Source of the DNA: Chlorokybus atmophyticus
Lineage: Eukaryota > Plantae > Mesostigma and Chlorokybus algae
Assembly (NCBI GenBank): GCA_009103225.1
Contig: RHPI01000273.1
Location: 60,010 to 124,009 of the forward strand
DNA: 64,000 nucleotides
Direction of reading: 5' to 3'
This document shows, piece by piece, positions 1 through 64,000 of this stretch (positions are counted from its first letter, which is position 1; the number at the start of each line of letters is the position of its first letter). Position numbers and translations under genes: made by a program. Below the pieces are notes generated by a model. It was not told where the DNA came from and ran no database searches. It saw only the letters and a program-made list of their open reading frames with translations.

Positions 1-1260
1 ATGGCTCTGCGGCCGCAGGTACGTTATGTGCGAGTGATGCCTTGAACGTCTTCGTCTACGACCTGCTTACCCACCCTACACTGCTGCTCTCTTACAGGAG
101 TTCCAACAGTATGTGGGCACCTGGGTCGCAATTACAGCACCCTTCCAGGGCGCTCCAGGCTACATTGTGGATGCACTGCTGACGGGAGTGCAGTTCACGG
201 ATGGTTGGAAGCGCGAGCTGTTTGTTAGCAAATGGACTGTGCATCAACTGGTATTGCCCCAGCCGAACCAACAGTGTCGTCTTTGCTTGCACACGTCTAA
301 TCACAAAGTTTGGTCATCAGGTTGTGGAGATGCCGTCCATACATGAGATGCGAGCATCGCCGTTCTTCGAATGGAACGAGCTCCCCACACTTAATGTATG
401 GAGACAGCCAGTGGGCGACAACGCTGTGGCTGTGCTCGAGTCTTACCCTCCCACCTCGCTTGATGCAGTCTTGACAGAGGCTCTGAAGGGCAACTCGGTA
501 CGCTCGCCACCAACAGCACGCGCCTCGGTATATTCGTGGACGGCTGGCATTGCATTGAAACGGCATGTGCTTGACACACGTGGGGGTTGACTCGAGCCTT
601 GTGCCAGGTTAAGGTGGATAAGCAGACCGTGCCGCTCCCGTTGAACCCGAAGCTTGTAGATTGGGCCAATGAAACGCAGCGCATACTCAAGGATGTACAG
701 CTGCCGGAGGGCGTTGATTTCTATAACATCTATGGCGTTGGGTATCCTACACCGTTCCATGTGTGGTGGGTACTTGCATGCAGTTCATTGCACACATTCA
801 ACATGTAAGAGCTTGATATATATTGAACCTTGTCCGCAGTTATGGCTCAGAGAAGACACCCCTGAAAGAGGCATCAGACATGCTTACGCAGGCGGTACGT
901 TGCTACTGCACCTCTTTCTGCACGATGATGTTCTCTCCAACAGTTTTGCACACAACATTCACAATCACCTCCACACAGGCCACATATGTGAACCACGACG
1001 GGGACGGCACTGTGCCTGCAGAGTCCGCTCGCGCGGATGGGTTGGAAGCCATACAGCGGTTTCCCGTTGTTGCGGAGCACCGCGGGGTACTTCGTAGTCC
1101 CGAGACGTTTGCCATTCTGCGCCAGGTGCTGCACGTCCCCGAAGACGCGCCCTCGCTTATCCCCGCCCTCCCGCCCGGCGTGTGCGAGGCCATGCGGCTC
1201 GCGAGCGGGATAGCTGCTGTTGCTTACAGCAATGCCACGCATGCCGCCAAAGCTAATTGA
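1..1260 (+). CDS. LCAT3/LCAT4-like phospholipase A / lecithin-cholesterol acyltransferase-like protein, 3' part (5' end outside window)
   Basis: Exons spliced by eye: <1-18, 98-250, 321-497, 608-765, 840-894, 979-1260. They give WVAITAPFQGAPGY...FVSKWTVHQL/VVEMPSIHEM...FYNIYGVGYPTPFHVCYG...DGDGTVPAESARADGL...AEHRGVL, matching plant LCAT4-type motifs (catalytic Asp in DGTVP, His in EHRG). Confidence 0.9.
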
Positions 1261-4200
1261 TATTGGTGTTCATCTTTCTGTACAATCTCGCTCTTCTCTA
1301 CTGGCTGTATATACGACTTAGTGACAGGTTAGGGTTATTTTTCTGCTAGCACGGTTTGCTTCAGAGTTGCTTCAGGTTTGCTTCAATGTCTTTGTACTAT
1401 AATGGGACAAAAGTTGCTGGCATGATCAGCTACGCGTGTTCAGCTTCCAGTCGTGGCACATCAAGTACACCTTGGACAGATACGTAATGAACTTCCAGAG
1501 TTTTGGCAGGGTATTGTTCCTAGTCTAACCTCCTGAAGCTATGTTTGACTAGCTAGCATGAGCAGGGTGCATGCACACTACACTACAGCTCGTGTGGGCA
1601 GATGATTGTGTGCATGCATGTCTAACGGGTTCAGGGTGACAGTAAAGCTAACGGGTTCAGGGTGACAGTAAAGGTAAATAACTAAGTATATATAGCCTGG
1701 TGATGGTGGTGTTGATGACTGAGTTTGTGCTAGTTGTCATTGCGTGTGTCGTGCATGTTTCACGCCTTCTTGCAGAAGGTAAAAGGCATACCTTATGCAA
1801 TATCAAAGTATGCAGTGTACGACTGCATACTTTGTACACTATACCGCCAAGGCCACATGCACGCAAAAGGCTATGTTGCTCACAAGATCAAGAGCCCTTT
1901 TGATGACTTGTTACATGTGCAAATGGTTGATCAGCAGCAAGTGCAACACACCATCCCACCATTGCTTGTGCAGACTTGGCAGGACCCGTTGGTGGGGTGG
2001 TGCTACAACAACAACACACTTGGACGTGGCTTAACAAGTCAGCGATGATAGCCTCGATCTCAGCTGAGCAGCAAAATGCTGTGTGACGTGCATCATGTGC
2101 ATGCATGTCACAACGCAAGCAACCATTTGTGCAAACATCTCTTACACATGTTGTGACATGTCATCACATAGCTAAATCGGACGGGTTGCAGCTGTTGCTG
2201 GAATGTGGGGGAATGTGTTGGCCCAAAGCCATTGCCCTTTTACCAGCTTGTGTGGACAGCATCACCCCAGGGGTGCACGTCTGTACCAAGTCATAAAAAG
2301 AAGCGTACGCCAGCCAGGCATTATGCAATCATAAGCAAAGACATGGTGACGGTACTCTCAGCTCATGCTCAGTCTTTGCACACACATAACCTACTGTCAA
2401 CTGGCATGTGGTTAACAGCTTGCAAATATCAGTCAACAGCGAGATGGCCGGCGTAGACACGAAATCACGGTGTGTAGGAATGTGCGTGTGTGAGAGAGAC
2501 AAAGAGAGACCGAGATCTCGTGATGATCGAAGACGGTTTGCAATACTGTGAGCAATAGGATGTGCGTTATGAGCGTGCGCGCATTCGCATGTTGAAGAGT
2601 CATGTGGTGCGCTAAGACAGCCCGTACTGATCTGGTGGCTAGGCTATTGCTGGCTGCGGTCGTAGGTAGTAACCTCTTGATGCACCCCGAACAAAATGCG
2701 ATTATCATTGCGCATGCTTCATAGGGACAGAGGCCTCAGCATAATTGAATGGTTATGGAACGTTTTATATTACAATGATGTAAAGCGTATGAAGATGGCA
2801 TAGGTAGGGCACCTTCCTTATTGAACACGTGCGAATTTGCGCCACCGTGTCACACATGCGCATGTTAAGCCACGGTAAAAGTGAGGATAGACGGGATGTA
2901 ATGTTGGAAGGAAAACATTTGCAAGCAAAAAAATGTAGAGATGATTGCAGTTTGCATGCATCGTAGTAAAAAGTGCGTAACATACTGTATGCGTCACATA
3001 CACCATGGTCAATGTCACTCTTAATAAAAAATGCCTTGGTCGTCATGGATGATCTAAACTTAGCTGTGATAAGGACATGCTTTAAAACTTGGTTAATTGC
3101 AAATGCCGCATATGTCACAAGCCACGAAGCAGTTTTACTCAACTTTACCGCGGTATTTGCGATAGGCGGTTTCTCAACGCGCCGAGATACCACTGCTCAC
3201 TGAATTGCAATTTAGCAAAGGGACTCATCGTTGAATAGCCATCGGCATTTATGTTGTGTATTAGCTACATTATCACTCAAACCAAGCAATTAAAGCATAT
3301 AAAGGAGGTCTTTTAATTGTATAGAATATTGAGCTTCATTATGAGTACCATATATTAATCATGAGACACCATAAAAATTGCATATCATACATTTTATTCC
3401 AATTAGGTATTAGCTGTGTGGAGCATGGTACAAAATCAATGCAATAATAATCGCTGTTGTATGATCAATACAATGTCTCTAACACGCTACGGATGAATGT
3501 TTACATGTACAAAATGCGATTACCGCGTTCATATTACCCATATTGCACGGACTGAGGTGTTCGAGGGTTGGCCTAACAACTGCGGCAGGCTAGCGATTCG
3601 GTATTTTCGGCAGCCTCGCATGCTACCAATCAGATTGTTACCTATGCCCCTGTCTTTCGGATGGTGTTGAAGATGGACGTATTACTAATAGATCAGTTGA
3701 GGTATAATGAGGTTGTGGCTCATATTGTCATTGTCAATTAACTAGAACCGCACGGTGTGCTCACGGTGAGTACATATATTGGCCTGTTGTGCAGGTGTTA
3801 CGAGTATTGACATTGTCGTATGCTGCAGATGCGTCTCAACACGGCAAAGTTCAGCGCCACATTGCATGAGTGGCGTATAAAACTTGCTGCTATCGAACTT
3901 GTGGTGGTGATTGTGCACCTTATATGTATGTAGCTGATGTATTCCAATGATTGCTAATGTGTATGTATCATTCATGCGTTGTGACAAAACACGCGTGCTA
4001 TGCTGATGCTGTCAATATCAAGTCCTGAACACGTACAAGGATGGTTTAGCGTTTGCATACCACACGACATATTTTACCCGCCTCACGCAGAGCTGTGCGC
4101 CAGCCAAGAAGAACATGATTGCCAAGTCCATGGCAATTATGATATCGTATATGAGCGCATCAACAGATGTCAGTCAGATCTTAAAAATGGTAAGGACATT

Positions 4201-7093
4201 GTCATGTATGTGATGGTGTGCGTGGTATCACACATGATGTGTGTGGCGTTGTGGCATATGCATGAGTGGTGGTGTATGTCATGGAGATGTTTACATGCGT
4301 GTGGTAAGTGACCGTGTGCCACACATGTACATAACTTACCACAGTGTGCGCATGCACGCTTATAATGGTGTACTTGTGTGGATGTCAACGTTGCCAACCA
4401 TGCTTTCAGTCATATGTGTCCGCTGAGTATGCCATGACAGGTGGCGTGGAGTCAATGCTGCACGGCAATGCAACGATGCTCAACATTGGGCGTCCTCCAT
4501 TCCGCTTGCATTGCAGTCCGCAGAGTAAGCCGGAGCTGGCGGGTGACAGCGGTGAATGACGCATACCTTTTGTGGTAAATGCGGTGCAATTAACGCCGAA
4601 CGAGTTCCACGCTTGAACTTGGCGTTAAGTATTAACGGCGGTGCTGATGTCGGATGACGATGTATACCCTCGTGCCACACGTGTGGCACAAGTTACCGGT
4701 ATGCCAAGAGCTGTCATCGCGCCATCTTAATGACGACAGGTGCAGTGCGCAAGATGAGTTGCGCGCACTGAACTTCTGTGGACAATTTATGTTGCGGAGT
4801 TTGGAGGTTGTATGCTTTGTCGCCGACGAACATGAGTACCAACTATGTGTGTTGCATGTGTACATGATATGTATGACGCCATGTGCTGGCATTGTGTATG
4901 TGTAGGCGCGTATGCATGTGTTTGTATGTGTATGGCCAAGTATGCTCAAGTGTGCACGCGCGTATGCACGAACACGCATATGTGCTGCCGCTGCCACAAT
5001 AGTCAACAATTAAATATATAAATCCACACGCGCACATACGTGTGTAAATGCATGCTACCAACCTTAAATGAATTTTGGGCTGACACAGTACAGGATCCGC
5101 GCATCATGCATGATTGGATTCTGAGTCTTGCATCACGTGATGCAAGACTTACAAAGGTTTGTGCACTTGCAACATTGTTTAGAATTAACATCAACCGCAC
5201 ATGCAGCGACAGTTTTAATTCACAACTCTATAAACAGCAATTGCGCATGCAGATTTGTTGAAGTTTATTGGAGAGGATTGAAGGCCTGATGAGACACATG
5301 TGTTTACCTCGGTCAAGGCAAGGCACTCCATCATGGGGGCAGTGACTTTGCAAGTCACCATGCATAAGCGTAACTCATTCAATAGGTGGACAACTCCCTA
5401 TGTTGTAACCACGTACGGCAACACAAACATTTCATAAATGATACTGTGCTGCGTTTGTTGGCATTTACCATGGCTCCTATTTGTACGCACCAAACAAGAT
5501 GACTGCGTATAACCGGCAAGTTCATGACATCCTCATGGGCAACATGAACATATATGTATATACATCGCGCGCATGTGTATGCATATGAGTGATGTCATAA
5601 GCTGATGTGACAAGCCATGGGCATTCACATCATCCGAGGCTGATGTGTGATCGGTATGGTACGAACAAGGTGTTGAAGGCTAATATGTAGCAGCCTCAAG
5701 GCATGACTGATTACATGGTCAATATAGCCGTAGCAATGGTTTGGTAACGTAGTGCTCCGCAATCATTGTAAAGAGGCCTTCAAAACATTTGGTTCATTCT
5801 CGTAAGCATTGCTTAAGCTTGTGCATTTTTGTGTATAGTCACTGGAATGCATAAACTTGCAGTTGGGCGCCAAAAAGTTGGTACAAATTTCATAGATTGC
5901 CCGCGCGTGGTTATTTTTTGCATAAAGATTTCGTGGCACTACGGTAGTCTTGCACTTCGATGTTCCAAGTCGGAGATCACCAAAGAGGGTGTATAAGAAC
6001 AGTGTCAACAAGTGTTTGAGCAACTCGTCATGACACATGCGACATACTTGGTTTTTGAGTGTGAGTTGTCTACTTCGGTTGTCAAGGCGCTCTCCCTCCA
6101 ACCTCTTATGAGATGTGGTGTTCGTGGCAGCTCTGCATGTGTGAAGGGTGCTGAGGGTGTGTGAGCCGAGTGGAGGGGCTGCCGTAGTTTGTTGTTTCAA
6201 GAAAGTGTTCTTGTGCGTGTGCTTAAATATGTGTTGCCTTTTAGCAGGTAAGTGAGTGTCGCACGTTATATTACGGGTGGTCACGACATGGCTACAAGTT
6301 TTGTAGTTCAAAACATGTTCACGCATCAGCACTCGCCAGCCGATTGGGTGGCGAGTTTGATTACAACGGCTCCCCCCTGCTACGTAAGACGACGCACGGG
6401 GGAGAGCACGCTGTGCGCACCTGCTATGCGCTGTCACGTCACTAGGCCCCGCACCGCCAGGCATGGCGCCGCCAATGCCAGTTGCACTGGCCTCATGAGC
6501 GGTGCCCAGAGGTCAAGCAACTAGCAGCCACGCATGGCAAGGCCTTTACTGCAACGGCAGTTGCCGCTGCAGTTGTTATTCTTGTTGGCGCTGGAGGCGC
6601 CATCGTGCTTGCTCAAGTGCGCGCCACAACCCACCCACCCTGCGCTGCCGCCGCCGCCGCCGCTGCCGCCATCTAGCTATTGCCGCAGCGGAGGGCCTGC
6701 GCAGTGCCGTCCATGTGTAAGCCAAAGCTCACTGTGGCCTAGCGCGCACTCTCGGATATTCGATGTGCATTCCAAACTATCATAACAAGCTTATGCTGGT
6801 AGCACAATACTGACGAGGACACTCATCCACGGCTGAGACTCATTGCCAAAACTTAATCTAGTCGAGGTGCGACGAGGTGAGCGACATCATCGTGCTGCAA
6901 GCTCAGATGTACAAGACATTTACTTACGGCAACAAATGCATGCTGCAATGTACTGGTACGGTACCCGATAAGCACGACACCGGAACGCCACGTCGGACGC
7001 GCAAGGACTCAGCCTGCGGCTGGCTACTCGAGCTCACACTCAGCGGCGGCGACGTGGCGGTGCTGGTTGTGGCGTGGTGTCTTGATCATCAGT

Positions 7094-8989
7094 ATGTGCG
7101 ACCTGAGGCGCGAGGGTGATGTGTTCGTGCTGACACTCACCGGCGACGGCGAGCACAGGCTCAACCCCACGCTCATCGCCGCCATCAACGGCGCTCTGGA
7201 GCAGGTCTGACATTTAGTCTCTCAATCCGAGTATGCATCTGAGCGAGGTTCTGGTCAATAGCTATGGCGTGATGTTGTGTGTGGCGTACGTACATGCTTG
7301 CAAACAGTACGTAGTTTGTGTGACACTCTCTTTGTGTACATGCATTGCCTCCTTCCTGTCATACATACTGGTTGTTTGGTCAATGGTTGTTTGGCTGTTG
7401 TATGCATGCATGAGTACAATTGTACTCATGCATGCATTGACCATCAAACACGCAGGTTGAGCGGTCCACTGGCGCAGCTGCATTGGTCACGACAGGCGAG
7501 GTGTGAGATCATTATCCAATGCATATCACAGCTTGAATGCCAGTGGAAGCAATGTTCCAAGAACTGTTTTGATGCAGTTAATAAACACCAATGCTTATAC
7601 GCCAATCAACTGCACAGGGCAAGTTTTTCTCCAATGGCCTCGACTTGGCTTGGTGCCAGAAGCAGAGTCCGAAGCAGATAAATGTGGGTTTCTGTCGATT
7701 GTTGCATGTTGTGTTCTCTACGGGCTTGTCGGTACTGACCAACTATTGTGTTTCTGCTGTTGACATTGGTTGCATGTGCAGGAGTTCATGCACTCGTTCA
7801 TGCTCTTGCTCGCACGCTTTATGGAGCTCGGCATCCCGTCCGTTGCAGCACTCAAGTACGCACACATACACGGATGCTATAATGAGATTGTTGACTCACA
7901 TGCAGGCTCACAGGCTTACACGTGCGCATATGCATGAACACACGCAGACTCACACACGCACACGCACACGCACACGCACACACTGACTCGCATGATCACA
8001 GGCAATGTGGTTGTGTACATGCGCGCGTGCGCACAAGCATACACACCCACACCCACACCCACACCTCCTCAACATGCTCCCATACGTGTGCAGCGGTCAC
8101 GCCCCCGCCGGCGGCATGATGATCGCCCTCGCGCACGACTACCGCCTCCTGAACGTGGATCGCGGGCTGCTGTTCCTCAGCGAGGTCGACATCGGACTGC
8201 CGTTCGCGCCGGGGATGCTCGCCATATGCCGATGCAAACTGCCGAGACGGACGGCCGCCAACATGACCATCTCAGGGTGGGTGTGTGCGCTTGTGTGTTG
8301 CAATCACCCAAAAGTATGCTATGATAGACACCAATCCACATGCACATGTGCATATACACCTGCTTGTGCGCTTTCACGGGCACGCAGACACACGTCCGCG
8401 CAAGCACACATGGGTGTGGGTGTGCACACGCACGCACGTACTCGGGTGTGCGCATGTTTGCTCGTGTGCATGCGCACACACGCACATACACCCACCCGTC
8501 AGCCGCACACGCATACACCCACTGATCAGCAACACACACACATGCGCACGCACGCAGGGCGAAGTACGGTGGTGAGGAAGCGGTGAAGGCTGGCATCGTC
8601 GACGCGGCAATATCGGGCGGGCGTGAGGCCGTAATCGCAGAGGCAATGAGCAGAGGTGTGGTCTTCATGCCAACAGTATGTCACGCCAATACACCGTTAC
8701 TGTGTCATACACTATAACAGGCCAGGAATCTTTTCTGTGTACCCAGCACGCGCCCTTGCTGCCAAGAAGTGGGACCGCGAGGTGTACTCAGCGATCAAGG
8801 TACGTGTTGTTGGTCAGTGAGGCAGCCCAACGGACCCCGTGTTGGGTATGTTGTGTTAAACACGTCGTGTTCTTGCGCCCACTACAGAAGCAGTTTTACA
8901 AGGCGGACATCGCGGAGCTCAAGTCGGGCGACATGGGCTACGGCTTGTCCGTCGGGGTCCTGGCCAAAGCCGCCAAGTCAAAGCTATGA
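7094..8989 (+). CDS. ECI: Peroxisomal delta3,delta2-enoyl-CoA isomerase (crotonase family, plant ECI type)
   Basis: About 8 exons starting 7094-7204 and 7456-7500, last exon ending 8989. They give MCDLRREGDVFVLTLTGDGEHRLNP...GKFFSNGLDL...GHAPAGGMMIALAHDYR...FLSEVDIGLP...; the C-terminus is SKL (PTS1). Confidence 0.92.
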
Positions 8990-9065
8990 TGTTGTGACTT
9001 TGTGTAAATATATCATGTGCCTTTCCCAAAACTCTGCTACATTTAAAATAGCACGCTCACGCACA

Positions 9066-9105
<40 letters not shown>

Positions 9106-9207
9106 CGTGTATGCACTGTCAGTGCTGTACTTGTGTCAACCATGTCACGTGACCCATTCCAAGATGTCTGTACAAACCATCAGCACTGTTCCATTGCCAT
9201 CACCCCC

Positions 9208-11376
9208 TCAAAGTGCAATGGAGGCATGGCTGGCCCCCAGCGTCCCTCTGGACAGTCCCCCGCTCCTGTGCATCTGCCTCTGTCGCTTTGCCTCCATCCC
9301 CGCGATCTCCACCTTGCGGGACCAGTCGGACACGGAGGCGGAGAGCTGGGAGACGCGGTGGGACAAACGGATGTACTCAAGGGCCTGGGAGGGAGGAGGA
9401 GAGGATGAGAATGCAGCAGCAGAAGCAACGCGGGAGGCAAAGGTGGGTGAGTACCCGTGTCTGTGCGCGGGTGTGTAGGACGTGCGTGTGTATGCGCGCG
9501 TGCATGCTTGTGCGTGCGTGCGTGCTTGTGCGTCCGTGCGCACGGGCTTTCATGCTTGTGAAGGTGCGTGGGTGTACTTGCAAGTGAGTATGTCCATTGG
9601 ATTGCGTGTGTGTGCGTGTGCATCCTTGTGAGCATGCGTGTTTATGGTCGTGTGTGCTTGGGGTTGCGTATGCGTATGCACATGCATGTGTGTATGTGTG
9701 GGNNNNNNNNNNNNNNNNNNNNNNNNNNNNNNNNNNNNNNNNNNNNNNNNNNNNNNNNNNNNNNNNNNNNNNNNNNNNNNNNNNNNNNNNNNNNNNNNNN
9801 NNNNNNNNNNNNNNNNNNNNNNNNNNNNNNNNNNNNNNNNNNNNNNNNNNNNNNNNNNNNNNNNNNNNNNNNNNNNTGGGGTGGGGGTGGGTGGGTGGGT
9901 GGGGGCGTGCGTGCGTGCGTGCTGCAATCCACCACACCATTACTCAACACACCTGAGGTAGTTCGCTCTCTTCCGCCTGCGACCTCAGCGCCCTGACCGC
10001 CTTCTCTTCCGTCATCTTCGCCGCCATCACCGGCGCCAACTCAATCTCAAACTTCTCAATCGCCCCCTTCCTCACCTCCGCCTCCTGCGCCAGCATCGCC
10101 CTCGTCCTCGCCAGCATACCCAACTTCTTCCTCAACCTCGCCAACGCCGCCGCCGTCCTCGCCGACGTGAGCTTCAACCTCAACAACTCGTTGTTTCTCT
10201 CTTCGATCTTCTCCAGAAACTGTTGGTTTTCGATAGTCAACTGGTCGAAGTCGATGGCGTGTAACACTTCGCCGACTTCTTCCTTTTGGGCTAGTGCGGC
10301 TTCGAGCTTTGTGCATTTGGATTTGAGGGTGGAGCATTTGACCTTCAGTTTGTCGACGAGGGCTTCTTTGGAGTGGGAGCGATCGTCGAGCCAACGGGAG
10401 AGCTTCTCGGCGAGGACGGGAGGGGGACGGCGGACGCACGTCACGCCGTCGCCCGCGCCCAACATGTCGCGCCTGCACACATCCGTGTCAATGTGGGTGT
10501 GTGCAGTCAGTAGGCATGGGCTGCCCAGTGCGTGCATGCGTGCGGCGCGCATACGCGCATACGCGCATGTGTGTGTACGTGTTTGTGTCTCTGTATGCGC
10601 GTACGCGCATGCAGTATGCAAGGTTGTTGATGTTGTTTTTGTTTGTGTGTACTTGAACTCGTAGTGATCGCGTCGGGTGTCGGCTATGCGGAGCTCCGCG
10701 CCCTCGATCCCCGCACGTAGCTCATCCATCAGCCGTGTCTCCTCCGACCTCGCACGCTCTATGGCATCCTAAACAACAAGAGGGGATTGTGTTATTGGCA
10801 CGTACATTGGCAATGGTTGACAAGACATGTCTCTGATGAAATGGCATACTTCCTTACTTTGAGGGAGTCTATCTGCGTGGATGCAATCTCGTACTTCTCG
10901 TCCACTGTGAGCGCACGCTCAACCCTCTTTGGCTCAGCTTCAACCTGTGTATCACGTTGTGATGAGTCAACGATCTGTCGGCTATGCTACACGTGCGTCA
11001 TCATGCATTCGACCTGTCCAGACCACATTGCTCGGAGTTTGCAACACACGTGTAGCCCACACGCGGCGGCGCGCCCACATACATACACACAGGGACTCAC
11101 TTTGCCATTGCTGGGGTTATTGTTGTTGGCGCCTTGTGCGCCTTTGCCATTAGCTTGCTGCCCCGCAGGCGTTCTCTTCCCCCCTCCTCCTCCTCCTACG
11201 CTAGTACCGCTTCGCCCAGAGTGCTCCTCCGCCGCCGCCTCTTCAGTTGGGTGCACCGAGGCGGTCGAGGTGGCGCTCCTGGCCTGGAGGTTGGACTCGA
11301 GGAGACGGATCTCGGCACGCAGGAGGTCGTTGCCCTTACGCAGAGAGTCGTAGGCCTGACGCTCAGACGCCGCCAT
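9208..11376 (-). CDS. CCDC113: Ciliary coiled-coil protein CCDC113/CFAP263 (DUF4201)
   Basis: Exons give LTVDEKYEIA..., LHAIDFDQLTIENQQFLEKIEERNNELLRLKL... and LPQ/ALEYI...VSDWSRKVEIA, which match the CCDC113 rather than the CCDC96 pattern. ATG at 11376, stop at 9208. Confidence 0.85.
9703..9876. other. Assembly gap (N run) in a CCDC113 intron
   Basis: N run. Confidence 1.
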
Positions 11377-11644
11377 ACCACTCTCTCCTCGCCGTCTCGC
11401 CGCCCAGGCCAGGCCAGGCCAGACCAGGCCGTTTTGGCCTGGCCTGACGCTGTCACCTGTCACGTGCCTATCAAGTTCGATCTCGTTCGACCTCACGTGA
11501 CTGTTAGGGTTCTGTGGATCTGGTTTGGCATCAAGAGTGAAAATAGTCCGGGCTGATCAGGCCGAGGCTGCCGGGCCGGGCCAGGCCAGACCACGGCGGC
11601 GGCGGCGGCGGCGCAGGAGGAGGAGGAGGGGCTTAAAGGAGGTG
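11377..11644. promoter_or_regulatory. Putative bidirectional promoter between CCDC113 and PKD2
   Basis: 268 bp separate the divergent start codons. The interval contains CACGTG (11461), TCACGTGA (11493-11500), a telo-box-like TTAGGGTT (11504-11511) and CCAGG/CCTGG runs. Confidence 0.55.
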
Positions 11645-17308
<5,664 letters not shown>

Positions 17309-17572
17309 TATCGGTCACTTACAGCACAGAAGTCGTGTTCATTGATTGTGTATGTTGTCGAGTTGTACACATAGTATACTCGTTGCACTCTCCCTACCTT
17401 TCATTACCTATTCTTGAATCTGCAGACGTTTGCATGGCAGAATGGCTTTCCCACACGCAGTTGCGGTGTGGCGAGAAGTATAAAAGCCGTCTGTCAGCAA
17501 TGGCTGCAAGATGATGTTCTTACTATCTACAAAGCTATGCGTACACGCCTGCGCCAAAGCTCTCATGTGTGT

Positions 17573-18320
17573 TTACTGTTTATGATCTCCTTGTTTGGAC
17601 AAGGGGAGTCCGCTGCGCGACCAGTTGCTCAACCCGTCTTGAAGGTCCTTCAAACCAGTGTAGCCCTGAAGCGACATGATGATGATGTGTTTATGGAAGT
17701 ATGCATGAAGTGATCAGTCAGGATGCAATGCACTCACCAAGTCCTTGAGTACGCCTGCTGCATGCGCCGATCTCCGCCCCGCCTGGCAGTTCTGCACAAA
17801 AGCAAGCATGCAATGTGTGTGTGTGCACAAGAACCGGGAGGGGATGTTTGTGAAATATGCGTGTCACATGCTTTCATCATGCACTGTAAGCTACAATGTA
17901 GTGGTGGACTTGTTGTTAACTCAACACATGAAGTACACTGCAGTTGAAACAATGTGTGGTAGTGTGCATGTGCTTCCCGAATGTGTACCACAACAATGCC
18001 GGCGTTCTTGTCCGGGAAGGCTTTCTCCACTTGTCCAGCAAAGTTCGGGTTATCCACTAGGCTGTCGTGGCCTCCGCCAGGGGCGGCGTCCGGGTTCTTC
18101 ACCTTGACCGGGACGTTGACTGCGCCCGGGACGTGGCCGGCGGCGAACTCCTCCGGGGTGCGGACGTCCAGCGAGGCGTGCTTGACGTCCCCTCCGCCGG
18201 CCTCATCTCCCTTTCCCTCCAGCTGCAGCAGGGCGGAGGCGGCGGAGGGGCTAACCACCTCGACGGGGAGGGCCTGGCCCGCCGCCCAGCTGATGATGGG
18301 CAGGACAGGCTCAGAGTCTG
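17573..18320 (-). CDS. Single-domain rhodanese / sulfurtransferase (start not resolved)
   Basis: Exons give SLDVRTPEEFAAGHVPGAVNVP...IVV/NCQAGRRSAHAAGVLKDL/GYTGLKDLQDGLSNWSRSGLP, with the active-site Cys loop CQAGRR. Stop at 17573; N-terminal exon uncertain. Confidence 0.88.
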
Positions 18321-18520
18321 TGAGCTAAACTGACACACTGGGCATGTCGGGCAAGTGTGAGATTGAGATTGGCATTGGCGTCACCTGTGGGTGGTAGTCA
18401 TGGCGCAATGGCAAGCAGGCGTAGTAGGAGGGTGACGAGGACGAGGACCAGGACGAGGACAACGACGACGTGCGCGTTGCCTTCTTTGGTGCACAGCTCG
18501 TACGTACGCACCGTCCCGCG

Positions 18521-18560
18521 TTATTGGCATGTCACACAATGGCGTGTGACATGCCAATAA
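18521..18560. promoter_or_regulatory. Perfect 17-bp inverted repeat in the divergent rhodanese/LarA-like intergenic region
   Basis: TTATTGGCATGTCACAC-AATGGC-GTGTGACATGCCAATAA; carries mirrored CCAAT and TGTCAC motifs. Confidence 0.5.
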
Positions 18561-18706
18561 CCTCATACTATGGATACCTCTTCCGGACTTGTTACCAAAT
18601 ACGTAGCCATGCACCCATCCTGCATGCCTACATGTGCACCCATGCTGCACGCAATCAGCCTTACATCCATGCTTGCATTGCCGCGCAGCAAGCATCGCTG
18701 GCGGCA

Positions 18707-21700
18707 ATGGCGGCGGCGGCGGTGTCCGCCACGGCATTGCCGCCATTCACTACCAGCCCATCAACCCGCTGCATGTCCCTTCATGCCCCACTTGTGCTAA
18801 GCAGCAGCGGGCAACGACGGCAGCATGCGCCACTCGCTCCCCGCTGCCGCAGCCACCACCACCACAGGTACACACAGCTGAGCAGCTGCTGTGGTTGTTT
18901 GACTTGAAGCAATGCTTGCCAGCATGCATGCCAGCTGGCGCGAGAAACTTGTCTGAAGCTCATGCCTTGCCTGAATGGCCTCTCAGTTCACAGCACACTT
19001 GTCCCCTTGCATCATGTCAAGCAGGAGGCGGTTGCTGCCACCCCTGGCTTCATCATCACAGGACCCATCGCCATCAACATCAACACCAACGTTGAGTGAA
19101 GGAGGTCACAAGCATGCTCCTCGTGTGTTCTACTCCGAGCCTGGCGAGCGCTTCCTCTTCCAGTACGGCGAGAGCCTGCGCACGTACGAGCTCCCCGCAG
19201 GCACCAGAGTCGTGTATGGGGGTGTACGCAAGGACGGCACGCGCGACCCGCAGCAGGTATAGTTGTTGTGGTGTTGTTGATGTTGGTGTTGGTGGTGGTG
19301 GTGGTGGTTCTATTACTGCATGCTGCATTGGTTTGAATTGTGTATTTGCGCATTGGTGCGATCATTGCTTTGGTAGGGTTGGTAGGGTTTCTGCTTGTAA
19401 TGAAACCACTTGGTTGTCATGTGGCTGTGTTTGTTCCAATGCTGGTGAATGATGTTGAATGCTTACATGCTTTCATGCACAGGTGCAAGGCATGATCGAT
19501 GGCGCGATCAACAACCCACTCGGCATGCCCGCATTCCGCGAGAAGATCCGGCAGCTCAAGGCTGATAATCCCAATCCTAAGGTATGGCCTCTCTTTCTGC
19601 ATGCATGGGAAGCAAAGCTTGCACATGCATGCGCGCATACGTGCGCGTGCGCGCGCTTGTGTGCTTACTCGCATTCACGCACACACACATATACGTGTAC
19701 ATGTGCCTTGCGTGTACGTACAACTTCGTGCAGTCTTTGAAACTCATTCTTTGCTGCAGATCTGCTTTGCCTTTGATGACGTAAGCATTCCGCTGCCACC
19801 AATGAAGATGCCAGACATACGGTGTGTAATGCTGTTTGCTGTCATGCATGAGTAATGCAGTAGCCCCAACATTGTGTTCGAACAGTGCTCGGGTGTTGGA
19901 GACGTGCGAGGCCATATGCGTCTCCGAGGGCGTGACAGACATCACGTTTGTGTGCTCCATCGCGCTGCACAGGTACATACGGCCCGACGAGTTCCGCCAC
20001 ATCTGCGGGCCAAAACTCTTCAATAAGTACCACCCAGAGCGGTGAGCATGTGTATTGTGTGTTGCATGCGCCGTATGTGAAAACTGTGTTAACTTATGTG
20101 ACTTTGTTAACGTGCACAGGATGCGAAACTACAATGCGGTTGACGAGTATGATAGCGTGGTCATCGGCACAACCCGCCACGGTGAGCCAGTAAAGGTCAG
20201 CATTTGTCACCTGAATGTAAACCCAACAAGAAGACCATCAATCTCAGTCATTTGCATTGGCTTCTGTGAACATGTACTTGTTAACTGGCATACTCAAGTG
20301 CCAAAGCTAATCAGCAGTGGGCTATCACAAACTTTCATGCAAGTTTGCACATTGGTGGTTACTGAATCAAACCGCTGTGCGTTGCAGATTTGCAAGACGG
20401 TGGCTGAGGCGTCGTTGTTGGTGTATGCCAACGTGAACTACGTGAGCATGGACGGTGGGTACAAGTCGTACGCGACGGGGCTCGTGCACTACGACTCGCT
20501 GCGCACCAACCATGACAGCAAAACTCTCAGAGCCACGCGGTCGCTGTACGACCCCGAACGCAGCGCAATACACCGAAGCTTTGAGCGCATCGGCAAGATT
20601 ATGCAAAAACATACCGAGGCAAGGCTGTATACCACATACAGACGTCTGCGCGTGTGTACACATGTTGATATACACCTACAATTGCACGTACATTTATGTA
20701 TGCATATGCACATACGCACGCGCACATGCACGTACACGCACATGCAGGCACACATAAGGTAATCAATCTGGGCTGTTCTACCAATTTGTCGACTCGTTTT
20801 ATGTGTGTCCATGCAGGTGTTTCATATAGAGACTGTGCTGGACGAGCAGCTGTTCCCCTGGTACCTCTCGTGGGTATCCGTGTTGATACGTGAGATGAAC
20901 CTGTGGCAGAAGACGCTCATGCACTTGACGCTGCTGAGCCTCCGCTTCACGCCGCTGTGGCTGCGCATGCGCATCTTCTGGTCGCCGCTCGTCCGTGGAC
21001 CCTTCGGCCTCCTTCAGGCTAGTACGCACACAACATGTGAAGTGTACATGTTGGCACGCGCTGATGTCACCCCAACAAGTGCACTGCACAAGACTTGTTG
21101 TGCCTTGCGTGATGCGTATGTGTACTTGCGCAGGTGACGGCTGGCGAGACAACCGCAGTTCATGCACGCACGTTAGAGTTGTGTTACCGTGACAAAGTCA
21201 TGGATGTTGAAGGACAGAGTGATATTCTTATTGTGGCTCCATCATGTTTGGGACCGTACACGAAGGATTGCTACTTCAACCCTTTGCTGGTAACCACTGC
21301 CGCTGCTTGAGATGATGCTGCGTGTGTGGTATGACACAACATCACACAGGTCAACACATACGCGCTGGGATACTACTTCAACATGTATGTTGGAGGTGTG
21401 CCACTTTGCAAGAAGGGAGGCGTTGTGATTGTCATCAATCCGATGCCATACGAATGGTCGTCTCCCGCGCACGATTGCTACAAGTGAGCACAACAACATG
21501 CAACTCAACCATGTGGTGATGCCTTCTAGCTGAACCAACATGCATGCCAGGGAGCTGTTTGAGGAAGTCATCAAACCAGCGCCTGGCTTAGACGAATTTG
21601 AAGCCTTCCAGGAACAATTTGCGACGAGCGATCGCCTGAACGATATATACCGCCAAGGCAAAGGCCCCGCGGGCGTGCACGGCTTCTACATGTACACTTG

Positions 21701-22101
21701 GGCTGCTCATGGCATGGACTCTGTCAGCAAAGTAAGTGGCATCAGTGGCTTTCTTTTACTTACCCAACTCAGTCAGCTACTAAAGCATTCAACTGCCTTC
21801 TCCGGGGCTTATGCCTTGGCGCACCTTTGGTCCTTCATGCCATACGGTGCCACATGATTGACAGCATGTGTATGTACAGGTTATTGTTGTTGGAGCGCAG
21901 GACTCCAGAGGGCCTAACATCTTGAGATGGGATATGGCTGATGATGTCATCGATGCGGTGGCCCAAGCGCGCAGGCACTTGAAGAACCCGGATGCCACCG
22001 TGACATACTTACGTGCGCCACCGTTGGTTTATGTTCGAGTTAAAACGGAAGCAACCCAAGACACCACAAGCAGTCGAGCCGAGCCAGTCACGGCCTCATG
22101 A
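18707..22101 (+). CDS. Lactate-racemase-like (LarA/DUF2088) protein with predicted plastid transit peptide
   Basis: About 12 exons. The N-terminus is S/A/R-rich (MAAAAVSATALPPFTTSPSTRC...). Core motifs are CFAFDDVSIPLPPM, SIALHR, NVNYVSMDGGYKS, NHDS, GQSDILIV, YALGYYFNMY..P..KKGGVVIV and GVHGFYMYTWAAHG, resembling the actinobacterial/myxobacterial DUF2088 subfamily. Confidence 0.82.
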
Positions 22102-24107
22102 TCAAGCCAGAGATGTTTGCAATCCTAGCCCCCATTCGTTTTTCAAGTAGAATTCTTGGGCAACTAGATGCACAGCGCATGGTTGAACAGGGTATACCTT
22201 GCAGGAGTTGTCAAGTGCAACGCAGGGTATAGCCGGTTACAAGCGCTGTTAATGCCAAATAAGTAATGGTCATTCTCCAAAACCATCCAGTCATCAAGGC
22301 CACAAGTGTTTTTCCAATACTAAAGAACCCTAAGTCACACAAGATCACCTGGGAATGCACATGCGCAATCTTGTCGCTTGATGCAAAGCTTCGGCATCTT
22401 TAGAATTAGAGCTAGCATGCCCAGCTTATGGATATAAGTACAGCACCTCGGGCAACTCCGGGAGTAGGAGCATGTATAAAGCAAATCAAGAGGTTTTAAG
22501 TGTGCAAGTCATCGCCCAGAAGATGTCATGCCTCTTGTCATGGAGACATATGGTAGAGTTGAGGGGCCAAAAAATCCAAAGCAAGAGCAATCACTTAACA
22601 ACAGAGCATGCAACACCAATAGCATATCCTAGCACAACAACCCTAAACACAATAAGTAAACTTAGGAGCCGGTTCCTATGTGCAATGCTTAGGACTGGCA
22701 GGCAGGAAGGCAGGTAGGAGACAACCAGCAGGGTAGCGCCCAACCAACTGCAGGTCTGCAGATGATAGCAGACATGCAATTGGGAGAGCCTTTGCAAAGC
22801 TGGTTTCATAACCGCATGACGCACTTTGGAATGACATGGAGGCCATGTCTACGTGCGTTCTACAATTTGGACAGACACTACTCTTACATTAAACAGAAAC
22901 ACGGGAAAGGGTCCAGGAACGTGTCCATGCCGCTACACTTGGTTGTTCGTCTATGCAACTTGGTTGCATTCCAGTAGAGGATGTGGCCTCATTTTCTTCA
23001 ATGCTTTCATTCAGTTAGGGAGCGTGGTGTGTGCGAGAGCGCGTGACACAGAAACCATGGCCTCTGTCGTGCCCAGCATAATGCATTCTCTCATGCCATT
23101 GACAGTTCCACTCGGCTTGATGCATGTGGATGCATGTGCAGATTGATTGCCAGCAGCGCGTCGGGGAGAAAGCCACGCGCGCGCCCGGCGGGGGGCGGGG
23201 GGGGGCTTTATGACCCAAGTTCTCGAGCGCCTAAGACAGCCTACTACAGAGCGGGCCTTGGGTCAATGATACACGCAAATTGCATGAACCTGCTGTTATC
23301 ATGCGCTAGCAAACCAGCTAACCCCACACCCAATACGCACAGTATACGCCGACCACTTGCGCGACGCACTTTAAGCAAACCCTGTCAATGCAGACACAGT
23401 GTTTCCGTGCGAGCCACCGCCAATATTGATATGCAACCAGCAGCCTCCCCCCCACTGCTACCAGGCTGGCAGCATTAGTGATCGTAAGCTAGTGCAATCT
23501 CAGCACTCACCCTTGTGTGCAAGCACATGCGTGTGTGCCAATCAGCCTGCTCGGCATTTCACAAGTTCAACGCAGTTCGCTAAACATAATTATAATACAT
23601 ACACATCTGACAATGGTCTCTGGTAGCTGCAGGTTGCTCAACTTTTTCAACAATGCTTTAGGAAAAGGAGCTGGTGGTGAAAAAAGCTGCTGGCAGGTTT
23701 GGGGGGGAGGGGGAGAGGGGGAGGGGGAGGCTGTCCCCCCGGGCGTTGTCCATGAACAGCGTGAACACAGTCTGGTCACCAATAGGCCAGGCTGGTGCCG
23801 CACTCCGCGGATGTTCCGAGGAGTTCGCGCATGCACGCTGGCCAGGACAAGTTGTGGTTGAGTGGCGCCAATAACTCCCTTGGCAGCCTTTTTAACAGGT
23901 AGGTATCTCACAGGGCACGCGCGCGCAGGGTTGCATGCCAATGTATGCATACACTTGTTGCCAGGGAGGCCACAAGTTGTGCAAGATATGATATCCGCGA
24001 CTATGTATGTCTCCCTGTACACCATGACATCGCTCATTGTCAGGTTTGACGCTGACACATTGCCTCCTCAAGGGGTTTTGGCAGTCAAAAAAATGGGAGG
24101 ATGCCCA

Positions 24108-26988
24108 TCATGAGGTCAATTTCCTCCGCTTTGCATCCTGCTCCCGGCTACTATCATCTGTCTGCTTTACCTCTACCTTGCAGACCGCATCGCTGCATGC
24201 ACAATTACTTCAGCACACAGAACACGCACAAACACCACACAGTCAACTGCAATCACAACGTGTTAAACAGACTGTGAGCTGACGCACCCTGCATGTGCGG
24301 ATGGTGCAGAGAAGTCCGAGCTCGTCAGCAGCGTGGGTGTTGTGGAATGCATCGGCGTCAAGATACCTCGCTGCACACCACAAGTAAGAACTTGTTGTAT
24401 GCTTGAATAAGCTACAGAAGTCTCCACACCAATGGCATCTGTCAGCACGTACCCCCAAGCATTTTGAGGGAGATGGCCAGTCAATGTTTGCAAGAGTAAA
24501 GGGTGTCATGTTCAGCGTCCCGGGCGTCTCAAGGTTTGGAGTTGGCAAGTCGGAAATCGCTTGGTTTAGCGTCCGAGCCGACATCAAACCATCCTGTAGT
24601 GGCAACAAAACATCAGCCATCGTGCCACATAACATCGTCAACACAGCTGAGCCAACAGGAGAGGCATGCCTGCTTTCAATCCCTCCTACTGCGGATGTGA
24701 TGCACTGGCAAATTTGCTGTATGGCAAGCTGGCAAAGAGCGTCACCTTTGGTGTTGCAAGCTCAGGCATTGCGCGAAGGTCCATTGGTGATGGCAAGGAT
24801 GCTCCAATCTGGCGCTTCAAATCAAGAGGAGTGTCGGCCATGTCCATTGGCGTTGGGAGCTCCATGAAGTTGTGTTCAATGTTTGCACTGGAGTGTTGCA
24901 CTGGAGGTGGAGGCGGCATGGCATTGCTGCCTGGTGCACCACCCGCAAGAACACAAACAAATGAGTGAAGCAAGTGAGAGGAACTGGTCTCTTCTGCACA
25001 GGCATCATGTTCAGCATACCTGGTCGGCTTGCTGTGGTCACCTTGGCAGGTCCCGTGCGCACTAATGCATTCATGTTTGCAGGAGGTGCATTGGACGGCA
25101 CGCCCTTTGCATTCAGCACAGGAGCCTTGCCTTTGGCAGCAGCAGAAATGGCATTGGCGGCAGCCGCTGCGGCCACAGCTGACTGGCCGGTGTTGACAAC
25201 GCCAACGTGGGGCTGTTGCCTTGAGTTCTTACCCTTCTTCGCATCACCAACATTTATCGGCTGCAACATGCACACAGTCAACCTCGCGGTATGATCAGGG
25301 CAGTACAAGTGCAATTGAAGAACCCAAATACATGAAGCAGACAATTACAAGTGGTTCTCAGGCAGCAATCAACGATATACCTTGGAATCGTTGATGGGAA
25401 TGACAATGGACAAGTCTCGCTTGCCGGATTTGCGTGATGAAGAGGGCGCGTTCGGGCTACCCATGCTGTCCTGCATACCTAGTCTACCAAGAAGTGCCGA
25501 CTGACCGGGGAACTTGGAGTTGTGACCCATGATGCCACTCATGAGCGGCATCATGTTGTTGGGTGCGGGTGCTCCATGCCTCGGAAGCGGGGAATTTAGG
25601 GACGAAAAGAAGCTCTGCTTTAACCCCAGTGAAGAAGGGCCCAAGCCTCGCGGAGAGGCCATTGGCATGAAAAAACTAGTAGGGGACTGTGTGATGCGTG
25701 CCAAACAGCTTAGCAACGCATTGCCGCAAGCATACACGAATGCATGCAACACCAGACAAAGCGTGCACCTGCTCTGTTGACATGGACACATGCTGGCTCA
25801 TGAAGTCGAATTCCTGGTTTATCCGATGGTAGGCTTTCTCACTGCGGGGAGTCAGCGCGTAGGGATTGGGATCATTATGCAGACCAGGAGGTCTGAATCC
25901 ATCAGCGCCTCCCGCCATAGGGTTCATGAAACTACAGCAGACGAGCACAGATCAGAGCAGCTCACAATGCTGCAACTGCGTGCATCAGGCAGGCAGATAC
26001 TTGCTTGTTCACGCTTCCAGCCATAGCTGACAGTGGGTAAAAGAGTGCAGGACGACAGTGCTGGCACTGGATAGGATACCCACTGTACAACCAAAGCAAG
26101 CTTCTACAATGTAAGTCCCACGCAGGCAGGATTGATTACCTTCCTTCAAATGAAATGGGGTGTGCGTGGTCCTGGTTCGCTGCTTCGGATGCTGCTGGTA
26201 GCGCTTGCCGAGGTGCACCCTGCGTACTCGGCACGGTTCCGAGCGCCACCGCATCAACACTTGGGGCTTCTTGTTTGATTTCAGTCTGCAACCACAACAG
26301 ACCAGCGCAAACACGGTCAGCATCCGGATCAAGAAGTGTCACCAAACAATGTCCAACCAGGAGGCCTGACTGCTTTGATAGCGCATGGTGTGCGATCCAC
26401 AACATGATAAACAATATGAAACATGAGTACCTTGACTTGCGCTTGCAAATCTGCTCCTCCAATAGCTTCATCTCCATCATCGTCGCTGTCATCTTTATTG
26501 GAGTTGCTATTGAGTTGGGATGCAAAATGTTGCGTGAAGAGCTGCATAACGAAAGCAATGGTCAGACAAGCCGGACAAAACGGAGGGCGGGGGGAGAGGG
26601 AAGAGTATCGTCAACCCGGCGTGGCCATATGTATGCGTGTGATGTATTTGCGCTGAACTCACATCTTGGTTGTTGCGCTTTTCATGGGGTTCATGGCACA
26701 TTGTAGAGTACTTGCCCAGGATGGTGTCCATCTCACTCGAGCAGTACTGAAAGAGCTTGTTATTGCTGTTGAAGATAACGAGCGCGATGTCGCAATCACA
26801 AAGCACACTCAGCTCCATTGCTTTCTTCATGAGACCGTTTTTCCGTTTTGTAAAGGTGACCTGCGCCAAAGCACCTCAGCAACAGATGCAAACCCTGCAC
26901 AGTTGACAGCTGCCAGCTGCACAGACAAACATACCTGCCGATTTCTTTCATCGGCTATCCTCTCGATACGAATTTTTTTCCGCCCCAT
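24108..26988 (-). CDS. MEF2-type (type II) MADS-box transcription factor without K domain
   Basis: About 11 exons starting 26988-26935, 26860-26663, 26541-26431, 26285-26140 and ending at stop 24108-24110. The N-terminus [57 protein letters not shown]...[10 protein letters not shown] is a MADS+MEF2 domain. It is followed by a long low-complexity tail ending AKRRKLTS. Confidence 0.93.
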
Positions 26989-29900
26989 CCTCTGCAAGTA
27001 CAATAATAGCTATTAAGCTCAGCTTTCGGCAAAAACGCACTCAAGACAAGGTTGATCGGCATCAAGGCAAGAAACACATGCCAAGGCGTGGACCGGTCCA
27101 GACGTGGACAGCATCAAGGTGTACGGACATTGCCCACCCAAGCAGGAGCACACAGAAAGAGCCTGGCGCAAGACACGACGGGGCTGATTGAAACAAGATT
27201 GTTCCAAACAGCGACAGTTACTTTGTTAGCTCACTGGCTTGGGTGCGCGGTCAAGGTTGATTGCAAAAGCAGCGGAACCAATCATCAGCCTGCTGGCTCT
27301 GCAATTGCCTTACGGCTGGCATGACCACTACGAGACACAGCCTACCAGAACTTTAGTCGCTCCAACTAGTGCCTGGCTCTTGACAGCAGCTGTTTACTGC
27401 AGAGCGAATATCTGCTACTGGCACTACCGATCAACTCTTTAGCAAACACCTCTCCCAACTACAGCATCATTGGTTCACACCCGTCAGTTGATTGTGATCG
27501 GAGCATCAACTGCTTCACCAAACACACCTGATCCATCATTCAACGTTAAGATCGTGTTGTGCGACAGTCAACATGCTTTGAAGGTGACAGCAACTCTCAC
27601 CACAGCTGACTTGTACCCTTACTGTGCTCAGATCGGCGTTCAACCCGCTAGATATAATGATGTGTTTCAGCCCTACATGAGCTTGACTGCCTCCAAACAG
27701 CATGTGGGCGGTGCAAGCAAGCTCCGATCTGAGGGGCGTTGCGTAGCAAGCTCCGATCGGAGCAATGCAACAAGCGATCTGGAGGCTAGTTGATTGAGGG
27801 CAAGCTTGATGTTTAGAGTAACTTACAGCTTGGGCGGCCCCGCCCGCCAGTGGTGGGGCGGGGCGGGAAGGGGTTCCCGCCTCCGCGCAGCTACGCCCGG
27901 TCGCGCGAGTGGCCGCCGTCGCGGCTGGCAGATGGCGCCGTGACGGCGCCCCCCATCCACCGGCGGTGGTGGTGCTGGTGTTGGTGGCGCCTCCGACAGC
28001 CGGAGCAGCAACCGCCGCCGCCTTGCCCCCGCCCCCTCTCCCGCCTCCGCCCCGCTCCGTCACTGCGGCTCCAGGCACGGATGACACCGTGCCCACCCCG
28101 CCGCCATGGCCGAGCAGCAGCCGACCAGCTGATCCTCCCTCGACCTCGTCTTCCCAACCCTCGCTCACGCCGCCAACCCCGCCGCCTCTGCCGCCGCCGC
28201 CGCCCCTGACACGGTTGAGCAGCAGCAAGCCCTGGGCTAGGACTCTCTCTCACCCTAACTCACAGCAGGCGTTGCGCCGGTTTTAGAAGCTCAGATCGAC
28301 CGCACTCGTGCCGAGGGAGACAGAGCCCCCATACCGCAAAGTCATGAGTAATTAATCACATGTTATGACTCATGGTTCATAAGCCTAAAGCCAAGCTAAG
28401 CCAATTCCTTTCTCGGGGTACCACACCGGGAGAGGATTTATGCATGATGTTGCGTTTCGCTTTGTGTCTCCAACGGTGGGTGTGTTATGGAGGGGAGCGT
28501 TACGGGGGGCAACCGTGAGGGCGGCTTCACTGAGTTCAGTGAAATTGGTGAGCCGAGAGTGATTGCAAGCGCAGGAGTGATCCACTCCGGGTCAAGCATG
28601 TGTACGGATCACGTGAAATCGCTGTCGTGCCAGGTCACGTGCGGTAGCTGGCTGGAACAGCATGTACAGAAGCCTACACCAGCGCACGCGAAATAAAGGA
28701 TAAGTTAGTGCATCCCTCTTTGCCTAAAGCAATGTACATAAGCACATGCAAGTACAATAGCAAGACCCTAGCCAACTATACAAGTCAGCCAACAAAGCAC
28801 TGTGCAGTGTGGACAAGGGTAGTCACTAGCAGTGCAAGAGCAGCAAAGTAGCAAGTTGGCATTGGACAAGCACACAGCAAGGGCAATGCGCTGGCCCTTT
28901 TTGACGCATTAAGCATGCGAGGAGTTTATCACCGTGACAACTGTTGTAACATCGTCATGCTACATTTTACAATAAACGTACATACATATATATACATACA
29001 TGGCTTTTCCGTAACATTTTGTAATTAGCGTGTTATATACACGTATATGCGTTAGCACATATCAATAACTTGGTACCACTTAAAATTCTTTAGCAACGAT
29101 GCACGTACCGTATGGTAGAGTTAGTGTAAATATAAGTATTGATACAAACATTTGCGTAACCGTATTGAATTAATAATTGCTAGGTTACGATCGAACATAA
29201 TAAAAATAATAATACGATGTAATTGATATGTGACGGTTGTAGTGTAACATTTAGCTGAATGCATATCATCATTTATGGCACATACACCGAATGCTTTGAG
29301 GCGCTTTTGAAAGTCCTTCAAAGAGAAGTTTCTTGTTACAGTTTAAAACAACTGCCTTATCCGATTCAGGTTTCAACTATGTTTCAAATAATTGCCTAAT
29401 AAGTGATTATGCCGCAAATAATTAAGCCTCCGCACTATCGTACCTTACCCCTAGCTTAGAGATCAACAATCATTGAGTCTCACGCTTAATTGGTCATAAT
29501 GCGAAGCTGTGACACACACTTATCCGAGTGCATAGCAGACTGCAAGAATAAATAACAACTTTTACCAAGTACTGTCAGTATTGTCAACAACCACCCCACA
29601 TGAGAATGGGAAAAGGCCATTTGAACAACCAGGCTAGGAACCCCACGTACAAGAATACTGTAAGTTCACTTGAGCTCTGTTGGCCAACACAATGTTGGCA
29701 ACACCCTTATGCACTTCCCTTTTCTGCCTTCTGACATAGCGCACCAATAGTCAGGCTTCCTGCATTCCACTGCTGCGTCGATCAACACGAAGAGATAAGA
29801 CCATTGTATCTTGCTCCAAGTCTGCCTTAGAGAAGCTACGTGCATGTGTGACCATGTCACAACGAACTGACATAGCCAAGCTATGTCAAAAAGCAGTACC

Positions 29901-31226
29901 GCAGTCGGTGAGCAGCTCTGTGCTATCTCACTCATGCCTTGTGCATTTACCATGCCCAAGGCCTCGTGGGCTCAAGGGCAGGCTGTACATGAGCATACCT
30001 CACAAGCACTACACATACTCATAAAGCGGACTCTTCACACAGCCTGATGGTAGTAGTAGTAGTAGTAGTAGTACTTACTACCATAAGTAAGTACTTAGGA
30101 GTGAGACGTCGTGTTCTGTAGGCGTGACATCCTCCCAACTTGATTACAACTTCCAGGTCGCAAAAGGTTGAGCTAACAAGCCCCAAATGGCGAGTAGACC
30201 ATGATGGCCAATTCACCCAAGTAATTCCCCGCTCTCCACGCGTGAACAAGTGCAAGTCATGGGAGAACCAACCATCTTTCTATGCGCGCTCAGTTGCTAA
30301 TAGTCACTAAAGATATTATCTTGCAAGTGGGTGCACACCACCTTATAGCAGAGGCAATAACACATACCGCTAAGTGGCACCTATGGATTTGAGCTCACTC
30401 TCAAACTCTTCAAACAAGTCAGCACATTGACATGTTGGCCATAACCTCCCAAGTGGTATGCTTTCCCCATAACCACGCCACAAGAGGAACATTGCACTTC
30501 TCACCGCCACAACCTAACCTGAAAGTTGTGCGTGCAACGCGCGACTTACAATGTCACCGCCAACTTGATGTCTTGTCGCTTAAAATGTCATGACATGAAG
30601 AACAAACAAGAAAGTGCACAAAACAGAGGAGCAAGCGTGGGTACGACACATGTATTTGGCGTGGCCGGTGCGCACTGGATCAGATATTATCGCCGGTCAT
30701 ACACCAGTCGCTGTATCATATAGCATGTATGGCTTCAAGAGGAATGCGGCAAGCTTACTTGGCTGGCGAGCAAGGTGCCATATCTGATATGCGCCGGCGC
30801 TGAGACCAGTGCCACCGGCCATTGATGCAAGGTACTGCTGGCTGTGTAGGAGGTCATGACGAACTGTTTCCTGTGCTGCAAGCATCTTCATAGCAGCATC
30901 CATCGCCATCATGATGTGAGGATTTGCTTTGGGTGGCATCAGCTGGAGCAATGCTCACAAGGAGTTGACCAAGCGCAGAACCAACAAGGAGGAGGAACTG
31001 CAAAGGAAACAACTTGTGTCCATGAAGACATCAAAACAGCAACCTGCTGCAAATAAGTTTAGATGCTGGTACCATGTAAAATGTCACAGAGCGAACGCAT
31101 CACACATCCAAGCACTGCCATTGTCACAGACCACATCAACCTATCATCAGACAATACTACGCACCAACTTGTGGTGGTGATGCGCGGTTCAAGGGCTGCT
31201 GTAGAGAGCTACGAGAGTAGTTTATA

Positions 31227-32795
31227 TCAGACATACTGCCGACTTGCGGTCTCCATGTCCGCAGTATACTCCGGGTGTGGGCACTTGTATCCAACCAGTT
31301 CACCAACCGGCCCGAGAACTTTGCCAATCAGGAAAGCAACCGTAGGATGGACATCACCAACGCGTATGCCAGCCCATTCCAACATCTGAGCGGCCTGCTC
31401 AGACCACCACAATTACTACAACCAACATGAGCCGCGAGCGCAGTCTTATTGCCAGCTGTTACCATATACTTTTGTCTCTCACCTCCACAATGCCACGACT
31501 GGAAGACTTTGGAGCATCGATGTTCGTGCCAGCGATGTTCTCAAAGAATGCTTCACCCACGAGCGCAGGCTCCAGCTTCACGAGCACAACAAGATCGTCC
31601 TTGCCTCCATTGTAATACCTGTGGATCAGGCTCATGCATCACTTCCAAACACACGGTTGACAAGCACAGGCGTCTGCAATCATGGATGCCCAAGACCGTC
31701 ACTCACAAATGTGGCCAATTGGGAGGGATGGCAACCGTATCCCCCACATGTGCTCGCCCAAGAGTACCATTCAGAATATAATCCATTGTTCCTGCATGAC
31801 CCACAGGTTTGATTCAGCTGCCGTGCAATGAGATTCAGTGTAAGACGCAGTGCAGTACAGGAGTACCTGTCTCAACTGTGAACGTCTCTGTCTGGTTAAG
31901 GTGAAGATGATATGGTGTTGATCCTGGCTTGTCCGCAAAGAATCCCGGAGCATTCGGCTTTGTTGTCAACTGTTACACAGTTGACAATTTACCAAGGTTG
32001 GTTGCAATATGGAACTGAAAGGGATGGTTAAAGCAGATTGTGAGTGTGTCCACATGCAACCCAAGAACAGCAACAACTGCAGAAAAGCTTGCAACAATGG
32101 CTGGTTGCGATATGTACCGATCATACTGCCAATGATAACACAACAGCACCGCTGCTTTGCTTACTCGCTGTGCAAGGTTGAGGAATGACTGGTGCTTACC
32201 AAACCAAAGCAGAGAGCAAACAAGTGGCAGGAGAACGACTCGTTGCTGGTTAGCAACCCGAATGCGCATGCACATTGAGGCACTGCACTCTGCATAAGCA
32301 ATAACTCAGCTCACCCGAACTTCGTAGTACTGGCCGTCAGTGTCGCGAGCGCGCGTCACGATCTCAGTGTGACCATCCGGCAGCAACTGTCCGAGTACAT
32401 GGACATCAATGCTTGCTTTTGCAAAACCCCCACAACAGTCTCAAATCGTGTCAGTCGACCAAAAGCTTTGCCTACCTTCTGGCCAGCAAAGTTGGTGCGG
32501 ACCAGCCGCTGGTTCGCGTACTTTATCTGGCCGAGCTTGAGTGCAGCCCACAGCACGAGTATCAACACCGCGGCGTTGGCGAGCTGGCAAAGCTGCGAGG
32601 CACAAAATGAATACAATGGTGTGTGGGTCTGTGGTTCTACCTGAGTACTGGTGACAAAACCAACACTCAAAACATGACAGAGCACTGTGTGCCTGTCTAC
32701 GGTTGACAGTCGCCATCAAGATAAGTGCTCGGCGTGTTATGTCACGCATGCGCACAGCAATAAACCACCTCACTCACCCGCCCAACCAGACCCAT
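31227..32795 (-). CDS. Signal-anchored cupin (Cupin_2-like) protein
   Basis: Spliced model: MGLVGR/LCQLANAAVLILVLWAALKLG... (hydrophobic anchor), then PYHLHLNQTETFTVETG/TMDYILNG...GDTVAIPPNWPH (cupin motifs 1 and 2), EAFFENIAG, and a last exon matching ORF 31227..31412. Confidence 0.75.
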
Positions 32796-33086
32796 GGCGA
32801 CCTCGCCGCCGTCGCCACCTCCGCCTTGTGCCTGCCCCAAGCCTCACCACCAAGCATTCAGCAAGCAACAGCTAGCTCGCTGCAAGCTAGTGCACTGCCT
32901 GCTTGCTCGATTGACGCCCATGTGATGCAATTGCTGCTTTGCTCTCTCCCGTTGCCCGCCCGCGACGAAGTGCTGTACCGCACAGCGCGCAACACAGTGG
33001 TTTAGGGTTGTCTGGCCTGAAGTCTGACGGCGGAGGTGCAGGCCGTGGCGGAGGCCGTGGAGGCGGCGGTGGTGGAGCAGCTGGCG

Positions 33087-34474
33087 ATGGAGGCTGAATT
33101 AGACGAGGCCGCTAGGAGACGGGAAGCGCGGAGGCGGCGCATCTTGGAGCGGGGCAGTGAGCGCCTGGCATTAATTACTGGGTCGCAGGCCTATGCGCAG
33201 AGGCTTGACAATGAAGCTGAAGCAGCAAGCACAGGTATGCTGTGCTTGCTGCTTCAGCTTCATTGTCTCGCAAGCCCGCGTGCTTTTCCTTTGCAACTGC
33301 AACATCACTTGTTTTCCTGTGCGATTGGTCACCTCGGCATGCATGTGGTGCTCGTACGTACCACAGCTGGCATGTTGCGCATAATTTTGATCTGCATTGC
33401 GCCCCTTGTTATTGCCCTGATAAAACGACCAAGCGCACATCAGGATTGTGTGCAACTGCGTATTTAACAACGACACCTACTTTACACAGTTGGGCCCTCG
33501 TCTACGCTCTCATAATCCTTCAGCTCCCACTACATGCTTGTTCTGCGTTGCAGCTTTCTTGCTGCCTTAGGATACTGTTCCATACGTGTATGCCATCGTG
33601 GTAGCAACATGCATGCTTACGTGCATGTTTGCGTGCGTATGATTGTTCGCTCGTCATGGTGTCTATGTGCGCGTGCGCACTGAGTCGAGTGTCATGCGAG
33701 CACGTACGGCTTGCATGCATATGTGCGTGGGTGTGCATGTGTACCAAGTTTGTGTGTTATGCAGGCGCCAGCGTGCTCGAAGTCCCAGTGACAAGTGCCA
33801 TTGTAGAAGTGGAGCGCGTGCACTCAGCCAAGCATGATGAAGCTCTTGCAACTATTGAACAGGCAGATGCTCCCGCAGCACCCGATACAACTGCTGAGGA
33901 GTCCACTTCACCTTCAGAAGCTGAGCTCCCTCCTGAGTCATCATTAAGCGCAAGCAAAGGTGCAATAACCATTGATTGGCAGCGCCTTGAGAACGCCGTA
34001 GACTTCACCGACAGCTCGAGGCTGAAGCTAACCATGGCAGTGTCTCTGTTGACAGTGCTGAGTTTCTGCTACAAAGGGTGCATAAATGACACACGACACT
34101 TGTCGTTGCCGTCGCCGTTGGCGACACTGCTGCTGACCCAAATAACTATCATAGCCGCTGCGTGCATGTCACACGCAAGGGGAGAACAGGTGTCTGAGAG
34201 GGTGCACGAAGACAGCGAGCAAATGCTGCACCAACTTCTCGCTCGGATGCATGTGCCAGGTGCGCAAGGCCGAGGTCAACCCTCGTTGGCTGGGTTAGTT
34301 AGGAGTGTAGAGTCTGGTCTGAGCTTTGTGTTGGTGGCGCTGAAGCTTGCAAAGGGCTTAGCGCGAGACATTGCTGCGTATATCGTAATTCTAGTGTTGG
34401 GTGTGACGGCGGTTTCGAGCTGGCTGCAGCCGTGCTACTTGGAGGCAACACCATATGATGTTGTGGAGGTATGA
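33087..34474 (+). CDS. GET2: GET2/CAML-like ER tail-anchored-protein insertase subunit (plant G1IP type)
   Basis: Exon 33087-33234 has EARRRRILERGSERLALITG, the basic N-terminal GET3-binding motif. Exon 33765-34474 encodes three hydrophobic C-terminal segments. Confidence 0.8.
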
Positions 34475-34950
34475 TGTCTGCATCAGCGGTCGGGTGGTGT
34501 ATGTGTGGCACCCATGCTGGCCACATGACTTCAGTGGGCCGTGCTGTTGGTTGGTAATAGGAAGTACTTTGGCAGCAACATTAGGCTAGCGGCACAGCTA
34601 TTATTGCACTTTATGGTATCTATATACCTTCGGCTTATGTGTGCAGCACGTGCTGTGCTTAGACGTGTGCTATGAACACGCGGACTGTCACATGAGCTGC
34701 CTGTCTGCCCGAGCTCTGACAATACTTGTTTACCACGACCTTTTCCGTTATGCGCGGTACTCTGTACCTGAATCAATGAATGGGTTAATTAATGAATGAA
34801 TGTTGTCTATCGGTCTCAATAAATTACGCGAGCTACCTACAATAGCTTGTATACATACCTATTGCAACGGACACTGTGCATGGACAGGCCAGCTGATACC
34901 TGAGTAACTGATGGACGCAGCAAAAGCCTATGCCTATGCCTTTGTGGGGG

Positions 34951-36987
34951 TCATCTAGCTGCATGTACATGCGCGTCATCATGGGCTGCCAAAATGATTG
35001 GTGAAGTTGCTCCAACTTGGTGTGGTTGGGACTGTTGGACTTGTGGTTGTTCTGCTTGACGGCGGTCCACGGGGCTGCGGGCATATGCGATGGCCGTTGT
35101 GCCATTGGGCTGCCTGACAGCCACCACCGACGGGACCGTGCCAACATGTGAGTTGCTGTTCATGCCATCGTCATCATCCACGACAACCAGCACGCTCGGG
35201 AGTCGCCTTTCCACTGGTGGCGCGTGCGAATACCGTTGCTCCGTATCCAAGATGGTTATCGCCCTCGCCTGTGGTAAGATATGTCAGTCGTTGTCGTTGT
35301 CGTTGTTGTTGTTGGTGGTGGTGGTGTTGTTGTTGTCGTTGGTGTTGGTGTTGTGTTACCTGAACGCGGTTGGCGACATGGCGGACAATGAGAGCAACAG
35401 TGATGAGGCACAAACAAGCTGCTACAATCCATAAGCTTAATCCGAGCCACAGCAGGTAGCTGCCATGGCTACTCCCCCTGTTTCATCGACTCAGTCAGCG
35501 CCTCACTCACACAGCACCACAACGTAAATACACCTTGTAGAGCGTGAACTCACTTGTAAAAAGCGACGGTGTTGCCCTCCCCTTGATACGTGGCCGCAGC
35601 GGCCCACAACGCAGCGGTCAATTGTGACGCACGCATATCGGATGGCGACGCCACGGTACTCAACAATGCGGCTGCAAACGAGCACAACGGTTGTTTAGTT
35701 GTAATTGGACACGTGTGCACTTGTACAAACGCATGCACCCTCATGCAGGCACTCACTCACGTACACGCACGTAAGCAATCACATGCGCACATGCATTAGA
35801 ATCTTGCACACACGCACGCATACACCAACAGCCAGCATGTGTCAAGCACCATACCTGCAATGCCCTGCAGCGCCTGGGTCGCATTGCCCTGCTTAGCCAA
35901 GTCGTCCAGCTGGCGGTCCCCCTCGCTTAGGTCCTCACTTGCATCAGCTAGGGCATCCCTTTCTTGTTGGGTTGCGGCAAACTGCAATGAGACTGCCAGC
36001 TGTCGTGCAGCGGCCTCGAGGAGTTTCTCGCTTGCACCTTGTCTGCGAGGCATGCCGGCGCAGTCTCCCGGGCAGATCGCATCCGCGAGAGCAAATAGTT
36101 GGTAAAGGCTTGCTGGATGCAGACTTGTAGTGGCCAACCCTGCAGCAGCCTCTTCGCAGGAAGCCACAGCCTGAACCGAGCTTGATATCGTCCACAGCCT
36201 CGCGTGGAGGGTGATAGCGGCGTCTAAGCCCGTCCCCGCAGCCGCCCTCATGATATCGATCTGAGCTTCCAGCCCCAGAGTTGATATCTCCCTCACGTAA
36301 CGAGCATCTGTGTCGTTCCCTTCCACGGATTTGAGCGCAGACAACAGCGATATCTGCGCTAAGAGCGATGCTCCCGCCGCTGCATTCGCTGCAACTTCAT
36401 CACTCACGCCAACCTGAAGTAATGACCATGAGCATGCTTGGTGTTGAACAGTTCATGTGTGGTGTCATCAGAGTGTGGGATTATGAAAGCAACACGCTTG
36501 CCGTTGCGAGGGCTGTGCGCCGGAGGGATGCGAGTGCGAGGGTGGAAGCGTACGCGCATGTTGGTGTTTGTGAGGGTGAGGGCGACGATGAGGGCACCTC
36601 CAGCAAGCGCCTGCAAACAACGCTCAGACGTTGGTATTTATGACGTCGATGAGAAATTATGATAATACACGAGGCGGTATGATGCGGAGGAGGAGCATGA
36701 TGTTGTTAGTATGAACGTGAAGCATGAGGTATCCACTTACTCTGCCTATCACTTACTGACCTGCGCATTTGTTCATGATTGTGATGATGTTGTACGCTAG
36801 CGCCCTCCCCGCTGTCATGAGCGTCGCCTACAGGCAGCGCGACCAGGCCGTTTCGCCGCCGCACAGGCCGCCGCAGCAGCAGGCCGCCGCCCGCCCCATG
36901 CTGCTGCACCGCCGCCGCTGGCACTACGGCGGCAGCGGTGGCGGCGAGCAGCACCACCGCCAGTAGCAGTGCTGCTCTGCTGGACAT
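34951..36987 (-). CDS. Hypothetical secreted/membrane protein (multi-exon, no recognised family)
   Basis: Clear signal peptide MSSRAALLLAVVLLAATAAA, a ~190-aa Ala/Leu-rich helical exon (35850-36413) and further GT-AG-bounded coding-like exons. Internal exon structure is uncertain. Confidence 0.55.
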
Positions 36988-37604
36988 CGTGCTTCTACGC
37001 GGGTGTCATTGGCGATGTCGTTGTGGGTCTAGACGTCCTTGTCGGTGTGAGTGTTGGCGTCGGTTGTGTCGGCGTAACCGCAAATAGACTGCCAAGCACT
37101 GCGCCGATCACGTGACGTCGGTGCTGTGCTGCTGGTAACTACAGGTTACACTGGATTAACCGGACGCCCCGCGCAGCGGGGCGTCCGTCCACCGGACGAT
37201 CATTGTCCGGTAAGGCCGCAAAACCATACGGTAAGATAGACTGCGTTACGGCATACTGACGCCGGTTATGAAAGATCACGTAACTTGCCGCAGTTGTCGA
37301 ATAGGATGCCGCCGACATGTGTAGTGAATATCTTTACTGGGAGGACGCGCGCGGAGAGGACGGTGGGAGGACACGCCTCCTAGGCACTTTGTCCTCCGGG
37401 AAGATAAGTCGCAAGATAAGTCGCGGCCAGCCCCGGGCGTTTTGCCTGGGGCCCGCTTATCTTGGGCGCGGACCCGCTTATCTTGGCCCGGCCTGCCGCG
37501 ACCTCGGAAACTTTTTTAAGGTCGCGGTTCATTAACCGCGACACGGTCAGACCGTGTATCGTATCCGGTATACCCCTCGAGCACGCCCGTCACCTGATGA
37601 CGCC

Positions 37605-37800
37605 TTGGGTGAGGTGATGCAGCGCTAGATGGCGCGCGCCTTGTTTGCATTGGACCACACATGGATGGCGAGATTCTTTGAGCCTCTTAAGTATGCTGTG
37701 GCAACAAAGTCTGGAGCTGAGATCGTGGCACACGGTGTACAGCCGTCATACCGAGGTGGTGGCCATTGCTTCTACGACATGTACCGGACATGGTGACCCA
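37605..37800 (+). pseudogene. Decayed non-LTR retrotransposon reverse-transcriptase fragment (CRE/R2-like type)
   Basis: Translates LGEVMQR*MARALFALDHTWMARFFEPLKYAVATKSGAEIVAHGVQ, resembling the RPIAIGE..RR...PLQYGV...GAE.VVH motif of early non-LTR RTs. It contains a stop and a frameshift. Confidence 0.6.
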
Positions 37801-40800
37801 TTATCTGGCTTTTTCTATGCGTTAATGCAAACCCGGGCTGTGTCTCTTGCTATTGTGCACCACCCATCGGGCATGACTCCCACCTTCGCGGGCGATCTGA
37901 TCCTTTTAGAGCCATCTGCTGCTATCGTCGCGGCACGCGATGCTTCTGAGTTGAGAGTTGTGGGACTGCAGACTGCCCTTCTCAAGTGTGTGACGTATGT
38001 TGGCAGCTCTTCGGGGGCGTTGGGGGCTTTGCAGCTACCGCCTCGGATGCGACGGGTAGTCATTGTCATCGTCACACGCAGCGCGCGGCCGTGACGCTGA
38101 CGCTGGCGCTGACGCAAACTTTAAGCCACATGGCAAGCAGCTACGTGGCTTAAGCAGGCCACGGCGGCGACGGCGGCAGGTGGCGGCGGTGGGAGTTGCG
38201 GGCAACGGTGGCAGCAGGATGTTTGTGGAAGTGGCGATCGGCCAAGGGCGGAGGTGGTGGGTAGTGTGAGTGGTTAGCCCGCCATTGGCAACATCCGCGA
38301 CAACAGGGCACTGGCGGCAGTGACGGGGGCAGGCGCCTGCTAGAGGGCACGAGGTATGTTGCCAGGTTGTTTTAGCAGAAGCAGTTAAGGATTCATGCAA
38401 GCGCATGCAAGGTGGTGTCTTAGCAACCTTGCTTAGTAGCAGAGAGGACTAGGCGTAACAAGAGCCAGTACCCCTTGCCTATATAAAGCCTTTGATTGCT
38501 CACTTATGTATTGACTTACTGACTGGCACATTGTGTGCATGCCATAGAGACTGAAGTTGAATCTTATGCGTGCCAGTGTATGCAAACGCACATTCAGCAG
38601 CCAAGCCATCACATAACTGCAAGTGCATACGAGACTTGCTTTCAATTATGTGCAGTGTTTAAGTCTAGCTTTATCATAAGCATTTGATTGCTCACTTACT
38701 GCAAGTGCATATGAAGCTTGCTTCCACTTATGTGCAGTGCAGTGTTTGAGTCTAGCTTTGTCATTAAGCCTTTGATTGCTCACTTATATACTGGCTTTAA
38801 CATTGTCTGCATGCGATAGAGATCAATTTGAAACTAACGCACTAATGCAAGTGCATGCACACAACAACCTAGCTTTAACATGCGCATTGAGCGGTCAAGC
38901 CAGCACATAGTTGCATGCAGCATACGAAGCTTGCTTCCAGATATGCACATTGTGACGCACACATGCGCCACGCATATGTGCATTATTGGCTGAACTGAAT
39001 ATATAGGCAGAGCTGCTTCAAGACACCTTGTATCAGACATACAATTGCAGTCTTTATCGCCCCTCCACCCACCACCCCAGCCCCACAGGCCATACAGGCA
39101 GAGCTTGCTTCCAAACAAAATATATACAGTTGCAATCTTTATCCCCCTCTCCCCTCCACCCCAGCCCCACACGCCACCTACGCGCAGTGCCTGCAGTAGC
39201 GTACCAATTGTACCCACACATAGTCGTAGCTTGCTTGCAGATACACTGTGATGCACGCATGCAATGTGCTAGTCATGCAGCGTTCAATGTCGCTTATGTG
39301 TCTTCAGGCACAAACGTACACACGCATGCATGAACAGGCAGGCAAGCATGGGCGCATTGTAACGGGGGTGCGAGTCATCGAACATGGAGGTTGATGGATA
39401 GATCGAGGATTGGGACTCTGATGCCGATGATGGTGCATTGCATCAACAAAGTCATGGTCAACAGCAGCCAGCAACACTCAGGTGCATAATGCATGGTCAG
39501 TGCTCGCGTGTTGTTCATTGCACCCTTCAAGTTGTATTTGATAGGTTTTACCAAGTGACATGTGAACGTCAGCAATGGGGCGCTGCAGAGCAAACAAATG
39601 CCGCTGTGGCAGCTGGGAATCAAGCATGGAGAGCTACGAGATTAAGCCAGGACCAGACATGCGCTCACATCAACGTGAGTTGTTGCTTGCAGAGGCTATC
39701 CCATCACTCCATTCATTGGTAACGTTTAGAAACTGGCATGCATGCAGAGCGCCAGCAGAGTTTTACAGCATGGTGTCAAGGAATCGAAGGAACACGATGC
39801 GACCCGATTCCACACGCTCTTACAATAAACATCACAAGAAGTTTGAGTGGTTCCTCAACCATGATCCCGCTACAAGCTTGCCACGTGCTGCTCCAATTGA
39901 TGACAGCCTAACAGGGGAAGAGGGGGCTAAGTTGGCCATGCGTTTCATGCAATGGGTAACATCCAACATGCCTGGTTATGACTATCCTCTCAAGGCCAAA
40001 GTGCTGATACGTATTTGATGGTATATCTTGGCAACTGACATGTTGCTCATGTTACTCATGTGCACGAATTGTCATTGTCTGTGCGGAAACTATGTATTGT
40101 AGAGTCTTGCCACTCAATGTTGCAGAGTTATTACGCTCATCAACAAGTTGGAGCCTGTGCAAACCTATCATTCACATCAGACCTTTGGGAGCGTGCTCAA
40201 CTTGTCCAGCACGTCGGGTATCGGATGGTGTATCAAACCGCAAAAGATTCGGTTGCACAAAAAGGGCAACCGCCAAATCTTTCTAATGATCCGCAATATG
40301 GCATTGTAAACGCGACTTTCATCATTCAACAATGGCTTAGCCTAGCCACTAGCATGTTGGCAGACCCGCCCTTGCCTGCGTCGCGAGATCACTTCATGTC
40401 AACATGGCTTACGAGTTGCATTGGGCGCTCAACGGAAGGGAGAGCAGTCTACTTGCTGGACTTGTGTCCTCCACAAGTCGTATATACTTGTCTATGCGGT
40501 GCTGAGTGGAGGGAAGACACTTAAAAATGGTCAAGTCAGTTTCGCGGGTTACATCCGCTCTAGAAATCCTGTCGAGTGTCCACAAGGCTCCTTGGGACGC
40601 CTACTCTCACATCGATTTGCTATTAATGGTGAACGGTTTCCCGATCCTCGTGTGAAAGATGAATGGAATAAGACCGCATTATGGTTTGGAGCTCAAGTAA
40701 GATGCATCGCATCGTGCAATGCTGCTCCACTCAGCAGCATGGCACATACAACACTTAGCGGTTGTTTCTCTTGTCAACAGCCGGACTAAACTATCTCTTA

Positions 40801-41387
40801 CGAGCAGCGCTACAAATCCATCAAGACCAGATGTAAGGCCTTGGGCATTGACATTACTAAAGTCACACATGCCTTCCGTGTAGCCGGAGCGCAATTCATG
40901 GACAACAGAGGCATCAATGAGAAGGTAAGCAGGTATCGGTTAGAATTTGAATACTGCACGCAAGTAATGTGCGCGCCGACACTGTGTTGTTACAGGAAAT
41001 TGCACTAATGGGCAGATGGTGCTTTAATGCTATGCATAAAAGCTACATGAAGTTTTTTGGCCCGGAAGGGTTGTTGGGTGCAGCCGGCTGGCCAGGCGCC
41101 GCCCAAAAAGACTTTGGACTCTTTTGAGGTGCGCGCTTCATGGTGGACGTTCCCATTGAGCTTATACATGTCGTGTTCCCTTTCCTGCCAGTTCTTCAGC
41201 AAACTGTAAATGACATGGGTCCCAACGCCAAGACTTCGATGTTGAGTGTAACTGAACTGTTAGCATACCTAGGCAAAGTTGTGGTTCAAGATGCGGTGTC
41301 TGGGCTGGCAGCAGAGTATCCATCGCACCCTGTGCATACTCTGCTACTGTCATCTGCTACGTTCAGGTGTGTTACCCCCCTCCCCCC

Positions 41388-41554
41388 NNNNNNNNNNNNN
41401 NNNNNNNNNNNNNNNNNNNNNNNNNNNNNNNNNNNNNNNNNNNNNNNNNNNNNNNNNNNNNNNNNNNNNNNNNNNNNNNNNNNNNNNNNNNNNNNNNNNN
41501 NNNNNNNNNNNNNNNNNNNNNNNNNNNNNNNNNNNNNNNNNNNNNNNNNNNNNN
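41388..41554. other. Assembly gap (N run) in a Crypton intron
   Basis: N run preceded by a C-run. Confidence 1.
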
Positions 41555-42624
41555 AAACGCACATAGTGATTGACACACACACAATGATCCACGCACGTGC
41601 ATGCAATCACCATCGCACAATCATGGTCACACACTTGCGCACAAACACACACGCATCTGCGCAGTCCCACTCGCACCGGTGCACGCATGCACACACACAC
41701 ATAGTCATGCACGCACACAGCAACAATCACACTCTAAGGCACACACGCGCACGCAGTCACATTCGCGCGCACACGCGCACAGTCACACACTGATGCATGC
41801 ACACACACGCATGGTCACAGTCACGCCCCACCCGCCCGTTCACACCCGTGCGCATGCATGCGCGCGTGTGTATGTCCGCTGGTGCCTCTTCTATCTGCAC
41901 GCGTCGCCAACTGCATTCATCTGTGCATGTGTATGCACGTGCGCATGTGCATGTGCCTGCATGACCCTCCTCTCGCCCNCCCCCCCCGAAGTATCCTTAG
42001 TTCAACAGTACTGTTTCGTCTTCATACATGTGCACAGAGGACTGCAACAAGACTACCAACAAAAGGGAAGTGTTCTGGAGTCTTGGAGGCCGAAAAGCAT
42101 GCACGAGTTCATAATTGCGGTGGAGCACGCGAGCCACGAGCAGTTCCAGCAACAAGCGCTGAATGAAGAGCGGTTTGCGGCGCAAGCAGCACTGATTCGA
42201 GAGCTTCTGGCAACAATCAAATCAGGTGTGCTTTTGTGCGCATGGTGCTTAGCACCATGCGCACAAAAGCACACCTGAGGCGCGCATATGTCAGTCAAAC
42301 AGTGTACAAACTTGTGACTGCATGCGTGCGCGCACGCATGTGTCCGCCAACGCGTGCGCATGCGTGAGCGTACGTTGCACTCGCATCTGCTTGAGCCAAT
42401 GTGCGTATGTATCTGCGTGTGTGCTTGTGACAATGCGAATGCGTGTCGGCGTTGGCGTCGGCATGTGTCAGAGTCGGCCGGTGTCGGGGTCGGCACTTGG
42501 GCATCTGCATGTTTGCTTGCTTGCTGCACGCGCACGCAGTGGTATGCATTATTGAGCTAACAACCCGTCGCCCTGCAGTGTGCCCAAGCACAGCCAATCG
42601 GACACCCCCTGATGGCGTGGCACC

Positions 42625-42906
<282 letters not shown>

Positions 42907-44987
42907 NGTCCAATGCTGCAGGCCCTTCATGTGTTGAAGAGAACACATGGAGCACGTGCAACAATGCCACGTTAATGCCATTCACACCACAAGGCGTTGC
43001 AACATCCACAACAGCCAGTAAGCTTTGTATCTACATGCTTACAGCCCTGATGTGCAGTCATGTGCGTGTATGCGCATACACATGCTGATGGGCGCATGCT
43101 GGTGGCGCGTGCACGCGTGTGCATACGTCTGCTGGTCCGTGTGCATGTGCGTCAGCGTCGTTGTTTATGAGTGCGTGCGTGTATGCTTGCGTGTGCGAAC
43201 GTGCGCATGCGCGGCGGTGTCGGCATTAATTGTCACAATGCGTATGTGGGTCTTTGTCTGCCTGTGCGTGTGGGCGTCTACCTGCCTACTTCTAACCGTG
43301 CATGAAGTGATAACCCCTGCGGAGATGTTGCCGACCAGTCTTGCGTCGCTCGCAGATACAGCGAACCAGACAACCGCAACTGGTGTGGCAGCAAGTAAAT
43401 GCACCCTATGCCAGAGTCATTCGCTCTCTCATGCATTGAGGTTCGTATATGACAACCTTCCATTCATCGGCAGGCCCTGCAGGTGCTACAGGGAACACAT
43501 GCAGCACGTGCAATGATACGACAACGACGCCATCCACATCACAAAATGCTGCAACTTCTGCAGCGAACAGTAAGTTATTCATTGTTGCCAATGGTGCATT
43601 GGTTGTCTAGTCTTCTTCAACTCTGTGCGCCGACTGAAGTTGTGTGTGTATCATGCAGTGTGCGCAGCTGCGGCACACCGCCTGGTGTTCGACCAAGTAA
43701 GGAGCACAACACGTCTCCAGGCAATGCAAATGCACCAGCCTTAGATGGTTAGTTTTAAACAATGACTATACACACTCCAGCATGGCACTTGCATACAAAG
43801 TGGTTGTGCGTGAGTATGCATTCTACATGTGTATCAGCCGCAGGAGTTTGACTAATTTCTCGACAACTGCACAGGTGTGCGCACAGGTACACCAAGTGAG
43901 CACAACACGTCTCCAGTTACTGCACCAGCTGCAAATGGTAAGTTACCATTTGCAGCTGGTTGCTTTGATCAGAACTTGAAGTTCCAATCAGAGCAATCTC
44001 AACTAGTGGCATGCAATGTTGGTTGTGTGTAAGGACGGTGGTTGTAGTTTCTGATCTGTTACAGGTGTTCGTGTTATCAATTGCGATCGTCAACTGCGCA
44101 GGTGTGCGTACTGGCCAACCAAGCGGGGAGCACAACACGCCTTCAGCTACTGCACCAGCCGCACGTGGTACGTTTTTGAGACGAAGGTCAATGGCCGATG
44201 CGCTAGCATGCAGTCCGAATCTAGTAAATATATCAAATGCATGTGTAAACTGCACAGGCGTGCGCAGATGCAGAGCCTTACGACCTGGTGCAGCCAAGTC
44301 CTTCAATCCATCCCTTGATGCGGGCATGATACCCCACTCTTTTGTGCAGTTTCCGCCGCCTGGTTGGGACTATGGGGTTTCTGCATATTTTGGACAACCG
44401 GCAATGCAAGCAACACCTGTGCATGACGGGCACAACACTGGAGCCACCACATTGGCACCCATGGTCGCAGTGCCGCCGACTACAACAGCGAGTGCAAGCA
44501 CATCATGTCTATTCCCAAAGCTTAGTACTCTGAAGAGCATGGAAGTTGTATCGGCTTATTGAATACGGTGATGACGTCAATGGTATTAAGCCGCTAGACA
44601 AGCTGAGCGCTGAAGAGCGAAAGAAGTTTGAACGCCGTCGCTTTCACGAGCTGAAATGTGCTTATGAAGTGCTGCAACATCCTGCTCGAGAGCTGCCCTG
44701 CTATATGGTGTCGACACTGTCCCTCTCCATCGTCAGGAGCTGGTCACGACTTCCGCACCCTTCACATCAACGACGAAACCCTCACTGTGTTCTGCGATCC
44801 GTACAACGTCGCAAATTGTTTCCCCTGCCGGCCGATGAAATATTGGCAACGGCCGTGCACCTGAGGATACTCAGTACATGTTGTCGTACTTCAGTCCACC
44901 TGTAATCTCGATACAGAGACCTGAGTATAACGGCCGTCACCATCAGGCGGCGGCCGTTTTAATAAAAAGGACTGACTTGGACTGACA

Positions 44988-45131
44988 GGTACCTGTTAAA
45001 TACCCATTAGTCAAGCAAAGGGGACTCGACTTAACTAACCGGTACCCAACAATTAGGTACCGGCGACTGTACCTCGAAGGTACCCAACTATCAGGTACCT
45101 TTGGGGTACCTTATGGTACCTTTAAGGTACC
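44988..45131. repeat. GGTACC palindrome array downstream of the Crypton ORF
   Basis: GGTACC at 44988, 45041, 45056, 45079, 45094, 45105, 45115 and 45126. Confidence 0.85.
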
Positions 45132-45332
45132 TGACGTCACTGTCCCCAATACCTATCGATACCATTCAGTCACGAGCAAGTACTGCATGTGATTGTCGTC
45201 AACTGTGAGAGACGGCGAGTCGTAAATATATATTAAAATATAATATCTTGACTGATTCACAAATATGTAATATGATATAATAACAGTAAACATTGTAACA
45301 TGTTGCTACGCTATCATGTAAACTATATTGAG

Positions 45333-45372
<40 letters not shown>

Positions 45373-46429
45373 AACATTGAGCAGCTATCACTACTACCCT
45401 ATATACTCTACCCTTATACTCAGCCGCCGCTCCTCCACTCTCCACTCATCTACGCCTGCGCCGCCGCTCCTCCTCTGCTTGGCCTGATCGGCAAGAAGGG
45501 CGTCAACACAACGGCATCATACACACACATACAAAGAAACTCACCTACCATGCCGCCGCCGCCGCCTGGCTTGGCCTGGCCTGGCCTGTAAGAAGGGCGG
45601 GTTGCGCTGTTGCACTTAACATAACGCCATCATGCACATGCAACTCAACTACTCTGTGTACACACATATACACAAACTCACCAACCGTGCCGCCGCCGCC
45701 GCCGCCGCCGCCGCCGCCCAACTGTCCTTGAACTTGAAGCCGTTGAGCGTTTGAAACGCTGCTGCGTTTTAAACGCTCAACGTCTTCAAGTTCAATGGTA
45801 TAGTCGTATCACTAAAATGGTACAACAGCACCGTTGTACCATTGAATGATGAGTACCGTATAGGGTACTTTGATGGGACTGTTATATCGCAATGGTACTA
45901 TTGTTCCATTAAGTGTGCCGAGTATAACTAACCGGACTGACAGGTACTCGCCGCCATCGCTCGTCCCTCTTAGGAGACTTAGTTGAGATTGAGTGGTCAC
46001 TTGCTTGCCAGTGTAGGTTAGTCGCCGCCACGGCTTATGTACGGCCGACGGCCGGCCGCGGGTCAACTCCGACTCACCGGTATCGACCGCCGCCATTAGG
46101 GGCCTGAATATACACTTAATTGCCATTACAGGTAGGTCGCCGTTACGGAAGCAGTATGACCGGCGGTCGAGCGTCAAAATATGTTTATGTTACGTCATCA
46201 CCAATAGGCAACAGTTCATTGTACTGTACGATCGACGGTCGGCAATTGATTATTATCCACAATACGCATCGGCAGTTTATTCAGTCCCTTTGTGGCCCAA
46301 GTCGTTGGGTTCGTTAGGGTCAGGCATCCAACAATCCCTCAGTCTCTCGTCAGTCATTGTGTGAAATTTGCGGCGAACCGCCGGTCGGCGCTGGAGCATC
46401 CAGCATTGCTGGAACCACCCAACCAAGAG

Positions 46430-46800
46430 CCGTCCAACCTGGACCACTTCGACGACTTGGACCCGCAGGTCACACGGAATTTTTTCCACGGACCAGCCCT
46501 GGTCCGCACGTACGGACCAGGGCCAAAACGCCCGGGCGGCTTGGGGTCCGGACCAGGGTCGCCCGCCTTGGTCTGCACGCGGGGACCAGGGCTGGTCCAA
46601 ACAGTACGTAATTGTCCCACGGTCCCCCAAAAAACCGGGCCAGCCCTGGTCCCCGTCGAAGCTGGTTAAATTCGGACCGGTTATGGTCGTGTGTAAGGAC
46701 CATCATTGGTCCGGGTCTAGATTCAAACTAGTAGCAGCCATGGCTGGTGCGCATCTATAGATACCAGTACTCAAACCAGGGATGGTCCGTTTTTTTATGT
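46430..46800. repeat. GGACC/GGTCC-rich palindromic block, possibly a non-autonomous DNA transposon
   Basis: More than a dozen GGWCC sites in direct and inverted orientation, with CACA...T-run/A-run-like ends (46463, 46800). A similar block lies at 51060-51400. Confidence 0.55.
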
Positions 46801-47187
46801 GCATGACGGCCGGCTGCAGCCGGACCAGCTTTATAGGCTGATCGGCAGCGGCTGTGATTGCTGTTAAAAGTTAACTGTGCTCTGGCGGCTGACTGCGGTC
46901 AGCCGCAGCTGCAATTGAGCCGCAGCTGACCGCCGTTCGGCCGCCGCTGCTGGTGGCCTGGCGGGCGGCCTAGTGCTCCATACCATGAGCACCAGGCCAC
47001 GCCACTGGCCTGGTCATGCTGGCCTAGTGGCGGCCAGTATGCTTAGGCCAACGGCGTCACTAGGCCATAGCCATAGTTGTCGCTGCCGCCGCCAACTACC
47101 TAGGCCACAGACAAGTTCATGTCGGCTAGGCCAGCCGTTCGTGGTAGCCAAGTGCCTCGCAAAGCTTAGCCCCCCCCCCCCCCCCCC

Positions 47188-47468
47188 NNNNNNNNNNNNN
47201 NNNNNNNNNNNNNNNNNNNNNNNNNNNNNNNNNNNNNNNNNNNNNNNNNNNNNNNNNNNNNNNNNNNNNNNNNNNNNNNNNNNNNNNNNNNNNNNNNNNN
47301 NNNNNNNNNNNNNNNNNNNNNNNNNNNNNNNNNNNNNNNNNNNNNNNNNNNNNNNNNNNNNNNNNNNNNNNNNNNNNNNNNNNNNNNNNNNNNNNNNNNN
47401 NNNNNNNNNNNNNNNNNNNNNNNNNNNNNNNNNNNNNNNNNNNNNNNNNNNNNNNNNNNNNNNNNNNN
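47188..47468. other. Assembly gap (N run)
   Basis: N run flanked by poly-C on both sides. Confidence 1.
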
Positions 47469-48289
47469 CCCCCCCCCCCCCCCCCCCCTCGCATGCAGTG
47501 AGACGCATGATAGTGACACAACTGTGACGTTTACAACAAGTAGGATAATAGCTGCAAGCCCTATAGTTGCAAGTACTATCTACACAACCACACTCAGTGT
47601 AGCGGCCACGCACGCAAGTTCAAACCTGCTGCTCCAGTACTTTGCCCACTTCCTTCCCTCCTCCCCTGAGTAATGCTGCATGGCTGGTGCCGCACTGCCT
47701 GCACATGATTACCACCTTTGTCGTGCATCCATGGCTTGTTGTGTGGGCGACTTTTACTGTGCTGCATTCAATGTGCGGGTGCTCATGTGTGTGGGTTCAA
47801 CTTGAGTTACTGTTGTTGGTTATGCGCGGACCACATAAAGTTATGTGTGTGAGCAGGTTTACCTAAGTATGTGCACGTGCGTGCACATCTCACACAAGCA
47901 TTGCTAACAAGGTCTCACCACGCACGCCCTCATGCACACTCATGCGCGTGTGCACACACGCACTACATGGCACTCATCGCACCTTAAAGTGGTGGAGGGC
48001 ACAGACAGCTTGGGTCGATGCTTATATACGCACTGCCTGCCGCAGGCCAAGTTGGCAACCATGCGCTACAAACTCATCGCCAGCTTGGGGGGTAGTTCGC
48101 ATACCTGCGCGCGTGCGGTTGTGAGCGTGCACATGCGCGCATGCTTGTACATGTGCGTGTGCGTGTGCGTGTGCGTGGCTTGTTAAGGGAGGGGGAGGGG
48201 GGCTGGAGCTGAGATCGTGGCACACGGTGTACAGCCGTCATACCGAGGTGGTGGCCATTGCTTCTACGACATGTANCTATAGCAACTAC

Positions 48290-49085
48290 CTCATAGGCTG
48301 CACTGGACAGTGCCGCACTGATCAGTGCAGCCTATCAGCACTTACTTGGGATAGACCGCGACAGTCTATCAACCCAATATCAACAAGTGTGTACATGTCT
48401 ATGCGTGTGTAACAAAGGGCAATCTTGGAGCCAAACTATAGAAACTACCTCATAGGCCGCACTGATTAGTGCGGCCTATGAGCCAGCCTCATATGCTGCA
48501 CTGCATAGTGTGGTCTATAGTTTAAGGTGTATTTGTGCACGTGCGTGCGTTTACAAAGTGCACTTGCATGCTTCTGTGGACAGTGCAAATGCCTGTGTGC
48601 GCAGTGCGGTATATGAGCTCAATTGTAAACATGCGCGTGCACATTCACATATGAGCGATTTCTGAACAATCCACATGCACGCACGCAAGCGCACACTCAT
48701 GCGCACACACACTTATCAATATCGCACCTTGAAGATAGTGGAGAGCGTGGGCAGCTGGGGTGAGGTAGTGTAGGCAGCGCCGTGCACCAACAAACTCATT
48801 CGCTCTTTTCAGCAGCGGGTTGCCGATTGCCAGCTTGGGGGCAGTTCGCATAACTGCGCGTGCGCACGCATGTGAGCACATACACGTACGCGTTCACATG
48901 CGCGAGCGTGCATGCTGTATGTGCGCATTTCAGAGAGGTGAAAGGGGGGTGGGGTACGCCTGTTTATATGCATAGTGTACATGCGGACTTTGTGACTGGC
49001 CCATAGGCCGCACCGTTCAGTGTCTACGAGCCAGCTAGCAACTGGCTCATAGGCCGCACTGGAAAGTGCGGTCCATGAGCCAGAT
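48290..49085. repeat. Repeated hairpin unit CTCATAGGCCGCACT-N4-AGTGCGGCCTATGAG
   Basis: Perfect copy at 48449-48482; imperfect copies near 48290-48340 and 49000-49082. Confidence 0.75.
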
Positions 49086-49238
49086 GTTGGGTGTCAGTGT
49101 GTGTGTCGTGCAGAGCACGTGAGTATGTATGCACGTACATATGTGCGTGTGTCATGCAGAGCACATGGGCTGCATACGCATGTGCATATGCGCGTTCCAT
49201 GTGTATGTGCGTGCGTGCATGTTTGTAAAGGAGGGGGG

Positions 49239-50080
49239 NNNNNNNNNNNNNNNNNNNNNNNNNNNNNNNNNNNNNNNNNNNNNNNNNNNNNNNNNNNNNN
49301 NNNNNNNNNNNNNNNNNNNNNNNNNNNNNNNNNNNNNNNNNNNNNNNNNNNNNNNNNNNNNNNNNNNNNNNNNNNNNNNNNNNNNNNNNNNNNNNNNNNN
49401 NNNNNNNNNNNNNNNNNNNNNNNNNNNNNNNNNNNNNNNNNNNNNNNNNNNNNNNNNNNNNNNNNNNNNNNNNNNNNNNNNNNNNNNNNNNNNNNNNNNN
49501 NNNNNNNNNNNNNNNNNNNNNNNNNNNNNNNNNNNNNNNNNNNNNNNNNNNNNNNNNNNNNNNNNNNNNNNNNNNNNNNNNNNNNNNNNNNNNNNNNNNN
49601 NNNNNNNNNNNNNNNNNNNNNNNNNNNNNNNNNNNNNNNNNNNNNNNNNNNNNNNNNNNNNNNNNNNNNNNNNNNNNNNNNNNNNNNNNNNNNNNNNNNN
49701 NNNNNNNNNNNNNNNNNNNNNNNNNNNNNNNNNNNNNNNNNNNNNNNNNNNNNNNNNNNNNNNNNNNNNNNNNNNNNNNNNNNNNNNNNNNNNNNNNNNN
49801 NNNNNNNNNNNNNNNNNNNNNNNNNNNNNNNNNNNNNNNNNNNNNNNNNNNNNNNNNNNNNNNNNNNNNNNNNNNNNNNNNNNNNNNNNNNNNNNNNNNN
49901 NNNNNNNNNNNNNNNNNNNNNNNNNNNNNNNNNNNNNNNNNNNNNNNNNNNNNNNNNNNNNNNNNNNNNNNNNNNNNNNNNNNNNNNNNNNNNNNNNNNN
50001 NNNNNNNNNNNNNNNNNNNNNNNNNNNNNNNNNNNNNNNNNNNNNNNNNNNNNNNNNNNNNNNNNNNNNNNNNNNNNNNN
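49239..50080. other. Assembly gap (N run)
   Basis: N run flanked by poly-G on both sides. Confidence 1.
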
Positions 50081-51599
50081 GGGGGGGGGGGGTTGTGCAT
50101 TCAGTCTTGACTGTGTATTGCTCCATCGGATAGCCTCCGCCAGCTCTGCCCACAACGCTGGGGTTGCGCCTGTCGCTCAGCATGCAGCGGCTGGTGGTAA
50201 CGATTGTAGGCAGCAGTATCGGTTCTGGTCGTTGCTGTTTTCGCCATTGCCGCCATAGCTGCTGTGTGTCGGGGTTGTTGAAACAGAATTAGAATACGTT
50301 GTGCTGTTGCTGCTGCTCCTGGACGGACGGATAAGAGAGCAAAGTTAATAGCAACGCTTACATGCATATTAGCAGTGCACTCATGCAAATTCTTGTCAGG
50401 TGCATGCATGTGCAGGCGTGCATGTGCTGGACTACTAGAAATACAAAAACCTAACTGTTTGGTTCATATGTCGTGGTTGTTGCTGCTACAGCCGCAGCAG
50501 CAGCTGCGGCTGCGGCTGTAGCTGCTGCTGCGGTTGTTGTTGCTTGCTGTTGTCAAGCTACAGCAGCAGCAATCACGAGCACCAACCACAATCACCAGCA
50601 CACACAACCGACACCACCACAACAATGTCATTCACAAGTGGTGACGAGAATGCCCACTGTGTAGACAACGGCAGCAGCACCGGCAGCAGGAGCCGCTGCA
50701 ACCATAGCAGTTGCTGTTGCTCAAATGCTACAAACTACGAAACCTACACACAGTAAGCCACACACAGTGCAACGAACAATCAACATCACTTGCTTACCGT
50801 GGTAAGTTGGCCTCCAGCACCGCCGCCTTCAGCGCCGCCGCCAGCTCCAGTAGCTTGCCGGTTGCAACGCAGTGCCGCAAGCAGTGCCTCAGTGCCTCAC
50901 TGCGACCTCAGTTGCAATTAGGGTCAGCCTTCGCCCAGCTCGGGGTGGGTTAATTCGGAGTTAGCGAAAAACAAGCAGGGCTGCAATTAGGGTTTTAGCA
51001 CGGGATAAGTACAAGTACAGCCGTACTTACCGCTGTGCTGACGTGTGCAAGGCCGAGCCCCGATCATGCCAGACAGGTTCGATCACTGCGTACAATTGTA
51101 CCAATGGACTCAAGCGACGTGGTGCAATATACCTGGTCCCACGACACGGCTGCATACGGACCAGGCCTGGTGCACAGCACCTGTACCTTGCTGTACCAGT
51201 GCTGAACTGGTACGTAGGCCGCGGGGCACGCGACCAGCCCCGGTCCGGTCATTTGGACCATGCCGGCGGTCCCAGGGGCCGGACCACCGGTGGTCCGGTC
51301 ACGCCGGACCAGTCGTGGCACTGGTACGCCACATCGTACCAGACGTGGTCTGCGGACCGCGTACGACTGGTCCGCGCGTAAAAAGCCCTGTGGGTGGTTC
51401 AACTGTTACGGGCATTTCCTACGCGTTCGCTTGGCAATGACCCTAAGTTGGACACATTTTCATGGCGTGAGCAATGCCGCCGCTTTTATGCACTGGATCG
51501 GGCTCGCAAATTTTGTGAACAATAAGAACAGGTGGTCCGTCATCGCGAATGGGATTATGTTGAAGATGTCAAGCGGGACATCGACGAAGAACCAGCTGC

Positions 51600-54023
51600 G
51601 GCACTAGGGATGACTGTGCACCCCGACAAGTGCACTGTCTGTACCCACAAGGTTCCCTACCTTGGTCACATGATCGTGCCCAACGGCGTGTAAGTTCGGC
51701 AGGCCAAGGTGGAGGCGTTGGCATCTATCCCAGCCCTTACAGACCTGACCCGACTGCGTGCCTTCCTCGGCCTCGCCAACTACTACAGGAGGTGCGTCAA
51801 AGACTTTGCCAAGGTGGCGCGCCCCCTCAACAAACTTCTCGAGAAGGAGACAGAGTGGAGCTGGAAGGAGGCCCAGCAACAGGCTTGTAAAGAGCTGAAG
51901 CGGAGGCTCACCTCAGCCCCCATCCTACAGCGACCAAACTGCACCAAACCCTTTATTCTTCATACCGACTAAAGCAAGCTCGGCATGGGCAATGTATTGG
52001 TTCAGCTCGACAACAACAAGAGGGAGCGGGTGATGTCCTACGCCAGCCGCAGCAACGACAGCGCTGAGGCCAACTACAGCAGTTACGAAGGCGAATGCCT
52101 TGCTGCAGTATGGGCCATCTCCTTCTTCAGACCTTTTCTGTTCGGAAGCCAATGTCTACTGATCACCGACCACCAACCACTGCGCTGGTTCATGACCAAC
52201 CAGCACCTTACGGGCAAGTTGGCCAGGTGGGCTCTGCTGCTACAGGAGTACGACTTCGAGACCACCCACCGGGCAGAACTTGTCAACCAGGACGCAGACG
52301 CTCTCAGTCGCAACCCCCACCTTTCCACCGACGACACCAGTGGTGCCCGACATGAGCTGAGTCCAGAGGCACCACCACCGCAGGTGGCCACCATGTTTGC
52401 CGTAGCTGCATTGCGCTCGGGACGGGATACCATCACAGGAGCGGCTCCGACAATGCCGGAAACAGAGGACATGCCAGCGCTCACCCCCGTCGACACCGAC
52501 TCAGCTGAACAGACCACGCCAGATGATGCCCAACTCCCGGCTGCAGACATAGGTCAAGTCATCTGATTGGACAAGAACTCCATGATCTACCTACAACATG
52601 GACAACAGGTGGCAGGACTAAGCGCGCGCAAGCGTGACCGCGTCAGGCAGCGTTGTTAGAACTACCGCTGGGAGGATGGACTCGTGTTCCAACGGGTCCA
52701 CATCCATAACAAGGAGGTACCGGCTTCGCACCGACGCGAGGGCATCGTTGCTGTATTCCACATAGAGTTGGGGCACTTCGGTATCATGCGCACCGTCAGC
52801 TTGGTGAGTGCCCAATACTGGTGGCATGGCATGCACACCCAGGTTCGCGCCTTTGTTGCGAACTGCACGCACTGCGACCTGGTGCGCGCCAGCATCAACA
52901 CCCGCACCAGCACGCTGCACCCACTCCCTATCGCCGGCATGTTCTACCGGTGGGGACTGGACATCCTTGGAGATCTAGCACCCTCAGCTCGTGGCAACAA
53001 TTACATCCTCGTCATGATCGAACACTTTTCGAAGTGGGTTGAGCTGGTCCCCCTTTCCGACAAAAGCAGCAGAGGAACCGCTCAGGCTTTCCTAAGCCAT
53101 GTGCTTAGTCATTTTGGCTCATGCGCTGAAGTCATCACCGACCAGGGAGGGCGGAGTTCCGCGGCGAGTTCGACACCTTGCTCGATCGTTCCTACATTGA
53201 CCACCGGCGCACCTTACGTGACCATCCGCAGGCGGATGGGCTGGCGGAACGTACGGTCCAGCCCATCAAGAAGGCCTTGCGCAAGTACCTCATCGACCAC
53301 GAGAAGCGCACCTGGGATGACTACCTCCCCTGGATAGCCTTGGGCTATCGAGTGTCCAAGCAAGCTTCCTTGCGCATGTACAGCCCGTATCAGCTGTTGT
53401 TTGGCAGGGAACCCTTACTCCCCTTCCGCGCATAAAAAGAGGTGGAACGCGTGCTGGACAACCTCAACAACATTGTGGCTATGCTGCACGACATGCAATA
53501 GCGCGCTTACCTGTTCGCACACGTCATCCCCATGGCCATGGGCAGTCCCCGCATCGCTCAACATCGGGACACACTGCGCTATGAACGCGTCCGCAGTGGG
53601 TTCTACAAACAGCGCAGTCGCCGCTTCAAAGCGGGCAACTATGTCTACTGCATGATCTAAACCAAGGACACCCTTGACATCAGTGTCAAGTGTGTCGTCT
53701 ACAAGGTCCTGAAGGTACTCCCCTCTGGAGTGCTGGATTTGCTTGGCAACAACGGCGAGCGCCTCGAGAACAGCATGGAGAACTGCGCTCCATGTCACCT
53801 GCCACATATTGCAGGCTTCGACGTCATTCAACACCCTCAACCCAGTCGCAGCAAGCGTCGCGAGAAGTGCGGCAGTGCCGACAACGACGCACTCATGATG
53901 TTGTGCAACGGCTGCAACAGTGGTATGCACTGCTACTACCTCGACCTGCCAAAAGACACTGTGCCTCTGGAGGCATATCAGTGTGAAGACTGCCGCGTCC
54001 GTGGTCCTCCTCATTCTCGCTAA
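51600..54023 (+). mobile_element. Ty3/gypsy LTR retrotransposon pol remnant (RT C-terminus, RNase H, integrase, C-terminal PHD finger), 5'-truncated and pseudogenised
   Basis: Domain order RT (HPDKC...VPYLGH, LRAFLGLANYYRR) > RNase H (FILHTD, YSSYEGECLAAVWA, TDHQPL) > integrase (H...GHFG...C..C; RWGLDILG, VITDQG, HPQADGLAER) > PHD. It has many nonsense codons and a frameshift near 53150. Confidence 0.93.
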
Positions 54024-54059
54024 AGACTGCTCACTAGAGCAGAGACTTCCCTAGTTCAC

Positions 54060-54510
54060 AAGGGGGGGTGGCTTGTTGACTTGCTCTCATTAGCATTATC
54101 AGCAACGCATTATCATCACTCAGAGCGCATAGCACCATATCGTACCACATGTTGTCAGCCTCACATGTGTTTCTCTCACAAGTAGGTACAGATAGGGGGG
54201 TATTCTTTGCCTTCCGTACTGTGCAGCTACACAACCAACAGCCCACCAGGCTGGCCTCATTTCCCATTATGGCAATACAGTTGGGAGCCACCCGGAGGGG
54301 CACACGACTCTGCCAGGCCCGACAGCTTCACGTAGAAAGCCTGGTCTATCAAAGTCATTACAGTGACCAATATTTATCGCAAGATGTCAGCATGGATCTC
54401 GGATTGATTGGATTATTGAGCTTTGATCAAGAAACGTTACAGTGCACTCATTGTCTTTGTAAAACTACTGACAAGCTTACCGTGGAAGCCGAGGGAGGTC
54501 TTCTTGGCAA
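54060..54510 (+). mobile_element. Polypurine tract and probable start of the 3' LTR of the gypsy remnant
   Basis: AAGGGGGGGTGG at 54060-54071 followed by TG at 54074; the LTR right end is not established. Confidence 0.55.
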
Positions 54511-57500
54511 CTAGCCCCCCCGCCCCCCCCCCCCCTCAAACAAACGGACCAAAGCCGCGTCTCATTGGTTCAAGCCTAGATGCATTGTGCTGACAGCATT
54601 GTGCAGCTTGTATTGCAAGTGTGCATTGCCTTGCGGGGTGCTTAATTGCATCATTAGGCACACCATATGTGAAGACACGGTACTGTTACATTGGTTGAAC
54701 GCAGCATGGTGCGCACTTGCTGTGTGTATGGGGTGCTTGGTTTAGCTGTTGAAGGGGCCTTCCTTACCCTTCTGTGTGGGAGCGTTTCCGGGTGTTCTAC
54801 CTAGGGCTTGCAGTGTGTGTTCTATGGCTGACGCCGGTGCTAACAAAGAGGCGCCTTCCACTTCCAGCTACTTCCGTTGGTGGTGTTGTGGACAACAGCT
54901 GCCTATTTGCTTCTGCCCTTGTGTATTGCTATGTGCAAGCATGTGTGCCACAGTGTACGCGTGCAGTAGCTTTACACACTGTTGCTGTATGTGTATCCTC
55001 CAGTGCATATGTGACTTCGCCAACAACAGCTCACAATGCGTGAGCATAACACACGAAGGTTGCACAAGGCAACCCCGAAGTAGATGATAACAGGCCACTG
55101 AGTAGCAAGCCACAAGCAGCATGCAATATGCATGATTACGCTTGTGTGAGATGTTAATGAAGCACAGCTTAGGCGCCTACAGGTCAGAGAGTGGCTTGAC
55201 CACACAGCCTGTGATTTGTTTATGATGACGACGCTACATGGCTATTGCATCGGTACTTTCAGTTGGCATTGGGTGCACTGATGCATATTGTGACACACAA
55301 ACTTCCTCACTGATGTGTCTAGGAGGCTGCTTGAAGAGATGGACTTAAGACCATCCTATACTGTGACAGTTTTACTTGTGGACGGAGTAATAATATGCGG
55401 CATACATTATTGTATACTCTGTATGTACATGTATGCTAGTGCTTAGTTGCATTAGCTAGCTAATTGCAAGAAAGGCCTTAGTGGTCAGCCCCACACATGC
55501 TGTTCACATTTTCGCACCTTATGATCACATGAATATGCAATGCAAATTACGTGCCGATCATTTTGGTTTTAATTCACATGTCCTGTCTTATAAGCATGAC
55601 ACATGCTGCTCATACAACTCCTATGTATATTTAATCGAGAAGATGATAGAATATGCAAGTTATGTGCTATCCATACACGTTACATTATAATGTAATTGTA
55701 TTAATGGATAACAGGAAAAATGGAATTCTGTGTCATAAAACTCTATATCGAGGTTAACACTTGATTAATTCAATATTTATGTAGCAGTTGTATTGTTGGA
55801 CCATTAATCATAAACTTAAAATGGCATCTAATATTATGAAGTTTATATCATGTACATTCAATGTGCAACCATTGTATAGCCATGTGCATCCAAAGCATGA
55901 ACTGATTATCAACCACCAGCAACAATATCAGACATTTGCACTATGGACATGAGGCGGCGGTAACTCCAGTCACGACGGTCACGTCGGCGCGATGTATCCA
56001 GCCGCGGCGAACGGCTCGATGGTGTCCGCCGTGCGTCGTCCTGCCGTCCTCCGGGTACTGATAAGTAATATCATCTTATCCGTAATGTTGAACATGTATA
56101 TTCAAAATGCAATTTTCTTTAATTAATTATGGCAGCTAGTGGCTACCCTTGAGCTTGACTATGCAACATAAACTACATACCAGTTAACACAACATATGAC
56201 ACGGTTGACATGATGTGTTACAATAAATACTTATGGTCAAGTTAACTTGCAGACCTTAAAAGCACATCATTAAATGTCAATTTGATGATATTATAAATGC
56301 TATTAAATATGTATACAGATATGTCATGTTTAATTTCTTAATAATGTATGCACATGTTTTCATTCCATACATATAATGATTAGCAATAGCACAGGATCAT
56401 TTTTCATCACATACATGTCAAAGAGCACGTTTAAGTATGATTTATCGAAGATGATGATTGTTATAAAAATAACATGGACAATTATTACATGTAGTCGTGT
56501 AAATGCAGATGACCAAGCAAGAATAAGATGTGTGGACAACGCCTTATCGGATTCTCCATTGCATGTACACTTGACATAGGTAAACTCACATCCTTCACAC
56601 GGTATGACAAAACTAGCGGTGCGGCTGGTTGGGCGTGTGATTGGGCCGGCCGGCCGGCCGGCATTAGGGCACAAGACACATCACACGCGCACCACGCACG
56701 ACGGCCCAGTGACATACGGCACCCGCGACTGCCGGGCTGCGCGGTATGCGCGGCCCGCCTGCCTGTCATTGGCTAGGCGGCAATAACCAGCTATCGGCCG
56801 TTCGATCTGTCAGAACAAATCTTGACCGTCCACAAACTATCCCCATGTCATGCAACTGCTCAAAGTATATGCGAATGATATATACTTTAATTATGATGAT
56901 CTTATTGACTATATGCAATCATGACTACATGCAATAATTTGCATTGTGGTTAACGTAATTAAACATATGTATATGTATCATATATACAAACTATGCATGA
57001 AGTGTACGCACTTGTATGTGAGTAATCTTATATTATACGTTTTGTACATCATGTACAATGGATAGATATGCATATGTAGCATAATTATTACATAGCATGA
57101 TACGCACACACATTATATGCATATAATAGTATAATATTATAGTATGTCATGTATATAGGCAATTTTGTATGCATAATATATATGATACATGCAATCTTTT
57201 ATACAATGTATAGATAGTTTCACATGGCTTATATGATCTTAACATGTCCCACATGTATTGAGATAATACGCTTAGCACTAACGTTTCTGCCACGTTACGT
57301 GCGGAGATATCAAGTGGTGCGGCTGTTCGGTCGGGCCAACACACGGCACCCGCGACTGCCGGGCTGCGCGGCAGTATGTGCAGCCCGGCTTCTCATTGGC
57401 TAGGCGGCGAGTACATGCGTTAAACCGTTAGATCTGCCTAAACGATCCTGGCCGTCCAAAGCACATCCATTATTTAAACCCATGGCAATAAATGTAAAAT

Positions 57501-57699
57501 TAAGCACAGTTCTGCATACGTGGCCGCTTATGGCTGCATGTTGATCATTTTTATGTGGGACAGAAATAATATTAGTAAATATGGAGATACAATGATACAT
57601 GTTGATATCGCTGATGTGTTGCAAAATGAAGCACATCTGTTGCAATATGGTGCAATATGGTGCAATATGGCTAGCAGCCTGCAGTTAAGCGTTAGAAAC

Positions 57700-59450
57700 T
57701 TAATAATCAACGTAACGTTCATGCCACGGTACGTGCTACAATATTCAGTAAGTAATGCCAAGGTTACAACCATAAACATAATGCTAACTCAAATTACTTT
57801 AACGTTAAGATTCAACCAAACAAAAAATTGCATCATTAGGCCTCCATTTGGTCACGCATGAATTTGATCAAATGGGATCACTACGGTGACAACAGCCGTT
57901 GCTCAAAAAGGCAACGATTTGGCCAATCATTGCAGAGATGGATAAAGGATGCTAAAAACCATCTCGGCGGCAACTGCTAGCCAACGGCGACCCAATATTG
58001 CTAGCGATTCGGTGCCATTGCAGCACAGTTAATGGTTAAATCGGCCGCGTTTTTGGCGGTACGAGGTCGGGGCAGGCCCCATACCCCAAAACATGCCGCC
58101 ACTACTCACCCTCGTTCGAACTGATCCACTCTACCATGTAACGCTAATTGATTACACACTGTAGTTACTGCGTCATCAAACATGGCAACAGCCAAATAAT
58201 GAGGCTTTATTACGCATTTGAATGACATGTGATAAAGGCACCTGCCTATTGCCAGTGTGTAGCCAATTGGTTGATGACGTGCCCACCCCGGCCGCTCTGA
58301 ATACGGGCCTTTTGGCTGCAAGATGGGTCCCGGAGCGCGACGAGACTGATCAAGGGCCCATCAAGGGCCCGGGCGGCGTGCCTCGGGACCGAGACGCGTC
58401 ACGCCCAGGCCGGCGGGTGTTACGGCCCTTCGGACGTGAGATAATGGTCCCGATCTCGAAAGGCGAAGGCCGCGCGCGCGCGCCCGGGGGAGGCGTCCGC
58501 CGTTCGCGTCCGCTCGAGGTGCGTAACTGGGTTAAGGCATGTCGTGTCACCGCAAAGCTATGATAGCTCTGGGGTTGACGTAACCTCGTTATCGAAGCGT
58601 TGGTGGTGAAAAAGTATGATGCAGTGTTCGTGAGGCATGACCGATTATTGCAAGTTTAAATCTAAGCATCTATCGGTGTATGCTTCGTTCTCTCGGCGGC
58701 GCTTTACATGTCGCTGCCCGATGATCGGACGCTTCTTCTCGTATATTGGTACCGTGTGACGAGTTAGGCGCGTGAATTTTCCGGGACCCGTCGACGCGCT
58801 ATACTAATGCCTCCCATTAGAAACCTCGTACGCACAATACCCATCGGTATTCACTTTGTAAACGGCTTCATTGGCAGTTGCGTCACCCACGTTAAACATA
58901 TCGCTGCCGTTGATACAAGCAAGCCGTTAAAGTGGTCAACGTGACTAACGTGTGATTTGGCTGAAGTCCATGTTTCGTGCCCCTTATGTTAGCAGTTTAT
59001 CGTTGATATTAAGTGGTAGGGTGCGAAACAGGTAAAGCAAAGGTTAAAAGAATGGCATGTGTTTGGGGTGTACTGCCCGCCCCGACCTCGAACTGCCGAA
59101 AACGTGCGCGTTTTTACCGCTAACTGTTGCCAGGTTAGCTCCCGAAAGCCCGTAACCGGACTCGCCGTTGGGAATGGCGTTGCCGCTGAGATGCCTTCAA
59201 GACAGTCTTGAGCATCTTTGCAATGATTGGCATTTTCTTACCTTTTTGTGGCAACGGCCCTCGTCAAGTCTAAACACCATTTGCTGTATAGTTTATACAA
59301 CCGAACGGTAGTCCAACGGCGCTAATTTTGATTTAAATGAATCTTAACGTTGAGGTGTTTAAGGTTAGCATTATTTTGCTGATCGTGACCTTTGCGTTAT
59401 GCACTGTGAACCGCTGCACGTAACGTGGTAAAAACGTTATCATATAGTGT
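57700..59450. mobile_element. Non-autonomous long-TIR (foldback/MULE-like) element
   Basis: Colinear imperfect inverted arms of about 400 bp. Matches are 57799-57814 vs 59338-59353, 57922-57934 vs 59219-59231 and 58063-58076 vs 59077-59090, all symmetric about ~58576. The core is GC-rich with no credible ORF. Confidence 0.75.
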
Positions 59451-59719
59451 ACTACCTTAATAAGTATGTTTTAAGTATGTTACATGCTCGTACTATATGG
59501 ACCATATGAAATTGCATGCCGCCGTATGTGGAACTTGCGCGCGGTCGTGCAATGGTGTGGATGCAGCGCGCACCCGACGCGCCACGTGCGCCGCACCACT
59601 CGCTTCATCGGATACAGCGGAATACAACTCAATTGTGATCAATGCATGCGATAGTGCATATATGCATGGTAAAAGCGTATATGCTTCCATCATACAAATG
59701 AATACTACACATATGCGCA

Positions 59720-59809
59720 ATACTACCAGTATACATATATGTGTTTATATCCACAATAAAGTACTTATAATATACATAGACACACATGCATATTCATGTA
59801 TACTCATAT

Positions 59810-59847
<38 letters not shown>

Positions 59848-60145
59848 GTGTATATATGGGTGTGTGTATATATATATAAGAATATGTATATATATACATA
59901 CATATATACATATGCATATACACATATATACATATATACATATATATACACACACATATATATATGTATATACTTCTGTGTATACATATATACTTATATA
60001 CATACATAATTGTATATATATATATATATGTATTTAATCATGTGTATACTTATATATGTATATGAGTATACATGTACATATATATATATGTATATCTATG
60101 TATATTCTTAAAAACCTACATATGTATATACATTTATATGTATAT
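59720..60145. repeat. Degenerate (TA)n/(CA)n microsatellite tract
   Basis: Direct reading; it is the source of the spurious Y/I/V ORFs in the track. Confidence 0.9.
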
Positions 60146-61009
60146 TGTCATGCCATCTACCCTCGCATGCCAGTTCTTCTCAAGCATGCCTACACCCAGC
60201 CCCACGCCAGGGCTACCAGCATGAAGACCGCGCGAGCCCCAGCCTACTGCTAGCTACTGTATCACTCATGTAGCCTGTAGCTAGGGCTACTTTATAGACC
60301 TGTCTGTAGGGACCGCGCGTAGCTGATCAGTTGCAAGTCTGTTAAGAACACATGTGCTATATCAAGTCTTAGGAGATTTCCGAAATAGCATGAGGCCTCG
60401 ATGTGACCGTTGGCCTAGTGCCCGCGTGGCACTGCACAGTCATGATTTGACATGTATAAGTAGGAAGTCACGTCACCAGACTGGCTGGTGACACTGTAAG
60501 TGAGTACTGTGAGTACTAGGAGTACCAAGAAGTAAAGACTCTGTTTCTAAAGAGCTTGTGAAGCGACTTGAACTGGAAGCACGCTGCCCCGGTTGCCAAG
60601 AATTCCCTTGCTGCGTGAGACACGGTGCATGCTCTTGTGCGCTGTGCCTGCCATTGCTGTGAGCTTGACGGTGGTGTGTTGTTTCAGTAGTCAGGGTGTT
60701 GTATCCACGTGTTGCACACTCATTCACCTCACTTAACAGTGTATCATTCTATCCACTCATGCAAAGAACTGTGTCCACAGCACTACCTATCGTAGTGGCT
60801 TGTTGACTTACAGTGTCACCCTCTTTGCACAAGTGAGTGTGTTGCAATCTGCATCAGATAGTGCAGTCTGCACCCAGGGATACATCGCTGGGCATTTGTT
60901 ATCATTGTCATCGCATAGTGCGCACAAGCACTAGTGTGTTGGGTGGTAACAGCATCAGGATAGACGGTAGAGCACAAGCACTCTACCCTTTCACCTCTGG
61001 ACCAGCTGT

Positions 61010-64000
61010 ATGAGCAGGCCCACCCCGTTCTCCCCAATAGACGAGGGTGACCTCAGCAGTTGGAGCCCAACCACCAATCTCACCTACGAGCGGACCAGTG
61101 ACGGAAGCATCGACCGCAGCAGCAGAGGCTCGCGCTCCATCTCCAGCTTCACCCCGCTCCACTCTACTCCTCGTCATCCAGCTTCTCCACTATCATCGGA
61201 CAGCGACGACAACGAGATGGAATCTTCCAGTTCAACCACATCCCTGCGCTTCTCCGGACGTGCCGGCATCACCTCGCTGGATGAGTTCATCATCAAGTTC
61301 CACTCCAAGATGCGGCAGCAAGCACTGAAGAACAAGGACTGGTCAGATGAGATCTCTTTCCACATTGCTGCTCAGTATCTTGATCATGAAGCACACGATG
61401 TCTGGAAGTCCGTTGCTGAACTGCATCGAGTAGACGGCTATGGCGAGCTTGCCAGCACCATAGCATCTGCATCTCTGCACCGTCCAGCAGGTGTCGTTCC
61501 ACCTGCCACTTCAGTTGCAGTAACAGGCTTGACCATAGCTGCAGCTCTCAAGCAGGCAGAGGAGGAGGAACCAGAGTTGGTACTTGTCAACTTGACCCCT
61601 GCAGAAGTTGAGTCCAAGGAGGCCACACGTCGAGTCCGCATCCTTGACCGTTCTGCCATCATCATTGAGGAACAAAGAGCTGTACAGCAAGCGGCAGCCG
61701 CAGAGTGGGGTACTCCTCTACCTCCAGCAACACCTGGCTCTCGTGCAGGAGGCAGCGCTTTCACCCTCGGGTCAGTAGCACTGCGCGCACCAGCCATCAC
61801 CGTAGGTGCTGCCATCTCTGATTCTCCACTCAAGGACCTGTACGCTGCCCTGCGCCGTACCTTCCCTCCTCAGACCACCAGCAAGGTTGAGGAGCTGAGA
61901 CGCTTCCGACGCAAGCCCAATGAGGATCCCCTCCGCTTGTACTCCAGACTGGAAGGTCTGCTGAAGGACACTGACTACAAGATTGTCAGTGAGGAGGCTG
62001 CTGCAGTGATATACGTCAATGAGTTGGATGCTGCTCTGAGCGAGTCGACACGCCTGACTCTGAACTACAGCAGGCCCCTTGGCTACACCCTCAAAGAAGC
62101 CTTCGAGACTGCACAAGCCATCCACAAGCGCTTGGTGTATGAGAAGGCAGTGCTGGACACCAACCGCAGCGCCGTACGGCCTGTAGTCAGCACGACAACT
62201 GAGCCTCCTCGCCGCGACCGTGGCCGGGACGCTCCACCAGCACGCGACAAAGGGAAACGGTCAGCTCATGCTGCACTTGCTGCCCCTGTGCTGTGTCATC
62301 GCTGTGGACGGCATGGGCACTACCAAAAGGAGTGCACCGAAGAATACTCAACTTTGGTTTGCGACCACTGTCACAAGACTGGTCATTTGGAGTCAGTCTG
62401 CTGGCTCAAGTTCCCAGAGTTGAGGCCCGCCAACAGCTACAACCACAACTACTCCGGTGGCTACAACAGCAACAACACTGGAGGCCACACTGGCAACAAC
62501 TTCAGTGGCTACAACAGCAACAACACTGGAGGCCACACTGGCAACCACTTCAGTGGCTACAATAGCAACAACACTGGAGCCCACAACAGCAACAACGCTG
62601 GTGGCAGTAACAACAACAACAACGCCAGTGTTCGCAAGGAAGAGCAAGGCTACAGGGGGAAGAACAGACCTCCTCAGCGTAAGGGACCAGAGACACGTCC
62701 GCGCGCTGCTGCTGTTGCCGCCAAGGCTTCAGCCAACCCACCAGCTGATGACCATATGGCAGCCCTCATGGCGCGTATGGCACGCTTGGAGGAAGACAAG
62801 GAGCAGGACTACCGCGCCTGCTACGCTGCCCGATGGGCGCTGATGGCTGCAAAACGCGAGAGAGACAGGAACACTCCGTCCCGCGTGCAACCATCACGAC
62901 GAGCACGAGGGGAAGCTGCAACAACATCAGCAGGCACCTCCTCCAAAGCCACCAGTGGTGCTGCCTCCGCAGCAACAGCCACACCGGCTACAACGTCGAC
63001 TCCATCGACGTCAGCATTACCCACTCCAGTTGCACCACGACCTGGTACACCGGTGGGCACCGTGACGCCGACGCTGGTGAGCACCCTAGCAGCAGCCGCC
63101 ATCACTACCGAATCTGCACCAGTGGGCGGTGCACTTCCCACTGCAGCAGCGCCTCTGTCCGGGGGCGTTGAGACAACTCTCGTACCACTGACCGATACCG
63201 TCGCAACTGCCACAATGGCCATCGTCGAGCCCGCTGTCTCTGCAGCGACGCGCGCAGCCACTCTGCCCGCTCTCGACATCACTCAGGCTGTCCCAACTGG
63301 TCAGCAAGCTGAACGAGCATGGGAAACCATCCTGCGCGGAGCAGACCCCACTACCATCGCCTTCGGTCGGGGGGGGGAGCGCACCACGCGTGTCGCCCGC
63401 GATGATCGCGTCTTCCCGCTACCAGAGGTTCACACCCTTCCAGCACTCACTCAACACCAGTTAGAAGATGAGATCCTTGCTGGCACTGCACCTCCGATGC
63501 GTGACAGGGTGTTCTTGATCAGCTACAGTCCACCTGTAGTATTGGAGTTGGCTCTGCAGCTGTTCTGGGCGTTGCACAACAACATGCAGACCGCCCCGCG
63601 CCAGCCTGCACGCATGCCAACCACCACCTTTGAACCCAGCCCGTTGGACACGTATCGGGACCGCCGAGACGCCATCCAGCAGCGAATCGCCGACGCAGCC
63701 GACATGCCTTTGGGCACTGATGAAGCACTCGGACCTCCTACAACCGCTCGTCTTCATCAGCGCTACCACGCACTGGAACAAGCATATCATTGGCGACAGG
63801 ATCAAGCTGCCGCCATTGCTGCACGTGGTCAAGCTCTTGAAGCTGCACGTGCACCAATACCTCAGTCACCAACTGCTGGTCCATCCTCCAGCACCACTCC
63901 GCTCTTCGTCGGGACCAACTCTGACCAAGCGAAGGCGTTGGCTCAACAAACCAGGGGGGTGATCGCCCCGTTGCTGCCTGCGCTGGTGGAGGATCTACCT
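61010..64000 (+). mobile_element. Intact gag-like ORF of an LTR retroelement, 997+ codons, running off the window (absent from ORF track)
   Basis: Open from ATG 61010 to the window end with no stop found by hand translation. It has a capsid-like region (FSGRAGITSLDEFI...AAQYLDHEAHDVW; FRRKPNEDPLRLYSRL) and two CX2CX4HX4C knuckles (62294-62335, 62360-62401). TGTCA at 60146 may be the LTR start. Confidence 0.8.

What the first reader, a model, noticed from the sequence alone, without database searches (positions are those of the whole stretch)
25799..25861. Green-lineage MADS protein retains the animal MEF2 alpha/HJURP_C-like motif
Exon 5 encodes [25 protein letters not shown]. As I recall it, the vertebrate MEF2C alpha2 segment is SSYALTPRTEEKYKKINEEFDNM, giving 14 of 21 identities; this needs database confirmation. 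This module (Pfam HJURP_C) is normally described for metazoan MEF2, and land-plant type II genes have a K domain at this position. No K-like heptads are visible here. With the docking motif, SUMO consensus, NLS and c.54 intron, the gene looks like a near-intact ancestral eukaryotic MEF2, informative for how MIKC genes arose.
Basis: partly seen in the sequence, partly recalled or inferred. Interest (0 to 1): 0.82.

Follow-up and report, generated by a model that had tools for sequence, protein, structure and literature searches.

The report
Animal-type MEF2 motif in green alga
A MADS-box transcription factor gene of the early-branching green alga Chlorokybus carries the same short regulatory helix that sits behind the DNA-binding domain of animal MEF2 proteins. 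The helix is also found in many other green algae and in amoebae, so it is an ancient MEF2 feature and not an animal invention.

Summary
Window 25861..25799 (minus strand) encodes [21 protein letters not shown], inside exon 5 of an 11-exon gene. The gene's product is 100% identical to the JGI Chlorokybus atmophyticus model Chrsp149S00119 (570 aa).

The peptide matches amphibian MEF2C alpha2 at 14 of 21 residues; the next best 21-mer in the window scores 8. With the MADS/MEF2 domains removed, a green-algal profile aligns to an animal MEF2 profile on this block (49 columns, E 4.7e-9). The Pfam HJURP_C score is only borderline (19.8-22.7 bits, cut-off 22.7), so databases do not annotate it. No K-box is detected.

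The motif is not special to Chlorokybus. It occurs in Mesostigma, Chara, prasinophytes, Tetraselmis, trebouxiophytes, a pedinophyte, the holozoan Syssomonas, and the amoebozoans Physarum and Mastigella. A docking-like KRDLSIVIP element, a C-terminal basic cluster and the intron after codon 18 are shared too.

AlphaFold2 predicts a confident helix (residues 198-222) that begins right after an invariant Ser/Thr-Pro.

The gene belongs to the already published K-less type II MADS clade of streptophyte algae, and Chlorokybus also has a separate MIKC gene. I found no paper describing the deep conservation of the motif, and a 2011 paper claimed it arose late in animals. Interest is moderate.

The parts
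24108..26988 (-). Coding region of a K-less MEF2-type (type II) MADS-box gene. It has 11 exons, 10 GT-AG introns of 74-208 nt and a 1713-nt CDS. The 570-aa product equals JGI Chlat1 Chrsp149S00119.
   Evidence: the spliced translation equals P0001 plus a stop codon.
26935..26988 (-). Exon 1, 54 nt, [18 protein letters not shown] (aa 1-18).
26861..26934 (-). Intron 1 (74 nt, phase 0) between Q18 and V19. An intron at the same position occurs in Coccomyxa, a pedinophyte and a coral MEF2 gene. It is absent at this position in Myrmecia, and Chara has no intron there.
26663..26860 (-). Exon 2 (aa 19-84): the rest of the MADS domain plus the MEF2 domain. About 72% identical to human MEF2A/C over 86 residues.
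   Evidence: SRF-TF E 5.4e-25, aa 10-57; PDB MEF2A/B/C/D, E about 3e-35, aa 1-86.
26431..26541 (-). Exon 3 (aa 85-121), including the green-type LFTQHFA continuation and an acidic run, DDSDDDGDE.
26140..26285 (-). Exon 4 (aa 122-169). It is poorly conserved and predicted disordered. It ends inside the green-lineage motif ISFEG|SFM.
25769..25931 (-). Exon 5 (aa 170-224), the motif exon. Its flanking introns are at the same positions in Myrmecia, and the upstream one also in Coccomyxa.
25799..25861 (-). The reported 21-residue motif [21 protein letters not shown] (aa 194-214).
25645..25873 (-). The full conserved block (aa 190-238, [10 protein letters not shown]...MPMASPRG) that aligns to the animal MEF2 alpha2 region. 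It spans intron 5.
   Evidence: hhalign, 49 columns, probability 96%, E 4.7e-9.
25775..25849 (-). Predicted alpha-helix, aa 198-222 (mean pLDDT about 87-88 over residues 201-220). It starts at the invariant Pro198 that follows Thr197.
25381..25686 (-). Exon 6 (aa 225-326).
25396..25422 (-). KRDLSIVIP (aa 313-321), an element resembling a MAPK docking (D-domain) site. It is collinear with animal RP(N/D)LRVVIP and amoebozoan KKNLSVVIP.
   Evidence: it is the top or second hit in every profile comparison (green vs Amoebozoa E 1.8e-4; Amoebozoa vs animals E 2.1e-3; green vs animals E 0.16-0.33). Also.
25020..25260 (-). Exon 7 (aa 327-406).
24746..24930 (-). Exon 8 (aa 407-468).
24453..24593 (-). 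Exon 9 (aa 469-515). It includes DWPSPSK, a motif shared with other green algae and Amoebozoa.
   Evidence: (E 0.01).
24288..24370 (-). Exon 10 (aa 516-542).
24108..24192 (-). Exon 11 (aa 543-570 plus the stop codon). It includes CKVE, a weak SUMO-like site.
24120..24131 (-). C-terminal basic cluster KRRK (aa 564-567), a likely nuclear localisation signal. Equivalent clusters end the green-algal, amoebozoan and animal proteins.
   Evidence: The conservation was read by eye and not scored.

Best explanation
The interval is the core of exon 5 of a MEF2-type (type II, K-less) MADS-box transcription factor gene of Chlorokybus atmophyticus. It encodes a module homologous to the alpha2-exon / Pfam 'HJURP_C' region that follows the MADS and MEF2 domains of animal MEF2 proteins.

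Shown here:
- The module is a conserved L-[ST]-P-[RK] site followed directly by a helix of about 25 residues. The helix has one conserved hydrophobic stripe (Y204, I207, F211, M214, V218).
- It is separated from the DNA-binding core by about 100 disordered, acidic residues.
- The same module occurs in the same place in MEF2-type proteins of many green algae, of Amoebozoa and of Holozoa. It is therefore inherited from a very early eukaryotic MEF2 gene, not gained in animals.
- It comes with two further collinear elements: a docking-like K-R-x-L-S-[IV]-x-I-P element and a C-terminal basic cluster.

Inferred:
- The helix is a binding surface for a co-regulator, that is, an activation or repression interface. 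In mammals the corresponding alpha exons decide between HDAC and ASH2L recruitment.
- Its use is switched by a proline-directed kinase acting on Thr197, most likely a MAP kinase recruited through the docking-like element, as in animal MEF2. The yeast Rlm1 parallel is from my memory.

The confidence of 0.8 refers to the identity and homology of the module. The inferred mechanism alone I put at about 0.4.
For: - Sequence and gene model.
- Organism and green affinity: 100% identity to Chlat1 Chrsp149S00119; green clade, 100% bootstrap.
- Homology of the motif without the MADS domain: probability 96%, E 4.7e-9, 49 columns; a 48-column motif profile finds 353 representatives at E<=1e-3 and 81 at E<=1e-10; among the best 150, every hit that retains its N-terminus carries a MEF2-type MADS domain, and the rest are fragments with the same motif.
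- Chance control.
- Pfam HJURP_C at or near threshold.
- Distribution. Taxa are Mesostigma, Chara CbMADS3, Pyramimonas, Cymbomonas, Tetraselmis, Coccomyxa, Elliptochloris, Myrmecia, Apatococcus, Trebouxia, a pedinophyte, Syssomonas, Physarum and Mastigella.
- Invariant Pro198, and Ser/Thr at 197 in all aligned sequences.
- Helix 198-222 with pLDDT about 87-88.
- Docking-like element.
- Shared introns.
- Function of the animal alpha exons (PKA/HDAC versus ASH2L; phospho-Ser/PIN1): review PMC5852603.
Against: - The formal Pfam gathering score is missed by the full-length protein (19.8 vs 22.7 bits) and by every other green-algal protein tested (none to 20.3 bits).
- There is no functional, expression or phosphorylation evidence for any algal protein.
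- The docking-like element is not significant against animals on its own (E 0.16-0.33).
- The AlphaFold2 model is a monomer without DNA (pTM 0.34). It cannot tell whether the helix binds a partner or folds back on the core.
- Some green lineages have lost or strongly diverged the motif: several metagenome protein clusters with a green-type MADS domain lack it.
- Only three major eukaryotic groups were shown to have the motif. SAR, fungi, red algae and excavates were not assessed.
Confidence: 0.8

Rival explanations
1. The helix is a constitutive structural extension of the DNA-binding and dimerisation core. It would fold back on the MADS/MEF2 dimer or add a short coiled-coil contact between subunits, and would not be a regulated co-factor docking site.
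For: The hydrophobic positions have heptad-like spacing, and the helix is predicted with a confidence close to that of the core. In land-plant MIKC proteins a helical dimerisation domain (K) occupies the equivalent position (PMC10484287).
Against: About 100 poorly conserved, low-confidence residues separate it from the core in Chlorokybus, and the linker length varies widely between species. The invariant Ser/Thr-Pro directly in front of the helix suggests regulation. Mammalian constructs of residues 1-95 bind DNA and dimerise without it, as shown by the PDB entries. The mammalian alpha exons change co-factor choice (PMC5852603).
Confidence: 0.2
2. The resemblance to animal MEF2 is convergence of a short linear motif and does not reflect common descent.
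For: The conserved core is short, about 21-30 residues. Short phospho-regulated motifs do arise repeatedly.
Against: There are 49 aligned columns at E 4.7e-9 with the MADS domain excluded. The position relative to the MEF2 domain, the docking-like element and the C-terminal basic cluster is the same in three major groups. The motif profile finds only MEF2-type proteins among its best 150 hits in 1.84 billion representatives.
Confidence: 0.04
3. The locus is a contaminant, or a recent transfer from an animal or amoeba into the Chlorokybus assembly.
For: The MADS/MEF2 core is unusually similar to animal MEF2, about 72% identical over 86 residues.
Against: The closest relatives over the full length are green algae. 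The green clade has 100% bootstrap. The motif variant (SEKAY, not TEEKY) and the QHFA continuation are green-type. Intron positions are shared with Myrmecia and Coccomyxa. K-less type II genes are reported from all charophyte classes (PMC12447436).
Confidence: 0.02

Closest known systems
Animal MEF2A/C/D alpha2-exon region (annotated by Pfam as HJURP_C, PF12347)
   Same: Same position after the MADS and MEF2 domains. Same core, L-T-P-R-x-E-x-x-Y-x-x-I-N-x-E-F-D-x-M, with 14 of 21 residues identical to amphibian MEF2C alpha2. Encoded within a single exon. Followed downstream by a docking-like ...L-x-V-x-I-P element and a C-terminal basic cluster. The intron after codon 18 is shared with a coral MEF2 gene.
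   Different: Chlorokybus has a single copy of the exon, with no mutually exclusive alpha1/alpha2 pair. The linker from the MEF2 domain is about 100 residues, against about 20 in animals. The green consensus is SE(K/R)AY, not TEEKY. The Pfam score is below the cut-off for the full-length protein.
[quoted passage not shown]
   Same: This gene belongs to that clade. It has a MEF2-like MADS domain and no K-box, and it coexists with a MIKC paralogue in the same genome. Chara CbMADS3 (P0013) carries the same motif.
   Different: Nothing in kind. In the text I could read, those papers do not connect the post-MADS motif with the animal alpha/HJURP_C region. Their supplements were not available to me.
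Land-plant and charophyte MIKC-type proteins
   Same: A type II MADS domain followed by an I/MEF2-like helix. A helical protein-interaction region lies downstream of the DNA-binding core.
   Different: There is no K-box. The helix here is a single stretch of about 25 residues after a long disordered linker, whereas the K domain is about 70 residues and multi-helical.
Amoebozoan MEF2-type proteins (Physarum polycephalum P0289, Mastigella eilhardi P0296)
   Same: Same three-part layout: GL-x-NDP-x-Y-x-LTPR... helix, then KKNLSVVIP, then a C-terminal KKPK cluster. The NDP-x-x-Y-x-LTPR lead-in is nearly identical to Chlorokybus [11 protein letters not shown].
   Different: The helix consensus differs (TAQKYKIVNKKYED). 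The MADS domain forms a separate clade.
HJURP C-terminal repeats (the name-giving members of PF12347)
   Same: Only the shared Pfam model.
   Different: A profile built from the MEF2 motif alone returned no protein without MEF2 features among its best 150 hits. It returned no HJURP chain from the PDB at E<=10. Nothing here supports a link to centromere biology.

Membership tests
MEF2-type (type II) MADS-box transcription factors | N-terminal MADS (SRF-TF) domain | tested here: met
   PF00319, E 5.4e-25, aa 10-57.
MEF2-type (type II) MADS-box transcription factors | MEF2 domain directly after the MADS domain; overall closer to MEF2 than to SRF/MCM1 | tested here: met
   PDB MEF2A/B/C/D chains align over aa 1-86 at E about 3e-35. 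SRF and MCM1 score about 1e-7 to 1e-9.
MEF2-type (type II) MADS-box transcription factors | Dimeric binding to A/T-rich MEF2 sites | not testable with these tools
   Needs EMSA, DAP-seq or a similar assay.
Pfam HJURP_C (PF12347) / MEF2 alpha-exon region | Score at or above the Pfam gathering cut-off (22.7 bits) | tested here: inconclusive
   The exon alone scores 22.7 bits, the first 326 aa 22.4 bits and the full protein 19.8 bits. Other green-algal proteins score from no hit to 20.3 bits.
Pfam HJURP_C (PF12347) / MEF2 alpha-exon region | Significant similarity to the animal MEF2 region that does not depend on the MADS domain, at the same relative position | tested here: met
   hhalign of the tails: probability 96%, E 4.7e-9, 49 columns. 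The motif profile retrieves animal, green and amoebozoan MEF2 proteins together.
Vertebrate alpha1/alpha2 mutually exclusive exon system | Two tandem alternative copies of the motif exon | tested here: not met
   Only one 21-mer in the six-frame translation of the whole window resembles the motif; the next best has 8 of 21 identities. Introns 4 and 5 are 208 and 82 nt.
MIKC-type MADS proteins | K-box (PF01486) downstream of the I domain | tested here: not met
   No K-box hit at E<=10 for aa 1-326, or at E<=1 for the full protein and 17 relatives.
MAPK-regulated MEF2/Rlm1-type factors | D-domain docking site (basic residues followed by hydrophobic-x-hydrophobic), conserved with the animal R-K-P-D-L-R-V-V-I-P | tested here: inconclusive
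   KRDLSIVIP fits the pattern and is the best remaining profile match in every comparison. The E-values are 1.8e-4 (green vs Amoebozoa), 2.1e-3 (Amoebozoa vs animals) and 0.16-0.33 (green vs animals). Kinase binding is not testable here.
MAPK-regulated MEF2/Rlm1-type factors | Phosphorylation at proline-directed Ser/Thr sites | not testable with these tools
   Ser/Thr197-Pro198 is conserved in all aligned sequences, but no phosphorylation data were available.

The most novel reading that the evidence does not exclude
The three-part regulatory layout of MEF2 was already present in the common ancestor of Amorphea and Archaeplastida, that is, at or near the last eukaryotic common ancestor. The three parts are a Ser/Thr-Pro-gated helix, a MAPK docking site and a C-terminal nuclear localisation signal. 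Green algae would then still run a MAPK-to-MEF2 signalling axis like the one in animals and yeast. Land plants would have lost this axis when they kept only the K-box paralogue. A bolder, untested extension is that the K domain grew out of this ancestral amphipathic helix.
Probability: 0.45. Interest if true: 0.65.

Novelty: new member of a known kind. Interest (0 to 1): 0.5.

Why it matters
- **Timing of the motif.** It corrects a published inference that the 'HJURP_C' region was inserted into MEF2 late, within animals (PMC3048864). The region is shared by green algae, Amoebozoa and Holozoa.
- **A conserved non-DNA-binding part.** The K-less type II MADS genes of algae have been treated as a MADS domain plus an uncharacterised tail. 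This result gives them a concrete conserved part outside the DNA-binding domain.
- **A testable hypothesis.** The ancestral type II MADS factor may have been a kinase-regulated, co-factor-switching protein of the MEF2 kind. Plant MIKC proteins would have replaced this module with the K domain.
- **A database gap.** The Pfam cut-off hides the relationship in all the green-algal proteins examined.

Tried and rejected
- **Rfam scan of the whole window:** no match.
- **PDB search with the motif profile:** only chance-level matches (E>=0.7) to unrelated chains. No solved structure contains the motif, and neither HJURP nor the SEP3 K domain was hit.
- **Literature search for a known phospho-threonine at the equivalent MEF2 position:** it returned nothing relevant. 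The phospho-switch therefore remains an inference.
- **Supplementary motif tables of PMC12447436:** not held. I could not check whether their MEME motifs include this block.
- **Literature searches for HJURP_C together with MADS, algae or Capsaspora:** only animal papers were found.
- **An early misreading:** I first took 'Colp12' (P0101) for a colponemid. The EukProt accession shows it is the holozoan Syssomonas multiformis.
- **Taxon of MMETSP protein P0039:** it is sister to the green clade in the NJ tree, but its taxon could not be established.
- **Contaminant and convergence explanations:** considered and rejected; see the rival explanations.
- **K domain versus the motif helix:** the relation was not tested because no charophyte MIKC sequence was in hand.
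Full report
**Observation.** The gene lies on the minus strand. Reading 25873..25799 gives [25 protein letters not shown], and the reported interval 25861..25799 is exactly [21 protein letters not shown], aa 194-214. Xenopus tropicalis MEF2C isoform X3 has YALTPRTEEKYKKINEEFDIM and Mixophyes MEF2C has YALTPRTEEKYNKINEEFDNM. Both give 14 of 21 identities. I scored every 21-mer in the six-frame translation of the window, 127,876 in all. The reported one scores 14 and the next best scores 8.

**Gene and organism.** I assembled eleven exons joined by ten GT-AG introns of 74-208 nt, spanning 26988..24108. The 1713-nt CDS translates exactly to protein P0001, which the database names jgi/Chlat1/1913/Chrsp149S00119, that is, Chlorokybus atmophyticus. 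Exon 1 is 54 nt and ends after Q18. Exon 5 (25931..25769) carries the motif.
- The N-terminus is a MADS domain (PF00319, E 5.4e-25).
- It is followed by a MEF2 domain. Human MEF2A/B/C/D chains align over residues 1-86 at E about 3e-35 and about 72% identity. SRF and MCM1 score only 1e-7 to 1e-9.
- No K-box is detected in this protein or in 17 relatives.
- An NJ tree of the MADS/MEF2 core plus the motif places the protein in a green-algal clade with 100% bootstrap. That clade is separate from the amoebozoan and animal clades, so contamination is excluded.

**Is the motif homologous to the animal one?** Pfam HJURP_C gives 22.7 bits for the exon alone, exactly the gathering score. It gives 22.4 bits for the first 326 residues and 19.8 bits for the whole protein. 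Other green-algal proteins reach at most 20.3 bits. This explains why the precomputed annotations list only PF00319 for them.

I ran two tests that do not depend on Pfam.
- I removed the MADS and MEF2 domains from 16 green-type and 10 animal proteins, aligned each set and compared the two profiles. They align over 49 columns, Chlorokybus aa 190-238, with probability 96% and E 4.7e-9.
- I searched 1.84 billion representative proteins with a 48-column profile of the motif alone. It found 353 at E<=1e-3 and 81 at E<=1e-10. Among the best 150, every protein that keeps its N-terminus has a MEF2-type MADS domain. The rest are fragments carrying the green, animal or amoebozoan flavour of the motif.

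**Distribution.** The motif is not peculiar to Chlorokybus.
- Streptophyte algae: Mesostigma viride ([26 protein letters not shown]) and Chara braunii CbMADS3.
- Chlorophytes: Pyramimonas, Cymbomonas, Tetraselmis, Coccomyxa, Elliptochloris, Myrmecia, Apatococcus, Trebouxia and a pedinophyte.
- Outside the green lineage: animals, the unicellular holozoan Syssomonas, and the amoebozoans Physarum polycephalum and Mastigella eilhardi.
- Some protein clusters with a green-type MADS domain, known only from metagenomes, lack it or have diverged.

**Rest of the architecture.**
- The second-best profile match between green and animal tails is [15 protein letters not shown] against TTGRPNLRVVIPSSR.
- This element is the top hit in every comparison of the regions downstream of the motif. 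The E-values are 1.8e-4 (green vs Amoebozoa), 2.1e-3 (Amoebozoa vs animals) and 0.16 (green vs animals).
- In animal MEF2A/C this stretch is the p38 docking domain; that statement is from my knowledge of the MEF2 literature and was not checked here.
- All three groups end in a basic cluster: KRRKLTS here, KKPKTDKT in Physarum and KRPRVTSEGWST in Lineus.
- The phase-0 intron between Q18 and V19 is shared with Coccomyxa, a pedinophyte and a coral MEF2 gene. Myrmecia has its first intron at codon 25, and Chara CbMADS3 has no intron in its first 386 codons.
- The introns flanking the motif exon are at the same positions in Chlorokybus and Myrmecia.

**Likely mechanism.** AlphaFold2, run on a 23-sequence alignment, predicts the MADS/MEF2 core, a disordered stretch (residues about 106-189, pLDDT below 50) and one further confident helix at residues 198-222 (pLDDT about 87-88). 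Pro198 is invariant and residue 197 is always Ser or Thr. Y204 is nearly invariant, as are E201, E210 and F211 in the 24-sequence motif alignment. The remaining positions of the stripe (207, 214, 218) stay hydrophobic in most aligned sequences.

The module is therefore a Ser/Thr-Pro site placed at the N-terminal cap of an amphipathic helix. In mammals the two alternative exons at this position decide whether MEF2D recruits HDAC co-repressors after PKA phosphorylation (alpha1) or the ASH2L co-activator complex (alpha2). A phospho-serine in MEF2C alpha1 recruits PIN1 (review PMC5852603).

From this I infer that the algal helix is a co-regulator docking surface gated by a proline-directed kinase, plausibly a MAPK recruited through KRDLSIVIP. 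This is inference, because no functional data exist for any algal member. The main rival is that the helix is a constitutive structural or dimerisation element.

**What is already known.** K-less type II MADS genes in streptophyte algae, coexisting with MIKC genes and lost in land plants, are described in bioRxiv 10.1101/2023.02.13.528266 and in PMC12447436. The second paper names Chara CbMADS3 (CBR_g21114, our P0013) and a Chlorokybus MIKC gene, CaMADS1 (Chrsp86S07989). The gene itself is therefore a member of a known clade. It shows the state before the duplication and is not a MIKC precursor.

None of the papers I could search links the post-MADS motif of algal proteins to the animal alpha/HJURP_C region. 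PMC3048864 states that the HJURP_C region arose much later than the MADS/MEF2 domains and was inserted into an animal MEF2 gene. The present data contradict that. One JGI metagenome fragment with the green-type motif is automatically labelled 'Holliday junction regulator protein family C-terminal repeat', so annotation pipelines occasionally catch it.

**Verdict.** Novelty lies in the deep conservation of the MEF2 regulatory layout, not in the existence of the gene. Interest is moderate.

Noticed in passing
window 12774-17308 (+): Exons of a polycystin (PKD2-like) cation channel: Polycystin_dom, then PKD_channel (E 2.2e-37), then an EF-hand tail.
   Followed up: partly
window 9944-10729 (-): An exon encoding a CCDC113/CCDC96 coiled-coil protein (E 1.8e-28), a ciliary protein family (family role from my own knowledge).
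   Followed up: partly
window 51985-53337 (+): Pieces of a retrotransposon pol gene: the RT-associated RNase H domain, the integrase zinc-binding domain and the rve core. It is probably a Ty3/gypsy-type element.
   Followed up: partly
window about 9.5 kb, 41.4 kb, 47.2 kb and 49.1-50.1 kb: Runs of N (assembly gaps). The last one produces the apparent GC dip to 0.33 in the composition profile.
   Followed up: no
window about 13450-13700 and 42300-42700: Long (GA)n/(CT)n microsatellites that create spurious long ORFs in several frames.
   Followed up: no
window 26156-25925 (-), aa 165-172: A conserved motif, S-[FM]-S-[ED]-G-S-[FYL]-L (here ISFEGSFM), seen here only in green-algal proteins. It lies upstream of the MEF2-type helix and is split by an intron at the same position in Chlorokybus, Myrmecia and Coccomyxa. 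Its function is unknown.
   Followed up: partly
window 24482-24462 (-), aa 506-512: The DWPSPSK motif near the C-terminus is shared by green-algal and amoebozoan MEF2-type proteins (hhalign E 0.01).
   Followed up: partly
L003 (Chara braunii BFEA01000233.1) 501-1658: Chara CbMADS3 encodes residues 1-386 in one uninterrupted exon, whereas the Chlorokybus orthologue has ten introns. This could reflect intron loss or a retrocopy origin.
   Followed up: no
window 27820-28240: A GC-rich, proline/glycine-codon low-complexity stretch about 0.85-1.25 kb upstream of the start codon of the MADS gene. It creates a 230-aa ORF on the minus strand that is probably not coding.
   Followed up: no
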